Shown: in pieces, positions 1 to 64,000 of the stretch
How the letters are laid out: each line of letters begins with the position of its first letter
How positions within the stretch are numbered: the stretch's first letter is position 1
IMG/VR virus record: IMGVR_UViG_3300011008_000071
Span: 1-64,000 of that record
Length of the DNA stretch: 64,000 nucleotides
Direction: 5' to 3' (one strand)
From: a virus
Taxonomy: Duplodnaviria; Caudoviricetes
Program-made: the position numbers and the translations under genes
The notes under the pieces: model-generated
Told to the model about the DNA's origin: nothing
What the model saw: only the letters and a program-made list of their open reading frames with translations
Database searches by the model: none

Positions 1-111
1 CACTATCTGTCACCAGTAGCCGCGGTTAGTTAGGCTCTAAGGGTGTTCCCGCAATTATGAGAGAGAAGGCCAATTAGGGTACTCATTCGTGTTGTCCCCC
101 AAATGTAAAAA
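1..111 (-). mobile_element. Group I intron, 5' part (runs off the window start), interrupting the putative sigma-like RNAP subunit gene
   Basis: On the minus strand, exon end AAGGU(U) pairs with GGCCUU (P1 with U-G). It is followed by aattgcgggaacacccttagagcc, which closely resembles the P4 segment of the other introns here (e.g. tgcgggaagtaccttagagcc at ~16040). The ORF tail 'CGNTLRA' is intron read-through. Confidence 0.75.
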
Positions 112-878
112 ACCTTGCTTTCCACGTAGGACCAGATCTTATTGTATATATTAAAATCCCACTGCCATACATCAAACATATCAATGTAGAATCTGTAGAA
201 CAAATCCAGATTCTTCTGGACGTTGATAGATCTCATCACGGTGAAGTGATTGATGATGAATGACAATATCTTGATTCCGAATGAGATACAGAGCATTGCC
301 TTAACATGTACATTTAGGAATTCAAGGGATTTCTTTTTTCTTTGCATAATAGACAACATGTCAGGGTTAGCCATGTTGCGGGTATTCTCAGCCTCAATAT
401 CATCGACATAGTTCTCATCTACCATCTTCTCAATCTTATCCTTGATAGACTGAGTGAAGAGAGTCTTGTAACACAGATCTTTGAATGCATCAAAGTTTCT
501 CAGTGTGTAAGAGATATTGTCTACGTCAATCAGATATTTGATTCTGAACAGAGCGGCAATAAGTTCACCGTCAGTGTCATACAGGGTTTCGAAGAAGTTC
601 AGTTCTTCACACATCTGAGGCAGATATGTTGAGTATGACATCTTCGTTACCTTCCATTCATTCAATGCTGCAATGTTCTCATTGTTTACATGAGCTAGCT
701 CTTTATCGAAATTGATAATGAGTGTTTTAGGCATTGATGAGAATTTGACATCATCTGGGTGTAACTTAAACCCATGCCAGTATGATTTTGCCCCGTTAGG
801 AAATGCGTGTTTCACGTACTTCCAACGGGGTATTTCGACCGGTTTTTCATTCGGTCGTACGGAGTTTAATTGTAACAT
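112..878 (-). CDS. Putative promoter-specificity (sigma-like) subunit of non-virion RNA polymerase (AR9 gp226/phiKZ gp68-like), exon 1
   Basis: 282-aa ORF; the segment LEFLNVHVKAMLCISFGIKILSFIINHF resembles this family as I recall it; jumbo-phage context; interrupted by an intron. Confidence 0.5.
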
Positions 879-879
879 A

Positions 880-1620
880 CTACCGTTCGCCTCCTGTTAA
901 TATGTTTGAGAACTTCGAGCCGATTACTTCAACATCCATCACCTGTGTCGTTCCTGTTCTGATGTAGGGATGACTGGCCATCATCTCCATGAGGTCATAC
1001 TTAGGAATTCCCCCAGGATAGTTGTATCTGTAATCTTCCGCCAATAGAATATGTGAATATGTGCCATGTAAAACTTCAGCGATACTATTCATCAATTCCA
1101 TATCCGATAATATATAAGTGAAATTCTCTCGACATTTTTTGGTAGCCAACGTCAAATCTCCGAACACGTAATGGTGAGGCATCCCGGCAAATATTCTGTC
1201 TACATCATGACGGATGTATGGGGATTCCGTTTCCGAGTACACAAATATTGGGAATATCATATGCTGATATTGATATACTTCCAACAACCTCGATATGTTG
1301 AGCAATGGGGTTACTCGGTATATCGATTCATCTGTAAGTATTTCATCCAGTAACTTATCCAATTCTTCTTCGGGGATTATATGCATATAATCCAATGAAT
1401 ATAACGGATTGATTGCACGGCGTTGTTTATACCATTCAAACAATTGGGGAAGGGTCATGTTTCTGATGATTTCTACGGGCAGTCCATGGCTATCTCCGAA
1501 TATCAATGACATAACTGCATACAGGTAAACAGGCTTAACTATGTCATAGTATTGCAAAAAAAGACCAGCGCCACCAACGAAGAAGCTATTCGTATCAAAA
1601 GGTTTGCTAAACAGCTCCAT
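880..1620 (-). CDS. Hypothetical protein
   Basis: 246-aa ORF with GAGGAGG upstream, in a tightly packed operon. Confidence 0.7.
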   Translation of the reverse strand: MELFSKPFDTNSFFVGGAGLFLQYYDIVKPVYLYAVMSLIFGDSHGLPVEIIRNMTLPQLFEWYKQRRAINPLYSLDYMHIIPEEELDKLLDEILTDESIYRVTPLLNISRLLEVYQYQHMIFPIFVYSETESPYIRHDVDRIFAGMPHHYVFGDLTLATKKCRENFTYILSDMELMNSIAEVLHGTYSHILLAEDYRYNYPGGIPKYDLMEMMASHPYIRTGTTQVMDVEVIGSKFSNILTGGER

Positions 1621-1676
1621 ACATCACCCTCCTCAATTTAACACCCATGGGATTTGATTCCCATGGGTGTTGCTGT

Positions 1677-2441
1677 TTATGTCGGAACATTGTAATTGTC
1701 GAAGCTCTGAGCAGGTCCTCCCCAGTTGTTCTGCTTCGGCTGATTGCCGAAAGACGGATTACCATTGTTCCTGGGCTGATACTGCTGTCTTCCACCGCTG
1801 TTTCCATAATTACCATTCTTCTGATAATTATTCTGCCTCTGGTAGTTGTTACGAACTGCTTGGTTGTTCTGATTTGCCTTATCGATGACGGAACCGAGAG
1901 TCTTGACGTAGTCCTCCGTAAACTTGTCAAGATGACGGTCCGCATTGATCCCACCAAGATAGCCGTCAAGTGTTGACTTGAAAGCACCAAGAGCAGCTTC
2001 GATGGTCTTTGTTACAGGAACACCGTTCTCGGTTACCTGAATAGGCATTGTCATGAACGGGAATGTCACAGTAATGTTATTCTTGGTGATGATAAGTGTT
2101 GTTTGCAACTGGCCTGCTGCGTTGAGTTTTCTCTCCAGGAGCATCGTTGCATTGAAGCAGGGAATCCCTATCGATACTTCATTGACTGAACCTTCCAGAA
2201 TCTTGCCGCATACTTGGCTTAATGCGCTGGCACCTTCATATGAAATCGTCGTTGCAACGCCGTTCTTGTTGTCGAAATTGGATCTCCCATTCTCGTCCTT
2301 ATTCAGGAAAGGGTAGAGCGCAATTGCGAAAGAGGTGTTGTAGAACTTCGTGTTCATGTACGAAGTACCATCTGCATAGAAGTTACGGATCTGGGTATTC
2401 GTGTTAGTTCTGTTCGGGGTGTTTGTCTGTGGCGCTGGCAT
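1677..2441 (-). CDS. Putative single-stranded DNA-binding protein
   Basis: Beta-rich N-terminal domain and a low-complexity N/Q/G C-terminal tail; located near the DNA polymerase gene. Function is inferred. Confidence 0.4.
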   Translation of the reverse strand: MPAPQTNTPNRTNTNTQIRNFYADGTSYMNTKFYNTSFAIALYPFLNKDENGRSNFDNKNGVATTISYEGASALSQVCGKILEGSVNEVSIGIPCFNATMLLERKLNAAGQLQTTLIITKNNITVTFPFMTMPIQVTENGVPVTKTIEAALGAFKSTLDGYLGGINADRHLDKFTEDYVKTLGSVIDKANQNNQAVRNNYQRQNNYQKNGNYGNSGGRQQYQPRNNGNPSFGNQPKQNNWGGPAQSFDNYNVPT

Positions 2442-3174
2442 ATAACTCCTCCTTTACATCCTTGGCCATTGTTATATTTGCAATGAGTTCTACTTCGAAC
2501 TCGTTGTTCTGGAATAGACGAGGTGAGTATTTTCTTAGGAAGTTTCCTGTGAGTAATCCCTCGGACTCATATATCGAAATCAGCTCATCGTTCTGAATAT
2601 ATCTCAGGAACATCAACGGGCTAATTTCGGTGACAATTGGACTGTAGCCGTTCAGAAGATCTCGGATGATATCATACCATTCATCATCCGAACAATTGGC
2701 GGGAAGAGAGGTATGTACCTTCTTAAGTATATCGGAAGTAATTGCCCTCATGAAGTTACTCTTGGCATTCAGGATCAGACCTTCATAGGCCGTGATGATA
2801 ACGCGGCGGTAATCGTCTGTCTCCAATTCCTCCCTTCCTCCCGTAGAAACATGCAGTGCCAGTTTCTGTTCAAGAAGCCCTTCGATAAACTTCGAGAATT
2901 CGGTATTAAGATTATCCAGAATTTCTATCTTCTCGCTGGGGTGCTCTTCATCATCTTCACCACATGCTTCGTATGAAGCATCCAATTGTCTATAGAATAT
3001 CTCGACATAGTTTGTCTTGTCTTCAGTACCTATGTAATCGGTAAACTGATCCGTTATTCCTTGACGAATGGTCTCATATGAGACCTCGCCAAGGAAAGCA
3101 TTCTGCTCCACCAGTGAATTAGGCGGAATGGGTTCATCGACCTCAACCGGGTCATACAATTCTGTGTCGCTCAT
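2404..3174 (-). CDS. Hypothetical acidic protein
   Basis: 256-aa ORF with AGGAGG RBS. Confidence 0.7.
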   Translation of the reverse strand: MSDTELYDPVEVDEPIPPNSLVEQNAFLGEVSYETIRQGITDQFTDYIGTEDKTNYVEIFYRQLDASYEACGEDDEEHPSEKIEILDNLNTEFSKFIEGLLEQKLALHVSTGGREELETDDYRRVIITAYEGLILNAKSNFMRAITSDILKKVHTSLPANCSDDEWYDIIRDLLNGYSPIVTEISPLMFLRYIQNDELISIYESEGLLTGNFLRKYSPRLFQNNEFEVELIANITMAKDVKEELYASATDKHPEQN

Positions 3175-3225
3175 AAATGCCCTCCTTTGATTTTTGTATG
3201 CTATTGTTCATACGTGAAATATATT

Positions 3226-5283
3226 TTATATGGTTATTAAGCACGATACCGCATTAGCTGTTCCATTCGGTGTCTTGAACATCATATCCGGCATATGAAG
3301 TGCATCGAGTATAGATCTGAACGAAGATATTACATCCGATATCAAGATATCATAATCTATCAATGGAATTATCCATTCTGGAATCTGTTTTACATTAGCA
3401 GGAATACAGATGATATTCAATCCAGATTTTACAATCATTCCGTCATCGGATCTATAGATCTTCTGCATTACGGTATGATACTCATCAGGGAACTTATTCT
3501 CGATTATCGAAAGATCGGTTGGGGACTTCACGGCCAACTTCAGAATCTTTACACGCTCGAACGCGTTGATCTTCTTATCTGGATATATTTCATTCCAGAT
3601 GATAGATCCACGATACACCTGGATCTTCCATGCACCTGATGTTTCATTCCCATTTTTATCAATCGCATTTTTATATGCAGAAGATTCTTTGAACTGAGCC
3701 ATCTTCAGATACTTAGTATGCCCTGCCTTCAGATCATTATAGATATCCCTTCTGAACTGTCTTAGATCAGATACCAGTTCATGCAATTCAAGTTCATCAC
3801 TGAACAGAATATGATCACAGAGAATGCTCTCAAGTCTGGTTTGGATTTCCGGAGAGATTTCAGCCTTGATGAAGTTAACGCCTTTGATTTCCTTCTTGAA
3901 TGGCATCATGATATTTCCCTCACGAAGGACGATGGATGCAACATAGCGTTTCTTAACCATCATCAGGAATAGACGACGGAACATAAACTCGTTCTTCATC
4001 GTTAGCTCCTTCGCGTCTTCATCATTGATGTTATGGCATCTACAATAGAATGCAAGCATTGACGCGACGGATCTATCCAGGGTCGTTGTCAGGGTGTTGA
4101 TCATTGCCATCTCGTTATACATTTTAGGACGGCCGAATGTTTCGTTTGGGAATATCTTTTCCAGAACATGAGCAACGAACAGATTCGCATTAATAATATT
4201 GGAATCAGTATCAACCAGAAGGACAGTATTCCTCTTGTGATTGTTTAGTTTCTCGATACTGTCTGGAGTGATATATTCAACGAACACCATCTGGGTTACA
4301 ACAGTTGCAAAGTCATTCAACGGCTCCTGTATCTGATCAGGCACTTTCTTTGGGTTAAGGAACATCTTCTCGGAAACCCATGTATTATACTCGTCCTTAT
4401 CCTTGAATTGAGATTTGAACTCATCTGGGATCTCTTTTGGTACCGCCTCATAGTTCGGAAGCCTGCTCAGTATCTCTCTGAGATACTTCTGCACATGGGG
4501 ATGATCTGTAACGAATCCATTCAGGTTATTTCCATAATACATATACGTCAAAGTATCATCAGATTGATTATCCAGAAATTGCTGAAGATTTTCAAGATCT
4601 TCTGGTGTGACTTTCATGAAGTTCGGAAGAAGGCGGCGATATACTTCAGACGAGGTACGTCTCATTACCCATTTCGGAATCTTGTCTTTCTTCTTCTTTA
4701 CGAAGTATGCCCAATCAAAGAACTCATTGATTGTGAAAAACTTCTGGTTATTTCCCAGGAAAGACTCAAAGAATGCAGCCATCACGGTAATGATTGACTG
4801 TGCCATCAGGGTTGTTGCGGCAGGACCATATTTCGTATAGAATGCTGCCGTCGGTGTACCGGAACCGCCATATTCTGCATTCATGATAACCTTCAGATTC
4901 TGCTGATTCAGATCCAGCATTGCATACAGATCCATGTCTCCGACTTGTAGTGCAATGAACATCTCTTTCTTAACACTGGATCTTCCCTTCTTCATCGACT
5001 TCAACATCTTGGATGTTGGGGATTGTAGTACCGTCGGCTGACAGAAGAAGGTTGCATTACCAGAGATTACAGGGTTCTCTTTATCAATCCAATTACACAG
5101 TTTGGACAATGTGATCGTTGCCGTCTCACCAGTCGTACTGTTATCCATTGTAATTGTTGGATCTGTCAAACGTTCCTTCAATGTTCGCTCAACAATCTTC
5201 CTGACCTTTTCCGTGTCTAGAGTTATATCAATTTCTGTAATTGCATCCATGTATCGATCGACCATTACATCACGAATAAACAT
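3226..5283 (-). CDS. Family B DNA polymerase, C-terminal subunit of a split enzyme (fingers/palm/thumb)
   Basis: Motif B KVIMNAEYG, motif C VDTDS, KKRY and IKG. No exonuclease domain or motif A; those are in 33108-36150. Confidence 0.85.
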   Translation of the reverse strand: MFIRDVMVDRYMDAITEIDITLDTEKVRKIVERTLKERLTDPTITMDNSTTGETATITLSKLCNWIDKENPVISGNATFFCQPTVLQSPTSKMLKSMKKGRSSVKKEMFIALQVGDMDLYAMLDLNQQNLKVIMNAEYGGSGTPTAAFYTKYGPAATTLMAQSIITVMAAFFESFLGNNQKFFTINEFFDWAYFVKKKKDKIPKWVMRRTSSEVYRRLLPNFMKVTPEDLENLQQFLDNQSDDTLTYMYYGNNLNGFVTDHPHVQKYLREILSRLPNYEAVPKEIPDEFKSQFKDKDEYNTWVSEKMFLNPKKVPDQIQEPLNDFATVVTQMVFVEYITPDSIEKLNNHKRNTVLLVDTDSNIINANLFVAHVLEKIFPNETFGRPKMYNEMAMINTLTTTLDRSVASMLAFYCRCHNINDEDAKELTMKNEFMFRRLFLMMVKKRYVASIVLREGNIMMPFKKEIKGVNFIKAEISPEIQTRLESILCDHILFSDELELHELVSDLRQFRRDIYNDLKAGHTKYLKMAQFKESSAYKNAIDKNGNETSGAWKIQVYRGSIIWNEIYPDKKINAFERVKILKLAVKSPTDLSIIENKFPDEYHTVMQKIYRSDDGMIVKSGLNIICIPANVKQIPEWIIPLIDYDILISDVISSFRSILDALHMPDMMFKTPNGTANAVSCLITI

Positions 5284-5348
5284 GTCATCACTTCCTATAT
5301 ACTATATTCATCATCATAATATATCATTGTGAAAAATATAAAAAGAAT

Positions 5349-5386
5349 TACACACAACACCCGGGTTGACCCGGGTGTTGTGTGTA
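5349..5386. terminator. Intergenic hairpin/terminator
   Basis: tacacacaacacccggg-ttga-cccgggtgttgtgtgta. Confidence 0.7.
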
Positions 5387-5419
5387 TCTTGTATATATGC
5401 GGAAAGGAGGAGTTGGCTA

Positions 5420-6115
5420 TTATGGATCAAGAGTAACGTCATAGATACGGATAACTGCATTGGGATCGAATATGATGTCATAATCCGTGTGACCTTCCGT
5501 ACCTATGAATGTAGCATCTGTTACGAATGTTATCATCTTGGATACATTTGGGCATGCTTCAATCATTTCCTTGCTCAGGTATGTTATATCCACTGCAAGC
5601 TCTTGATCTATCTTGTATATGGTCGTATCAGACATGTATATCTGATTTGTGGCACGTTCATAATTCTCTTTGGTTACGTCCAAATATGAGTATACCCATT
5701 GATACGCTATGAACTTATATACATCTTCCATGGCGTGATCAATCAGCTCATTATCAATACTGGTAACCTCAACATTAGATTTTATCTGTTTTATTCCATT
5801 CGTGATGAAGTCATACATTTTCAAAGACTTCGTGGGTTTGAATGTGTAGAACAGGGACTTGGATTGCAGAGGAGCAAAATCGGATTCGGTAAACCGATCT
5901 CTATATTTCATATACACTGGGAGAGATTTCACATCATTGTACAATCGGTTGGACAGGATGTTCATGAAGCGGCACTCTCCACAGCATTTGAATATACTTT
6001 CCTTGGATGGCATCCATACCTTATTATGGTCTAGATCCGTCTTTGACTTGGAGAGTATATGGTAATAGAATAGGTTATCGATTATATCATTAAGTGTATT
6101 CATTGGAACCGCCAT
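5420..6115 (-). CDS. Hypothetical protein
   Basis: 231-aa ORF. Confidence 0.65.
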   Translation of the reverse strand: MAVPMNTLNDIIDNLFYYHILSKSKTDLDHNKVWMPSKESIFKCCGECRFMNILSNRLYNDVKSLPVYMKYRDRFTESDFAPLQSKSLFYTFKPTKSLKMYDFITNGIKQIKSNVEVTSIDNELIDHAMEDVYKFIAYQWVYSYLDVTKENYERATNQIYMSDTTIYKIDQELAVDITYLSKEMIEACPNVSKMITFVTDATFIGTEGHTDYDIIFDPNAVIRIYDVTLDP

Positions 6116-6175
6116 ACCTTTCTTTAACCCGTCTGGGTAGTGATATAATAAAGTACAATCAAGGAGTGAATATAA

Positions 6176-7456
6176 ATGAAGTACGCAATTAACTTCAATG
6201 AGTCTATGGTATTTACGGAAGCCGTCTTCAGCTCAGGCCGAGAAAGTATGGAGCCAATAGTGAAATCTTTTCAAAAGATAAAAGATATTCTTGAAGAGAA
6301 GATAAAAGAGCACCAAGAAACCAGCAAAGAAGCTGAGGATGCCAAGAAGAAAGCCAAGTCGGGAGAACCCATAGGAAATGTCAAAGTTAGACCGTTCAAT
6401 CCCGAAAGCTTCTGGAGGCAGCTTGCCTGGAAGGATCTGGAAGATGAAATCCAGAAGGTATTCGGATTCCGGGTGGTGAAGATCAATCCATACAACGAGA
6501 AATACCTTCCGGCTAAGGATATATTTGAATCAAATGAACTCAATGCATATGTATATAGAAAGACCAGGTATCCTGTCGATGCTCTGATAACGGACAAAGG
6601 CTTGTACGATAAGTCTCATTCACTGGATTTGGAAGTTCATATCAGCCTTGGCTTGTTACGGAACTTTACAGCGGCAGAGATTATGGCAACATTGTTGCAT
6701 GAGATAGGCCATTCAATAGACCCTGCATTATGCGATATCAAATATACCGGAACGAATGTTCTATGTAAGTATATTACTGATCGTAAGGGTGCTATCAACA
6801 AGGAGGAGCAGAAAGTCCTCAATGATGCCAAGAAATCTGGATTAACGGTACTGGAAGCAATCGGTGTCGGAATTGGACTGTTGCCATTACTAGTATTAAT
6901 TGGTAGCAGTATTGCTTCCGGAGCAAAGAAGATATGTTCCAGTATTAGAGATCTTTTCATCGGCAAAGAAGGAAGAAGACAAAAGCAGCTTGAGAAAATT
7001 CAATCTCTAATGCAGAAGGATACGATTAAGTTCACCCGACAGGAATATACGGAAGCATTTGCCGACAACTTTGCGAGGATGTATGGTTTCGGTCCAGAGA
7101 TGGCTTCCGTACTGAAGAAACTTAGTAAGGATGTCGACAAGCGTATCAGTCGTATTGAGAAGGAGAAACGTAGGGAGGAAGTTATATTCAATATAACCGA
7201 AGCTGCCATCAAGGATATCCATAAGACAGATGTACACCGTGTCAAAGCTCTGATCCGAGAGTATAACAATGACATCAATGATCCCAATGTTCCCCTGGAA
7301 GTAAAGAAGCAGCTCATGGCTGATGTAAAGGAAGTTGAGCTTGTACTAGATCAGTTCATGAATGATTTCGACAAGTTCCAGAATCGGATCAACAAGATGA
7401 TCTCTGATGAACTGGACAAGATAGAACCTACAAAAGAACCTGATGAGAAGAAGTGA
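6176..7456 (+). CDS. Zincin-like (HExxH) metalloprotease-family protein, probably virion-associated
   Basis: LLHEIGH, a downstream EAFAD..A..YG motif and a central hydrophobic segment. Confidence 0.6.
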   Translation: MKYAINFNESMVFTEAVFSSGRESMEPIVKSFQKIKDILEEKIKEHQETSKEAEDAKKKAKSGEPIGNVKVRPFNPESFWRQLAWKDLEDEIQKVFGFRVVKINPYNEKYLPAKDIFESNELNAYVYRKTRYPVDALITDKGLYDKSHSLDLEVHISLGLLRNFTAAEIMATLLHEIGHSIDPALCDIKYTGTNVLCKYITDRKGAINKEEQKVLNDAKKSGLTVLEAIGVGIGLLPLLVLIGSSIASGAKKICSSIRDLFIGKEGRRQKQLEKIQSLMQKDTIKFTRQEYTEAFADNFARMYGFGPEMASVLKKLSKDVDKRISRIEKEKRREEVIFNITEAAIKDIHKTDVHRVKALIREYNNDINDPNVPLEVKKQLMADVKEVELVLDQFMNDFDKFQNRINKMISDELDKIEPTKEPDEKK

Positions 7457-7459
7457 TAC

Positions 7460-7488
7460 ATGCACCCCAGGGATTCCCTGGGGTGCAT
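7460..7488. terminator. Bidirectional hairpin between convergent genes
   Basis: atgcaccccaggg-att-ccctggggtgcat. Confidence 0.7.
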
Positions 7489-7491
7489 ACT

Positions 7492-7974
7492 TTACTCAGA
7501 TTCTTTCTTTTCAAGGACAGGTGCAAGAGCATCTTTAGCGGCAGCAATTGCTGCAGTGGTTCCATTCTCGACAGCCGTCTTGATTGCCTCCTCTGACATT
7601 GCCGTTACAGTATCTTTGATATCCGCTGCCAATGTAGCCGGCTTATCAATATATTCCTGGAGTTTGTTGTTTGATTTCCACTTCTCCTTTGCCTCAGACA
7701 GGGTGGATTCAATCATCTTTTCAATGTCTTTAGAGGTGTATAGGAATTTGAGCAGAGTCGGAATTCTCTGATACAGCATGTCAGCAACGGCAGCATACTT
7801 CAGTGCTCCCAGACCTGTTCCAAACTCCTGTTCGGCCTTGGTTACCAGAGAGAATACGATCTGCTTCAGTATTGTTGTTTCTCCCTTCTTAATGGAGAAG
7901 ATCAGACCGATCAAGATGACCAGTACGAATAGGATTGTATCCCAATAGTTCACAAAGAAATTTACGACATTCAT
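7492..7974 (-). CDS. Putative holin (LL-H-like)
   Basis: Single N-terminal transmembrane segment followed by the pattern AEQEFG..GALK...IE. Confidence 0.55.
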   Translation of the reverse strand: MNVVNFFVNYWDTILFVLVILIGLIFSIKKGETTILKQIVFSLVTKAEQEFGTGLGALKYAAVADMLYQRIPTLLKFLYTSKDIEKMIESTLSEAKEKWKSNNKLQEYIDKPATLAADIKDTVTAMSEEAIKTAVENGTTAAIAAAKDALAPVLEKKESE

Positions 7975-8043
7975 ATGTCATTCTCCTTTCAAATAGTTAT
8001 CATCAAGTTGAGTGTATATATTATACTTATGGAGGTGATTGAT

Positions 8044-8217
8044 ATGAAATGCAATCGCAGTTACATGAAGCATCCGGAGATAATTACGGAGGCAAACCAG
8101 ACAAATCGTAGGTACCGTAGGGAGATGGCGAAAAAGCAGAAAGCCGAGAAGGGCAAACGCCCTCCTCAGCAGACTGATCACGTTTCAGAAACTCCCGAAG
8201 AGCCCAGCGTTAAGTAG
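8044..8217 (+). CDS. Small basic hypothetical protein
   Basis: GGAGGTG RBS and TATATATTAT motif upstream; 57 aa. Confidence 0.5.
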   Translation: MKCNRSYMKHPEIITEANQTNRRYRREMAKKQKAEKGKRPPQQTDHVSETPEEPSVK

Positions 8218-8405
8218 GGCATCCGGTAGAATTCAGTTACATTCCGTCCAGCAAAGATTTGGTTATACGGGAACCGTATTTCCGAATCGGTCTGGATGGA
8301 GAACTGAGTTCTTTTACCATTCGAATCCACACACGAATCATTGTTGCACACGTAATGAGTGTCAACTAATGTTACATCGGGTCTGAAACAACGGGGACAA
8401 ATCAT
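8178..8405 (-). CDS. Small zinc-finger protein
   Basis: CPRC...CNNDSC. Confidence 0.55.
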   Translation of the reverse strand: MICPRCFRPDVTLVDTHYVCNNDSCVDSNGKRTQFSIQTDSEIRFPYNQIFAGRNVTEFYRMPYLTLGSSGVSET

Positions 8406-8431
8406 ACATATTCATCCCTTTCTTTTTTGCA

Positions 8432-8536
8432 TTAGCCGTTAAGGAGCGCTTCTGCTACGGCCTCTCTCCACCTCTCAGGAACTCCCTCAAGTGTGAGGAG
8501 ACCCTTATTGATGAGATTTACATATACTCTTACCAT
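8432..8536 (-). CDS. CD1375-like small phage protein (34 aa, not in the ORF track)
   Basis: MVRVYVNLINKGLLTLEGVPERWREAVAEALLNG with AGGAG RBS; VP..WR..V pattern. Confidence 0.65.
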   Translation of the reverse strand: MVRVYVNLINKGLLTLEGVPERWREAVAEALLNG

Positions 8537-8554
8537 ATCGGACACTCCTTTCGA

Positions 8555-8803
8555 TTAACCCAGAAGGGCAGCTGCGAGTTCAGCGATTGCGAGCTCGGTT
8601 TCGGTTTCCACCTGGTAAAGCTTGTACTCGTCCTTGGTGAGGATAGCCTCATCATACTCGAAGTATTTGGTTTCCTTGCCCTCAGAGTCTGTCTCAGTCT
8701 GCTCTGTGATATTCTTTCTGAGGTATACCGATGTCTTCGAAGACGTCTCATCGACTGCTACCGGTGCTTCATTGGATCTGGACTTGTTCCATGTAATTGT
8801 CAT
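8555..8803 (-). CDS. Small tail-fibre-associated protein
   Basis: 82 aa ending ELAIAELAAALLG; follows the RT and precedes the CD1375-like gene. Confidence 0.55.
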   Translation of the reverse strand: MTITWNKSRSNEAPVAVDETSSKTSVYLRKNITEQTETDSEGKETKYFEYDEAILTKDEYKLYQVETETELAIAELAAALLG

Positions 8804-8809
8804 GACACA

Positions 8810-9919
8810 TTACATCCTTTCTGAAAATTTTGTTTTAATCAACGCCAGTTGTTTGTTCTGACGATTATCGTATTGTGAAATACGGTCCTTACATTTCTTG
8901 AATGACATGCACGGCGCAATGTATTTCTTATACATTTGGTAAGTATCTGACCAATCAATGTATCCCAGATATGCCATCAACTGATGGGCATCATGAATGG
9001 TGCATTTCTTCTTTTGATTTATTTTAGCTGCTTTATGCTTGAAACGCTTCAGCAGGGATTTTCGTAATTGTGTACGGTCTCGGTAGAACTTGAACCCACA
9101 GAAGTCCAGCGCTCTTCCCTTGTGTTTACCCGTTTCTTTGTCTATGTAATCGACCCGGAATATTTGCCAATCTCCCTTGATTCGTAATTTCATATCTCTT
9201 AGGAATTCTTCTATTTCTCGCAGTGCATGATGTAGGATTTCTTTATCTTTTGCAAACAGGACCATGTCATCCATGTATCGGACATAGTACTTGATATGAA
9301 GCTCTTCTTTGATGTAATGGTCCAGGGGTTGAAGTAACCAGTTAGCCAGCCAGTGAGATGTATAGAATCCCAATGGCAACCCGTCTCCTTCCACATCCAG
9401 TATCTTGCTTATTACCTTGAGAAACTTCTTGTCGCGGATATACCATTCCAATCGTTCCATTAAGATATCCTTCTGAACACTATTGAAGAACTTCTTGATG
9501 TCCAACTTCAGACAGTACTTAGTATGCTTCTTATCTTTCATCCATTTCTTCACTTGTTTACTGCAAACATGCAATCCTCTCCCCGGGATAGATGAGTAGG
9601 TATGTTCATACATTCCCTTGGTAAACATGGGTTTCATTGCCTGGACAGCCATGTGATGAACGATATGTTCATGTATCTCGGGAACGATAATTTCCCGTTT
9701 CTTGTTTTTGCATCCATCTGTAATCACAGTAGGAGTATGATATGGATATGGGCGAAAATTAACTGCATATTCGCGAATCTCCTCGACAAACTCGTCGGGG
9801 TGACTCGCAATCCATTTAACGTCTCTTCGTTTAGTTTTACCTTTAATACCATTCGAAATTGCTTCCTGAATATTCTCATCAGAAATAAAAATCTCATATA
9901 AATGATTATATGACTTCAT
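8810..9919 (-). CDS. DGR reverse transcriptase
   Basis: LKLDIKKFF, GLPLGFYTSHWLAN, YVRYMDD and DFCGF motifs; 369 aa with no endonuclease domain; adjacent TR/VR pair. Confidence 0.95.
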   Translation of the reverse strand: MKSYNHLYEIFISDENIQEAISNGIKGKTKRRDVKWIASHPDEFVEEIREYAVNFRPYPYHTPTVITDGCKNKKREIIVPEIHEHIVHHMAVQAMKPMFTKGMYEHTYSSIPGRGLHVCSKQVKKWMKDKKHTKYCLKLDIKKFFNSVQKDILMERLEWYIRDKKFLKVISKILDVEGDGLPLGFYTSHWLANWLLQPLDHYIKEELHIKYYVRYMDDMVLFAKDKEILHHALREIEEFLRDMKLRIKGDWQIFRVDYIDKETGKHKGRALDFCGFKFYRDRTQLRKSLLKRFKHKAAKINQKKKCTIHDAHQLMAYLGYIDWSDTYQMYKKYIAPCMSFKKCKDRISQYDNRQNKQLALIKTKFSERM

Positions 9920-10153
9920 AGTGCATATACCTCTCGTTATTGTAAATATTAAACGAGGTTGCAGTTAAATGGAAATATGAGTTCTTATTATCCCCTAGAC
10001 TCGTTTTCGACAGGCTACTAGCGAGGCCGCTCATTCGCGTGGGGCCAATTTTGACCAAGAGGTCAGGATTATGAAAAGCATTAAGAAACTACGAGACCCA
10101 ATAGGCGCCATATCACAAGACACAGCGCATACCGGATAACAAGAACGCAGCAT

Positions 10154-10244
10154 GGCGCCAATATTCCAGTTGGAATTAGACACAGTATTATTCAGGTTGC
10201 AATTGAATGCACCATCTTTAGCACCGTTATTCGAGTTACCACCG
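10154..10244 (-). repeat. DGR template repeat (TR)
   Basis: Non-coding and rich in AAY codons (..GGN SNNGAKDGAFNCNLNNTVSNSNWNIGA). Both VRs differ from it almost only at TR adenines. Confidence 0.95.
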
Positions 10245-10541
10245 CAAACGGGGACGGGCTTTTTGACTTTGGTCCACCAGCATCTGCGCTTTTCATAGCC
10301 CTAAAATGTAAAATTTTTACATCTTACATTATGGTGGTAACTCGATATACACAAATTGCAACCTGAATTGTTATGCTCGTTATTGTTTCCTTAAGGATAT
10401 TTGAACTCATTTTCTCTCTACAATAGCTCATTATTGTAGAGTCGAAATGTGGAAGATTTTGATACATAATACAGGCAAGCAATAACTCGTCTTTCCGGTT
10501 CGCGGGCTTTATCCGATAATTGAAAAATGGGTACGAAAAAG

Positions 10542-10583
10542 AACCGGAATTCCGGCCCCGGTTAAGGAGATGGAATTCCGGTT
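10542..10583 (-). other. Inverted repeat downstream of VR1 (candidate DGR homing hairpin or terminator)
   Basis: aaccggaattcc...ggaattccggtt, ~30 nt past the target stop codon. Confidence 0.5.
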
Positions 10584-10609
10584 TATTATAGGTGTGATCG
10601 TCTTAAAAA

Positions 10610-12220
10610 TTAGGCGGTCGGTTTCAGGGAGAGGCGGGCGCCACAAGTCCAGTAGGAACGAGACACAGTATCATTCAGGGAGCAACCGAATGCACCATCC
10701 TTAGCACCGTGATCACTCTTGATATTCCATCCGTAGTCAGCATAATGAGTTGATGCGGAACCACTGGAGAGATTACCCATGAACAGACCATACTGATTAG
10801 CGATCATTTCAGAGATATATCCCTCAAAGTAGTTATTAGCACCATTATTATCAGAACCACCCGTAGGAGTACCAATTTCAATATAACCGTTACCGGTTGT
10901 ATTGTAATCAGATACAGTGGTTCCATCCTGAGTACCTCTGGTGAGCTTAGCCTTCAACAGACCATCTACAGAAACAAGTCCCTGAGTTCTATCCCAGAGG
11001 TTGCCCCAGAAGTTCTCTATGCCGAATACCTTAACGCCAACGTTGTTAGCGGAAGTACCGTAGAAGAGACCTCTTGTGTTCATTGTACCTGTATCGAGTA
11101 CACCAGTATTCTCAGCATTCACATATCCGTTCATGTTGCCATTACCGAATACAGCCTGTGTATTGGTGGACTTACCGATGAGGACGAGGAGCATCTGGAG
11201 AAGCTCACGGTCAGCAAGAACCGAGATATCCCAGATATTAACGCCGGAAGCGTTGTTCGCACGAGCTTCTGTGATCTGGGTCGTACCAGTCTGGTTTGCG
11301 GTAGGAGTCTTGCCGGAGATGGATCTCAACTTGGAGTTGTCATCAACCCAACCGTTGTATGCTGCAACGTATGTGTACGGGATGATCTCGCCGTTTGCAT
11401 CTGTATGAGAATATGCATGGTAGGATGCGTCTACCTGGTAAGGAGCAATGTATACTCTGATCTTACCGGAAACGGATGTATCAAACTTCAGCCATACTGT
11501 CGGGATACCAACCATAACATCTCCGTCGAAGGTGTCATCCGCGATGTCGGAAGCTGTGCCATCCGCCTTCTTGGTATAGTCATCGGGATCAAGGTCATAA
11601 GCAACCGTGCCATCAGAATTCATCATTCTGGGCTTGAGGTCCTTGATGAACCAAGCGTCTGCCCAGTCACCATAATTCGGAACGCCCGTTGTGAGGTTCA
11701 TTGTGAACGGCTGGAACTGGGAGTTGATGCCAAGGTAACGAACCTTGGAAGCAGGGTTGGACTCTGCGGTATCAATCTCGAAACCATAAACCTGGCTAAG
11801 AGAGTCAACTGCAACCGGATTGCCGGAAGCATCAAAGGAAACTACCTGGCCTGCAGTTCCTGTGATCTTATCCTGCTTTGCTGCAAGACCCGATGTAAGT
11901 GTAGCTGCATTTGCAGCTGTGTAACCGAGAGCATCGTTGATGTTCGCCGATGTCATAATATTGGTCTTGGCATCTGCGATGATCGTAGCTTCGGACTTGT
12001 TGTCAACATTTCCGAGACCTACCTGCGCCTTGGTTACATTGTGCGGGTTACTTGTGTTTGCCGCATGTGTAGCAAAGGTGGGAGCAGAAAGAGTCAGTGT
12101 GGTGCCGTTCTGTGTAACGGTGATGCCGTTCTCGCCTGTCATGGTGAGGGTGGTAACGCCGTTAATGGTAGCATCTGTACCCTTAACTTTTCCCAGGTTA
12201 ATCTGTTTTGCCATAAGCAA
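10610..12220 (-). CDS. DGR target: tail fibre/receptor-binding protein with C-terminal C-type-lectin (FGE-like) domain
   Basis: Tail-fibre repeat NPHNVTKAQVGLGNVDN, GIENFWGNLW, and a C-terminal VR ending GARLSLKP. Confidence 0.9.
   Translation of the reverse strand: MLMAKQINLGKVKGTDATINGVTTLTMTGENGITVTQNGTTLTLSAPTFATHAANTSNPHNVTKAQVGLGNVDNKSEATIIADAKTNIMTSANINDALGYTAANAATLTSGLAAKQDKITGTAGQVVSFDASGNPVAVDSLSQVYGFEIDTAESNPASKVRYLGINSQFQPFTMNLTTGVPNYGDWADAWFIKDLKPRMMNSDGTVAYDLDPDDYTKKADGTASDIADDTFDGDVMVGIPTVWLKFDTSVSGKIRVYIAPYQVDASYHAYSHTDANGEIIPYTYVAAYNGWVDDNSKLRSISGKTPTANQTGTTQITEARANNASGVNIWDISVLADRELLQMLLVLIGKSTNTQAVFGNGNMNGYVNAENTGVLDTGTMNTRGLFYGTSANNVGVKVFGIENFWGNLWDRTQGLVSVDGLLKAKLTRGTQDGTTVSDYNTTGNGYIEIGTPTGGSDNNGANNYFEGYISEMIANQYGLFMGNLSSGSASTHYADYGWNIKSDHGAKDGAFGCSLNDTVSRSYWTCGARLSLKPTA
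10637..10714 (-). repeat. DGR variable repeat VR1
   Basis: 78 nt aligning to TR 10154-10231 with 14 mismatches, 13 of them at TR adenines. Confidence 0.92.
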
Positions 12221-12265
12221 ATCATTCCTTTCATGAAAAGATTACTCGGGGATTGGCCGAGTTAC

Positions 12266-12631
12266 TTAGACTGTAGTGGCTATTGTGAGATACAATACGC
12301 CATTGCTGTTAATACTGAAGCTGTAGTGCTGCAGGGCCTTATCGATGGTACTGTCATTCGAATTCAGAATGAGGTCGCCAGAATTGTCAATCGTAAGAGA
12401 GACATTTTCCCCATCCGGAATTGTGAATATCAGGTTACCAGTATCGGGATCAACTTCGCAGTTGTACGTATTGAAAGCATCAAGCTCATCAATACGTCCC
12501 GTGAGAGTACTGATGTCCGATTCATACGTAGTCCTACGAACATATGTTGCTTCGATGATCGCAAAAAGCGCAGAAGCAAATGTCCCGAGCCCAGTCGAAT
12601 CAAGCACATGAAACTTTTCAAATGTGGCCAT
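12266..12631 (-). CDS. Small virion/tail-associated protein
   Basis: 121 aa with repeated (D/N)xxGxL beta-hairpin motifs; directly upstream of the tail fibre gene. Confidence 0.6.
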   Translation of the reverse strand: MATFEKFHVLDSTGLGTFASALFAIIEATYVRRTTYESDISTLTGRIDELDAFNTYNCEVDPDTGNLIFTIPDGENVSLTIDNSGDLILNSNDSTIDKALQHYSFSINSNGVLYLTIATTV

Positions 12632-12733
12632 TGAATCGATCCTCCTGTCTTGGAAAATTAATAGGGTGTAGCCTTAATTCCCATATCCATGTTACACCTT
12701 CTTAATTGTTTGACAATCAAAGGAGATGATTAT

Positions 12734-15700
12734 ATGGAAACAATTGATTTCGAGCAGCTGGATTACGGGCTGTACCAATTGGATTCCGACGGAATCATGT
12801 TGGAAAACATCCGATATGCAACTTCTGATTTCAACAGGCTGTATACAAGAAAAGTTCGACTGCCTGAGGGGAATGGTAATCTCGTTTTCCTGTTATCAAA
12901 TACGTTTTCATCTACGCTAAGTATGATTGAAAATGGGGTGTTTGTAATGCCCCCAACATACCGCAAAATATACTACCCAGTGTTGATGACAGGATCATTC
13001 CTTGGAAGAAGGTATCGGAAGTATATATCCGGTGGAACGAAAACAGAACATGATCAGCTTGTGCGTTCCAAGACGAAGCTCCGTGTATACCCAGGTAGGG
13101 TTCTGAGAAAAAGTAAAGATAACATCATCGTGAATCTGGGAGATGTGTATGAGGCCGTAAAGCCAATACTTACGACGAAACCTCTGAAGCAGGTGTATAA
13201 CAACTTCTGGAAAGAATTCGCTGCAATATGTAATCGGATGACATATGACGTCGATGAAAAATCCCATAAGGTACTGATTATCGATTGCGACACATTCGGA
13301 TGGACGGGGAACAGTCTGGAAGATGCCAAATCTAATCCGTTATACCTTCTATATATAGCATACCTCAGGAATAGAGATTTGAGCAAGTTGAATGTCGATA
13401 TGGACATGATGATCTGCTCAAAGAATCTCTTCATGAAATTCAACCCGGCCAAGCTGGATATGAAGATGTGGGGTATATTCAGAAGAGGTCTGTTCCGTAT
13501 CATGAAATCCGATCTGGATGCCTTCACCGATTCCCTGTCTGAAGAGGAGAAGAAGGAACTTCAGGATACTGCCCAGGACAAGGTTCTGTCTTCAATCGTT
13601 GCCAATACCGTTGATGCATACACCAAGAACTCTTCTTCAGCTGTCAAATCCGTAATACAGGATAAGGTCGAGGAGAAGTTAAGAAAGACTGCGGCAGAAA
13701 AGGTGAAGATTGATAAAGAAATCAAGAAAGCTGTCCCCCAGAAGAAATTGGATTCGTTTGACTCCTTCATGAATGGTCGGGTTACGACAGCAAATCCTGT
13801 CAAGAACCCATTCACTCCTGCACAGCAGAAGTTATTCCAGCGTGTTGCTGGAGACTATGAGAAGTTGGCATCAGACACGGGAATTGAAGTTGATGATGAT
13901 TACGATGATGACGAGTACACATATTCAGACGAAGAAGAGGAGATTCTGCAGGATGATGCTCAGGATATTCTGATGTCAGATGATGAGGTCAAAGATGCTC
14001 TACTTACTGAACTTCAGAACCGTGTGGAACCCAAACCGGATTCGAAATCACCCCAGGCGAATTCCGCTCGAGATGCAAAACTTCGGGAGGCTCAAAAGAA
14101 GGTCGTTGTTAAGAATTCGACGATTGAGCAGTTGCTGGAGCAGGAGACGGATAATGTTCCCATCCAAGAAGAGGATAAGTCGAAGGTAATGCATACGGCA
14201 AATAAGAATATGCAACATATTAAATTTGCCAACTTCGAGAAGACGTATCTCGACTCTCTGTATTACAAGGACATCATTGCCTGCTTCGATATGCTCAAGG
14301 ATCAGGAATCCCCGTTCTTCATTACTGATGTCAAGATCACCGATACCTCAACGGCTCTTGATTTAAAGGAAACCTGGACTGTATCCTTGAAAGATGAGTT
14401 CGGCAAGAAGCACACGATGAAGGTTGACATTCCTCGCTTCAAGGACAACAAGTTCATGCTCATCAATGGTACCAAGTATATCATGTTGAAGCAGAATTTC
14501 TACAAGCCTCTCGTCAAGGATACTCCTGACACCGTAATTCTTACTACGAACTTCAATAAGGTTACCATCACCAGAAAGGCTACCAGATCCCTGAATATGG
14601 TCGAACGGCTGTTCTCTCTCATCAAGAAGGCGAATAACCCAAAGATGTTCCTAACAGGTGACAGCAGCCAGAGTAACCGGAAGTACATTTCATCTTTGGA
14701 ATATGATGAGATATCCAAGCATCTGTTCAAGATTGAAATGAAGTCATGTGAATTATGCTTCTCCAGAAAATGGATCGAAGAGAATTGGGATGATAAGATC
14801 CCCAGTGATATCAAGAAGGATGAGTTCTATATTGGAACTGCCAACGGTTCCCCAGTAATAATCAACGAAGATACGGGTCTTGACCGCTCCGGCAGGACCA
14901 TCGTTCAGATCATCGAAGAAAATCTCCCAGATGATTTGAAGACTCAGTTCAATTCCATCAAAGGACCAAATCAGTCAATGTATGTTGAATGTAAGATGGC
15001 AAGTGAGTTCATTCCTGTAATCACGGCATTGATTGTATGGAATGGCCTGAAGAAGACTTTGGATCTCATGGGAACCGAGTGGAGCTTCTCTATCAAACGT
15101 CCTCCGGCTGGATCTAAATATATCCGCTTCAGTGATGGATACCTCATATACAAACCCGAGATATTCTCCGAGTTGTTGCTCAATGGATTACAGAAGATGC
15201 ATCCAGAGCAGTATACATTTGAAGACTTTGAGTCTGAAGCAGGCTATGAAGAATTCATGTATGCGCAGTGGGGTTCCTTCAACGGAATCACCGAGATCAA
15301 GTCCTTCAACAACTTCCTGGTGGATCCTATCACCAAGTCGGTATGCCGGGATATTAATCTCCCCGATACTCCTTCTGGACTTCTAATCCATGCTGTAAAG
15401 ATGCTATGTGATAATGCATTCAACTCCAAAGCATCGGATAAGTCTTACCGTGTGAGATCTCTGGAAATCATTCCAGCGATTCTGTATTCGGCAATTGCAA
15501 TTCAGTATAAGAATTACATTAAGTCCGGAAGAAGAATTCCATTCACATTGAATCAAAGATGTGTAATGAGTATGCTTAAGTCTGGACCTGTTGGCACCGA
15601 AGCTTACTCCACCCTGAACCCTGTTGTGGAAGTAAACAAGTCATCCACGATCAGTGCTAAGGGATATAGGGGTACTAACAAAGATAGATCCTATGATGAA

Positions 15701-18520
15701 GCTAAACGATCCTATGATCCTTCCTCTGTAGGTAAGCTAGCAATATCAACATCAGCCGATGCAGGGGTTGGCGTCACGAAACAATTGGCAACCGAACCTG
15801 ATATACAAAATGCTAGAGGATTCAGAAGTCCTTTACCTGATGAAGATCAAAAGGAAGAAAGAGCTGCTGCTCTTGCTGAATTGAAAGATGTAAATGTATT
15901 CTCTCCTACGGAGATGATTACACCTGGAACAGCAAAGCGAGACGATCCCATCAGAACCGCGATAGACCTTTAACTAAAGGTAAACATTTAGATAATCCCC
16001 CAAATATGTTAACCTGTTGTCGCGGTAAAACCACATATATGCGGGAAGTACCTTAGAGCCAGGGACACGGCGCAGGTATGGTGACATGCCTGGCAGCAGT
16101 ACGGATAACGCCGTACGGATCGTAACAACGCCCTGGATTATTATAAAATTATATGGAGGGATGTCTCATGAATGAAGAGAAGATTGCCGTGATATGGAAA
16201 CCTGTTATATTAGATGGAGAGCCAACTCAATACGAAGTCAGCGAATATGGAAATGTTAGAAATGTTAACACGGGCAATATATTAACTCCAGTTCCGCTCA
16301 AAAATAGTGGAAGACTTCGTGTACTAATATACAGAAATGGAGTTCGAAAGGATATGAAAATTCATAGACTCGTATACGAAGCATTTTATGGACCAATTCC
16401 AAAAGATATGACAGTTGACCATATTGATGAAAATATTCTTAATAACCATTACACCAATCTTAGATTATTAACCCCTTCTGAAAACATTAAATCTTTCAGA
16501 AACAACCATCCCGATTTTTTACAAACATATTCGGATGAGACGCTCGACAGCTTCTATAAAATGCTTCAAAAAGGAGTATATCATTTAGATGCTGCTATAG
16601 AATGCGGAATCAATAAATATCAGTCTTATAGTTACCTCGTTGGCAGGAGAAGACATGATTTATGGTTAAAATATCAGCCATTTGATCCTGGGGCATATAG
16701 ACGAATCAGATTTACAGAATCTGATAAAGAAGCTGCAATAGGAATGATTATGCATGGGATGAGAAGTCAAGAGATACTCAAAAAATTACATATCAAATAT
16801 GACCCATTGAGTATTGATGTTATCTATAAACTTCGTAAACAACTCGGGATTAAGGATCCGAGATATTTCGATGCTGATCTCATTTTTGATGTCGATACAT
16901 TAATCAGAGATGGAAAGACCAATGCAGAAATATATGAAATTCTTCATATTGAATTTGATGATCGGGTATCATGGATGATGGCTCGCAGAAGGAAATGGCT
17001 AGGTATCCCAAACAATAATCTCAAAAAATCAACCCCAGAAGAAATGAAAATAATCAGAGAAGGAATAGCTTCAGGGTTGAGTAATAATGAAATTCTTGAT
17101 AAGATTGGTAAAGAACGGAATCAATATTACATTGATTTATTCGGTAAAGAAAGGCAAAAATACAAGAAGAAACAAAGTTCTACCTCAGAGACTATCGAAA
17201 GCATAGTATAGGAGAAAGACCTATATGAAGAAGTGAGTAGAGTAGCGAAAGCAAAACGTGTGGCATTGTGTAATTGGTAACAGATTACACAGTGAAGATA
17301 TAGTCCGTCTGTACATGAAAGTGTATAGGTTGCTCAAATGAGCTGGTAAACAATCCGGCCATATAGTACCAGTAGCAGACGCCGTTCCATCACTGGTATC
17401 AAATGGCTTTGATGAAGCAATTCAATTCCAACTCTCTGATGACTTCGTTGTCAATGCCGAAGAAGATGGAAAGGTAATTGATGTCAACGAGGAGCTGGGA
17501 TTCATTGTCGTTGAATATGCATCTGGAAAGCATAAGGCAATATCAACCAAGCCGGAAGTTGTCAAGAACTCCGGAGCAGGTTTCTATCTGTCGAATGCTC
17601 TGGTGCCAACACATACCAAGGTTGGAGAGAAGTTCGTCAAGGATGAACCTCTTGCATATCATCCGAAGTACTTTAAGTATTCCAAGCTGAATGGTCTTCG
17701 ATTCTCCATAGGCCCATTATGCAAGATGGCATTCATGTCTTCATATAACACATATGAAGATGCCGGCATCTGCACTGAATCTCTATCATCCAGAATGAAG
17801 ACATCGATTGTATATATGGAATCTGGCAGATTTAAGAAGAATAATAATATTCTTTCGATGGTCAAGGTCGGAGACCATGTATCGATTGGAGATGCTCTGA
17901 TCAAGTTCGATGTTTCTTCGGAGGATAATGAACTTGCAAAGTTCTTCAACAAGCTTAATGAAGAAGACAGGGCAATGTTGGAAGATGAGGTCAAGGATGA
18001 AATCAAGACCATGCATGCCGGAAGAATAATCGATATCAAAGTATACACGATTCTTCCCCCAGAAGCATTGTCTCCTTCTCTGGGCAAGATCGTGAGGGAG
18101 TTCTGGAATACAGCAAATGCTAAGAAGGATTTCCTCAACCAGTATGATTCTGAGAATAATACTCTGAAAGCTGGGTATTTGCTTACGGATGAAACGGAGC
18201 CTGTCAAGGAAGAATATAACACCATCAAAGGCCAAAAGGGTGTAGATGTTCTGATTGAGATTTACATTGAGCATGATGATGTTATGGGCGTAGGAGATAA
18301 GATTGCACTGTACGGGCCTAACAAGCAGATCATATCCCAGGTAATTCCTAAGGGGTATGAACCGTATTCGGAATTCCGTCCTGATGAAGAAATCTCTGTG
18401 CTGTGTTCTCCTGGAACGGTTGCCAGACGAATGGTTTCTTCTACACTGGTAATCTCGGCTGCAATGAAACTCTGTGTTGAGCTCAAAAGAAAAATCAACG
18501 ATACAATCAAATACAAATAA
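12734..18520 (+). CDS. Multisubunit RNA polymerase beta subunit, large virion-RNAP type (phiKZ gp178-like); exons 12734-15963 and 17341-18520, ~1469 aa
   Basis: INGTKY, KGYRG, R.YD.S..G, GVTKQL, spliced junction DDPIRTAI|AGKQSGH, TYEDA and GDKI...NKQIIS. Splicing restores the frame. AGGAG RBS before the ATG at 12734. Confidence 0.9.
15964..17340 (+). mobile_element. Group I intron in the RNAP beta gene, with HNH endonuclease
   Basis: P1 ACCGCGAU/GUCGCGGU, P7 elements cagagactat and gaagatatagtc, terminal G at 17340. Confidence 0.9.
16168..17211 (+). CDS. Intron-encoded NUMOD4/HNH homing endonuclease
   Basis: YEVSEYGNVRN, IHRLVYEAF, VDHIDENILNN; its 3' end overlaps the intron core. Confidence 0.9.
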   Translation: MNEEKIAVIWKPVILDGEPTQYEVSEYGNVRNVNTGNILTPVPLKNSGRLRVLIYRNGVRKDMKIHRLVYEAFYGPIPKDMTVDHIDENILNNHYTNLRLLTPSENIKSFRNNHPDFLQTYSDETLDSFYKMLQKGVYHLDAAIECGINKYQSYSYLVGRRRHDLWLKYQPFDPGAYRRIRFTESDKEAAIGMIMHGMRSQEILKKLHIKYDPLSIDVIYKLRKQLGIKDPRYFDADLIFDVDTLIRDGKTNAEIYEILHIEFDDRVSWMMARRRKWLGIPNNNLKKSTPEEMKIIREGIASGLSNNEILDKIGKERNQYYIDLFGKERQKYKKKQSSTSETIESIV

Positions 18521-18572
18521 TGGTATATAGCACCTGGGATATCCCAGGTGCTGTCATTAATAATAAATATGC

Positions 18573-18992
18573 ATGCGCCACGACGGTCGGTGGTGGCGCA
18601 TGTGTTTAAATAGTGCTTTACACAAGTTCAGTTATTTAAATAATATGCCCGATGGTGCACAGAAAGGAATGAAACAATTTATGCGTATTTATGGTAAAGA
18701 CATGGTATGGCCGGACAACTTCCTATCCCGATTCTTCTGGACAACTGATATTGGTGATATCAAATCCAGAATTGAATTCAATGCATCTGGTTTGGGATTA
18801 GCTATGAAATCCCTGACGGAAGAAGAAAGAGATGCGTTCAAGTACTACTTCAAAGAAGGGCTGTCATTCTATGATATTTCAATCATCAGAATGCCGTACT
18901 ACAGCAGACATGAGGTTCTTGGTCTGGTTGATTCTGCCATCAAAAAGCTTCATCACCCCAAGAACATTACCCGCTTCATAAAATTTAAATAA
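18573..18992 (+). CDS. Sigma-70 region-4-like HTH protein
   Basis: LTEEERDAFKYYFKEGLSFYDI...AIKKLHHP. Confidence 0.6.
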   Translation: MRHDGRWWRMCLNSALHKFSYLNNMPDGAQKGMKQFMRIYGKDMVWPDNFLSRFFWTTDIGDIKSRIEFNASGLGLAMKSLTEEERDAFKYYFKEGLSFYDISIIRMPYYSRHEVLGLVDSAIKKLHHPKNITRFIKFK

Positions 18993-19165
18993 AGTTAATA
19001 ATGTCAAACGGGGAGTTAACTCCCCGTTTGATTAATAAGTATTAAAGGAGATAGACTAGAATGAAAGAAAATAATCAGAACATCAACGATTAAGACGGGC
19101 GTTCATATTGTCTATGATCCTTAAGAGGGGGATCTGCATTTTTTCTTGATAGGAGGTGTTAAAGA

Positions 19166-19417
19166 ATGAAACATACAACCAGAAACATATTTGCACTAAT
19201 TGGATTGATATTATCAATTCTCATTATGTGTTCCGGAGGATGCGAAAGACAAAACGGATATTGTTACATCGAAATGAATTCATATCCGCGGAATAGCACG
19301 TCAGTATATGAGATATACACATTAAGAGTAGGAGATCATTGGAGTTATTTAAACACAGAAGATGTCGTGGATCCCGACAAAAAGGAAAGAAGAATCACAT
19401 TTGTATTCATACAATAA
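19166..19417 (+). CDS. Small secreted or lipoprotein-like protein
   Basis: AGGAGG RBS; hydrophobic signal sequence followed by Cys. Confidence 0.55.
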   Translation: MKHTTRNIFALIGLILSILIMCSGGCERQNGYCYIEMNSYPRNSTSVYEIYTLRVGDHWSYLNTEDVVDPDKKERRITFVFIQ

Positions 19418-19483
19418 CAAAATTAAAGTCCTCCCGTGATCGGGAGGACTTTAATTTATTTCGTCGTTCATTTTGGTCATCCC

Positions 19484-19645
19484 TTAGTAGTAGTTATAAC
19501 CGGGCTTTCCACGCTGTTCATCTAGAATGCGGTTGCGGATTTCTGCATCTATCTCAGCCTGACGAGCTTTGTCTTCCTGCTGCTTTACAGCGTCCTGAAT
19601 TTTCTTTTCCTCTTCAGGTGTGAATTGCTTATTGGTATCAGCCAT
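19484..19645 (-). CDS. Small coiled-coil protein (53 aa, not in the ORF track)
   Basis: MADTNKQFTPEEEKKIQDAV...GYNYY with AGGAGG RBS and TATATATTAT motif upstream. Confidence 0.6.
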   Translation of the reverse strand: MADTNKQFTPEEEKKIQDAVKQQEDKARQAEIDAEIRNRILDEQRGKPGYNYY

Positions 19646-19771
19646 CTTAAAGCCCTCCTTTCTTCAGATTTGTTATTACCTATATAATATATACTCAAAC
19701 TTATCTCTTAGGTATATTTACGATTAAAAGAAAAGCGGCAAAATGGCACAGCCGCTTTTCTTCGAAGAGGT

Positions 19772-19996
19772 TTAATTGCCTAAGGCAGTTGCTGCGGCAG
19801 ATGCAGCTTCTGCACTTCCAGCCTGCTTCAGTTCCTGTTCTGCATACGTAGCCTCAAGCTTAGGCCCGCATTCTTCGCAGACGTCGACATACTCTGTTAC
19901 GTCATCTTCAGGAATCGAAAACTTCTTGCCACACTGACCACACGTTCTGTTGCCAGCTTCGTCCTGATACTTCATCGGTAAATACATGATGAGCAT
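19772..19996 (-). CDS. Zinc-ribbon protein
   Basis: CGQC...CEEC. Confidence 0.6.
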   Translation of the reverse strand: MLIMYLPMKYQDEAGNRTCGQCGKKFSIPEDDVTEYVDVCEECGPKLEATYAEQELKQAGSAEAASAAATALGN

Positions 19997-20041
19997 CCTC
20001 CTTGTTTTTATATATTCATAATCAGGGAAGCCCTGTTATGT

Positions 20042-20129
20042 TGGTGCAGGTAACCGGAGTTGAACCGGTATGGTATTTCTACCAATGGTTTTTAAGACCA
20101 TTGCGTGCTGCCAGTTTCGCCATACCTGC
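20042..20129 (-). tRNA. tRNA-Leu(UAA)
   Basis: Acceptor stem GCAGGTA/TACCTGC with encoded CCA; anticodon arm ATGGT-CTTAAAA-ACCAT; long variable arm; T-loop TTCAACT. Confidence 0.95.
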
Positions 20130-20197
20130 AGAAATGAAAGAAGGATGTTACCGATCCCCTTTCGAGGATCGGTAACGGGAAGGATTAAAGATGTATG

Positions 20198-21853
20198 TTA
20201 ACTCTGGTTGCAGTTGTTGCAATCAAAGTTACAACCGGGCTTATCTACGAAGCCGCCTTTCATGGCATCTGCTACAACAGCGTACCGAGCATCCATGAGC
20301 TGATCTTTAAGAATCTCATATGGATCAAGCTTATCGCTCATGACCATCTTAACGATGTTAGGACTGAAGCCGGATACCAGTGCGAAACCGTACTTATTCG
20401 TACACACAGGAATGGTCATGGACCTACTGTTTACATTCCAGAATACGAGTTTCGGTAAATGGTATCCATGTAGTTCATAACAGTCAGTAATGTATTCGAA
20501 CAGTGTCTGATCACTACCTTGGACTTTGGAATCCAAGTTCTCATTCGCATCATATCTCATATCTGACGCATAATCAAACTCCATGTCAGATATGATCAGA
20601 ATACGCTTGGGGAGATCTTCCTGGGTGAGCTTGTTATTAACGGCCGTCTCGAGTATCAGCTGGAATACCCTGTATATATTCGTATTCGCTGCTTCAGCAT
20701 AAAAGTCTAGAACTTTCATCTTATCGAGCAGAGTCATCTCCGGTTTGAACTGAACAAGTCTGGGATTCGCCGAGAAGGTGATAAACGAGTTCGCGAATGG
20801 TCCAGACATTCTCTCAGAGAAGTACACAGCCATGGACTCCGACACGTCAAGTGCTCTTACTCGGCTATTACCGATTTTACAGTCCATAGAACCGGAAGAA
20901 TCACACACAACCAACGTCTGCATATCCTGACCCTGAACGACATCAGGCAACGCCTTCCACATGGTTTCCATTTGAACTGTGATGTTATGGTCTTTCTCCA
21001 TGGAATAGTCATACGAGAAATTACTCCTGAGATCATAGTAAATCTCATAAGGATACACTGTGGAAGCATTGATCTTAGCTTCACCTCTGGAAACAGATTC
21101 CAGATACTGAACACGTCTGTCATGATCGTGTTTGAGGAATGCATGCTTGTATCTGAGATTCGCCTTCGAGGGAACATTAGGGTATTTGATTTCACCCCAC
21201 CTGCCGGGCTTAGTCTTCCTCTCAGTGACATCAATGTAGCTCCTCAGACCAGAAAGCATCTTCTGATATTCAGTCGGCTTCAGATGCATCGCCTTGCGAA
21301 TCTTGTTTGCCTTCCTCCTACTGGAGAGACCAGCATTGATTGAAGGAACCCACTTTACGCACACCGATATCGGCTGCATTGCTGCGGCATTCTGTATATC
21401 CTTATTAAGCTGGGTAATGATACAGGAAATAGCAAATCCTTCAAGCGGTGTATCGAAGAGTGCAAGAAGATCATCCCATCTGCCGAAGAAAGGAACCAGC
21501 GGACCGTTCTGTAGTGTGAACGATGTTCTGGATGTAATGATGTTCGCAATTACAGCCGGATGGTTATTCGCCATATACTTCAGAATCACTCTGAACACAC
21601 GTCTCTCACCCAGACCGCCACGAACGTCACGGATATAGAACAGCCATCTTATTGCCAACTCTTCATTCTCGAAATATGCCGGTATCCACTTCTCGACGAT
21701 GTCTTCATCAGACCAATGACGCATAGAAGATAGTGCAAAATTGAGATCAACCAAAGCTTTCCCGGATGTCTTGTAGCCAAGAGCTCCGTTCTCAGTCGTT
21801 GACAGTATAGACTGATCTGTTTCCTTCTTCAGCATTTCGACAAAGTCATTCAT
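20198..21853 (-). CDS. DUF2828-family / TROVE(Ro60)-like protein with C-terminal vWA domain
   Basis: N-terminal TENGA, RDVRGGLGER, GRWDDL; MIDAS-type DSSGSM, ISDMEFD, FWNV and SGFS. Confidence 0.85.
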   Translation of the reverse strand: MNDFVEMLKKETDQSILSTTENGALGYKTSGKALVDLNFALSSMRHWSDEDIVEKWIPAYFENEELAIRWLFYIRDVRGGLGERRVFRVILKYMANNHPAVIANIITSRTSFTLQNGPLVPFFGRWDDLLALFDTPLEGFAISCIITQLNKDIQNAAAMQPISVCVKWVPSINAGLSSRRKANKIRKAMHLKPTEYQKMLSGLRSYIDVTERKTKPGRWGEIKYPNVPSKANLRYKHAFLKHDHDRRVQYLESVSRGEAKINASTVYPYEIYYDLRSNFSYDYSMEKDHNITVQMETMWKALPDVVQGQDMQTLVVCDSSGSMDCKIGNSRVRALDVSESMAVYFSERMSGPFANSFITFSANPRLVQFKPEMTLLDKMKVLDFYAEAANTNIYRVFQLILETAVNNKLTQEDLPKRILIISDMEFDYASDMRYDANENLDSKVQGSDQTLFEYITDCYELHGYHLPKLVFWNVNSRSMTIPVCTNKYGFALVSGFSPNIVKMVMSDKLDPYEILKDQLMDARYAVVADAMKGGFVDKPGCNFDCNNCNQS

Positions 21854-21897
21854 TTGTAATTCCTCCTATATATGTAATACTGTAATTTGACAACAAT

Positions 21898-21922
21898 AAG
21901 GGAGAGGTCTGACCTCTCCCTT
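21898..21922. terminator. Hairpin between the ncRNA array and the vWA gene
   Basis: aagggagaggtc-t-gacctctccctt. Confidence 0.65.
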
Positions 21923-21928
21923 AGGTTG

Positions 21929-22116
21929 TGAACGCTCAAGATCCGTTTGTATTAACCCATACATCCCGCGGGCTTTGTGTTAAACTACACATCAGGAAAG
22001 TCGCCTTAACGGCAAGCACCCCGCCAATCTCGGCAAGTATATGTGCCGAGGGCACGGGCAGCTTAAATCCTCATTAAGTTTTGAAGAAGATTGCTGAATT
22101 TGATCTTATGCGTTCA
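21929..22116 (-). ncRNA. Structured ncRNA unit A (same scaffold as B and C, with a ~130-nt multi-hairpin insert)
   Basis: TGAACGC-AT-AAGATC-AAATTCAGCAA...GATCTT-GA-GCGTTCA. Confidence 0.6.
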
Positions 22117-22118
22117 AT

Positions 22119-22189
22119 TTCCGCTCTAGAGTCAATCTTGTTCATTTAACAGATGAATGCATAAATTGCGGTTAGACTCTAATACGGAA
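22119..22189 (-). ncRNA. Structured ncRNA unit B with a tRNA-Asn-like anticodon hairpin
   Basis: TTCCGT-AT-TAGAGTC-TAACCGCAA...TTCAT-CTGTTAA-ATGAA...GACTCTA-GA-GCGGAA. Confidence 0.65.
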
Positions 22190-22191
22190 TA

Positions 22192-22263
22192 ATGTACTCA
22201 AGAATCATATCATGCCCAAGGCTATTAACCTAGATTGGATTGCGGTTAGATTCTTATGTACAT
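22192..22263 (-). ncRNA. Structured ncRNA unit C
   Basis: ATGTAC-AT-AAGAATC-TAACCGCAA...GATTCTT-GA-GTACAT. Confidence 0.65.
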
Positions 22264-22428
22264 GGAATGCAATCAGCGTCAGTGTTGCCCAGGGATTTTA
22301 GGGCGATTCGGCGCCATAGCCATATCCCGCAAGATCGGCCCTACGGCGCTATATACTCATGATCAAGGAGTTTCGTGGCAAGACACTTACTTTTACATGG
22401 AAAACCCAAACACACCCTTTTGCATTCA
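22264..22428 (-). ncRNA. Putative structured ncRNA D, first element after the promoter
   Basis: Closing stem GAATGCAA/TTGCATTC, internal stems AGTGT/ACACT and GCGCCGTAG/CTATGGCGC; starts just after TATATATTAT (22434-22443). Confidence 0.45.
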
Positions 22429-22433
22429 CTATT

Positions 22434-22443
22434 ATAATATATA
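22434..22443 (-). promoter_or_regulatory. TATATATTAT promoter-like motif heading the ncRNA array
   Basis: One of at least 11 intergenic copies, each oriented toward a downstream gene or RNA. Confidence 0.65.
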
Positions 22444-22513
22444 TGTGAAAATTTAACTTTTTATTTATTGATTCCACACCCTTATAATTTATCACCTGGA
22501 AGGAGTAATCATT

Positions 22514-23080
22514 ATGAAATTAAATACAGCAATCAAAGAATTCATGGAGAAGTATGATTCGGAAGCAATGGCTTCTATCGATAATATCGCAACTAAGGTT
22601 GGGCCGCTTGTTGCTACTAAGCCACTGGTTGTATTCAATCTTAAAGAATCCTGTGATCAGTTCACCGAATATCTTCGTGGCTACGCTCAGTATATGAAGG
22701 CTAACAAAGATAATCCAAAGCGGACATCCCGCGAAGGAATACATGCTTCCGTAAACAAATTCATGGAAGAGACTTTGTTCAAAGAGTCCAAGATTCAGTA
22801 CAAGGATATTCCGGCATTTGTGAAGTCGTATCTGGAGTCGGTCAAGGCCATGGAAGACGAAGTTACACATCTCAAAGAAGATATGGAACTCAACGATGTC
22901 TCGCTGGAGGAAGTTGGAGATCTTTCGGAATATGCGGATATATTCATTGGAAAGCTCAATGAATCTCTATCACCTATCATGGAAAATATTCTATGGGCAT
23001 CTGGGTATGCCGGTTCTCATGGTTATAAAACACCTCTGCAAACACAACTCGCTTCTGCTCATAAAGTTTCCTTTCTTTAA
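22514..23080 (+). CDS. Hypothetical protein
   Basis: 188-aa ORF with AGGAG RBS. Confidence 0.7.
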   Translation: MKLNTAIKEFMEKYDSEAMASIDNIATKVGPLVATKPLVVFNLKESCDQFTEYLRGYAQYMKANKDNPKRTSREGIHASVNKFMEETLFKESKIQYKDIPAFVKSYLESVKAMEDEVTHLKEDMELNDVSLEEVGDLSEYADIFIGKLNESLSPIMENILWASGYAGSHGYKTPLQTQLASAHKVSFL

Positions 23081-23200
23081 GCGTTATACACACGGGGTGT
23101 TGACCCCGTGTGTATAATGTCCTCCAAAGTCAAATATACCCCTATAAAAATCGGCGGGCGGGATACGGTGTAGTGATGGGCAATGGGACGGGGCGCTATT

Positions 23201-23312
23201 CGGTGGTAACTCGGGTCACGGTGCTCGGGATGGTGCATTCGTTTGCGGCCTGAGTTATGCTGTGTCTGGTTCCGACTGGGATATTGGCGCCCGCCTCTCC
23301 CTGAAACCGACC
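23201..23312 (+). repeat. Remote second DGR variable repeat (VR2) plus shared 3' segment, with no upstream gene
   Basis: 23201-23291 matches the TR over 91 nt with 17 mismatches, all at TR adenines. 23292-23312 is identical to the 21 nt that follow VR1. Confidence 0.92.
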
Positions 23313-23337
23313 TCTCATAAGTTACAGCGAGACCAGA

Positions 23338-23365
23338 ACCAACCCCGGATATGTCCGGGGTTGGT
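23338..23365. terminator. Hairpin downstream of VR2 (terminator and/or DGR homing hairpin)
   Basis: accaaccccgga-tatg-tccggggttggt. Confidence 0.65.
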
Positions 23366-23398
23366 GTTTAGTTAATCATCAAGCTTAGTAGACAACAC

Positions 23399-24145
23399 TC
23401 ACATGAAGCTTACCCAGTCAATAAAGTCAAGGTGATAAGTATCTCTCCACTTCTCCAGAAGTTCTTTCCTATCTGATTCTGCAGATTGCCAGTCTTCTGT
23501 CTTGAGCTTTATTTCACCATATGCAGATGCAATACCATCATACCGTTTAAGATTATTATATAGAAATGCTTTGACATCTAATGTTGCAAGTTCATTAAAT
23601 GAATCATAACATCCATCAGGTATGGTCTCTCCATTGGGTTCATGCTCTGCAGCCACTTTGATATTTACTATTGTCTTTGGCCATCCATACAGTCTGATCT
23701 TATTCTGCCCTAGGTATTCGAATGTGGGTTCCGCTCTCATTTGTCCGGCAGCCATCATATATAACTGGGATGTTGCAACACCCTGCATTGAACGGTTAAT
23801 ACCATATGCCGGGGCAATATCACCAAATGTTCCCCTGTAATTATGTTGGGGCATGGATACACTTACAACACTCATGATTGGTGTAAGTGTAAGTAATGGA
23901 GGGAGAACGTAAATATTCTGCTTGGCATCAAGCTGTTTCATGTCTGCAATATTCACTTCACATTCTCTGGTCCATGGGTAGAACTGGGAGAACTCAGGGA
24001 TGGTTGTAAGACGGATTACATCAAAGATCACGTTCTCTGCAGGAACAAGTGACCCATCATCATGTTTGAATGGCAATGTTATCGTATAAAGACCTAATTG
24101 CATCTTTATGGATGAAATACATTTTGACATATTCATACGTATCAA
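23399..24145 (-). CDS. Putative neck/head-completion protein
   Basis: The C-terminus GEIKLKTEDWQSAESDRKELLE resembles T4 gp13-like neck proteins as I recall them. Confidence 0.45.
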   Translation of the reverse strand: MIRMNMSKCISSIKMQLGLYTITLPFKHDDGSLVPAENVIFDVIRLTTIPEFSQFYPWTRECEVNIADMKQLDAKQNIYVLPPLLTLTPIMSVVSVSMPQHNYRGTFGDIAPAYGINRSMQGVATSQLYMMAAGQMRAEPTFEYLGQNKIRLYGWPKTIVNIKVAAEHEPNGETIPDGCYDSFNELATLDVKAFLYNNLKRYDGIASAYGEIKLKTEDWQSAESDRKELLEKWRDTYHLDFIDWVSFM

Positions 24146-24165
24146 CTCCTAATTTGGATATTAAT

Positions 24166-24726
24166 TCATACGTTTTTGTCGATGTACCACTGGTTCAGTT
24201 GAGCAATCTTGTCATTGATAAGTTGGAATGTATATGTGGAAACTTCAGATGTTGGAATCTCAATATTGAATATAAATGGTGGATATAATGGATCACATAT
24301 CTTATCCACCTCGATATCGATGTCATCTTTAATAATGTACCGGAAACGTTGCACTGATGATGTTACCTGTAACTTGGTAATCCCACCAATGGATGGATCT
24401 CTGGATAATGAGATGGTATCATGCCCTGCTGTTGAGAATAGGTACCGATACCCAACATGATAATTCGTTCTATCCGATTGGAATATGTCCATCTCAATCG
24501 GAAGGAATAATATTTGGTCTATACTCATATCCTTACATAGCTGCTGTGGATTAGTAGGGATGTAGTTTGGAAGTGTACCGTGTAAGATTCGTTTATATGG
24601 TTGACGGGAATTGTTCTCGGTTATGTAAATTCCAACATGATCCATTATATGTTTCATATGATCATCTCCTATACTATTCTTATTAGCACGTCTAAGATGT
24701 ATAAAAGAAAGTAAATCGTTATTCAT
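24166..24726 (-). CDS. Hypothetical protein
   Basis: 186-aa ORF with ATATATTAT motif upstream. Confidence 0.55.
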   Translation of the reverse strand: MNNDLLSFIHLRRANKNSIGDDHMKHIMDHVGIYITENNSRQPYKRILHGTLPNYIPTNPQQLCKDMSIDQILFLPIEMDIFQSDRTNYHVGYRYLFSTAGHDTISLSRDPSIGGITKLQVTSSVQRFRYIIKDDIDIEVDKICDPLYPPFIFNIEIPTSEVSTYTFQLINDKIAQLNQWYIDKNV

Positions 24727-24839
24727 AATATAATCGCATATTAATAATATATGACCAAAAAGGCAATCATATGTGATTGATGAATATAGACATCAGAATT
24801 GTACATCACCGGGATATCCCGGTGATGTACATTCGTCTG

Positions 24840-25397
24840 TTATTGAGGAATGATATATGCTATCGTTGCAAGACGGATATGCATCAATTCGCCGCTGTCC
24901 TGAGATACCACAGTCACATAGCTATTCTGTGGATCTGCAGCATTGAAAATATGTATCGGTGTTGCAACTACAAATGACCTATCCAGATTTATGAACTTGA
25001 CGGAACGGGATTGATGAATATATCGAGTGATTGTATCATACAGTGTCCCTCCTGGATATACCGGTTCAACATCCATGATGTTGTCTACGTCTATATCGAA
25101 CAGATCAGAATCAGGCTTATCTACGAAATATTCAAAGCCATTGACGGTCCGTCTCACATCCATAAGATCGGCAATTAGCCGACGATTACGAACTTCCTTC
25201 GATATTGAAATAAGTCTTAGAGGAAGACGGAAGAAACCATCTGGATATCTAACAGACACCCATGCAAAATCATAATTATTAATCGCATCTATCATCTGAG
25301 CCAATTGATCATGAGATACATATCTACTAGGCGACTCGTATTTATAACCCTGAATCAAAGGCATCAACTTATCAAGATCTACATTTGCCATATACAA
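24840..25397 (-). CDS. Hypothetical protein
   Basis: 185-aa ORF flanked by hairpins. Confidence 0.6.
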   Translation of the reverse strand: MYMANVDLDKLMPLIQGYKYESPSRYVSHDQLAQMIDAINNYDFAWVSVRYPDGFFRLPLRLISISKEVRNRRLIADLMDVRRTVNGFEYFVDKPDSDLFDIDVDNIMDVEPVYPGGTLYDTITRYIHQSRSVKFINLDRSFVVATPIHIFNAADPQNSYVTVVSQDSGELMHIRLATIAYIIPQ

Positions 25398-25454
25398 TAT
25401 CCTTTCAAAAGTAAATAAATCAAGACCCCTCTGATGAGGGGTCTTGTTTGTGTA

Positions 25455-26240
25455 TTAGTCACGAGCAGCAACGTCGTCTCTCTTGAGACGGATCTTCATT
25501 GTGATGTTCGGAACGAAATCAATCTGCTCAACATCACGTTCATCATCGTATGAATAGAACATATCGAACAGACCCATTACGTTCAGAGATACTTCGGAAG
25601 TATCTGTGTCGATCAACTTCTGATACTTATGCTTCATCAGATTTGACAGATTGTCGATGAAGCAGCAGAACAGCGGCAGGATTGCTTCTTCTGTCTGGAG
25701 ATATATGCGGTACTGTTCCTGCAGGACCTTGTACGCATCCGCCTGAATCTCCTTGTAACCTTCAACTGTCTTCTTGATGTTCAGTTCCTTCCAACGCAGA
25801 TAGTTCTTCTGGGTATCGTTCTCCTGAACCGAGGCCGAATCGTTGACGATGTTACGGTTGATGCCGATATACTCCATGATGGGCATGAAGTTTCCGACCT
25901 TCTCATTCTCCGGGTCATCATTATTACAATAACCGATGTTAATTGAGTTGCAAATCTCCATCGTGAAATTGTTGTACGACTTCTGCTTGGAAGCGATGAA
26001 CTTCAGAATCTGCATGAAGGTGACATAGAAGATGACCGCATACAGCTCCGTATGTCCAGACTTGACATACATGGAGAACTGTTCCTGTACGGACTTCGCC
26101 GTCAGATCGCATACGATCTTGATGTCAGATCTGTCGTTCACAACGTTGGTCTCGAACCAACGCATGACTTTAGTCTTTCGGTCTTCCTTCGACGTGGTCA
26201 GTTCGATTTCCTGTTCCTGCTCTTGCTTTTTCTTGGGCAT
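25455..26240 (-). CDS. Hypothetical protein
   Basis: 261 aa with AGGAGG RBS and TATATATTAT motif. Confidence 0.7.
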   Translation of the reverse strand: MPKKKQEQEQEIELTTSKEDRKTKVMRWFETNVVNDRSDIKIVCDLTAKSVQEQFSMYVKSGHTELYAVIFYVTFMQILKFIASKQKSYNNFTMEICNSINIGYCNNDDPENEKVGNFMPIMEYIGINRNIVNDSASVQENDTQKNYLRWKELNIKKTVEGYKEIQADAYKVLQEQYRIYLQTEEAILPLFCCFIDNLSNLMKHKYQKLIDTDTSEVSLNVMGLFDMFYSYDDERDVEQIDFVPNITMKIRLKRDDVAARD

Positions 26241-26284
26241 AATGAACTCCTCCTTTTCGTATTCCCATTAGTATAATATATACG

Positions 26285-29200
26285 TTACGTATCGATCAAA
26301 GTTCTATCGGCTCTGAATGATTCTACTAATGTTTTACGGCCCAACAGATCCTGTTGAGATCCTCCTCTTAACATCTGGAATATTTCCATGTCATTCTGTA
26401 TGTCGTTGATACATACCTTCAGAAGGGATCTGGTGTTCGGATCCATAACTGTAACTTTCATGTCTTCACTATCGTTTTCCCCCAAACCTTTGAAGCGGTG
26501 CTCTATAGCAGGTTGATATTTTGAGAGCACCTTCAATATTTCAAGTAAAGACATTTGATGTTCCGTTGCTGTTTTGTTTGACTTCAGTATCAGATGTTCC
26601 CCGTCTACAGGCAACCACTTCTTCATTATCTGAATCTGAGGAATTGCCTTTCTGATTAGATGATCTGATATTTCAAGCGATTGGGATCTACCGTCGATTG
26701 CTCCTTTGATCAACCCCTGCTTTTCATCATAGTACAATTCAACGAATTCACCGTTTACACGATTCATGAATTCATTAATGTTGAATTGACGGAGCATGGT
26801 CGGAATGTTTTCTACAGCTGCTTCAATGTTCATTCTGGAGAATTCTTCCATGACCATTTCCAAGAGTCGATCGTTTACCTTGTATCTTTTGACAAGCTGA
26901 AGCATATCTCCTGCATAGTAAGCCGTGTCATTAAGAAACTCCTTCCATGCGTTCTTATCCAGATACTCAATCTTCAGAGGATCATTATCCCGCTGGTATC
27001 CCATCTTGTAATCTTTGGATGCTGATTTCATATATCGATTGATATAATCGATATTATTAATCACGAAGGGATCCTTCTTATCATCGACCCTGTACAGAGG
27101 AGGCTCTGCAACATACAGATGTCCTTGTTCTATAATTTCAGGATACAACTTAAAGAAGAATGCCAGTAATAAGGATCTAATAAAATAACCATCTACCATT
27201 TTGGACTATATCATTACAATATTATCTGTTACCAATAATATTGCACCGCCCGTTTTGCTTTCGCTACTCTACTCACTTCTTCATATAGGTCTTTCTCCTA
27301 TACTATGCTTTCGATAGTCTCTGAACATATATCCCTGTGGGATACTTCGCTGCCTATGATTATCTCTGATATCAGACTTTTACTATCCTGCACCCGTTAC
27401 AGTGCATGCTACACAGTACATTGCTGTCTGCTGCAGTGCTGATATCATATGAGAACTTCCGGCAATTAGAGCGGTTTTAAGCGGACATAGATAGTCTATC
27501 CGCATCAGACGCTATGATGATCTTATCATAGTTCAGTTTACTTATATCGAATTTAGATCCTACATTACATCCCATTACTGTGATTAAATCCGTAAACTCC
27601 TTATTGCCCTTTGGACCTACGATTTGGTCAATGTCAACTCTATAGACATTTAATGACAATTTATCTTCACACTGTATCGCAACTACAATGCAGTTCTCTT
27701 ATGAACTTCTCGTACTCTCATACGACTGTATCCGAATTTCACGGATACAGAGACTTATGTCTGTTGAGACTATATCTTTACTATATACATAGCACTTACC
27801 ACTTCCGCTTTAGATATAGGGCATTCCACTCCCTATATGATCCCATTTGCTTGGACCGTACTCTACTGACACTACCTATGGTATTTCTCCAATATTAGTG
27901 CTGGTCGATAGTCGTTGAAGTTTTAGTTCGTTCATGGTTTGTATATACTATTGCCTTGATTCTCTCCATTATTATCAACAATACCCGTACGCCACGCATG
28001 CTCTGAGTTTTCTTTAGCAGTAACCCACTCCAAATTCCCAACCCAGTTATTTTTTCTATTGCCATCAATATGATTCACCTGTGGTTTATTTTCTGGATTA
28101 GGGATAAATGCTTGAGCCACTAAACGGTGAACTGTCATCATATTCGGAAATCCCTGTAAATATACGCATGGATACGATTTCTCATGGCAATATATTTTTA
28201 ATTCATTCCTGTTTGAATTCCTCACCGTGCCTATATTACTAACCTCATACTCAGTATGGATATTATCAACAACTATCTGTTTCCAGACCGGATGGTCGAA
28301 ATCGTAAGATCTTAACAGATCTTTGGTTACCAATTCTTCGATTAGCTTATCTTCAACAGTCTTCTTACTCATTTTATCACCTCCTTCTTTATAGAATAAC
28401 ATTGTTTCCATGATCGAACTAATTACCTGCGGATTATCCCTATACACGGGGCTTTTACAACCCTGCACCCATTACAGTGCATGCTACATACAATGTCACC
28501 ACTGTACTGCTGTGCCCGTGTCCTGACAGGAACTCCCCGTCAATTAGATAAGTTTTACGGCGCCTCAATGTGTTAAACGCCGCGTATGGCAAAGAGGGCT
28601 TGGAATTTCGGATCTCTGGATGTTTTCAGCGAACCTTTTGCTGACAATTACCTTCAGGCAATTACGCTACCAATTGCCCCGTGCGCCTAAGCACTGCTCC
28701 ATATCTCTATGGACGGTATCCGAGTTTCACGGATACAGGTGTTTCTCCTTCAGTGTACATCTGACGCTTGAAACACGTTGAGACTATATCTTTATTTAGT
28801 TAGGCCCAGTCACTCTAGGCTTCTTCCTAAACACCTACCATTTCGGAACGCTTGTTCCTACTCTACTTGCTTCTTCACATAAACCTTGTCTACGGTTAAA
28901 TGTTATGCTTTCGATAGTCGTTGAACGTTTGACTGTACTAAACGCGTATTGGACAGTCACTTCGCTGCTGGTTGACTTTAATTCCGGATTATCACTATAC
29001 TCTTCACATATCCACCTCATATGAAACCGTGCTAGTGAATATGATTTTAGACCATACATCCATCACTGGATATACTTAGTACCGGGAATACTTAACGAGT
29101 TATTCCAGCAATTAAATAGGTTAGGTGACACAGCTAATGGTCGATCACCTTCGATTATGAATAGTTCTTTATATTCTTTTCCCTTATTCGTACAGGGATC

Positions 29201-30484
29201 GAAGTTCTTCATGGTGTATGAACTCCAACTGGTCATTGAGTTCTTAACAACTGCTGAACGAACCTTCTCTCCTTCTCTTCTTACACGGGCATTTGTTTTA
29301 ACGATCTGAACCAGATCTCGTGTAACAGATTGATTCTTGGACAGGAATATCTGTAACTGATCTACCAGCAATGGAACAATGATTCGTTTCAGTTCCGGAG
29401 ACACGATCTTGTGCTTTGTCTGTCCGGTATACAACCTCTCGTAGTTCGTACGCAGAGATACGGCAACAGACAGTCCTGTTTTGACATCATCCCATTTGAT
29501 ATCCAACTTCTCCTTCTCTTTATCAGACATGGAGTTCTTAGTTACAGTTTGGAGAACTCTACAGATCGCTTCAATTGCTCCATCAAGATGGTCGCCGTTA
29601 TCAACGGTATTGTTTGAATTGGAGAATGAGTCGATATATGGATTCAGATCCGTCGTATACAGGAATGCAACATCCATAGATATGAATCGCTTTACATTCT
29701 CCCCGTCCAATTCCTCAACTACATCATCCGAATCGATCGTTATTTTATACTTCTGGGAAATGACTTTCTCCGGATTATTCCTGGTGAGAATATCTTCGAA
29801 AGGAGATGCCTTATATTTGACATGAGTTGCTTCTCCTTTGATGTTGTAATAGATCGAATCAATCTTGATCTTCTTCTGGTTCAGATATTGAAGATTCTGG
29901 AGTTTCTTTTCAATGTCCGGCCATATGATACGGGTATCCTTTCCCATTATCTTTGATGGCTTATACACAACAGTCAGTCCATGTTTGTCCGGGGAGCATT
30001 TCCTATCGGATTCGGAAACCTTTTTACCTTCGTGGAAGATTAATTCCTTAACCTTGTTTTCTGTCCCGCCACGATAGGAGATGATGTGTACTTCCTCCGC
30101 TAATGCACATAAAGCGAGAGAGCCGACCCCATTCTGCCCCAGTGTCTCGGCCTTCAACTTAGCTTTGTTAGAAGTATTAATATTGGAACCCATATTCAGT
30201 GATGTGAAGATTTCTTCCAGGAGGTTTGTCGGAATACCACGGCCGTTATCAGTCACGGTAATAAACCCAGACCGTTCATCAAATTCAATGTGGATTGCGT
30301 TACCTGGAGATCGTGGTGTTCGACATTCGTCCAACGCATTCGCGATCGCCTCGTCTACACAAGCCTCGGCGCCCTTTGATCCCCCAAAACTGATGTATTG
30401 CCTAAACCTTCCGCGCATCTTGTCAACGTCAGACTCAAGCTTGTCGAACTTGTCATCTTCATACATTACACCATTTTTTGGCAT
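26285..30484 (-). CDS. gyrB: Type II topoisomerase GyrB/ParE-like subunit; four exons 30484-29144, 28644-28576, 27656-27498 and 27196-26285 (~826 aa)
   Basis: GHKL motifs E..ANALDE, DNGRGIP and GQNGVG, plus GQTK. Spliced TOPRIM motifs IEGD|SAKG, IRGV|SLNV and DAD|VDG. C-terminal RFKGLGE. All junctions are in frame. Confidence 0.9.
27197..27497 (-). mobile_element. Group I intron 3 of gyrB (compact, no ORF)
   Basis: P1 GCGGAU/GUCCGC; cagagactat...gatatagtc; terminal G before GTA GAT GGT. Confidence 0.85.
27657..28575 (-). mobile_element. Group I intron 2 of gyrB, with HNH ORF
   Basis: P1 GCGGCGUU/GGCGCCGU; caacgactat...aagatatagtc; terminal G at 27657. Confidence 0.85.
27932..28372 (-). CDS. 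Intron-encoded HNH endonuclease, apparently truncated at the C-terminus
   Basis: VHRLVAQAFIPNPENKPQVNHIDGNRKNN; only 146 aa; AGGAGG RBS. Confidence 0.85.
   Translation of the reverse strand: MSKKTVEDKLIEELVTKDLLRSYDFDHPVWKQIVVDNIHTEYEVSNIGTVRNSNRNELKIYCHEKSYPCVYLQGFPNMMTVHRLVAQAFIPNPENKPQVNHIDGNRKNNWVGNLEWVTAKENSEHAWRTGIVDNNGENQGNSIYKP
28645..29143 (-). mobile_element. Group I intron 1 of gyrB (no ORF)
   Basis: P1 AGGUGAU/GUCACCU; aattgctggaa, caacgactat and aagatatagtc; terminal G at 28645. Confidence 0.85.
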
Positions 30485-30633
30485 ATGTTATCACGCTTCT
30501 TTCTTATAAAATACTCTGAGTATCTACTCAAGGTTCATTATTAGAATATATACTTGAATACATAATATGTTGTAAGCTATAAATACAAAGTAAAATAGCA
30601 GAGGGGATATCTCCCCTCTGTATAAATCACTCA

Positions 30634-31266
30634 TCATCCTTTGGAGGCTGTGTATGGAAGATTTTTGTATGCGAAGCTCGACAGTGATTTCAGGCATTGA
30701 ACTTTTCCACCGAACATCTTATTCCGTTGATAATCATCTGATGAGTTAATGCTGAACTGTAGACCGGCTCTTCCGTTCATCTTGTACTTCTTATAGTATG
30801 CCCATCTGATCAGAAACTTCTCGGACTGCTCCGATTCCGTAACAGGGAATATTGTTGATATTAATGGGAAAATCTCTCTTGTGGAGATATGGTATCTGAT
30901 GATACTTTCCATGTACTCTTCAACGAATGGAAAGATATCGTTGTTCAATGTTGGCTCACCACATCGAGCAAAATATACCTTTACCCTATCAACTTTTGTA
31001 ATACCAATATCATCCGATACAAATCGGCACAACGAATTCAGATTTGATCTAAACCCTATCAATGGGACATTTCCTTTTGCACCATTTCGCCAGCATTCAC
31101 AGAACGAACAGTTCATAGAGCATCCCTGTTCCGTCGATAAGTTAATAATCAACTTTTCTCCGTAATTATATACCTTGCAGAGATAATCAACGTTGTGTTT
31201 GTTATCAACATATATCACCCCATCTGGAATTAATTGAGCCCTACCCTGTGTCCACCATCCTCGCAT
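30634..31266 (-). CDS. Radical SAM protein (RlmN/Cfr-like), probably truncated
   Basis: STEQGCSMNCSFC, GEPTLN and LQFSINS; 210 aa and lacks the RlmN-type C-terminal region. Confidence 0.7.
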   Translation of the reverse strand: MRGWWTQGRAQLIPDGVIYVDNKHNVDYLCKVYNYGEKLIINLSTEQGCSMNCSFCECWRNGAKGNVPLIGFRSNLNSLCRFVSDDIGITKVDRVKVYFARCGEPTLNNDIFPFVEEYMESIIRYHISTREIFPLISTIFPVTESEQSEKFLIRWAYYKKYKMNGRAGLQFSINSSDDYQRNKMFGGKVQCLKSLSSFAYKNLPYTASKG

Positions 31267-31277
31267 GTTGTAACCTC

Positions 31278-32134
31278 CTAACGATCTATGACAATTATCT
31301 TTTCAGATTTAGTGCCGAAATGACTCTTATTCCTGATATCATCTACAATGTAATCTTTGTATTTCGTCGTTTCATCAACGACGAATACATATCGTTTACA
31401 TTTAAAATGATCCAAGCATATATCAATCCAATCATCACATGTCCTCCTGTCTACTGGAGATCCTGTCCACTGTTCCTTATCCCCGTAAGGAGGACATGTG
31501 AACAGACACTGATATTCCCCTGTACTAGATAATGCATCCTGTTTGATGACTGTAGCATCACACTGTATCCCTACGCTGTGTAAGAATTCGATCATGTTAT
31601 TGGACTCTCTCACATGTATCTCATTGATGTCCTGGCCAATGTATCGTTTATCCAGTGATATTGTGCCCAACATCCTGCCACTGAACCCGCTGAATGGATC
31701 GAACACCGTGTCAAATTCAGACAGATACCGAGCTATTATCATCTTTGCCCGTCCTGCACTAAACACAGATACCTTTGGTGCTATTTTGGATACATTGAAA
31801 CCCTGAAGGATTCTAGCACCATTGAGATTGATCTGATATATAGTTCTATTGACAATACATTTCATCAGAAGATCATTATTATACCATGCATCATATGGAG
31901 ACGGATTATTTCCAACATGAGAATGATAAATACTTTTATGAAACTGATGTATCAGCCAATCACCATTCCGAGTGTTTAGAGAAATCTTTTCATGATTTTT
32001 GTCATGACAATCCATTTTCTTAAGCAATGAATAACATCTGACAAGTTTATCACTTGAGTATTTTGGAAATGGGAATGGCATCTGGCGGGCACTCGTAAAT
32101 ATATCATGAAGATATTCATCGTAATTTTTAAATA
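31278..32134 (-). CDS. DNA amino-methyltransferase domain (3' part of a frameshifted fusion)
   Basis: FDPFSGFSGR SAM-binding motif and a TCPPY catalytic-type motif. Confidence 0.75.
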
Positions 32135-33045
32135 CCCCCCTTGAGAAGAACTTCAAAGTCTTTGGCAAAGAATCCCTCTCGAATGATATACTGTTTAATT
32201 CCTTCTGGAACAAATAATGACCTACGTTCATCATATTCTTCTTTTGAGAAGAGACCATCGTATTCATTCTTATCCCCATGATACCTGGCTCCATCCAGAT
32301 CTACCAGTGCAATAAGTTCGGTATTGTCATTAAATATGGCAAAATCCCAGTGTTTTGTCATATTCTCAACAGTCACTGGATAATTTCGTTCGAAGTAGTA
32401 CCCGTTTACAAGATGAGAATGATCAAACATGCTTGCAAATCTCTCATCCAGAGAATTGAAATCTTTCTTACCGCTACTTTCATTAGCAATAATTTTGCGA
32501 CTGTGTTCAGCTCGTTTTTCTGGGGTTGCTTTAGCCCAAATATCTATCGAATGTTGACTATGCTTATCTTTGAACTCTTGGCTACTATCTCTCCATCTTC
32601 GTCTTGCAGCTTCCCTTTCTGCCTCAAGCTGTTCAGGAGTCTTGGCAGCATGTCTCCGGCGGTTTGATTCGCTATGAGCCTCGGAAATCCGTTTCCGTTC
32701 CTCATCGGTCTGGTTGGCAAACCATTTTTTCCTTCCGGGATTGACGTTTTCATCAAGCCACTTTGTTCGATCTTCCTTGGTTCCCATTTTTTCCCAATAT
32801 GCGATCTTCTTCTCAGAAACGCTTTTGTAGTGAGCGTTTTTCTGTTCTTCCGTCCGAGCAGCGTTTCTTTCTGTCATCATCTTAGATCTATACTTGGTCA
32901 TACAATCATGACACCTGAATGGACGCTTTTCACGTTTGATTGCATCATATGAACTCCTTGCACATTCATATATGCAACCACAGTCTGCACATTTAACTGT
33001 AACTTTAGGTGATTTCATAAAATCACATCCTTTCTTAATAGTCAT
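32128..33045 (-). CDS. Zn-finger, helical repeats and PD-(D/E)xK/Vsr-like endonuclease domain (5' part of the fusion)
   Basis: CADC..CHDC, basic helical repeats, WDF...VDLDGARYH. Confidence 0.65.
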   Translation of the reverse strand: MTIKKGCDFMKSPKVTVKCADCGCIYECARSSYDAIKREKRPFRCHDCMTKYRSKMMTERNAARTEEQKNAHYKSVSEKKIAYWEKMGTKEDRTKWLDENVNPGRKKWFANQTDEERKRISEAHSESNRRRHAAKTPEQLEAEREAARRRWRDSSQEFKDKHSQHSIDIWAKATPEKRAEHSRKIIANESSGKKDFNSLDERFASMFDHSHLVNGYYFERNYPVTVENMTKHWDFAIFNDNTELIALVDLDGARYHGDKNEYDGLFSKEEYDERRSLFVPEGIKQYIIREGFFAKDFEVLLKGGI

Positions 33046-33107
33046 ATTTATAATATATAATCAAAAAAGAAAATGAAGATCACGGGAGCGTTTGCTCCCG
33101 TGCTCTA

Positions 33108-36100
33108 TTATTTTAACTCAAATTTGATGATTTCAATCATCTCACTGACTGTTGGAGCATTCATATATGAATATCCGAATGTCAGTATGTTGCCCGATGC
33201 AAAGGAGTTCACTGCTTCACCTGTGAAATCGTTCTTTCTGATATTTCCGTTCTTGTCTACTTCTTCATACGTCTGATTCTGTGACAAGTTCGGATACTGC
33301 CCAGATTTGAATTCTTCATTGATGAATGCCGCCTTTGCCAGTAGCGTGGAGCCATCGAGATTGGAGATTATCTTAACAGATGGATAAAACGCTCCCATAT
33401 CAAAGTCGACTGCGTTGATAAATATATTATTCGATTTACTTCCGAAGACATCTTCCCCGACATAGTCATTCATCAATGGGTTCGCATTAATAGCTCCTTT
33501 GAAAGAAGCCTTCTTCTCCACCTCGGCATTTTCATCTTCGTCTTCATCATCTCCGCCATAAAACTTCTTCTCAGTTGGGTCTTCTTCTGGTACCTTTAAT
33601 GTATTCAGATTATTACCCTGAACCCATCCTTCTTCCTCGAAATACTTCTCACGAACATTTCTGAGCAGATGTGTTTCTTTGAAGATTTTATTATATGGAG
33701 TAAGATTTTGATGTGATCTCATCCAGAAAGTTAGTAGGTCGTTTACCTTCCTTTCTATCCCATACTGTAAAAGGCAATCCTTCACATTATAGCATAGAAA
33801 TAACCCAAAATTTTCATACGGGAACCGGATAATATTACCATATTCACTGTAATCAACTTTCTTATCTTTCAGCTCTTTATCGGAAATAGAATTTAGAGAG
33901 AATGACCTTATCTTATGCTGGCTCTTACGTATGGACGCGTACCAATTATCTTCAGTATGATTCGCAACATCATACCCGCTTTATTCAAGCTGCACTGTAT
34001 CTCTACAGTAGTTGAGACTATATCTTATATCATTTCTGATATCTCCCCATTTCCTTTTACGTGTAATCATTCCACTATTACACAACCCATTAGCTTGGTA
34101 AGTACTCTACTGTCTAACCCAGGGTATTTCCCCGTCTGGGTGAAGATGGTCGATAGTCGTTGAAGTTTATTTATGCTTATATCTTATATCATAAATGGCA
34201 TGTATTATTTTATTGATACTAATGCCTGGAAAATGGGTTTGAATTTCTCTTGCTGATAATCCATCGTAATACAGGATACGAATATGATTCTTCTGTTCAT
34301 CCGTCAATGGTGCCTTTAGATGACGATATGATTTTGGGATATTGTATTGAGATGAAATATTGACTCTTTCTTTCCCCATTGAAACACTTTGAACTGTGTG
34401 AAGTTTGACACCAGTCATCTTTGCAATTTCTTTTGTTGGTAGTCCTTGTTCTAATAATGAGCATACGATGTGAATATCAGCATCTGTATATTTAGAAGCA
34501 TGATTATCGTCACCATAATGTTTATGGTGTAATCCAGTCTTATATGCTCTATAAGAATTTTCACTGTATGTTACCCATTCAAGATTTGAGGCATTGTTGT
34601 TCTTTGGATTTCCGTCAACATGATCAATCACAAGACCTTCGTGCCATCCGCCACACCATACTGTTGCCACCATTTTATGAACTTGCACATATGTTGGTTT
34701 ACCTTTCTTGAATCTTAGCCCCAATACATGATATCCATGGGGATTTGTTCCCGGCTTCATTATAACATCACTAATTTCACTATATACTCGCCCGTCTCTG
34801 GATACGAAATACCTAGTTGGAATTTTATTATGGTGAAAATATCTGACAAATGGTACATCACCAATGTAGATTTCACCTTCCAGGATTTCATTCTCACTAA
34901 TTTCATAATCTTCCATTCTTGCCATTAAATCACCTTCTTTCTTTTATTTTTAATTGATATAAGCATAAATTTTACTTGCGGATTGTCTCTATTCACATAC
35001 TTTTTACCATACCTGAGTGATTAGTTCAGCCATCATGCACATCACTGCCATGACTTGGTATATGCGACTTAACAAGAGTTCCCCGACAATTAAAGGAGTT
35101 TATTGAGAGCATATCGTTTACTCTCATCTGGCATAAATATTGTGTGAATGATGTGACATATAATGAGTCATATTGTTTCTCAAGTTGCCACGTTGATTTA
35201 TCAGCTCTGAAATATGCTTTCGGGTTTGGTATCTCTGGGCTACATACGATGGAGGTTGGGTCATATCCCAGTACTTGTATCCTGGCTAGCAGGTATGGAA
35301 TATCGAATCGCATATTCCATATCAGACAGTAGTTTGGTTTCCTTGTATTGATCAGATTGAATACATCCGCAATCAGATCTATCTCCTGATCATATGTCCG
35401 GAGATGATATTCGAACTTACCATACATAGCATCGAATCTGGAGTGGAGATCATCTATGAAAGCCTGTCTATTATTTATTATGGATTCATACTGCTGGAGT
35501 TGGGATTCATATAGTTTGTACCGTTCCTCATACTCGGTTGAATTCCTTCCGCTTCTGGATGGGACGAAGGGCTTTAGTACAAACGTGAATACTTCCATTG
35601 TGTCTTCTAGTATGACTGTAACGCAGTTAACCGGAGCATACGCTGTTTCCGATACATGGCCCATATCAACCCTATTATCGATTATATCAACCTCGATATC
35701 GAGATATGCTTTGGACAGATGGGGTTTGTTCAACGGATACTTGTCATACCATTGCTTCATATAATAGTATTCGGGTTGGAAGTCACACCCATAACAATAT
35801 GGCCAAGCATACAACTGATTCATGATTCTCAGATCATGTCTCTCATAGGATTTGCGAATGATCGACTCGCCCCATTCACCGGCAGCATGACCGATTGCCA
35901 GTCGAATATTGGAATATCTGCAGCGGATCTTGTCCATGTGAGACATTAGCTCTTGTGGTTTGTTATATGTGTAATTCCGGAACTCTTCCTTCACAATCCA
36001 GATGTCGACATCTGCCGCAGCTTCTTCATAATGGACTTGACCGTTATCGTCTGCATACCATACTTGGAAGCATTCTTTCACGCCCTTCTTCCTATCAGGA

Positions 36101-36150
36101 CGAACATAATGGACATTTAACAACGTTGGATGTTTACCCTTAATTGCCAT
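33108..36150 (-). CDS. Family B DNA polymerase, N-terminal subunit (3'-5' exonuclease plus motif A); exons 36150-35120 and 33942-33108 (~621 aa)
   Basis: ExoI DIEVD, ExoII WNMRFDIPY, spliced QMRV|YASIRK, ExoIII YNVKD, motif A DFDMGAFYPS. Confidence 0.88.
33943..35119 (-). mobile_element. Group I intron in the DNA polymerase gene, with HNH endonuclease
   Basis: P1 UGAGAGU/GCUCUCA; caacgactat and aagatatagtc; terminal G at 33943; splicing restores the frame. Confidence 0.88.
34167..34925 (-). CDS. Intron-encoded HNH homing endonuclease
   Basis: VHKMVA...IDHVDGNPKNNNASNLEWVT followed by HTH-like C-terminal domains. Confidence 0.9.
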   Translation of the reverse strand: MARMEDYEISENEILEGEIYIGDVPFVRYFHHNKIPTRYFVSRDGRVYSEISDVIMKPGTNPHGYHVLGLRFKKGKPTYVQVHKMVATVWCGGWHEGLVIDHVDGNPKNNNASNLEWVTYSENSYRAYKTGLHHKHYGDDNHASKYTDADIHIVCSLLEQGLPTKEIAKMTGVKLHTVQSVSMGKERVNISSQYNIPKSYRHLKAPLTDEQKNHIRILYYDGLSAREIQTHFPGISINKIIHAIYDIRYKHK

Positions 36151-36219
36151 TTAATCACTTCTTTCATAAAAGTTAAAGGCCGGAATATTCCGGCCTTTAA
36201 CTCAATTACTGCAGGAAGA

Positions 36220-36522
36220 TTACTCTTCTTCGACGATTGCAACGCCGTACTCGGAAGCAGCCATATGTTCCATCTTACATCCGCGGGAGTTATCCCATCC
36301 CTTGGCAAAGAATGCAACATCTGCTTCAGACAGAAGCTGGAATGCCTTTCCCAGTAAATACAGCGGCTTGAACTCCGATGTCATGTCCTTCATGAAAGAA
36401 TCGATAATCTCGACTTCCTCATTCGGGTACTTCTCAATGACCTTGGCAACCGCATTCTTGCGTGTGTTCTCGATCTCTTCATTTGATTTGCCCTGCATGG
36501 GCTGTGATATGAATATCTTCAT
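36220..36522 (-). CDS. DUF4406/nucleoside deoxyribosyltransferase-like protein
   Basis: MKIFISQPM...GWDNSRGCKMEH. Confidence 0.6.
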   Translation of the reverse strand: MKIFISQPMQGKSNEEIENTRKNAVAKVIEKYPNEEVEIIDSFMKDMTSEFKPLYLLGKAFQLLSEADVAFFAKGWDNSRGCKMEHMAASEYGVAIVEEE

Positions 36523-36537
36523 GATGTTACCTCCTGA

Positions 36538-36813
36538 TTATATGTGCCAATGCTTCTTGTGTTTCTTATGCTTCTTCTTACTGGTTACATAGAAGCTGAA
36601 GCCTGTGAGCTTCTTATTCTTCTTACCCTTGTTCTTATGACTGTGCTTCTTCTTTTTCTTCTTCTTGTCATCGGCAAACTCGACGATACCCATGATGACG
36701 TCATATGCCGCTCTGGGAGTACCGTTCTTCTTGGTGCCGAAGATGTACTTCTGGACACCCTCAGGTGTTGCCAGAACCGACAGATTTTCTGCAAGTATGC
36801 TTTTCTCACTCAT
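36538..36813 (-). CDS. Small Lys/His-rich basic protein
   Basis: Poly-K tracts; AGGAGG RBS. Confidence 0.6.
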   Translation of the reverse strand: MSEKSILAENLSVLATPEGVQKYIFGTKKNGTPRAAYDVIMGIVEFADDKKKKKKKHSHKNKGKKNKKLTGFSFYVTSKKKHKKHKKHWHI

Positions 36814-36830
36814 TGTGAATTCCTCCTGGA

Positions 36831-37712
36831 TTATTTATTTGGGTCTGACCAGCTGTCGATCGGAACCGAGAACAGCTTCTTGGTCATTCGTAATGCCTTC
36901 TTGGTGGTTTTGGATTTCCTCTTGTTGGAAGCATGTTTCCGTACATCTCTTTCCAGAGACTTGAGCTGTTTCTTGCTCACTGTGTATACACGGAGCCAAC
37001 GCTCGGTAAGTTCTTTACGAAGTTCCTTCTTCCATCCTTGCTTACCTGGGATGAAGTCCTTCAGAAACTCTTTGATGATCTTCTCATCCTTGTTGATGTC
37101 TGACTTATCTTGTGCGATAATTACACCGTGTCTGTTGAACTCCTTCTTCGGGGATTTGGAATTCTTGAAAACTCTGGACCTGCCATAGTAATCCTTTTTG
37201 GATTTCTTATCATTGTAATTGCCCATGATATCGACGAATGGGTTGTCCGGTTCTTCTTCATCCTCATCATCCGTTTCACAACCATCAAATTCATCATCCT
37301 CGTCATCATCTGTTAGGCCGTCTAAGAATGACTGGAAATCATCCCCGCGTTCCCATGATATATTCGCCATCTTGGGAACGATGGCTTTTGCAATGATGCT
37401 CTCAACTGCCAAAAAATCATTAACCCAAGACAAATCGTCACAGTCATCATCGTCCAGTATTCCATCCGTGACGAAGTCCAGTGCAGTCCCAGGCAAGTTC
37501 TTCTGGAATAATCCAACCAAAGAAGCAGCCAGCTTCTCCGGTTCGATCTTAGCCAACTCTAATGCTGGGTACAGTACAGAATATCCGTCTTCGACCTTGT
37601 TGGCATTGATCTTCTCTCTTGTTGACAACACCCTGCCATACTTCCTGACACTGAGAGTGGTTGTCATCTTCTCTGTAGGTATTACGTAAATACTTATCGT
37701 CTTACGCTCCAT
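36831..37712 (-). CDS. Hypothetical protein with an acidic middle and basic C-terminus
   Basis: 293-aa ORF. Confidence 0.7.
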   Translation of the reverse strand: MERKTISIYVIPTEKMTTTLSVRKYGRVLSTREKINANKVEDGYSVLYPALELAKIEPEKLAASLVGLFQKNLPGTALDFVTDGILDDDDCDDLSWVNDFLAVESIIAKAIVPKMANISWERGDDFQSFLDGLTDDDEDDEFDGCETDDEDEEEPDNPFVDIMGNYNDKKSKKDYYGRSRVFKNSKSPKKEFNRHGVIIAQDKSDINKDEKIIKEFLKDFIPGKQGWKKELRKELTERWLRVYTVSKKQLKSLERDVRKHASNKRKSKTTKKALRMTKKLFSVPIDSWSDPNK

Positions 37713-37735
37713 GAATTGTTTCCTCCTTATCCGTA

Positions 37736-37972
37736 TTAATCATCATCGAACGACTTAAATACATTCTTGTCTCCCTTTCGTAATTTTTTAACTAACTTCC
37801 TGCTTATGTCCAGTGCCTCCTCTACATTTTTCTTGTCAATACCCTTTGGAATGATCATTACGTCTGTGAACATCGACAGATAATCTTCAATAGCATCTGC
37901 CAGTATGTCCAAATCCTTTTGGTCAATATCCTTCGGGTCTATATAGCCATATTCAAACCCAGCCATACTCAA
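37736..37972 (-). CDS. Hypothetical protein
   Basis: 78-aa ORF downstream of a TATATATTAT motif. Confidence 0.6.
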   Translation of the reverse strand: MSMAGFEYGYIDPKDIDQKDLDILADAIEDYLSMFTDVMIIPKGIDKKNVEEALDISRKLVKKLRKGDKNVFKSFDDD

Positions 37973-38043
37973 CTCCCCTATGTTTAAAATTATTCAATGT
38001 CCTGATATAAATATAATATATACTCATAAGGAGGTCATTGTAA

Positions 38044-39342
38044 ATGATCATTAAATCAATCGATATTGCAGGTGCAACCAATACCCTGCGATATGCAATA
38101 TCTAAAGGTATCCCTATATTCAATAATCAAGCTATAGTAAATCTGATCGAATCTGAGATGTATTTCATGGTAACATATGCTGATGTCACGATGCTTGAAA
38201 CATTTCTCTTCGCTCAGAAGTACCGTGACAATATGTGGATTCTGAAATCAGATCAGCCTGAAATGCCTGATGATGACGAACTCTCGGTGGTATTCACCGG
38301 CGAGGTCATGTCAGACGACAAACAAAGCAAGGTTAAGACATTTGAACTTGCGAAGACTGCGATTGATCAGTTCCTCAGCATCTACAAGCAAATGCTTTCC
38401 GACTTCGACATCATACAGCCTGGTGTTGCAATTGAGTTTGCCCCTATGATATCCAGACGCTATGAGATACGTATTCCCGTTCCCTTCAGCCTCGTTCTTG
38501 GAACATTCCAGGATGAGGATTCGTTCAAAGAATTCTTCAGTATATTGAATACCAATGGTAACAATGAAATCGTTACATCCAGTAAATATTCTGGGCTGAT
38601 GAATACCCTGAGCACGCTGTTTGTCCGCAATACGTCCATTCCTATATATGATAAGGCGTTCGTTGCACTTGTTAATGCGATCAAGTACGGCTCTCTTAAC
38701 AGGGTTCAGTCGGACAAACTGTATCGGTACAAACTGATCGGTGTAAACAAACGTAACCGGGAAAAGAGTGAAGATTATTTCAGCTCAATGTTCAATACTA
38801 CTAAGGACGAGCTTCAGGCTAATGTTAACAATATGACACGGTTTGCAGGAGTCCCTCGCGCGAACTTCGCTGTCGAACTCCCTGTACAGAATATGCTTAA
38901 ACTGCTGAACTCCTTCTCGAGTGAGGAGCTCCCCGTGAACTTCATGTCTTCAATGAAGCAAATGGTAGATATGATTGAATATCTGCTGAATAACATCCAG
39001 AATGGAATTGTGAATCCATCTCTTGATCTCAGTAATCCCGAAGCACCTGCTTTGGTCGAAGTAAAGAATCGGGTGGATGCATATATCACACGGATCAATG
39101 AAGCCACCGGAATCATGCTTACGGCAATTCAGAAGATGATCGAACTTCCCGATCAGAAGTGCGATGTGACTTCAATATTCGCATTGCTGCCATCGATCGT
39201 TCTCACCAGAGCGGTGATTGAGGTAAGTGATGAGAATATTGGGAAACTGATGTATCGTCAGGATGACCCCGTGAACATTGCGATGTTCAATGATATCAGT
39301 CTCATTATCGAAAGTATAGATGATCAGTTCGGTAACAAGTAA
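38044..39342 (+). CDS. Hypothetical protein
   Basis: 432-aa ORF with AGGAGG RBS. Confidence 0.75.
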   Translation: MIIKSIDIAGATNTLRYAISKGIPIFNNQAIVNLIESEMYFMVTYADVTMLETFLFAQKYRDNMWILKSDQPEMPDDDELSVVFTGEVMSDDKQSKVKTFELAKTAIDQFLSIYKQMLSDFDIIQPGVAIEFAPMISRRYEIRIPVPFSLVLGTFQDEDSFKEFFSILNTNGNNEIVTSSKYSGLMNTLSTLFVRNTSIPIYDKAFVALVNAIKYGSLNRVQSDKLYRYKLIGVNKRNREKSEDYFSSMFNTTKDELQANVNNMTRFAGVPRANFAVELPVQNMLKLLNSFSSEELPVNFMSSMKQMVDMIEYLLNNIQNGIVNPSLDLSNPEAPALVEVKNRVDAYITRINEATGIMLTAIQKMIELPDQKCDVTSIFALLPSIVLTRAVIEVSDENIGKLMYRQDDPVNIAMFNDISLIIESIDDQFGNK

Positions 39343-39372
39343 CAACATGATGGAGCCCTACGTAGGGCTCCA

Positions 39373-39972
39373 TCATATTACTAGTCGTCTGAACATGATC
39401 GTTGATATGAACGGGAGAATGATCGAAGCCATACCATATATGAGTTCCTTATTTTCCCGAATAACTTTCTTGAGTTTCCGAATACGTCTTTTGAACCAGC
39501 CTTTGATTGCACCGATAAATCGAGCAAGCCGTGTTCCACGGTCAAGATTGTTCAGGTTAATTCCGGACTGTGCCTGGAGCATCTGCAGTTCTGCATCGAT
39601 ATCCTTCAACTGAACATTGATTGCAACGATTCGTCTGACATCTTTCTTCTTACCAATATCAAGTTCACTGAGTTTCTTCCTCAAACGGTCACGTTTACCG
39701 ATTAGCTGCATCATCTCAATCTGCATTTCTTTGATGTCTTCAGATCTGTTCTTGAGATATTTCTTCTCCTTCTTAACGACCCAATCTTCTGTTACGATGA
39801 CAGGACCGTTTGCTCCTTTGCAGCCCGTAATGAAAGGCATTGGAACCTTCTTGATCCTCTGTGCTGGGATCGGATCGTTCTCATGTTCGTCATCATATTG
39901 TCTGTCTGCTTCCAGAAATATGGATGGGACATGAGATCCTCTCAGATAGAACTCTGGGTGTGAATGTTTCAT
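39373..39972 (-). CDS. Coiled-coil protein with a C-terminal hydrophobic anchor
   Basis: 199 aa. Confidence 0.6.
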   Translation of the reverse strand: MKHSHPEFYLRGSHVPSIFLEADRQYDDEHENDPIPAQRIKKVPMPFITGCKGANGPVIVTEDWVVKKEKKYLKNRSEDIKEMQIEMMQLIGKRDRLRKKLSELDIGKKKDVRRIVAINVQLKDIDAELQMLQAQSGINLNNLDRGTRLARFIGAIKGWFKRRIRKLKKVIRENKELIYGMASIILPFISTIMFRRLVI

Positions 39973-40589
39973 TCTAAATTCCTCCTTGTAATAGTTTCGT
40001 AATTGTAATCAGGCATACCCAGATGCCAATCATATTGTACCGGTTGTGGATTAAACAGATCCCCTTCATTCCACATCTTTATCAGATTTTCCCAAGTACT
40101 AGACCCTTCTGTATAATGGTATAGACAGTTTTTGGACTTAAGTCGATCGATAATTAATACAAATTCCAATCTAGATAATATCTGATGCATCTTCTGATGC
40201 ATAATATATTCATTCGAAATAAGTGAAAGACATATCCCGTTTGCATAATTGATACTATCCAACTGGTTTCTGAATATATTTATATGTGGGATATTTATCT
40301 CTGTACAATTGCCCAGGGAGGCTTCTATACCCAAATTCTCATTAAATAAGATGATTGGATCTCCCGGGCCGGCAACAAACCCTGGATGATATATGTGGCC
40401 AACTTGTAAAGCATCTTCAATTGTATCAAAATGACCATATGCAATACAATCCTCTTCAATCCATCCATCAGAACCTTCCACCAAATATTCCCAGGAGTCA
40501 CCGGCATATCGGAAGTTCCTTACATTCGTAAACCCAAACGGATCATGTAGGAAAACTTCCTCTCCTATAGTAAACTTTGGATTATTCAT
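39969..40589 (-). CDS. Hypothetical protein
   Basis: 206-aa ORF, translationally coupled to its neighbours. Confidence 0.6.
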   Translation of the reverse strand: MNNPKFTIGEEVFLHDPFGFTNVRNFRYAGDSWEYLVEGSDGWIEEDCIAYGHFDTIEDALQVGHIYHPGFVAGPGDPIILFNENLGIEASLGNCTEINIPHINIFRNQLDSINYANGICLSLISNEYIMHQKMHQILSRLEFVLIIDRLKSKNCLYHYTEGSSTWENLIKMWNEGDLFNPQPVQYDWHLGMPDYNYETITRRNLE

Positions 40590-41157
40590 CGGCTAATATT
40601 TCCTCCATTTCCTTAGAGTTAATATTATTACCGAAATAAGTCAGTTCATCAAAGTCATAAGCCGGGATCTTTGTTCCTGGTTTAATTCGATAATTGGTGT
40701 TTAACATATTCCAACCTGACGCAAAATATTTCCACCATGAGAATACTCGGTAGTTCCCATCCCGTTTTGCACATGGCGACTTTATTTTGTTATATCTTAA
40801 TTGGTACACCAATGATTCAAACTGTTTTTTACCAATAACATCTTGGTGTTTCCCGTGATTGAAACAAGTATTATTGACCAATGATAAGCACATCCCTCGA
40901 TTGTACAGATCCCGATACCCTCCAGTATCTTTGTCATATATGTGTATGTGAGGGATAGGTCCTTCATCGCTGAATACATACACATATATGAAATCCTTCT
41001 TGTGTTGATCGATATAAATTTTACCTTCATTATCAGGGATCTTAAATTTATGAGCCTCGAACATAAGGCTCAGATAATTATCTACTGGATAATCAAGAAG
41101 GTCAAAATCATCCGCATAATCATCTTCGGTGAATATTAAATCATCCATATTATGCAT
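40582..41157 (-). CDS. Hypothetical protein with a PHxH motif (DUF4160-like)
   Basis: EGPIPHIHIY. Confidence 0.5.
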   Translation of the reverse strand: MHNMDDLIFTEDDYADDFDLLDYPVDNYLSLMFEAHKFKIPDNEGKIYIDQHKKDFIYVYVFSDEGPIPHIHIYDKDTGGYRDLYNRGMCLSLVNNTCFNHGKHQDVIGKKQFESLVYQLRYNKIKSPCAKRDGNYRVFSWWKYFASGWNMLNTNYRIKPGTKIPAYDFDELTYFGNNINSKEMEEILADE

Positions 41158-41238
41158 TCCTTTCTATAGATTTTTAAAATGTATAAAATCGCTTAATTTG
41201 AGTAATCCTCCTAAATCACTCCATATTAATAATATATA

Positions 41239-41272
41239 TGCATAGAAGCGGGTTTAAACCCGCTTCTATGCA
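41239..41272. terminator. Perfect palindrome after the giant tail gene
   Basis: tgcatagaagcgggtttaaacccgcttctatgca. Confidence 0.7.
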
Positions 41273-41281
41273 ATTGTGTGT

Positions 41282-44200
41282 TTACGGTTTAGCTAACTTC
41301 ATAATTCCCTTCATGGAATTCGTATTAGCTCCTTTAGACAGCGTCTTGTGGGTCTGTGCTTTAGACGCTGCAGACAATGTTGCTCTTAGATCTTTATCTA
41401 CACCGAAATCTTTTGTATTCAGTGTTGCAAGCTGATCGTTGGATTCTGCCGTATTACCAGCTATTGCGTATAGATACTGACCAAGAATTCCCATCATCTT
41501 CAATACTTCTGTCAAGTCTGTACCATTGTTGGTATTCGTTGTCGAAGTATTTGTTACGGTATATGGAGTAGCCCGAGGCGTATCGGGAGTTACGGTAGGT
41601 ATTGTGGATATAACGGAACCAGGCTCAGTGTTAGGACCACCGATTCTTGGACTAGCAGACTTGTAGTTGCCAGATACAATGGATGATCCTCCACCCTTAC
41701 CTTCAGAAGCAAGCGTATTCTGTACATCAGCGACATAGTCCGGAATTTGGATCTCTCCACCAGATTCCTGCCCACCGCCAATATGCATATGCTTAATAGC
41801 TTTGGAAATATCACCGCCTGTAGCATGGTCATTATTTTCATTGGCATATGCAGCTTCCTCATCTGACAGCAGTCTGCGTTCAGGGACGTCAGGGTATGAA
41901 CCCTTGTATTCATCATATATAGGAATGGCATTCTTTGCTGCCTTAGTGGCCCATTCATGTTGCTCACTATGGCCAGGCATCTCGTATCCAGTATAGAATG
42001 CACGAGCCATTTCTGCCGGTCCACGATTATCATTGAATAACCGTCTGAGCTTGTTATATGCAGAATCGGTTCGTATTCGTTCATCCATATATGCTAACTG
42101 TGCTCCACCTTCATCCCACGTATGTCCAGGAGCGTCAGACTTAAGCCAGTCAAGATACCGTTTCGTTTCTGCACCGGTAAATCCTACATATCCTAAACCT
42201 GTGTAGTAGTGACCATCGTGTTTGTAAGCATCCTTGAGTATACCAACGTTATTACGTGCATAGAATGGGAATAATCCATTCTGAACGTAATCATCCATCT
42301 GAGATCTATTCTCTGTAATAGTATCATACATAGAGTCATCCCACTTGGATTTGCTTCCGTAGATATCACCTTCGATTGCTCTGGAGCGTACTCCGTTTTC
42401 ACGTTGAATGTTACCGAGTATACCTGCAGCCTGTTCGTCTGTATATCCGAGTGCCTTCAGAGATGCCCATACAGGCTCGATATCACCCATCTCAACGACC
42501 TGAGAACTGATGTCATCTCTCTGCATTGACTGGCACATCTTCAGTGCATATGTACCGCTCTTGCCGGCAACCTTGTAGGGTACAGATACGACTTTGGCCT
42601 TTCCATTGATACCATCTCTACAGCAAGGAATGATTATGTTATACATTCCTGGAGCATTTTCGACTTTGCTATCTACAATTGCTAATGTGTAACTATCGAT
42701 CTTTGTCTTGCTGGTATCAATAGTATTACCATTGATATCCTTCTGCAGGTTTGAAGGAGCTCCGCCTCCAATCCCTCTTAGATATGACTTGATTGCAATG
42801 ATGTCACCGGGTTCGATAGTCGAATCATCTTCCTTGATAATTCCACAGTCTACTACTGACCACTCATATCTCTTGGCATTCGTCTTAACATACTCGAGGA
42901 ACTTTTCAGGCAAGTCTGAATCAACACCTATTTTGCAACCGATCTGATTGAACGCCCATAATACGAATGCAACGTTCCAGTTCTTGTAACGCTTGACGTC
43001 TTTCATCAACGTTCCGCCCTGGTATGTCTTCGTAAGTGTATTGGCCTTCTTCTCATTTTCAATTGCCTGTTGCATCAACTTCTGATGTTCAGGAGTAAGA
43101 ACCTTCATTCCTTGTCCGGAATAGTTGTATGCCTTGAGCTCACCTTCCGAGAGCATATTAAGAACATCTTGGATTCGGAGATCAGACGCGGCCGCAATTC
43201 GATCTTCTGTAAGCCCACCATAGAACCAGTTGTTGTATTTATTGATTCCATTTTCAGGATCTGTAAACCCAACTTCCTTACGTACTACGGCTAACAGGCG
43301 ATCTGCACTTGTCTTCTTTCCTACAGTACCGGTACTTGATCCGGTCACATAACTGTCACCAACTACGGTGTCAGATGTCTTTTCCTTCTTGGAGCCTAAT
43401 AGGCCGCCTGTGATTGCAAACAGGAATTCGTTTCCGAATTCGGTAATTTTGTCAATCAGGTTACCTAATATGCCCTTGTCTTCAGAATCGTCCTGACCTT
43501 CTTCAGCATCCGCGAGACTCTGTGAACCAGAAACACCGGTTGCTGCCATGCCATAATTGATTCCAGAGGAATCCTTGGATGTACTGAAGAACGGCGTAGG
43601 ATCTATTACAGTAGCATCACGTTGACCTGCCGTAGGAACATTACCCTTGTTCATCTGGTAATGTAGATGCACTCCTGATGACATACCGGTTGTACCCATT
43701 TCACCTATCTTGTCACCGACACTAACCTTTGCAGCTTCAAGATCCTCAGGATTACCGGTTTTCTTATATCGCTCATACGCAGCAGCTGCGTTCGTGATAT
43801 TCGATGGAACCGTATTGGGCTTCATATGCATATGACGAACTGTCATTTCTTGACCAGTAGCCGGGTTGGTAGTAAGAATCGAGACGTTGTTACCCGTAGA
43901 TAGGCTAGGATCAATGTTCATACCAGATGCTGTTCTGTTAGCTACAGCGTATGTTACGACACCATCCCATCTGGATACGATGTTGGCTTGTTTCGTGCCA
44001 TCCGTCGGATACATATCAATACCACCATGAGGTTTCTCTTTGGTATATACATCGCCCCATAGTCCGCCGTATCCAAGAGATACAGAAACTTCCTTATCGG
44101 TCGGGTTTCCGCCGGGTTGTTTGCTCTTCTCTTCTTCGAGATTTCTCTGGTTGGCATCATATGTAACACCATTCTCGTCAGCTCGAATGTTTGAAGGAGC

Positions 44201-47200
44201 ACCATTGGCAATCTCATGATCTTCACCACCAATTGGTTCTCCTGCTTCTCTTGCATCTTCATCTGGGCCACCAAACGGTTTCCAGTTACCACTCCACAGA
44301 TCGTCCCACCAGTTGGATTTCTTGACAGCAACGGCCCTAGTATCAAGCTTGCCAGTAAGAATAGGATTTACTGTGCTCGATGATGTCATAGCCATTCCTG
44401 TCTTATTTAAGCTACCGAAGATTTCTCTCTTGGTTACTGTTTCATCTCCTGATGTAGGTGTAGAGAAATTGATGTGAGACAGTGCTTGCGCAATGGCTGC
44501 ACCAACAGTACCGAGTGTTTCGGATATTCGTTTCGGAATCTCCTCGATGAGAGCTTGACCAACACCAACAGCAGTTGAATGCATGTAATCAGACAGATCT
44601 GTGATCTGCTTCTTGGTTTCATCAATCTTCTCATGTGATAACTCATCTGATACTCGAAGTGCTTCATCCTCTTCACCATCAACACCAAAGTGGAGATCGT
44701 GGTATATAGAAGCAACACCTGTTTCAATTCGACCGAGGTCATCATGTGTTGTTGCGGAAACGTATGGATGCAGATCATTCCATATGGAAGCCACACCGTT
44801 TTCAATACGTCCAAGAGCATCTTGAGTTCCCTGGTCATGAGTATATATGGATCCGACTTCAAGACCTGCTTTGATAAGTTCGTCCATACCGGAATTAGAA
44901 AGTTGATCTGAAATTCCTTCAATGGAAGCTGTAGTTCCTTCTGTAGCAGTACCGAGGTTCTGAAGTAATCCTGTAACACTACCGAGATCAATATCGCCAA
45001 AGATATTGTCGAAAAGGCTTCCGTCAGATTCTTCAGATACATCCATGCCACCGCCGATTGGTTCAGAACCATCCGGGCTCATACCAGGACCCAATGCCTC
45101 ATAGTCAGCAATTGCTTTATTGAGATCAAATTGCTGCCAACTATTGGTATCAGCATTATGATAATATGCAGTACCGTCTTCACCAAATGCTACAGGCAAA
45201 CCGAATAGACTAGCATTGCCCTGCTCATCGTACTGGATGTAATCCATCGGGTTTCCGCCTTCGCCGGTGTAATTTTCACTGGTACCACCAACGGGGGCGT
45301 TATTGGCAGTGGTATTCTTTGTATTGAACTGGATTGTCTGAACATTGCCCTTATCGATTGAGCCATCTTCATTTTCTTTCCAAACACCTTCTTGCACGGC
45401 TTTACGTGTATTCATTGAAGCGAAAGCAATTAACCTGGCAGCATTATATTTCATGCCGTCCAGTTCAACTTCTGCACCAGAATCCCATAGTTCTTTGAGA
45501 CTCATTTCTTGCATTGCCTTCGGAAGCATTTGGTTTACTTCATATGCAGTCGGGAAGTCCTTCTGAACTTTCCATTTCGCCTCATCTTCCTCAGTAGGCA
45601 TCCATGGGTAGTCTCTACTCAATCCTTCGGATCTACTCATATCCAGTAAAGCAGCAGCAGTATTGTCTATAGAAAGATTCGATGGGGTGGAACCATTCTT
45701 GATCTTACCATTTTCATCAAGTGTTTGACTATCACCTTTGATGATTTTACCATCTTTATCTTCTTTCCATATTCCCTGTTGAACTGCCAATCTGGTATTC
45801 ATTGAAGCGAAAGCAATATTCTGTGCCCATTGATACTCTTCAGAACCTGAATTAGCAAACTCTGTTAATCCAAGTTCATCAAGCTTCTTCTTCAAATCTT
45901 CAGGCATTGCATTGTATACTTCCGATGCAGTACCCCAGTCTGCTTGAACCGTCCAGTCTGCTTCATCCTGTTCAGATGGCATAAATGACATTGCTTTCTT
46001 CAGAGCTTCATTTCGTTTCTGTGTTTCTCCGAATTCACCACCTGTAAGGACATTCGTTATTCCGTAACCCAGAGTTCCTTCTTTAAGTTTACGATTTCCG
46101 GCACTGTCAATGGAATTCATGACATCATATTTGTCATCCGCTCCACCTGCTTTACCCCACCAGAGTTCATCCAGCCAATTATCATTGTTGATAAGATCGT
46201 TGAATTCCTGACGGTTAAGATTGGTACCGAACTTCTTATTGTAGTAAGCAGTAGTGTCATCAAATTTCTGACGTTTCTTATCAAGAACTTGGGTATCTCC
46301 GCCAAGTATACTATATACAAGATCTGCTAACCACTGTGTCGGACCCGTTGCTCCGAATCCATTCATTACAGCATCGAGTGCATACCAGAAGATCATACCT
46401 AATCCGATACCTGGAGCCATATCACAGGCGCCAAGAACCGTCTTAACGATTTGAGAAGCTTCATACATCTTCTCATCAGCCTGGTATGGTAAAACGCCGA
46501 AAAGATATTCGCAACCGATTGTACCATTTACGAATCCATTAAGTGCACCGATGCCTATTGCGAGACCAACTGTTGCACCAGCTGAAAGCTGTTTAAGTCC
46601 TTGCTCTCCGGTTTTCTCGGCAGCCTTAGTTCCGACTTTCTGAGCAACTTTTTCTGTCAGATTCGTATTTAATACTTTCTGAATAGCACCGAGTTTACTT
46701 GTAAACTTCTCTGCAATATTCGGGAATTTCTCTGCGAGGAACTTACCAAACTTCTGAATTGCTCCCCAGATCTTAGAGAAGATATTCTTCTTCCCCATCA
46801 TATTTTTAGCAGCTTCAGTCGTCATATAAGCGGATGTAACCGTATTAGCGGCATTTCCAACCTTGGCAGCAGTTTCTTCGTCGGCACCAAGAGATTTTGC
46901 AACGGAGCTACCTATACCACCGGCAGCACTTCCTGCAAGATATGTTACACCAGCAAAAGCAACCTGTTTACCGGCTTGCTTAATAAGGCTACTGCCTGCA
47001 CCCTTTACTTGCTCTTGAGACTTCTCATGAGAAGCATTTGCTTTCTCCTGCATAGCCTTCGATTTATCATCATATCTGATATAATCATCTGCATACTTGT
47101 TAGCAATTGATGCTTCAGTTTCACTGAATGCTCCCCCGCTCTTCGACTTTGCGTCCCAGTAGTTATATTCATCCAATGCCATCTGTGCTTTATTAGCATA

Positions 47201-50200
47201 GCTTCTAGCATTCGCGGCTTGAATATCACCGACCACATCATTGCCCCATGCCTTTGTCATTTGCAACTTTGCAGGAGCCATCCAAAGTTCATTCTTTGCA
47301 TGTGTTGCGTATGCATTGCGTATTTCCTGTCCACCAGCCGTTGTATTAACGTGATACAGATTAGTGCCAGGAAGCGCTGCAGAGGCCAGGCTTTGAGATC
47401 CTGTATCGGCACCTACTAAGTTGAGCATTGCATTTGCTCCACTCTTTGTTGGATCTGGAGAATCCCAATTGAAGATATTTTTCAAAAAGCCAGAGAGATT
47501 GGTTCCTATAGTAGATACGATATTCTTTAAGTCTGCAAGGAAATTTCCTGAACCGAGGAAATTATGTAATGCAATCAAGCCTGTAAGAATACCGGCTATT
47601 GGTAGCAATGCCGAAAGAATTCCGTTACCGCCAAATAGTCCACTCAATAAGCTTGATCCAATACCAAGAATCTTGTCCCAGATAGTCTCCTTCTTCTCTT
47701 CAGCCTTGTCATGGTCTTCAATCTGCATACGGTTTGCTTCCTTCAAGTCTCTTGCAAGAACTTGAGTGGATTTGTTCTCATCAGTAGCATCATTGATCGC
47801 CTTGTTGTTAATGGTATTCTCACGCTCGGAATATTCGCCTTGCATCATCGAAGACTGCATGCCTGCAAGGATATTGCCCTTCATGGCATTTTCTCTATCC
47901 TTATCAGCATTCTCCATGAGTGTTTCTGCAAGACCTTCAATTTCCTGAGATTCCGTATCATGTATATCGGGAGATCCAAAAGAATCGGAATACATGATTC
48001 CGTAGTCGGAATTCTTATTCATGAAATCCCATTGTTCCTGATAATGTGCAGCAGCGTCATAGTCACCAGACTCAAGAGCTTCATTATACTTATCAAGGAC
48101 ATCATCCATTTCCGGATTCGATTCAGGCACAATGCCTTCGATCTCTTGGGATTCTTCCGTTGTATTATCTCTTTCTTCTCCTTCGAGGATATCGATTATC
48201 TGCTCAAGATACCCATGAACTCCTTCATCGTGAGTATAGATAGAACCTTCTTCAAGGCCTGCCTGAATTAGACTATCAAGACCCTCAGTTCTTTCAAGCA
48301 TTCTATCATCGCGCTCTTCAGCTTCAGAACGTTCTTCGACGATCTCGGCATGTTGTTCATCAAGATCTTCTCTGATCTCTTCAACTATTCCGTCGATTTC
48401 CTGAGTTTGTTCTCCTTGCTGTTCAGCCAGTCTGGTAATCTCTTCATCAATATGCTCTGTATTGGATTCGATATTACCAACAGAACTATTTGTATCCACA
48501 AGGACTTCATGTTCTGCAGTATATTCACTGAACTTCTCATTGAGTTTCCGACGACGTTCTTTATCGGCAGCTTTCCAATCCGCATATGATGCAAATTTAT
48601 CTTCTTTGATTTCACCATTTCTGGCTTTACGTCTTTCACTTAAGCCATCATGAATACGGAATGTTTGCATTGATGCTTTCCATTCCTTCTTCTCGGCATC
48701 AGATAATTTGTCATATGTATCTTTGGTAATCTTCGCCTTCTGTTTATTTACAAAAAGAAGATTGCCCTGGGAATCTGTTTCTTGTCTCTGGCGTTTGCCA
48801 CCGGCAATGATATCCGCAACTCTGTTAAGACCGAAACCAGCAGCACCTGTTACACCGGTAATACCAGCACGTGCTGCACCACCAAGCATGCTCGGGATGC
48901 CTTTGAAGAGCAGTTTGAATGGGGCCATTATGATTTTACCGATACCTTTAAACGGAGCCAGAATCCATCCACCGATCTTCTTGAATACAGGACCGAATAT
49001 AGCCTTAGCTGTAGAGCTAACTCTTTCCTTGATAGCGTATCCTATATCAGATAACGGACCAAGAATATTCTTCTTCAGTTTATTACCAACATGATGGAGG
49101 GTTTTCTGGAATTGGTAACGGATAGGATTTACTATGCCTTTTCCAAGCTTGGTAAATATGCCATCCTTCTTATCGCCCTTCTCTTCACTACCGAAGAAGA
49201 GTCTCTTCAGTCTACCGCCGATATCGGCTTGACCAATTGCATTACCTGCGACGGCACCCATTAACAATCCAATGGGGCCTCCAAGTAAGCCGGCACCGGC
49301 CATTGCCCCGACGGATGCAGTTAAGAACTTCTTCCGCTTACTCTTGATATCACCCTTCTCATTCTTGTCACCATAATCAAAGTAACTGGCAACCTTCTGG
49401 AACCAGTTCTTGCCCTTTGCCTTAATGGGCTCAAATAAGTTGGGCATGTAATCACGGGCAAACCCGAGAAGTCCACCGGACTTCATTATCTCGTTTCCGT
49501 CTTTATCCTTCTTGCCAGTAGCAATCTTAGTATCGGCAACAGTAACCAGATTACCATTCTCATCTTCATACTGATAACCTTTACCAGTGAGCTTATGACG
49601 AAGATAGCCGGTAACATTACCAAACTTCTTATTGACTTTCTTGGCACCGGTCTTAAGTGAGTCCTCACCAAGTTCACGAACATCACGAAGAGAGTGACCT
49701 ATTGCACCAATGATCTTGGATGGATCACCGGAGAAGATTGCTTCCTTCAGTTCCTGGCCAGTGCGTTTACCCCATCCGGCAAGTCTCTGAGAACCAGATT
49801 TCTTCTTAGGCCTCTTCTGTCCGGGATTATCAGGATCATCTTCGTATATAGTATTACCGTCTTCATCCGTTTCATACTCAAGAAGTTTATTAGGATCTTC
49901 TTCTGAAGAACGTTTCATGATTTCAGGCATTAGGGCATTTGAGCCGGCACCGTCCTTTGCTCCTGCTCCTCCTGCCATTGTGGGCCTGTATCTTCCAGGA
50001 GGCTTGAGTCTCTTATCCAGATCATTCTGTTTGTCATCAAACTTATCCTTCTGCTTATCAGAAGCACCAACCTGGAATACATTGAGGCCTCTATGCATTA
50101 GACGGAATATCTCATACAGAGCACGGTTGGTGTAGTTCACACCGGTGAGATCCGAAGAAGTAGCAGGCTGCACAGAAGCAATTTCCTGATCAGAGCTCTT

Positions 50201-51838
50201 CATTTGGAATCCGGACTTCTTAGCAAGTCTCTTAATCTCTTCTTCAGGTTTGAGTTCTGCTCCACTCATATCAACATTATAGAGCTGAGCATTCTTCATA
50301 TACTCTTCACTTGCTCTATTTCTATCGACATTCATTTTCGCAACTTGAGTCGTCAGATCTCTGATGTTTGTCCGGGCATTCGGTCCGGCAAACATTTTTG
50401 CCGTCTCTGTGATCCACTCGTTCTGTCTTTCTTCGATTTCAACCCCAGCACGATTCAGAAGATCTTGAGCGTACTTCTCGAAGTCTTCCTGATTTCTGAA
50501 TGACTCGATTTTTGCTCTACGATCACTCCGTCTGTTATCCGAACCATTGGATGCCGATTGACCAGCTAAGTCGGCCAACATCAAGTCATAGAAGGATTGC
50601 CCATATTGGTCGGCACCGAATATGTTTTGAAGATTCTTGGAAGCATCATGGACATTTCCTCTTCTGAGCATTGCATCCTTATATTCTTCCATCTGATCTT
50701 CCTTGGTGTGGAAGGATCTAGACCTCATATCATAAGTGACATTCTCACCAGATACAGCCTCCAGAATCTTCTGCAGGTAGCCAGGTATCGTAGTAACGAT
50801 TGCTTCCTTCGTAACTGTATCAAACGGGGTTGCCTTGACTTCAAACTTCTGACGACCAACACCTGCTTTGACATTTCGATCTGATTTCAGACCGAACAGT
50901 CTGCCTAGTATTCCCTTCTCACCAAAGTAATCCCCAGCATTGTCTCCAATGTTGATAAGGAGATTCATGATCTCATCGTTAACCATCTTATCGAGACTAC
51001 CAAGGGTCTTCTTCATGTCAGGGAACAACTTGTTGATTCCAACGCTCATTGCTCCAGATATCAATGTTTCCGGAGTAAGAAGCATCTTCAATGTATCACC
51101 CTGCAGGAAAGGTGTTAGTGCACTTAATGAACCAAGAAGAGGATCGTTCTTGATATTCTGCCCAATCATCTTCTTGTAATCATTCAAACTGAATTTTCCT
51201 CTGGAGAGCATATCCCCACCAGAGTCCTTGGAGCCGGAACCTTCCGACACAGCTGCCGCGGTGGCAGCCGTTGTCTTAATTAATGCCTCCTGATTAGCAG
51301 TAACTATTTCAGTTATCTTCGACAGGGATTCATTTAGTGTATTAAATCCAGATGAAATTACAGCAGTCTGACTGTCAAACGCCGATAATATATTTGCAGT
51401 AAGTTGGGTCTGACCCTCAAGCATCTGTTTGGAAGATGCAATTACAGAAGAAGAAACCTGGTTTGCGGATTGAACTGTTTCTGATATTTGCTCTACAGCG
51501 ATTTCTGCAGATGAATCATCTGTGGGAATATCAAAGTTCAGATCCGAGCCATCAAAGCCGTTACCGAAACCATCTTCTTCCTGGAGGTACCAGCTCATGA
51601 CTTTTCTAAGCCCACCCTGTCCCTTAAGGTTCTTGACAGTAGGAGCAATAGACTGAGCCGTACTCTTGAATTTGTTAGTGACTTCCGTTACCGTACTTTT
51701 AGCATCATTCAGAATGGAGCTTGTGGTGGGCATTGTTGCCTTTAGGTAATCGATTGCACCATTTCCAAGATACTTGGCCGTCTGACCAATTATCTTACCA
51801 CCAAGCTTCTGCTTCTGAACTTTGGGTGTAGTAGCCAT
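41282..51838 (-). CDS. Giant tape-measure/lytic tail protein with M23 peptidase, degenerate CHAP-like and tail-lysozyme domains
   Basis: 3518 aa; helical and glycine-zipper regions; M23 motifs HGGID, HMH and GTTGMSSGVHLHY; lysozyme-like LGYTDEQAAGILGNIQRE. Confidence 0.8.
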   Translation of the reverse strand: MATTPKVQKQKLGGKIIGQTAKYLGNGAIDYLKATMPTTSSILNDAKSTVTEVTNKFKSTAQSIAPTVKNLKGQGGLRKVMSWYLQEEDGFGNGFDGSDLNFDIPTDDSSAEIAVEQISETVQSANQVSSSVIASSKQMLEGQTQLTANILSAFDSQTAVISSGFNTLNESLSKITEIVTANQEALIKTTAATAAAVSEGSGSKDSGGDMLSRGKFSLNDYKKMIGQNIKNDPLLGSLSALTPFLQGDTLKMLLTPETLISGAMSVGINKLFPDMKKTLGSLDKMVNDEIMNLLINIGDNAGDYFGEKGILGRLFGLKSDRNVKAGVGRQKFEVKATPFDTVTKEAIVTTIPGYLQKILEAVSGENVTYDMRSRSFHTKEDQMEEYKDAMLRRGNVHDASKNLQNIFGADQYGQSFYDLMLADLAGQSASNGSDNRRSDRRAKIESFRNQEDFEKYAQDLLNRAGVEIEERQNEWITETAKMFAGPNARTNIRDLTTQVAKMNVDRNRASEEYMKNAQLYNVDMSGAELKPEEEIKRLAKKSGFQMKSSDQEIASVQPATSSDLTGVNYTNRALYEIFRLMHRGLNVFQVGASDKQKDKFDDKQNDLDKRLKPPGRYRPTMAGGAGAKDGAGSNALMPEIMKRSSEEDPNKLLEYETDEDGNTIYEDDPDNPGQKRPKKKSGSQRLAGWGKRTGQELKEAIFSGDPSKIIGAIGHSLRDVRELGEDSLKTGAKKVNKKFGNVTGYLRHKLTGKGYQYEDENGNLVTVADTKIATGKKDKDGNEIMKSGGLLGFARDYMPNLFEPIKAKGKNWFQKVASYFDYGDKNEKGDIKSKRKKFLTASVGAMAGAGLLGGPIGLLMGAVAGNAIGQADIGGRLKRLFFGSEEKGDKKDGIFTKLGKGIVNPIRYQFQKTLHHVGNKLKKNILGPLSDIGYAIKERVSSTAKAIFGPVFKKIGGWILAPFKGIGKIIMAPFKLLFKGIPSMLGGAARAGITGVTGAAGFGLNRVADIIAGGKRQRQETDSQGNLLFVNKQKAKITKDTYDKLSDAEKKEWKASMQTFRIHDGLSERRKARNGEIKEDKFASYADWKAADKERRRKLNEKFSEYTAEHEVLVDTNSSVGNIESNTEHIDEEITRLAEQQGEQTQEIDGIVEEIREDLDEQHAEIVEERSEAEERDDRMLERTEGLDSLIQAGLEEGSIYTHDEGVHGYLEQIIDILEGEERDNTTEESQEIEGIVPESNPEMDDVLDKYNEALESGDYDAAAHYQEQWDFMNKNSDYGIMYSDSFGSPDIHDTESQEIEGLAETLMENADKDRENAMKGNILAGMQSSMMQGEYSERENTINNKAINDATDENKSTQVLARDLKEANRMQIEDHDKAEEKKETIWDKILGIGSSLLSGLFGGNGILSALLPIAGILTGLIALHNFLGSGNFLADLKNIVSTIGTNLSGFLKNIFNWDSPDPTKSGANAMLNLVGADTGSQSLASAALPGTNLYHVNTTAGGQEIRNAYATHAKNELWMAPAKLQMTKAWGNDVVGDIQAANARSYANKAQMALDEYNYWDAKSKSGGAFSETEASIANKYADDYIRYDDKSKAMQEKANASHEKSQEQVKGAGSSLIKQAGKQVAFAGVTYLAGSAAGGIGSSVAKSLGADEETAAKVGNAANTVTSAYMTTEAAKNMMGKKNIFSKIWGAIQKFGKFLAEKFPNIAEKFTSKLGAIQKVLNTNLTEKVAQKVGTKAAEKTGEQGLKQLSAGATVGLAIGIGALNGFVNGTIGCEYLFGVLPYQADEKMYEASQIVKTVLGACDMAPGIGLGMIFWYALDAVMNGFGATGPTQWLADLVYSILGGDTQVLDKKRQKFDDTTAYYNKKFGTNLNRQEFNDLINNDNWLDELWWGKAGGADDKYDVMNSIDSAGNRKLKEGTLGYGITNVLTGGEFGETQKRNEALKKAMSFMPSEQDEADWTVQADWGTASEVYNAMPEDLKKKLDELGLTEFANSGSEEYQWAQNIAFASMNTRLAVQQGIWKEDKDGKIIKGDSQTLDENGKIKNGSTPSNLSIDNTAAALLDMSRSEGLSRDYPWMPTEEDEAKWKVQKDFPTAYEVNQMLPKAMQEMSLKELWDSGAEVELDGMKYNAARLIAFASMNTRKAVQEGVWKENEDGSIDKGNVQTIQFNTKNTTANNAPVGGTSENYTGEGGNPMDYIQYDEQGNASLFGLPVAFGEDGTAYYHNADTNSWQQFDLNKAIADYEALGPGMSPDGSEPIGGGMDVSEESDGSLFDNIFGDIDLGSVTGLLQNLGTATEGTTASIEGISDQLSNSGMDELIKAGLEVGSIYTHDQGTQDALGRIENGVASIWNDLHPYVSATTHDDLGRIETGVASIYHDLHFGVDGEEDEALRVSDELSHEKIDETKKQITDLSDYMHSTAVGVGQALIEEIPKRISETLGTVGAAIAQALSHINFSTPTSGDETVTKREIFGSLNKTGMAMTSSSTVNPILTGKLDTRAVAVKKSNWWDDLWSGNWKPFGGPDEDAREAGEPIGGEDHEIANGAPSNIRADENGVTYDANQRNLEEEKSKQPGGNPTDKEVSVSLGYGGLWGDVYTKEKPHGGIDMYPTDGTKQANIVSRWDGVVTYAVANRTASGMNIDPSLSTGNNVSILTTNPATGQEMTVRHMHMKPNTVPSNITNAAAAYERYKKTGNPEDLEAAKVSVGDKIGEMGTTGMSSGVHLHYQMNKGNVPTAGQRDATVIDPTPFFSTSKDSSGINYGMAATGVSGSQSLADAEEGQDDSEDKGILGNLIDKITEFGNEFLFAITGGLLGSKKEKTSDTVVGDSYVTGSSTGTVGKKTSADRLLAVVRKEVGFTDPENGINKYNNWFYGGLTEDRIAAASDLRIQDVLNMLSEGELKAYNYSGQGMKVLTPEHQKLMQQAIENEKKANTLTKTYQGGTLMKDVKRYKNWNVAFVLWAFNQIGCKIGVDSDLPEKFLEYVKTNAKRYEWSVVDCGIIKEDDSTIEPGDIIAIKSYLRGIGGGAPSNLQKDINGNTIDTSKTKIDSYTLAIVDSKVENAPGMYNIIIPCCRDGINGKAKVVSVPYKVAGKSGTYALKMCQSMQRDDISSQVVEMGDIEPVWASLKALGYTDEQAAGILGNIQRENGVRSRAIEGDIYGSKSKWDDSMYDTITENRSQMDDYVQNGLFPFYARNNVGILKDAYKHDGHYYTGLGYVGFTGAETKRYLDWLKSDAPGHTWDEGGAQLAYMDERIRTDSAYNKLRRLFNDNRGPAEMARAFYTGYEMPGHSEQHEWATKAAKNAIPIYDEYKGSYPDVPERRLLSDEEAAYANENNDHATGGDISKAIKHMHIGGGQESGGEIQIPDYVADVQNTLASEGKGGGSSIVSGNYKSASPRIGGPNTEPGSVISTIPTVTPDTPRATPYTVTNTSTTNTNNGTDLTEVLKMMGILGQYLYAIAGNTAESNDQLATLNTKDFGVDKDLRATLSAASKAQTHKTLSKGANTNSMKGIMKLAKP

Positions 51839-51963
51839 GGAATCATCACCATCCTTTTTGATTTAGCTAAATACATTAAATGGTTGGTGAAATGGCCCTT
51901 CGTGTATTAAATATAGAGAAATAATGCAAAAGAAAGCGGGGATATCCCCGCTTTCTTAGTCGC

Positions 51964-52704
51964 TTAATCCGTACGCGAAATATCCCAGAGCAATGCCATA
52001 ACCAATGCATGCCAGGAATCGGACTTTGTTTCTTTGAATATATTTCTGATTGATGCGTCACATATGGGATCTCTATACGAAAGGACGATACCTTCCTTGT
52101 AGCCGGCTAATATTTCATCCCGATCATTATATATGAACATCCTACCGCTTTCATGCCCTATAATCTTATTATCGACGATAATTTTGGCGATCATTCTGGA
52201 TTTTTTGTCTGTAAACTCTATGTAGAAATCACCTGACCTCGGATGTGTAAATCTCATAATAACTTCGCCGTTTCTGAGCTCAGTCAGCCCTCTCTTTTTA
52301 AGTTGAAACTTATCACTGTTTTCGAAGACTTTACGATCGATATATTTCATGAGATCGCCGAGAGTAACGTTATCATAGTTAGGGTCATCAACATATTCAT
52401 CGATAACAGTTATCTTTGTAATTTGAAATTCCTTCTGCATATTAAAGGCAAATAGGTAAAGAGTATCACCACAGTGAAGTACAGGAGTACGGAGATCTAT
52501 ATTCTCAAGCTCAGTGATATTTTTTATGTCGGGCAGTAACTCTTTAACCCATTCTAAAGTTTCGCCGTCACATATTAATGATATAACCGGATCGTTTACA
52601 TTAGTAAATTCAGAATTAACGTCGGCAAGTGTCACAGGCTTTTTAGCAATAGTCGCGTACGGCAATACCATTTCCAGATAAAATTCGTCTCCGAATAAAA
52701 TCAT
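51964..52704 (-). CDS. Hypothetical protein
   Basis: 246-aa ORF with GGAGG RBS. Confidence 0.65.
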   Translation of the reverse strand: MILFGDEFYLEMVLPYATIAKKPVTLADVNSEFTNVNDPVISLICDGETLEWVKELLPDIKNITELENIDLRTPVLHCGDTLYLFAFNMQKEFQITKITVIDEYVDDPNYDNVTLGDLMKYIDRKVFENSDKFQLKKRGLTELRNGEVIMRFTHPRSGDFYIEFTDKKSRMIAKIIVDNKIIGHESGRMFIYNDRDEILAGYKEGIVLSYRDPICDASIRNIFKETKSDSWHALVMALLWDISRTD

Positions 52705-52719
52705 TTCAGTTACCTCCCG

Positions 52720-53061
52720 TTAGATATTGGCTGCCGCGGCATGGAAGCCTTTCATTGCGTCTCTGATCGTTTCGATAACATCGCCCGTTGCAGGAAGCAT
52801 ATTAATAGGGCAATTCATTGTGAACTCTTTCGGATGGAAGTAGTCGCAGTATCCCGGTCTTTCGCAGCGATAAGCCTTGACCGTTTCATCATCACCCTGA
52901 AATACGATGTTCAGATGGGATAAGCCGTCTTTGCACACATTTACCTGATGCTTCGTTGAGTAGATCTGTAAGGACCAATCTCCACCAGGAAGCTTGTGAT
53001 CTCCCACATCATTTACCGGAGCAGTCCGTATCCACTCATAAAGATCTCTTAAAGTTGTCAT
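52720..53061 (-). CDS. Hypothetical protein
   Basis: 113-aa ORF. Confidence 0.6.
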   Translation of the reverse strand: MTTLRDLYEWIRTAPVNDVGDHKLPGGDWSLQIYSTKHQVNVCKDGLSHLNIVFQGDDETVKAYRCERPGYCDYFHPKEFTMNCPINMLPATGDVIETIRDAMKGFHAAAANI

Positions 53062-53191
53062 AATTCATGACCTTCCTTTCATTTAAATTTGATAATCTAT
53101 GATTATCTTCTATATTGATAATATATTCGCAAAATCGACGAAGATACGATAAAAGTAAAAACCAGCAGGGCTAAGCCCTGCTGGTTGTTCA

Positions 53192-53995
53192 TCATTTAAG
53201 AAGATCAATAAACATACGGAGAAGATCTGCCGTACCGTGGATGGTTACTTTCTTCAATAACTGATCGATTGTATCTTCAGGATTTGCAACCCAGTTGTCA
53301 GTAGTATTGCTCAGGGTTATCCTCTGGAGTCCGGCAATCGCATCATTCTCAAATACCATGTAATGTACCTGATCCGTCTCCTTATTGCTGAATGCGTAAC
53401 GGCGGTTGTCATTACTCGAGGACGGAATTAACATAGTATTGAATTTTCCCAGAGAATGGATGTGATTTGAACTGGTATCCTCATATAGATTCTCTTCGAA
53501 GTAATTGAAAAGATCTTGGAATGTAGGACCGTTCGAGCTTACCTCATCATCCGGAAGATCTTCCGGAACCCCCTTTTCTTCAGCTGGTTCAGTTGCAGGG
53601 ACAGGCTTATCAACAAGAGTAACTTCAACCTGATCATAGTCGGCTATGTTATTCTCTGTGGTTTCGATATTCGGAAGCGGGAGATGATTATCATGCCCAA
53701 CAGGTTCCTCAATAACTGATTCTTCATCCTTATAGTGAGTAACCTCGATAGCCGAAATCCTGGTAGCAACGTCTGTCATTGTCACCAAACATGGAATAGT
53801 TGTATGGTGTTTCATATATTTCATGATGTCTGCCATCCAGTCGGCCTGATCTTTAATATCTTCTGAACCATCGAAGTTCAATGTGAAGTTAGCGAATTCA
53901 ACTCCACAGTGAATAGACTTTTCATACATCCTATCGAATATCCAATCGACGAACTCCCGTTCGTCCTTCTTGCTAATGTAAATAACTGTATCCAT
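53192..53995 (-). CDS. Hypothetical acidic protein
   Basis: 267-aa ORF with AGGAGG RBS. Confidence 0.65.
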   Translation of the reverse strand: MDTVIYISKKDEREFVDWIFDRMYEKSIHCGVEFANFTLNFDGSEDIKDQADWMADIMKYMKHHTTIPCLVTMTDVATRISAIEVTHYKDEESVIEEPVGHDNHLPLPNIETTENNIADYDQVEVTLVDKPVPATEPAEEKGVPEDLPDDEVSSNGPTFQDLFNYFEENLYEDTSSNHIHSLGKFNTMLIPSSSNDNRRYAFSNKETDQVHYMVFENDAIAGLQRITLSNTTDNWVANPEDTIDQLLKKVTIHGTADLLRMFIDLLK

Positions 53996-54004
53996 ATTAT
54001 CCTC

Positions 54005-55099
54005 CTAGCCGATTAAGGCAGTTAAATTAATTGGGAAATCAAAGAAGCGTTTGTTATTCAACGCCGATAATGACATGAAGTCGACTCTGTCCACAATCTG
54101 ATCTTGCAGTGAAGATTTGTCTGCTTCACTCATCATGTTGAATTGTGTGTCAATACTCAGACATTGGAATGCCTTCTTAACATCTGCTCTGATTTCCTGC
54201 GGGAATAGTTGAATTATCGAATCGATAGCATTAAAGTCTCTCAGGATGATATCCCGTTCCAAACCATTTCGAATGATTGCCAGGAATGTGGAATACCCGA
54301 ATCTTGGTGCCGCCTTGATATTCCTGATCTTACTACCTCGAATCGACAATAATAATCTGTAGTACATTTCGGATTTGAATATTCCTAGATCTACAGGAGA
54401 TTCATTCTTCACAATCGTCTGCACCGTACTTTCGATATCACTACAGATCTTGAAGTAGGAGTATCTATTCTTGATATACAGAGTGAGAAAGTCGGGGTTG
54501 AACAGATACAGGGTGTCGAACACATCTCCTGTCACGATCACGTTCTTCGCTCCGGATAAGGATGAAATTGCCTGAGGGATGATCGACGAATCAAACGTCT
54601 TGGACTTCAGGAAATATACCTTGGGAACATAGGAAATGATCAATTCAATCTCTGGTATAACGATCTCCGTTAGTACCTTTCCCATCTCTCGGAATTCCGG
54701 GTTCTGTAAGTATCGGTTTCTGTAGTATGACCTGTAATACTTATTGATGCAGGTCATCTCTTGTTCCTCTTCTGCAAGCAGGTCTGTATAGTAATAGTAT
54801 ATATTAACATTGCATCTCATCTTCTTGGCAAAGAGGAGACGGTAATGTGCAACCAGATTCAGAATCGCCGATTCCAGTTCAATTACGACCTGCTGCTTAT
54901 ATTGCACCAGAGAGGTTATCAGCCTCGACTGTAGTGTCAGGTTACGTAACACAGATTCGAAATTGATAAACACATTTAGGTCATCACCTGGTTGTATGTT
55001 TAACATACTCGAATTGATATGAATATCCAGATCTGCCCATCTGGCCATATATCTACCTGCGGCAACAGCTACCCCAGGATGGTATCCTTCCATGTACAA
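54005..55099 (-). CDS. Putative 5'-3' exonuclease/flap endonuclease (PIN-fold)-like protein
   Basis: Pattern VFINFESV..., IVTGDVFD, RG.K.RNI; located next to the primase gene. Weak inference. Confidence 0.4.
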   Translation of the reverse strand: MYMEGYHPGVAVAAGRYMARWADLDIHINSSMLNIQPGDDLNVFINFESVLRNLTLQSRLITSLVQYKQQVVIELESAILNLVAHYRLLFAKKMRCNVNIYYYYTDLLAEEEQEMTCINKYYRSYYRNRYLQNPEFREMGKVLTEIVIPEIELIISYVPKVYFLKSKTFDSSIIPQAISSLSGAKNVIVTGDVFDTLYLFNPDFLTLYIKNRYSYFKICSDIESTVQTIVKNESPVDLGIFKSEMYYRLLLSIRGSKIRNIKAAPRFGYSTFLAIIRNGLERDIILRDFNAIDSIIQLFPQEIRADVKKAFQCLSIDTQFNMMSEADKSSLQDQIVDRVDFMSLSALNNKRFFDFPINLTALIG

Positions 55100-55108
55100 T
55101 CCTCCTTC

Positions 55109-55300
55109 CTATAGTATATTCATAATGATTAACATGATGCATGCGACCCATCGCAAAGTCTCATCACCACTCAGTATCAGTGCTAACATAATTCCTCCAT
55201 ATAATGTATATGGAATAAGGATTATCAGTGTTGCAGCAGTAATACTGAATTGAGAAGCGAAATCAATCAACAGGTCACGGGGTCTCCTTATTTGTTTCAT
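55109..55300 (-). CDS. Small membrane protein
   Basis: 63 aa, mostly hydrophobic; overlaps the primase stop codon. Confidence 0.45.
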   Translation of the reverse strand: MKQIRRPRDLLIDFASQFSITAATLIILIPYTLYGGIMLALILSGDETLRWVACIMLIIMNIL

Positions 55301-56289
55301 ACATTCTTATGGGCGAGCTTGATTTCTTCCAGCTTCACTCCTACGTCCTTTCCTATAACATTCCAGCACAACGTGATCTGTTTAAACATCCACTTGTAGC
55401 CCTTTAATCGGAATATCAATTCTTTCATATCAATTCCTTTGTCGATGTAAATCCTTACAGATACATTCTTGCCTATGATACCTTTTCCTATCATGTGTTC
55501 TAGGGCGGAGATATAGTCGGAACCCAGTGCAGCAATGAATGCAGAATTCTTGGTATCATAGAAGTTCTTGTAAACGGAAAGAATATCAAAAACACCTTCT
55601 GCAATATTGATAACAATCGACTCCTGGGTGAATATATCAATCTGGGATTTGATTGTATAGAATGCCCGACCCATGCCTCTCATGATTCCCAGCTTCCTCC
55701 AGGAATGATCTTCATCTGCTGGAGTTAATCTTCGAATCATCAACGTGGTCTTATCATCTGATAAGAATGTAATGGTTTCGCCTGGGTTGGGTAATGTGTT
55801 GCGGACCTTGGCGGAATCGATATATGGAATAATTCCTCGGAAATCCCATACGATTTTGAACCTATCATAGTCTTCGAATGAGAAACCTTTTCCAAGTCGG
55901 TTTTCAATATATGCAACCTGGTTGGATGCAATTACAGGTGTTCCTATTACCAGACTTACATCCGATACCGATGTTAATGGAATCTTCCTAGAGCGGTTTG
56001 TTAATGCCAGTCGCTGTACATCTTTGCTCAGACCGAGCTTCTTCAGGAAGTACTTGTTCACAATACCATGTGCATTACACAGAAAGCAATTATAGAGCAG
56101 AGGTTCCATCGGATCATTTGAGCATTTGATGTAACAATGGCTGTCTGTTGGGTCCTTCTGACTATCCCCACAGATAGGACATCGTATCCTATATTCCACA
56201 CCGTTAACAGGTTTGCATATGGGAACGCCTTTCTGAATCTCAGAAAGGATTTCATATTTCGTTGGTTTCATCTTTACATCCTCCTTCAT
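55297..56289 (-). CDS. DNA primase (Zn-finger plus TOPRIM)
   Basis: RCPICGDS...H...CFLC and AEGVFD. Confidence 0.8.
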   Translation of the reverse strand: MKEDVKMKPTKYEILSEIQKGVPICKPVNGVEYRIRCPICGDSQKDPTDSHCYIKCSNDPMEPLLYNCFLCNAHGIVNKYFLKKLGLSKDVQRLALTNRSRKIPLTSVSDVSLVIGTPVIASNQVAYIENRLGKGFSFEDYDRFKIVWDFRGIIPYIDSAKVRNTLPNPGETITFLSDDKTTLMIRRLTPADEDHSWRKLGIMRGMGRAFYTIKSQIDIFTQESIVINIAEGVFDILSVYKNFYDTKNSAFIAALGSDYISALEHMIGKGIIGKNVSVRIYIDKGIDMKELIFRLKGYKWMFKQITLCWNVIGKDVGVKLEEIKLAHKNV

Positions 56290-56321
56290 CCTTGTTAAAT
56301 ACAGAATATATCATTTTAAAA

Positions 56322-56331
56322 TATATATTAT
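56322..56331 (+). promoter_or_regulatory. TATATATTAT promoter-like motif upstream of the tubulin gene
   Basis: Same recurrent motif. Confidence 0.65.
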
Positions 56332-56438
56332 CATAGTAGATGAATTAAGGACGAATGCCAACCGAAGCAGTAATTGTCCATGGAGAGGCATACTTATTCA
56401 TTGGCAAAATTAAAAATTTTATACAGGAGGAATTTTCA

Positions 56439-57617
56439 ATGGAAACATTAGAAAAGAAAGCAGTAATCATAGGCATTGGTAACTGTGGTTCCCAGGTTGC
56501 TAATCTAGCCGAGAAGAAGTACTCTGATCTCTTCGACTGTGTTTACATCAACAGCAGTGAAGCGGATCTTGCAATGGTTCAGACACAGAGTAATCTGAAG
56601 TACAAAATCGGCGACAGAGAAAAGATAGAAGGCTCAGGTAAAGACCGCAGTAAGATGAAGGAATATCTCAGAGCAGGAGCGAAGAAGATCATCTGCGATG
56701 AGGCATTCAGAGATGTTGTTGCCAGTAAGAAATATTGCTTCGTAGTTGCATCATCTGCAGGCGGAACAGGATCTGGTTCGGCACCACTTCTGATGGAACT
56801 TCTCCGTCAACTCTTCCCTGACACGCATTTCATTCTGATTGGCGTATTACCACAGCTGGCTGCATCGCTGATGGAGCAGGGTAATACACTTGAGTTCCTG
56901 AATGAACTGTATGAGCTGTTGGGTGACGACACTACGTATATGATTTATGACAATGAGACGGTTTCCGATCTCCCGCCTACGATGGCTCTGGAGAAGGTGA
57001 ATGAATCCATCGTTGAAGATCTGAAAGTTCTTACTGGTGTTGACAACTACCCCACACCATATGAATCTATTGATGAGGCAGATATGGAACAGATCATCAC
57101 GACCCCAGGGAGGCTTCTGGTTACCAGAATCAACAAGGGACTTACGGAGAAGGCGATGGAAGACAATCGTCTGGACGAGCTCATTGTTAAATCGATCAAG
57201 AACTCCAACCACTGCGAGACGGACCGCAACAAGAAGGTTATTCGTTGCGGAATAATCACATTCTTCACGGACGAAGTTAACAGACTTTATGCTCCGAACC
57301 TGGAAGGGCTTATCAAGTTCCTCGGAACCCCGAAGGAGAGATTCAATCATAACGCGGTAAACGGCGGTCAGGAATCATTGAACTTCCTGTACATGATTGC
57401 ATCTGGTCTCTCCCCGATCAATGACAGGGCAAAGAAGATCAATGAACGCATTGAGGAACTCAAGGAGATGTTGGCAAAGGATGACACCAACAAGTATGTC
57501 CTGTCCGGGGATGTTGAAACATACTCCAGTGCCGCTGAGAGAAGGAAGATGGCTTCAAAGTCCAAGGAAGGAACAGCAATCGACACGGCTGCCATCTTCG
57601 ACAAGTTCATGAAATAA
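56439..57617 (+). CDS. Tubulin/FtsZ-family GTPase (PhuZ/TubZ-like)
   Basis: GIGNCG, GSGKDR, the GGTGSG signature, DN and IDEAD; AGGAGG before the ATG at 56439. Confidence 0.9.
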   Translation: METLEKKAVIIGIGNCGSQVANLAEKKYSDLFDCVYINSSEADLAMVQTQSNLKYKIGDREKIEGSGKDRSKMKEYLRAGAKKIICDEAFRDVVASKKYCFVVASSAGGTGSGSAPLLMELLRQLFPDTHFILIGVLPQLAASLMEQGNTLEFLNELYELLGDDTTYMIYDNETVSDLPPTMALEKVNESIVEDLKVLTGVDNYPTPYESIDEADMEQIITTPGRLLVTRINKGLTEKAMEDNRLDELIVKSIKNSNHCETDRNKKVIRCGIITFFTDEVNRLYAPNLEGLIKFLGTPKERFNHNAVNGGQESLNFLYMIASGLSPINDRAKKINERIEELKEMLAKDDTNKYVLSGDVETYSSAAERRKMASKSKEGTAIDTAAIFDKFMK

Positions 57618-57701
57618 TTTCATATCATATCAATTACAACTTCATACCCCGCAACAGGCGGGGTATGAAATACTATTTTAACTCTAAGGAGGAGTTTTAC
57701 A

Positions 57702-59024
57702 ATGGCTAGTTTACCTGTCAAGGCAGTACAGGCAGTTGGAAAATGGTTAGGCGACAAGGCCCTGAAAACAATCGCCAAACCACTCGATGAAATGGTTGAT
57801 AAGAATATCACTGATATTACGACAACCATTGGCTCATTCGTCATCCGTAAGGTACGAGGAAAGTTCCAAAGATCATTAACATTCGAAGTCGGGGTTCATT
57901 ACGGCGACAATTGGATGGAAGAAGCCCTGTATGGAATTCTGTATGAGTATAACAACATCAAGAATTCCACCCAGGTTCACCTTACCAATATTCGCAAGCC
58001 CGGGAAACCTGATGACTTATATTCCACCCTCGGTGAAGGTACTCACAACATGAAGTACAGAGAGTGGAACATTCTTCTGTGTATTCAGAGCAGTACCATA
58101 GGAGGACATGGTACACCTGTTCGACATGTGACAATATACACCATCATCACGTATGATATGAATCCGAAGTTCGTCAAGATGTTCGAAGCCGACATGCGTC
58201 GTCACCGCAATGCCCTACTTCATATCAGTCCTGATTCTCCTACTCTGAATGTGTATACCGATGGTCATGAGAATGATGGTCTGACATACTGGGAATATTC
58301 GGCCCCAATTCCCAAACGCAGAATCAATACCATCTATCTCCCCAGAGAACAGCTGAAACGTATCATTGATACCATCAATGAGTTCTTCGCTAACAAGCAG
58401 TTCTATATCGATCATGGAATTCCGTGGACATTGAAGATCCTGTTCTATGGTCCAGCAGGTACAGGCAAAAGCAGTCTTGTTAAGATGATTGCTTCAGAAT
58501 GGAACCGAAATCTCTTCGAATGTTCCGGTGGTAAGATGGGCAAATTCATTCCTAACTGTCTAACAGACTATATCGAGGGAATGATTGACCCTGTTCTATC
58601 AATATCTGATGTCGATAAGTATCCAATCCTGATCAATGAAGCCGATACCAACATTGCAAACAAGGACGAGAAGCAGAGCGAAGAACAGCTTCAGTACAAG
58701 CAGATCTTCAATAAGATGATTAATGCTCTAGACGGCATTACCTCAGGCGAGAACAGAATCATCATCATGACCACGAATCACATTGAGAAGTTCTCTGAGA
58801 CATTCCTGAGACCAGGTAGAATAGATCTGATCGAAGAGATCGGCTATGTTACACCGGAAACATTCAGACGGTTCTTCCTTGATTTCTATAATATCGTCCT
58901 TCCGGAAAATATTGAACTCCGTGACGGCCCGTTGACCATTGCAGAAATGCAGAGAGACATTCTGTATTACAAGCTTGATTCAGATCAGTTCCTTGAGAAA
59001 TATCTGAAGAAAAATAAGAAGTAA
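57702..59024 (+). CDS. AAA+ ATPase (BCS1-like)
   Basis: Walker A GPAGTGKS, NALDG, MTTNH and LRPGRID; Walker B is atypical (SISDVD). Confidence 0.85.
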   Translation: MASLPVKAVQAVGKWLGDKALKTIAKPLDEMVDKNITDITTTIGSFVIRKVRGKFQRSLTFEVGVHYGDNWMEEALYGILYEYNNIKNSTQVHLTNIRKPGKPDDLYSTLGEGTHNMKYREWNILLCIQSSTIGGHGTPVRHVTIYTIITYDMNPKFVKMFEADMRRHRNALLHISPDSPTLNVYTDGHENDGLTYWEYSAPIPKRRINTIYLPREQLKRIIDTINEFFANKQFYIDHGIPWTLKILFYGPAGTGKSSLVKMIASEWNRNLFECSGGKMGKFIPNCLTDYIEGMIDPVLSISDVDKYPILINEADTNIANKDEKQSEEQLQYKQIFNKMINALDGITSGENRIIIMTTNHIEKFSETFLRPGRIDLIEEIGYVTPETFRRFFLDFYNIVLPENIELRDGPLTIAEMQRDILYYKLDSDQFLEKYLKKNKK

Positions 59025-59200
59025 AAGATCAAAAATCCCGGTGGAATTTCCACCGGGATTACGAATTTATTTTTGTCAAAAATGGGCAAATTTTGGTCAT
59101 TTTTGGTCAATGTCCCACACTTTGCGAAAAGTAAAATTTCCAAACACCCTCTAGCTCCCAGCTCTGGCCGAGAAAAACGGATCCCGATTTTTCAGATATA

Positions 59201-59359
59201 TATTACATGTATAGACATGTAAATGTCTGTACATGTAACTCCTTGACAGTCGTTCCATGATCGACATGGATGAGTAATCATGTATAGTCATCCATGATTA
59301 CTACAGTCATGACATAGTCATGTAATCCATGTCTATACAGACTGTCTATACATGTAATA
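59201..59359. repeat. CATG-rich nested palindromic element
   Basis: 17-bp perfect terminal inverted repeat tattacatgtatagaca/tgtctatacatgtaata; 11 CATG sites in about 155 bp. Confidence 0.8.
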
Positions 59360-59465
59360 ATTCTCAGTGGAGTTTTCAATTTTTGAGGGTTTTCAAATTG
59401 ACTAAAATTGAAGATAATCAACCGTGGGTAAGACGGTTGATTATCACTATATTATTCTTTTCTGA

Positions 59466-60590
59466 TTATGCCTGTAATTCTCTTTCTATTACACTTATTC
59501 TGCCCGATAATGTTATTACTTCATTCCTCAGGTTATTCAATTCAGCCAGTATCTGCTCTACAGGTAGAGATACCTGCTGATCAATCTTTGATCTCAGTTC
59601 CATCAGTTCCTGTCTGATTTCAGGTATCTCTACGTTAGCTGATGATTGTATTGATACAGGCTGTGTATTTTCTAACTGGGTGATACGGTCAAGTATGATA
59701 GAGATATCATCAGTAGAAGCTTTGCCTAACAAAACACTGTCTAAGCCTGTAATGTCTTCGACGGTTAGTTGAGGTAAATCTTCTTTTGTCAGGTTTGATA
59801 CTCCTGTAATCTGCCCAGTACTGGATACAGTCAGCTTCGTGTATATACCAGGTTTGATATCGGTCTGCATGGCATCCAGTCTGGAAAATACAGTATCTCT
59901 GATATTGTTAATATCATCAATGGATGCCATATTCAGTATCCTGGATTCTATCTTCTGTAATCTACCTGTCAACTGAGTAGGAATATCCTGCATGGTCAGT
60001 TCAGAACCGCCTGTAACTCGACCTTTGGAATCCCAGAACACCTTGCAACCATTACCGGCTATGGTAGAGAATCTATCCTCAGTCACTGTAGGAATACTTG
60101 CTTTGATCAGCTCAAGATTCTCTGCCAATCCAGATATCTTCTCAACAGGGAGTTCTGGGATATCCTCAACCAACAATGGTGAAGCGTCTATGACCAAACC
60201 ATGGTCATCGACATTCACCTTACACCCGCTAACAGCAGGAATAGATTTTTTAGTGAAAGAATCAAATGCCGACGAAATGCGGGACAATTCCGCCCGCCCG
60301 GGCAGTGATGAAATGAGGTCACGTAGTCCAGTTACCTTGTCGATTGGAATGTCAGGTATATCGGAAACGTCAAGTGGAGAACCGGCGTACACCAGCCCCG
60401 CCGCGTTGTATGCCACCTTACATGCCATTCCAGGAGATATTGGTTTCTCTGCTTTCACGGATGTTTTGGAGTCTATCTTCAGAGCTGTTAATTGTTTCTT
60501 TGCTGCCTCCAGCTCCTGCTCCAGAGTCCGTATTCTATTCTGTATATCATTGATTATTTCAGTATTCATATCGATCCCTCCTAAGACCAA
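59466..60590 (-). CDS. Tail-fibre-like repeat protein with coiled-coil ends
   Basis: Four K(V/L)xxxxxGxV/I...LxxxDIP-type repeats. Confidence 0.6.
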   Translation of the reverse strand: MVLGGIDMNTEIINDIQNRIRTLEQELEAAKKQLTALKIDSKTSVKAEKPISPGMACKVAYNAAGLVYAGSPLDVSDIPDIPIDKVTGLRDLISSLPGRAELSRISSAFDSFTKKSIPAVSGCKVNVDDHGLVIDASPLLVEDIPELPVEKISGLAENLELIKASIPTVTEDRFSTIAGNGCKVFWDSKGRVTGGSELTMQDIPTQLTGRLQKIESRILNMASIDDINNIRDTVFSRLDAMQTDIKPGIYTKLTVSSTGQITGVSNLTKEDLPQLTVEDITGLDSVLLGKASTDDISIILDRITQLENTQPVSIQSSANVEIPEIRQELMELRSKIDQQVSLPVEQILAELNNLRNEVITLSGRISVIERELQA

Positions 60591-60671
60591 ACCTTTAATA
60601 ATTTAAGCATCGGTTTTGCCCTGTGGAACGCAGTATTAAACCGAAAATCTATTGAGAGGAGTTGTTTCCAA

Positions 60672-63600
60672 ATGCGGAATAATATGTATGAAGGCAGATG
60701 GAGCCCATTCGATCCCATCTGGTATCAGCAAGCATTTGACAAATTTATTTCCACGGCAGATGAATTGTTTAACCAGGACGAAATCATCGCCGCTGGTTAT
60801 GAGCTCCCTGAGTCCGATGGATCTAAATCATCGGTCTTTCACCATGATGCAGTTACTAATAACTCATTCGATGAGATACAGCTCCGTGAGACCCTGAAAG
60901 ACATTTACTTGAATTCTCATAACCGTCTCATGGCTGCCAATCATGACAACGTTCATTTCTTTCAGTATCAGTGTACGATGAAAGACGTGAAGTTGATTCC
61001 GAATACCAGATTCTGTGAACTTACCATCCCTACAGAATCCCTGATCACATCACGTGATAAATACAAGTTCCAGCAGTTTTACCGTAAGTGGATCCCTATT
61101 ACGGATCTCCTGAACTCTTGGGACGTGTTCAAATTCTCCGTCCTGTTATTCATCAATCAGAAAATCTATTCTGAGTATGAGTTGCGGATGGATGACCAGG
61201 AGACGGTAATCCGTTTCAAGTATTATGATCACTGGATAGACAACGACTATACTATTTATATATACAAATTCGATACCAATGCTCAGTGTAGAGTAAAGGT
61301 ATCGAAAGAGTTGATTCTTAATCAGTGGAATTGGAAGATGCCCATATCCTATCTTCCTGATAAGCGTATCCTAAATTCCAATAAACTGATCTGTGCATTC
61401 AACAAGATATCGGATATGAATATCCGTACAGACGGCATTACCAAGGCGGAAGTCATGGGTGATAACCTGGAGTTCCTCACGATCGAAGATGGGTATATAG
61501 ATCTATCCAAATGCAGTGAATTCAACAAGCACCTGATGGTTACGGACAACCAGCAGTGGATATGGATGACCATCATCTGTCCGAAGTTCATGCATGAGTT
61601 TCCGATACTGAATCCGACAGATGTAATCTACCGTCCATATGTCCCCAGATACAAACAGATCAAAGTCAAGGATAATGGGATCTGGAAGAATGTCAGAACG
61701 GATGTTAACTCCGAGAGAAAGAATGTATACATCAACATGTATGACCCTCCGGCCAATCTAAGTTTCTATATCAATGAAGATGATGAACTCGTCATTGAAT
61801 ACAACGGAAATGACGATCTGGAAGTTGGAACGGACATATTCATTGATGAGAATGGGTATGTGATTCTGAACTCAAATGCTTCCGGTGTTGATATCGAACT
61901 TTCCAAGTACTACTTCAAAGAAGATGGAAATGGAGAGTTGAATGTATACTATTCATGGAATGATGGATGGAATTACATCATTCGACCAATTGTTTTATCA
62001 GATGCATATGATGTCCAAGATATGGACGTGTATGACCTGATCAATGCGGATATGGAACAGCTTAGACAGTTGACCATTGAAGCAGCAGATATGGTTGAAA
62101 CATTCCGCAGCTTCATCACCTATGAATACACCTCAGATGATGACTTCTTCACCAAGTTCAATGCTTTGATCGCCAAGTTCGATGAGATTCATACATATCT
62201 GAATGAGTATATGACCAAGAAACGGATGTCATATATCACAGAGTATGAAGCTGTATGGGAAGAGTTCCATGAAATTGCAGAAGAGATCATATCTACCCCA
62301 GGTACGGTTGTAACCAGAAACAATCCTGAAGATGAACTTAAGACGGTGAATGCTTACTATGCAATCACTCGTTTCCATCGGCAGCATTCCAAATATAAAG
62401 ACTTCTGGGCATTCATATCTCCTTTGATATATATTCCCCGTGAGTTTGCAGATAGATATGAAATATCCATCATCACTTCCAGAATTGGAAATGTTACTCT
62501 CTGGGAGGATCCCAAGAAGGCAACTACTAAGTTGAGATTCAAACGCCCCGTGGACACATCTGATTTCTGGACCTTCGAGTACGATCAGGATGATCAAGTA
62601 TGGAGACCATATATGCTTAATATTGATCACCGTTTCCCGGATGTATATCTCCTGACGGATCCAAATGAGGAAACTCCTACACCGAATCGTGTATTCAAAT
62701 CTTTCATATTCTATTCTGATACGATGAATGTTAGAGAACCCAGCTCTGATATCGTTAGAGCATCTGCTTCATGGGATGATGATATGAATGAATTCGAATA
62801 TGATAAGGCAGGATCATACCGGAATATCTTCATGGAGAAGTTCTACTGGATGGCTGTCAAGACCATCTACAGAGGAATCATGATGACGAACTATAGGTGG
62901 GAATGTATTGAATATATTCAAGACAATGCCAGCTATGAACGTTTCAATGCCCTGTTCCTCAACACAATGGAGCCATATATCAAGATGGGCGAAAGCACAT
63001 ATCTCAAGTCGGATGATTACGGCTTCCTCGTGGATAATCGAATCTCGAAGATGAATGAATACCTGAAGGCATCCTTCCTCGGGTATAATCAAACCACAGG
63101 GTTTGAGATGTATCTTAACAAGACATGGAAGCCTTCATACTATGATTTCATTGTGAATGTTGACGATAACTTCCAGGGCGATATGAGATTGGTTAGAAGA
63201 CCTAGATCCACATTCGATACCAGACGTGTGATCAAGACTCTGCAGGAAACCCAGTTTTATATCTCCGGAGCAATCAAGGTGCTGAATAAGAATATTGAGG
63301 AAATCATTTCCGACATCAAGTATTCAGGACTTAACTTCCAGATTGAGTTGCTTGAAGAGCTTTTCGATCTTACATCCAAACTCCAATCCAATATGGACAA
63401 ATGTATCGAGTTCGTAAACAACCTCGATCTTGATATATATTCCATAGAGGATGTAAATACAATCATCAGATACATTGAAAGACATTATGAACTCATAGAG
63501 ATTATCAAGGATAAATTCTCCGGTATCAAAGACTTGCTTGGAGACCCTTCCCTGTTTGACGCCAAACTCACAATTCTTGAAGCGATATCCGCTGTGATCA

Positions 63601-64000
63601 GAATCGATCTGTATGATATCGTGTTCGAACTGGGTTCATACATTCAGGTATTTGACATCGAATCTTTCATGAGAGGTGTAAACAACCCTGAATTCTTCAA
63701 TGATCTGGATCATGTTGATGATTCATCCCTCATAGGAGCAATCAACACATTCAAGACAGCATGGCCTGCATCGGTACAGAAAGCACGTAATGCACTATAC
63801 GTTTCAACGACATCATTATGGGCATTCTATAATCCGGATAAGTCATACAAACAGTCTGAAGTAGAGCGCATGCTCCAGTTGGTACAGAATGTACGAGATG
63901 ATATGTATGATCTTGAAACGGAAGTATACAAGTGCTGGCCAAAAGAAACGGACTATGAGCCAAACATCGTTTCCAAGATGATATTCGCCAAGGAATCGAT
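60672..64000 (+). CDS. Very large putative virion structural protein, 5' part (>1100 aa; runs off the window and is absent from the ORF track)
   Basis: AGGAG RBS, starts MRNNMYEGRWSPFDP; the frame is open where I checked it (start, ~61.8 kb, end). Confidence 0.75.
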   Translation, partial: MRNNMYEGRWSPFDPIWYQQAFDKFISTADELFNQDEIIAAGYELPESDGSKSSVFHHDAVTNNSFDEIQLRETLKDIYLNSHNRLMAANHDNVHFFQYQCTMKDVKLIPNTRFCELTIPTESLITSRDKYKFQQFYRKWIPITDLLNSWDVFKFSVLLFINQKIYSEYELRMDDQETVIRFKYYDHWIDNDYTIYIYKFDTNAQCRVKVSKELILNQWNWKMPISYLPDKRILNSNKLICAFNKISDMNIRTDGITKAEVMGDNLEFLTIEDGYIDLSKCSEFNKHLMVTDNQQWIWMTIICPKFMHEFPILNPTDVIYRPYVPRYKQIKVKDNGIWKNVRTDVNSERKNVYINMYDPPANLSFYINEDDELVIEYNGNDDLEVGTDIFIDENGYVILNSNASGVDIELSKYYFKEDGNGELNVYYSWNDGWNYIIRPIVLSDAYDVQDMDVYDLINADMEQLRQLTIEAADMVETFRSFITYEYTSDDDFFTKFNALIAKFDEIHTYLNEYMTKKRMSYITEYEAVWEEFHEIAEEIISTPGTVVTRNNPEDELKTVNAYYAITRFHRQHSKYKDFWAFISPLIYIPREFADRYEISIITSRIGNVTLWEDPKKATTKLRFKRPVDTSDFWTFEYDQDDQVWRPYMLNIDHRFPDVYLLTDPNEETPTPNRVFKSFIFYSDTMNVREPSSDIVRASASWDDDMNEFEYDKAGSYRNIFMEKFYWMAVKTIYRGIMMTNYRWECIEYIQDNASYERFNALFLNTMEPYIKMGESTYLKSDDYGFLVDNRISKMNEYLKASFLGYNQTTGFEMYLNKTWKPSYYDFIVNVDDNFQGDMRLVRRPRSTFDTRRVIKTLQETQFYISGAIKVLNKNIEEIISDIKYSGLNFQIELLEELFDLTSKLQSNMDKCIEFVNNLDLDIYSIEDVNTIIRYIERHYELIEIIKDKFSGIKDLLGDPSLFDAKLTILEAISAVIRIDLYDIVFELGSYIQVFDIESFMRGVNNPEFFNDLDHVDDSSLIGAINTFKTAWPASVQKARNALYVSTTSLWAFYNPDKSYKQSEVERMLQLVQNVRDDMYDLETEVYKCWPKETDYEPNIVSKMIFAKES

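What the first reader, a model, noticed from the sequence alone, without database searches (positions are those of the whole stretch)
22141..22157. tRNA anticodon-arm mimic carried as cargo in unit B
Seen: minus-strand TTCAT-CTGTTAA-ATGAA is a perfect 5-bp stem with the 7-nt loop CU-GUU-AA, the canonical tRNA-Asn anticodon loop, but it has no D or T arm around it. Unit C has a weaker hairpin with the 7-nt loop UUAAUAG in the same slot. Inference: these could be decoys for host anticodon nucleases or tRNA-sensing defences, or substrates in an RNA-repair system.
Basis: partly seen in the sequence, partly recalled or inferred. Interest (0 to 1): 0.7.

Follow-up and report, generated by a model that had tools for sequence, protein, structure and literature searches.

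The report
Anticodon-arm mimic on Ro-like partner RNA
The hairpin is real: it fills the slot that holds a tRNA anticodon arm, or a whole rearranged tRNA, in a widespread and apparently undescribed family of small phage RNAs encoded beside a Ro60-like protein, so it most likely imitates tRNA-Asn in a phage-host fight over tRNAs.

Summary
Minus-strand 22157->22141 is a perfect 5-bp stem with the loop CUGUUAA. Alone it is not beyond chance: the window holds 11 comparable hairpins. Its context is what matters.

It lies inside a 71-nt unit (22189->22119) made of a closing stem, the motif ACCGCAA, a spacer, the hairpin and an A-rich tail. The unit sits upstream of a 551-aa gene whose predicted fold matches Ro60/TROVE, on the same strand.

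A covariance model built only from other phages finds exactly two hits in the 64-kb window, units B and C. It aligns this hairpin to the model's hairpin.

In 107 loci that carry a homologous Ro-like gene, the model finds 236 units, all on the gene's strand. A scan blind to loop sequence gives these results for hairpins in this slot:
- 33% have YU-NNN-R loops, against 8.6% of control hairpins (p 2e-20).
- 14% have CUNNUAA loops, against 0.16% of controls (p 3e-41).

In some loci the slot holds a complete circularly permuted tRNA.

So the tRNA-mimic reading is supported. The proposed function (decoy, sensor or repair substrate) is untested. Context fits it: RtcB directly follows the Ro-like gene in 33 of 192 loci and is encoded elsewhere in this phage.

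Earlier notes of this scan describe the same RNA-protein pairing on other DNA. I found no paper or Rfam family that describes it.

The parts
22141..22157 (-). The finding: 5-bp stem and 7-nt loop CUGUUAA, the anticodon-arm (tRNA-Asn GUU-like) module of unit B
   Evidence: Sequence read. Aligned to the hairpin of model R1. Loop invariant in three close relatives from other metagenomes, with one stem change (C22155 to U) that keeps a G.U pair.
22119..22189 (-). Unit B, a 71-nt handle RNA: outer stem, A.A/U.G internal loop, inner 7-bp stem, linker UA, motif, spacer, hairpin, tail, 3' arm
   Evidence: Inverted repeat I6. Fold z -4.25. R1 hit at 22181->22127, 26.9 bits, E 2.9e-4.
22166..22172 (-). 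Motif ACCGCAA of unit B, a variant of the family's ACAGCAA
   Evidence: 119 of 134 unit clusters have ACAGCAA; ACCGCAA occurs only in the two window units.
22192..22263 (-). Unit C, a 72-nt handle RNA with the same scaffold, motif ACCGCAA (22246->22240) and a weaker hairpin with loop UUAAUAG (22233->22217)
   Evidence: Inverted repeat I4. R1 hit at 22255->22200, 17.3 bits, E 0.079. Fold z -2.9. Its cargo is remodelled in one relative.
21929..22116 (-). Unit A, 188 nt: same closing-stem design, motif UCAGCAA (22097->22091), and a 150-nt structured cargo of unknown kind
   Evidence: Inverted repeat I3. Picked up by the descriptor scan. Fold z -4.5. Not hit by R1, whose seed units all have short cargos.
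21897..21923 (-). Terminator-like hairpin with a U-rich tail, between the RNA array and the gene
20198..21853 (-). 551-aa Ro60-like protein (DUF2828 + DUF7788, vWA with MIDAS motif DxSxS), presumed partner of the units
   Evidence: Pfam and PHROG hits. AlphaFold2 model, pLDDT 85. The top 13 Foldseek hits (ranks 1-13 shown) are all Ro60/TROVE/Rsr entries, aligned over about 530-600 columns. Invariant D318/S320/S322.
20042..20129 (-). tRNA-Leu(UAA), the only ordinary tRNA in the 118.7-kb record, directly downstream of the Ro-like gene

Best explanation
Unit B is a small non-coding RNA of about 71 nt. It belongs to a family that plays for a DUF2828-type Ro60 homolog the role that Y RNAs play for Ro60.

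Its 5' and 3' ends pair into a closing stem. Together with the adjacent single-stranded motif (ACCGCAA here, ACAGCAA in most relatives), this stem forms a conserved handle that is presumably bound by the Ro-like ring protein encoded just downstream.

The rest of the RNA is an exchangeable module. In unit B that module is a stand-alone copy of a tRNA anticodon stem-loop with the Asn (GUU) loop. It has no acceptor, D or T arm, so it cannot be charged or used in translation.

The particle would therefore display an anticodon arm to proteins that read anticodon loops. Most likely these are anticodon nucleases or other tRNA-targeting factors, in a conflict whose damage RtcB repairs.

What is shown: family membership, the slot, covariation, loop enrichment, and the Ro60-like fold of the neighbouring protein. 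What is inferred: binding of the handle by the protein, expression as a discrete RNA, and any decoy, sensor or tether role.
For: 1. Model R1 was built from 15 units of other phages. It finds only units B and C in 64 kb, and the hairpin aligns to the model's hairpin.
2. In 107 Ro-like loci there are 236 hits, all on the gene's strand. 95 of 107 loci have at least one hit; 185 lie upstream, 41 downstream and 0 inside the gene, with a median distance of 238 nt.
3. 365 kb of unrelated viral contigs give one weak hit.
4. Both helices covary: 92% of cells are paired, 13 of 13 pairs change on both sides, and slid controls give 35-52%. Frequent G.U pairs fix the strand.
5. A loop-blind scan gives YU-NNN-R loops in 60 of 181 unit clusters against 8.6% of 87,965 control hairpins, and CUNNUAA in 26 of 181 against 0.16%.
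6. ARAGORN calls tRNA-Ile, Thr, Gln and Leu on un-permuted cargos from other loci.
7. tRNAs of 110-127 nt carry the handle between the D arm and the anticodon arm.
8. The GUU loop recurs on different stems: window B, L006:2863-2921 and L008:2699-2759.
9. The unit B loop is invariant in three natural relatives.
10. The protein's fold matches Ro60/TROVE.
11. RtcB lies directly downstream of the Ro-like gene in 33 of 192 loci, and is encoded in this phage at 97,364-98,569 of the record.
Against: - No RNA data: expression, ends and processing of unit B are unknown.
- No binding data for the protein and the handle.
- The window's motif differs from the family consensus at one base. Unit C scores only E 0.079.
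- Unit B's 3' stem starts with A39, not the U39 common in the family.
- The RNAfold minimum-energy structure draws the hairpin slightly differently, with an extended stem and a 5-nt loop.
- The model-aligned loop counts lean towards the seed's loop. Only the descriptor scan is loop-blind.
- Unit clusters are not phylogenetically independent.
Confidence: 0.65

Rival explanations
1. Specific decoy or sponge. The displayed anticodon arm is cleaved or bound by a host anticodon nuclease in place of host tRNA-Asn, and so protects translation during infection. The Ro-like protein stabilises or concentrates the bait.
For: - The mimicked anticodons in the family are dominated by Lys UUU, with Asn GUU, Thr and Ile. 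PARIS AriB cleaves tRNA-Lys(UUU), Thr(UGU) and Asn(GUU), and its major and minor targets share a UAAU sequence near the cleavage site (PMC12409363). U36-A37-A38-U39 is the commonest arrangement in the units.
- Lys UUU makes up 15 of 52 unit loops but only 8 of 263 ordinary tRNAs in the same loci.
- The units cannot be aminoacylated.
Against: - Nothing here shows cleavage or binding.
- Ser UGA, Cys GCA and Pro UGG loops are also common.
- Stoichiometric sponging of a catalytic nuclease is inefficient.
- The host and its defence systems are unknown.
- Unit B has A39, not U39.
Confidence: 0.25
2. Repair scaffold. As a Y RNA tethers Ro60 to PNPase, the handle RNA tethers the Ro-like ring to a tRNA-handling enzyme such as RtcB or a modification enzyme. 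Alternatively it is itself a template-like platform for resealing cleaved anticodon loops.
For: - RtcB lies about 50 nt downstream of the Ro-like gene on the same strand in 33 of 192 loci, and is present in this phage.
- This parallels the Salmonella rsr-yrlBA-rtcBA operon (PMC7790460, PMC4201824).
- A review of jumbo phages lists ROT/TROVE proteins with RNA-repair genes (PMC7824862).
Against: In this phage RtcB is 76 kb away. No evidence that RtcB recognises anticodon arms on such RNAs. Most loci show no RtcB within the fetched flanks.
Confidence: 0.2
3. Cis-acting leader. Units C, B and A are structures in the 5' untranslated region of the Ro-like gene's mRNA. They are bound by the protein for autoregulation or attenuation, and the hairpin is only a structural filler.
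For: The units lie upstream on the same strand and are followed by a terminator-like hairpin before the gene. The median distance to the gene in other loci is only 238 nt.
Against: 41 of 226 units lie downstream of the gene, and many are 1-3 kb away inside tRNA arrays. Units are embedded in tRNAs and permuted tRNAs. Loop identity is selected.
Confidence: 0.08
4. Relic. The hairpin is a decaying leftover of a tRNA that once filled the cargo slot and has no present tRNA-related role. Only the handle matters.
For: Cargo is very variable: 62 of 134 clusters have no 7-nt loop in the slot. Unit C's cargo is partly deleted in one close relative. Unit A's cargo is unrelated.
Against: Minimal units with perfect anticodon-like loops recur on unrelated stems in distant phages. 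CUNNUAA is enriched about 100-fold. The unit B loop is unchanged in three relatives, and its one stem change preserves pairing.
Confidence: 0.12

Closest known systems
Ro60/Rsr with Y RNAs, especially bacterial and phage YrlA (Chen et al. 2014, PMC4201824; Thermus phage phiLo Ro60 with Yrl1/Yrl2, PMC12135203)
   Same: - Small RNAs whose 5' and 3' ends form a long stem with a conserved motif on the 5' strand.
- They are encoded directly beside a ring-shaped HEAT + vWA protein, and several are placed upstream of the gene, as in phiLo.
- The variable module imitates tRNA.
- Linked to RtcB in some genomes.
   Different: - The protein matches Pfam DUF2828/DUF7788, not TROVE. Its likeness to Ro60 is seen only at fold level (TM about 0.5).
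- The motif is ACAGCAA/ACCGCAA, not GNCGAA.
- No Rfam Y RNA or YrlA hit at E<=10.
- YrlA mimics the T, D and acceptor parts, and the Y stem takes the place of the anticodon stem. Here the anticodon arm itself is displayed, alone.
Dictyostelium Class I RNAs (Rfam RF01414; Kjellin et al. 2021, PMC7919456; pattern in PMC5054030)
   Same: RNAs of about 60 nt with a short stem joining the ends, an adjacent conserved motif that ends in ACAGCAA, and a variable remainder. Canonical units of phage locus L022 score 23-25 bits against RF01414 over the full model.
   Different: Those scores are below the gathering score of 41.5. The window's own units give no hit. Class I RNAs are eukaryotic, are reported as unique to dictyostelids, and their known binder is an RRM protein (Rnp1A). 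No tRNA-like cargo is described for them.
Phage-encoded tRNAs that bypass tRNA-targeting defences (T5 tRNA-Lys, Thr and Asn against PARIS; PMC11464382, PMC12409363)
   Same: Phage-borne RNAs with Lys, Thr or Asn anticodon arms, in a setting of tRNA cleavage.
   Different: Those are complete, chargeable tRNAs that replace cleaved host tRNAs. Unit B has only the anticodon arm on a protein-binding handle and cannot act in translation.
Circularly permuted tRNA genes (known from red and green algae and some archaea; from my own knowledge, not checked here)
   Same: Relatives of unit B carry cargos with the order anticodon arm, T arm, closed acceptor stem, D arm.
   Different: In those organisms the permuted genes are processed into normal tRNAs. 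Here the acceptor stem is capped by a loop and the break lies between the D arm and the anticodon arm, joined to the handle. The window's unit B has no tRNA body at all.

Membership tests
Handle RNAs beside DUF2828 Ro-like genes (undescribed family, defined here by model R1) | Closing stem of 7-9 bp that joins the 5' and 3' ends | tested here: met
   The inner stems UAGAGUC/GACUCUA (unit B) and AAGAAUC/GAUUCUU (unit C) align to the model stem. The stem covaries across the family.
Handle RNAs beside DUF2828 Ro-like genes (undescribed family, defined here by model R1) | Motif ACAGCAA placed 0-3 nt after the 5' arm | tested here: inconclusive
   Position and 6 of 7 bases match, but the third base is C (ACCGCAA) in B and C, and A has UCAGCAA. 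This variant was seen in no other locus.
Handle RNAs beside DUF2828 Ro-like genes (undescribed family, defined here by model R1) | Significant score against a model built without the candidate | tested here: met
   Unit B scores 26.9 bits, E 2.9e-4. Unit C scores 17.3 bits, E 0.079, which is borderline. There are no other hits in the window.
Handle RNAs beside DUF2828 Ro-like genes (undescribed family, defined here by model R1) | Same strand as, and close to, a DUF2828 gene | tested here: met
   The units lie 76-410 nt upstream of the gene at 20198-21853 on the minus strand. In the family, 236 of 236 hits are co-oriented with the gene.
tRNA | Cloverleaf with acceptor, D, anticodon and T arms | tested here: not met
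   No ARAGORN or Rfam tRNA hit on 22119-22263. Unit B has room only for the anticodon arm.
tRNA anticodon stem-loop (as a mimic) | 5-bp stem and 7-nt loop with Y32, U33, R37 | tested here: met
   UUCAU-CUGUUAA-AUGAA. The same slot holds true anticodon arms in permuted tRNAs.
tRNA anticodon stem-loop (as a mimic) | Anticodon-type base modifications (Q34, t6A37) or recognition by anticodon-binding enzymes | not testable with these tools
   Needs RNA from infected cells or in vitro assays.
Y RNA / YrlA (Rfam RF00019, RF02553) | Ro-binding motif GNCGAAN0-1G or a bulged helix in the stem, and a covariance-model match | tested here: not met
   No Rfam match at E<=10 in 21700-22600. The motif differs from that given in PMC4201824.
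Y RNA / YrlA (Rfam RF00019, RF02553) | Bound by the adjacent Ro60 protein | not testable with these tools
   No RNA-protein predictor or binding data available.
Ro60/TROVE protein family (for the neighbouring gene) | HEAT-repeat ring plus C-terminal vWA domain with a MIDAS motif | tested here: met
   Foldseek hits to 9kop, 1yvp, 2i91, 9l5y and 2nvo at E 4e-9 to 3e-5 over about 530-600 aligned columns. DxSxS is invariant.
Ro60/TROVE protein family (for the neighbouring gene) | Sequence match to Pfam TROVE or to solved Ro60 proteins | tested here: not met
   Pfam gives DUF2828 + DUF7788 only. The profile search against PDB gives RO60 at E 0.58.
Dictyostelium Class I RNA (RF01414) | Score at or above the gathering score of 41.5 bits | tested here: not met
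   No hit for the window units. Related phage units reach 23-25 bits.

The most novel reading that the evidence does not exclude
Phages use a second, undescribed kind of Ro/Y-RNA particle whose RNAs carry interchangeable tRNA parts on a common handle. The minimal members, such as unit B, are purpose-built anticodon-arm baits that neutralise or sense host anticodon nucleases, and RtcB reseals the damage. The same handle would then be an ancient protein-binding module shared with the enigmatic Class I RNAs of Dictyostelium.
Probability: 0.2. Interest if true: 0.9.

Novelty: new variant of a known kind. Interest (0 to 1): 0.72.

Why it matters
Known Y RNAs imitate the elbow of tRNA (T, D and acceptor parts), and what that mimicry is for remains an open question. 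Here a distant Ro60 relative travels with RNAs that show the other end of tRNA, the anticodon arm. They come in a graded series from whole tRNAs to bare hairpins, and they prefer the anticodons that bacterial immune nucleases are known to cut.

If the particle is a bait, sensor or repair platform, it would be a new RNA-based counter-defence. It would also give a direct handle on what Ro-type rings do with tRNA-like RNAs. The family is large (over 7,900 related proteins at E <= 1e-10, hundreds of loci) and easy to test in vitro.

Tried and rejected
- blastn of the intergenic region against phage records found no match.
- The exact-pattern scan for the window's handle variant in viral contigs gave 45 single hits, none tied to a Ro-like gene. 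I judged them chance and used them only as background.
- Rfam at gathering and at E<=10 gave nothing but chance-level rows on the region.
- The protein's sequence search against PDB gave nothing significant. Only the fold search worked.
- Sequencing runs: no RNA holder listed, so expression could not be examined.
- The metagenome scan gave no relative closer than 47% identity, so no orthologous unit B at intermediate distance was found.
- The weak R1 hit at 98479-98550 of the record lies inside the RtcB coding sequence and was rejected as chance.
- ACCGCAA units in the metagenome loci were all coding-sequence noise.
- Un-permuting unit A's cargo for ARAGORN produced no testable variants because the cargo is too long. 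Its nature stays open.
- MAFFT misaligned the 3' halves in a second seed alignment (A3), so A2 was used.
- No sigma-70-like promoter was found in 21700-22700. This says little for a phage that encodes RNA polymerase parts.

Full report
**The observation**

The + strand at 22141-22157 reads as the reverse complement of UUCAU-CUGUUAA-AUGAA. That is a perfect 5-bp stem with a 7-nt loop built like the anticodon loop of tRNA-Asn (C32, U33, GUU, A37, A38). ARAGORN and Rfam find only one tRNA in the window, tRNA-Leu(UAA) at 20042-20129, and nothing tRNA-like at the hairpin.

By itself the hairpin is not remarkable. The window holds 252 perfect 5-bp/7-nt-loop hairpins, 11 of them with YU-NNN-RA loops, though this is the only one with CUNNUAA.

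**The setting**

The hairpin lies in a 660-nt gap (21854-22513) between a minus-strand 551-aa gene and a plus-strand 188-aa gene. Read on the minus strand, the gap holds three back-to-back units:
- Unit C: 22263->22192
- Unit B: 22189->22119
- Unit A: 22116->21929

Each unit is closed by a 15-bp stem with an A.A/U.G interruption. In each, 2-3 nt after the 5' arm comes a motif: ACCGCAA in B and C, UCAGCAA in A. A terminator-like hairpin (21923->21897) follows, then the gene. The region folds far better than shuffled sequence (z about -5.5 overall, -4.25 for unit B).

**The neighbouring protein**

- Pfam gives DUF2828 + DUF7788, and PHROGs gives phrog_850, 'RNA-binding protein'.
- Sequence searches against solved structures give nothing significant.
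- An AlphaFold2 model (pLDDT 85) has as its top 13 Foldseek hits only Ro60, TROVE and Rsr structures, aligned over about 530-600 columns. They include the Ro60 of Thermus phage phiLo (E 4e-9 to 3e-5, TM about 0.5).
- A DxSxS MIDAS motif is invariant in 30 relatives.

The gene therefore encodes a distant, fold-level Ro60 homolog. The family is large: 7,949 relatives at E <= 1e-10 among the candidates scored.

Known Ro60 proteins bind Y RNAs that are encoded next to them. Bacterial YrlA has a tRNA-like domain, and phiLo has two Y-like RNAs upstream of its gene (PMC4201824, PMC12135203).

**Related loci**

I fetched 38 and then 74 more viral loci that encode relatives of the protein at 25-48% identity. 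Next to the gene and on its strand they hold many units of the same design: a 7-9-bp closing stem (often AAGACRC or GGGACRC), 0-3 nt, ACAGCAA, a spacer, variable cargo, and the 3' arm.

The cargo forms a graded series:
- **Whole tRNAs with the handle inserted.** In some phages, ordinary-looking tRNAs of 110-127 nt carry a capped version of the stem plus ACAGCAA between the D arm and the anticodon arm.
- **Permuted tRNAs.** In others the stem is open and the cargo is a circularly permuted tRNA: anticodon arm, T arm, acceptor stem closed by a loop, D arm. After un-permuting, ARAGORN calls tRNA-Ile(GAU) in L032:2741-2854, Thr(UGU) in L037:4773-4897 and L036:5156-5271, Gln(UUG) in L014:4813-4925 and Leu(UAA) in L018:1773-1891.
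- **Anticodon arm alone.** In many units of 52-72 nt, only the anticodon arm is left.

**Is unit B a member?**

I built covariance model R1 from 15 minimal units of other phages, using no window sequence. It models an 8-bp closing stem, the motif, and a 5-bp hairpin with a 7-nt loop.

- In the 64-kb window, on both strands, it finds exactly two hits: unit B (26.9 bits, E 2.9e-4) and unit C (17.3 bits, E 0.079). The finding's hairpin aligns base for base to the model's hairpin.
- In the whole 118.7-kb record the only further hit is a weak one inside the RtcB coding sequence, which I reject.
- Over 107 Ro-like loci the model finds 236 units, every one on the gene's strand. 95 loci have at least one; 185 lie upstream, 41 downstream, none inside the gene; the median distance is 238 nt.
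- 365 kb of unrelated viral contigs give one weak hit.
- Both helices covary: 92% of cells pair, all 13 pairs show changes on both sides, and slid controls pair at 35-52%. That alignment is fitted to the model, which favours it somewhat.
- G.U pairs are frequent, which together with the strand bias argues for an RNA rather than a DNA element.

The window's motif variant ACCGCAA was seen in no other locus. 119 of 134 unit clusters have ACAGCAA.

To avoid circularity I defined units only by stem plus motif. I then took the best hairpin with a 7-nt loop within 25 nt of the motif, and compared its loop with all such hairpins elsewhere in the same loci, with units and tRNAs masked.

| Loop pattern | Unit clusters (of 181) | Control hairpins (of 87,965) | Odds ratio | p |
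|---|---|---|---|---|
| YU-NNN-R | 60 (33%) | 8.6% | 5.3 | 1.6e-20 |
| CUNNUAA | 26 (14%) | 0.16% | 105 | 2.7e-41 |

These figures are; the smaller first set agrees. About one sixth of the units in this scan are expected to be noise (375 on the gene's strand against 65 on the other), so the true fractions are higher.

On the model-based alignment, 47 of 59 clusters with a well-paired 7-nt loop have Y32-U33-R37.

Among the 52 clusters in that alignment with U33 and R37, the 'anticodons' are not a random sample of the tRNA genes in the same loci:
- UUU (Lys) 15, UGA 7, GUU (Asn) 6, GAU (Ile) 6
- Then AAU, GCU, UGG, GCA and GGU

Among 263 distinct ordinary tRNAs, Lys-UUU makes up 8, while Leu-UAA (25) and Met (24) lead.

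The GUU loop sits on different stems in window unit B, L006:2863-2921, L008:2699-2759 and the handle-bearing tRNA L001:2455-2569. The loop, not the stem, is what is kept.

**Natural variants**

Contigs from three other ruminant-gut metagenomes cover unit B at about 97-99% identity. The 7-nt loop is unchanged in all three. The one change in the hairpin (C22155 to U on the minus strand) turns a C-G pair into U.G. Changes at 22124 and 22126 fall in the internal loop of the closing stem.

Unit C's cargo, by contrast, carries an 8-nt deletion and four substitutions in one relative. That fits exchangeable cargo on a fixed handle, and a weaker constraint on unit C.

**Context of RNA repair**

The record encodes RtcB at 97,364-98,569 on the minus strand, 76 kb from the units. 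In 33 of 192 Ro-like loci an RtcB homolog (47-57% identical) starts about 50 nt after the Ro-like gene on the same strand. This recalls the Salmonella rsr-yrlBA-rtcBA operon (PMC7790460).

RtcB joins the ends that anticodon nucleases leave. The PARIS nuclease AriB cuts tRNA-Lys(UUU), Thr(UGU) and Asn(GUU), and its major and minor targets share a UAAU sequence near the cleavage site (PMC12409363). U36-A37-A38-U39 is the commonest arrangement in the units, though unit B has A39. This overlap is suggestive only.

**What it most likely is**

Unit B is a Y-RNA-like partner of the Ro-like protein. Its handle (stem plus motif) is the presumed protein-binding site. Its effector module is a bare, unchargeable copy of the tRNA-Asn anticodon arm.

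My estimates:
- About 0.9 that it belongs to this RNA family and that the hairpin occupies the anticodon-arm slot.
- About 0.7 that the loop is kept by selection as a tRNA mimic.
- About 0.7 that the protein binds the handle.
- 0.2-0.25 each for the decoy and repair-scaffold mechanisms.

Expression, binding and any activity are inferred, not shown.

**Comparison with known systems**

It works like Ro60 with YrlA, but it is not a member of that RNA family: the motif differs and no Rfam model matches. The protein is a Ro60 homolog only at fold level.

Their published search pattern is a short stem followed by a motif ending in ACAGCAA (PMC5054030). Two canonical phage units score 23-25 bits against Rfam RF01414, below its gathering score of 41.5. 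The window's units do not score.

Literature searches for DUF2828, for Ro60 with phage tRNA, and for anticodon decoys found no description of this RNA family.

Earlier notes of this scan report the same handle-and-protein pairing in many other genomes. I treat those as leads, and I re-derived the points used here.

Noticed in passing
window 22264-22420, minus strand: A further GC-rich structured stretch of about 150 nt lies 5' of unit C. It has a short stem (AGUGU/ACACU) followed by GCCACGAA, which holds the CGAA core of canonical Y RNA motifs. It is conserved in close relatives, with few changes. It could be a fourth partner RNA of another type, or the array's leader.
   Followed up: partly
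G000:C1:97364-98569, minus strand (outside the window): A 401-aa RtcB RNA ligase gene. Homologs sit directly downstream of the Ro-like gene in 33 of 192 other loci.
   Followed up: partly
L026:4593-4708, L001:2455-2569, L006:2120-2250 and others: tRNA genes of 110-127 nt that pass the Rfam tRNA model but carry a capped stem plus ACAGCAA inserted between the D arm and the anticodon arm. Whether these are processed, charged or used in translation is unknown.
   Followed up: partly
L013:2686-2784: A unit whose closing stem and ACAGCAA enclose an unpermuted tRNA-Met-like sequence that ARAGORN calls at 2705-2777. This is a third arrangement of handle and tRNA.
   Followed up: no
window 21867-21888 and 22438-22459, plus strand: A direct repeat that starts TATATATGT, found at both ends of the intergenic region. 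It may be a phage promoter element for the two divergent genes.
   Followed up: no
window 16153-17211 and 17603-18520: An HNH/NUMOD4 homing-endonuclease gene next to an ORF with an RNA polymerase beta-subunit domain (Rpb2_6). This suggests a split or invaded phage RNA polymerase gene.
   Followed up: no
L194 (VOFG01002751.1, contig of 1.34 Mb): A relative of the Ro-like gene lies on a contig of chromosome size, so the system is probably also present in bacteria or prophages.
   Followed up: no

Follow-up and report, generated by a model that had tools for sequence, protein, structure and literature searches.

The remote targets described for DGRs, such as those of Treponema denticola, Legionella and the cyanobacterial DGRs, are in each case the 3' end of a gene (Wu et al., 2018, PMC5758913), and the same survey expected no remote targets in phage genomes. 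In the literature searched, remote target genes are described and gene-less repeat families are not (PMC5758913). The system reported here resembles these cases in that a single reverse transcriptase (RT) and template repeat (TR) appear to act in trans on dispersed repeats that differ from the TR only at adenines; it departs from them in that nine of its ten copies are gene-less and in that the copies, the farthest more than 100 kb away from the RT, are found within a phage genome. It also recalls pilE/pilS of Neisseria and vlsE/vls of Borrelia, where, as here, one expressed locus is accompanied by many promoterless, 5'-truncated copies of its variable part and the expressed copy has at least one exact match among the silent ones. 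Unlike in those systems, a retroelement appears to hypermutate the silent copies described below, which have no known initiator element. Alternative C-terminal fibre segments inverted relative to the expressed gene are likewise a property of the Mu G and P1 C segments and of plasmid shufflons, but our repeats are homologies of 75-120 nt rather than short crossover sites, no recombinase of the Gin, Cin or Rci type is found in 287 kb, and one orientation was observed.

The DNA analysed here, the window, is a stretch of 64,000 nucleotides at the start of contig G000 (118,713 bp, estimated 44% complete), which belongs to a giant (jumbo) rumen phage. The core of its DGR lies on the minus strand. 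The reverse transcriptase gene (8810..9919; Pfam RVT_1, 1.2e-21; phrog_1423, 5e-99) encodes a YMDD motif and a DGR-like LGFYTSHWLAN, which we take to be the SH variant of the DGR SQ motif, and it is the sole RVT_1 match in G000 and in the second contig introduced below, G001. The TR (10154..10244), delimited by repeat search and base counts, comprises 91 nt with 27 adenines and lies 235 nt upstream of the RT. Looking for an Avd-type accessory gene beside the RT (window 7492-8803), we found only small ORFs with no NCBIfam match at E values up to 0.1. The target gene, also on the minus strand, encodes a tail fibre of 534 aa (P0001, 10610..12214; phrog_5302 tail protein, 1e-79) and contains the expressed variable repeat VR1 (10637..10713), of which 77 nt match the TR in this allele. 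VR1 is followed by an IMH-like 21-nt 3' element (10616..10636), absent from the TR, and by a hairpin farther downstream (10542..10583, z -3.6).

A variable repeat outside any gene, VR2, occupies 23201..23291 on the plus strand and has homology to the full 91 nt of the TR. The repeat search returned it as an inverted match to 10154-10244 (91 nt, 81%), and positions 23216-23312 as a match to VR1 at 10616-10712 (97 nt, 86%). The sequence-only reading from which this work started had proposed that VR2 departs from the TR exclusively at adenines, and a base-by-base count bears this out: all 17 differences fall at TR adenines (13 A>G, 2 A>C and 2 A>T) and none elsewhere, a pattern whose probability by chance is (27/91)^17 = 1.1e-9. 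That reading also described the substitution pattern as largely unlike that of VR1, and indeed 14 of the 24 comparable adenine sites differ between the two, while every other copy differs from VR2 at 13-20 sites. Immediately after the repeat comes a 21-nt 3' element (23292..23312, plus strand) identical to that of VR1 at 10616-10636 and, as had been noticed, absent from the TR; 25 nt past it begins a GC-rich, terminator-like hairpin (23338..23365, plus strand; 12-bp stem, z -4.2 versus shuffles). On the other side, a strong hairpin (23081..23121, plus strand; 18-bp stem, z -8.0) directly follows the ORF at 22514-23080, and the cassette thus sits between two hairpins, as first described.

We found no gene at this cassette, in agreement with the initial claim. 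An in-frame TAA at 23145-23147, 18 codons ahead of 23201, and a TAA at 23367-23369 bound the open frame of VR2, whose translation offers no ATG, GTG or TTG ahead of VR2. No protein homologous to this frame (40-128 aa) was present among 5.8 billion predicted proteins, and a sigma-70 scan gave no promoter upstream of VR2. A small protein made from the cassette was considered and rejected, both for the lack of such a homologue and because the start codon is inconsistent among the copies; a TATAAA-type motif at the start of the leader was likewise rejected as a promoter, since it is not a general promoter motif of the genome. The gene end with a CLec- or Ig-fold that accompanies a DGR target is found at VR1 and is lacking at VR2, where there are only about 45 domain residues and no start. 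Of the other features of a DGR target, VR2 has the adenine-only divergence, an RT and a TR in the same genome, a VR-specific 3' element and the downstream hairpin. VR2 is a real, silent, gene-less variable repeat of the DGR, has the cis features of a DGR target and shares its adenine pattern with no other copy; the original description of it as a silent cassette that was diversified independently holds.

VR2 is not alone. A search of the whole 118,713-bp contig, with the TR and flank motifs as queries, revealed three further gene-less copies: VR3 (118623-118713, plus strand) at the very end of the contig, VR4 (71630-71703, minus strand), which starts 18 nt past the stop codon of a helicase gene, and VR5 (92250-92337, plus strand), which starts just past a virion-protein gene. 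Five more copies, R_a to R_e, reside on G001 (IMGVR_UViG_3300011005_000065; 168,392 bp, 62% complete), a contig found by a motif scan of IMG/VR, so that the two contigs together hold nine orphans and one tail gene. In all ten copies, the differences from the TR lie almost exclusively at TR adenines, with adenine/non-adenine counts of 12/0 for R_a, 13/0 for R_b, 16/0 for R_c and 13/1 for VR3. VR4 and VR5 have two non-adenine differences from the TR.

G001 is probably the other half of the same phage genome, which would then measure about 287 kb. This rests on the absence of an RT from G001, on the near absence of genes in common with G000, on the adenine-only divergence of its full-length copies from the TR of G000 and on the similar composition of the two contigs (GC 41.3% for G000 and 41.4% for G001; tetranucleotide correlation 0.98-0.99, equal to that between the halves of one contig). 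If the two contigs do belong together, the genome contains a single RT, a single TR and ten copies of the repeat, and VR1 alone among these lies in a gene. The cassette loci are reproducible: L036, a sister-sample contig, carries one of those of G001 with 99.99% identity and breaks off precisely at the boundary of the repeat. When IMG/VR was scanned for the leader, for the 3' element and for a degenerate pattern of the repeat, only G001 and L036 came up; a metagenome scan with the 3' element gave no match, a protein-based one gave distant relatives only, and the phage collection had no near DNA match for 8.5-26 kb. Another dispersed repeat common to both contigs was seen at window positions 1-107, which are 98% identical to G001 75484-75588.

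The orphans share a common build. Six of the copies (VR2, VR3, VR5, R_a, R_b and R_c) have homology to the full 91 nt of the TR, and ahead of the repeat these six have eight bases in common with the intact tail gene (codons A-L-F), which give way to a non-coding leader; every orphan keeps the codons of the ALFGG strand that the expressed gene needs. The leader of VR2 (23140..23200, plus strand) is homologous to those of the five other orphans. Leaders are either short or long, the long form having a G-rich insert of about 35-40 nt and being 98% identical in three copies. They contain indels and a decayed partial copy of the repeat, which would be tolerable only in non-coding DNA. The leader of VR3 has an in-frame ATG, that of VR5 has one that is out of frame and that of VR2 has none. 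In VR2, the insert looks like a partial copy of the TR, positions from about 12 to 33, that has decayed and been mutated at adenines (3 of 500 shuffles reach the score in a local alignment that tolerates changes at adenine sites); the same interpretation was rejected for the VR3 leader, for which 148 of 500 shuffles reach it. Five cassette loci searched against Rfam gave no match for leader or cassette, and the leaders fold no better than their shuffles.

At their 5' ends, VR4, R_d, R_e and the VR1 of the deletion allele described below are truncated, at TR positions 14, 26, 36 and 14, respectively. The 21-nt 3' element is perfectly kept in seven of the ten copies, VR5 being without it and that of R_c being degenerate. 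The hairpin downstream is different in every copy, so these structures are probably local terminators. The sites themselves are short, mostly convergent intergenic gaps. Taken together, the features of the orphans indicate non-coding DNA.

The tail gene of the window is itself unusual. P0001 lacks 11 codons just 5' of VR1 (a 33-nt deletion with its junction at 10713/10714), and its counterpart P0121, from another JGI contig of the same lineage (71.5 kb), equals P0001 plus the residues GTTFALFGGSS; the repeat of P0121 is that of VR3, 5' codons included. All homologues read NIKSG-TTFAL(F/V)GG-S ahead of the repeat, and in a model of the intact form the deleted residues make a confident core beta-strand with two near-invariant positions. 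This model (pLDDT 85) best matches the CLec-fold DGR variable protein TaqVP (5vf4, E 2e-11), followed more weakly by Mtd of the Bordetella phage and by FGE. As in other CLec-fold variable proteins, the VR1 repeat encodes the C-terminal ligand-binding strands; VR2, unlike such proteins, spans only the last ~45 residues, which cannot fold alone. The tail gene of the window is either a defective minor allele or a path taken by the assembler.

We then compared the adenine patterns of the copies with one another. Seven independent patterns are found among the ten copies, and over the 27 adenine sites most pairs differ at 9-20. Three pairs have identical patterns, namely VR1 and VR3 (0 of 24 sites differ), VR4 and VR5 (0 of 24) and R_b and R_e (0 of 17); the identical stretches amount to 77, 74 and 91 nt, respectively, and are always inverted repeats. 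For VR1 and VR3, the identity extends to 99 nt in the intact allele, as judged at the protein level, and VR3 agrees with the expressed repeat at 24/24 adenine sites and in one shared non-adenine change. Independent mutagenic homing cannot yield such identity, which points to copying at the level of DNA, and since the retained adenines are also identical, the copying would have proceeded by DNA duplication or gene conversion and not by the mutagenic RT. Judging by these patterns, sequence copying between the copies, the expressed one included, has evidently occurred. In both orphan pairs (VR4/VR5 and R_b/R_e), one copy has the leader with a foreign 3' flank and its partner has a foreign 5' flank with the proper 3' element, a linkage of flanks that is uncertain in each identical pair because these are short-read assemblies through repeats. 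The foreign flanks show neither a target-site duplication nor complementarity. For the remaining pair, the 3' flank of VR3 lies beyond the contig end and the 5' flank of VR1 is the tail gene itself.

The sequence-only reading went further and suggested that VR1 and VR2 exchange sequence, by a crossover that would invert the segment between them or by gene conversion. The geometry is as it described, with VR1 on the minus strand and VR2 on the plus strand, pointing away from each other. The more general part of the idea, that sequence moves between copies, is supported by the match of VR3 to the expressed repeat and by the two further identical inverted pairs of orphans; for an inversion or conversion between VR1 and VR2 themselves we found no evidence. 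The junction test was made on assembled Logan contigs. In a source-like run (X1) and in an independent goat-gut run (X2), a contig joins 10714 to 23193 on opposite strands, and this sole joint of the tail body to the VR2 flank, which at first sight looks like an inversion junction, was rejected as such: it is the intact allele, as in P0121, in which the DNA of the 11 extra codons finds its best match in the paralogous VR2. In X2, 90 letters precede the tail-body match and 75 of them align on VR2, which would fit about 11 nt for G-T-T-F, the 75 and about 4 more. A joint in run X20 that goes back from 23175 to 10636 has a depth of 2.6 and a side of 31. The variants listed at 23242, 23248 and 23256 are all at adenine sites, and contigs of paralogous copies align there, so they are not usable as polymorphism of VR2. 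No serine or tyrosine recombinase (PF00239, PF00589) was matched in G000 or G001.

The account that we hold to be somewhat better than an even bet is that the orphans are non-coding pseudo-targets that are still written in trans by the DGR, recombine with one another and are tolerated as by-products. An ancestral truncated copy, comprising the final ~45 codons of the tail-fibre gene (the ALFGG strand and all that follows it) and none of the gene body, would have gained a short non-coding leader and multiplied to at least nine intergenic sites in the ~287-kb genome. The leader that the orphans have in common suggests their descent from one truncated, multiplied copy, and a relic of a deleted second target gene, which the sequence-only reading had considered the simpler alternative, is a poor fit to a VR2 that is one of at least nine orphans built in this way. 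VR2 keeps the whole cis set for retrohoming (the 91-nt TR homology, the 21-nt element that marks a VR and the hairpin just beyond), so the RT and TR at 8.8-10.2 kb would rewrite it in trans with adenine-mutagenised cDNA, as for the tail gene. VR2 itself yields no protein. The general recombination of the phage may occasionally copy or exchange cassettes, the expressed repeat included, since the copies share 75-120 nt of near-identical sequence. Several observations sit uneasily with pseudo-targets: nine copies are many for chance duplication, one orphan exactly equals the expressed repeat as in a working cassette system, and the 3' element and the long leader are conserved though they are not refreshed from the TR, so that they either spread very recently or are under selection. 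In a rival account, the orphans are a library of silent cassettes kept by selection, in the manner of pilS or vls; the DGR would diversify them off-line and homologous recombination would move variants into and out of the tail gene, so that receptor-binding variants could be switched or recovered without new mutagenesis. The agreement of VR3 with the expressed repeat (24/24 adenine sites, the shared non-adenine change and the extra 5' codons) speaks for such a library, as do the ALFGG strand codons kept in every orphan, the conserved 3' element and leader, the inversion of the tail block in a relative (G005) and the inverted placement of the leader-bearing orphans with respect to the tail gene, by which recombination would not delete DNA. 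We nevertheless regard it as rather unlikely, because copying could have run in either direction and duplication would account for the identity just as readily, no expressed gene takes part in two of the three identical pairs, and VR4, VR5, R_c, R_d and R_e have decay-like truncations at the 5' or 3' side or a degenerate 3' element; moreover, no dedicated recombinase or initiator was found, nor any junction evidence for VR2.

Should the cassettes be a small mobile element that propagates by replicative copying, whether RT-dependent or not, with the truncated inverted duplicates as its scars and the writing by the DGR incidental, then the nine copies at unrelated sites, the flanks split within identical pairs (the expected outcome of replicative inversion) and the varied 5' truncation points (TR 14, 14, 26 and 36), as in target-primed reverse transcription, would find a ready explanation. 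This is improbable in our view: the flanks show no target-site duplications or other relationships, no transposase or recombinase was found, the part duplicated in R_b and R_e includes sequence absent from the TR, and the pairs are identical at their retained adenines, which means that the last copying step was not made by the adenine-mutagenic RT. An error of assembly, in which VR2 or its flanks were mis-joined through k-mers of the hypervariable repeats and no orphan exists, comes to mind because related contigs often break at variable repeats, G000 itself ending in one, and because of the odd 33-nt deletion in the tail gene of the window. It is very improbable, given that the sequence on either side of VR2 is unique and lies within a long contig, and that the adenine pattern of VR2 is unlike that of any other copy and so cannot have been borrowed. 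In the source-like run, independent Logan contigs end at the edge of the cassette (23148, a repeat boundary), contigs of other runs cover both VR2 flanks, and the sister-sample contig reproduces the G001 cassette locus at 99.99% with the same repeat boundary.

In the usual view of DGRs, one template is written into gene ends; here, one template would go to ten sites, nine of which encode nothing. If the silent copies feed the expressed gene, hypermutation by a retroelement and cassette recombination, both classic strategies of diversification, would be joined in one phage, and the system would be a testable case of stored host-range variants. We give only modest credence to a two-tier host-range system of this kind, in which the DGR writes both a silent library and the tail gene and recombination moves whole variants between them; if true, the phage would have a memory of receptor-binding alleles or pre-made alternatives for them. 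If the copies do not feed the gene, they would be natural neutral reporters of raw DGR activity, recording its mutation spectrum and tract length without selection on a protein, and automated DGR pipelines, in which each TR match is taken for a target gene, will report too many targets.

In complete relatives whose target belongs to the same family, the TR is accompanied by a single VR. In the nearest jumbo relative, G005 (IMGVR_UViG_3300006213_000045), the tail protein is 49% identical and the order at 31.1-39.2 kb is RT, TR, RNA polymerase (reversed), tail gene and VR, to be compared with window 8.8-18.5 kb. The block of tail and RNA-polymerase-beta genes is thus inverted with respect to G000, with one endpoint in the gap between TR and VR, and the VR of G005 is 6.7 kb from its TR and in inverted orientation. 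This inversion is consistent with a rearrangement at variable repeats; at the other endpoint, however, no copy of the repeat is present in G000.

In the window, the gene for the RNA polymerase beta-like subunit is split into two ORFs (12689-15973 and 17603-18520) with a free-standing HNH endonuclease gene (16153-17211) between them, and this insert is absent from G005 and from the contig of a goat-gut relative, which skips 16139-17174. A stretch of 85 nt (16055-16139) reaches precisely to the left edge of this insert and recurs with 100% identity at two places in G001, of which one is the end of that contig; it is probably a repeat tied to homing-endonuclease genes. At the 3' end of the HNH gene, a short element (17190-17250) is common to many other genomes, and in three unrelated runs the contig depth over these positions rises four- to twenty-fold, with many loose contig ends on both sides.
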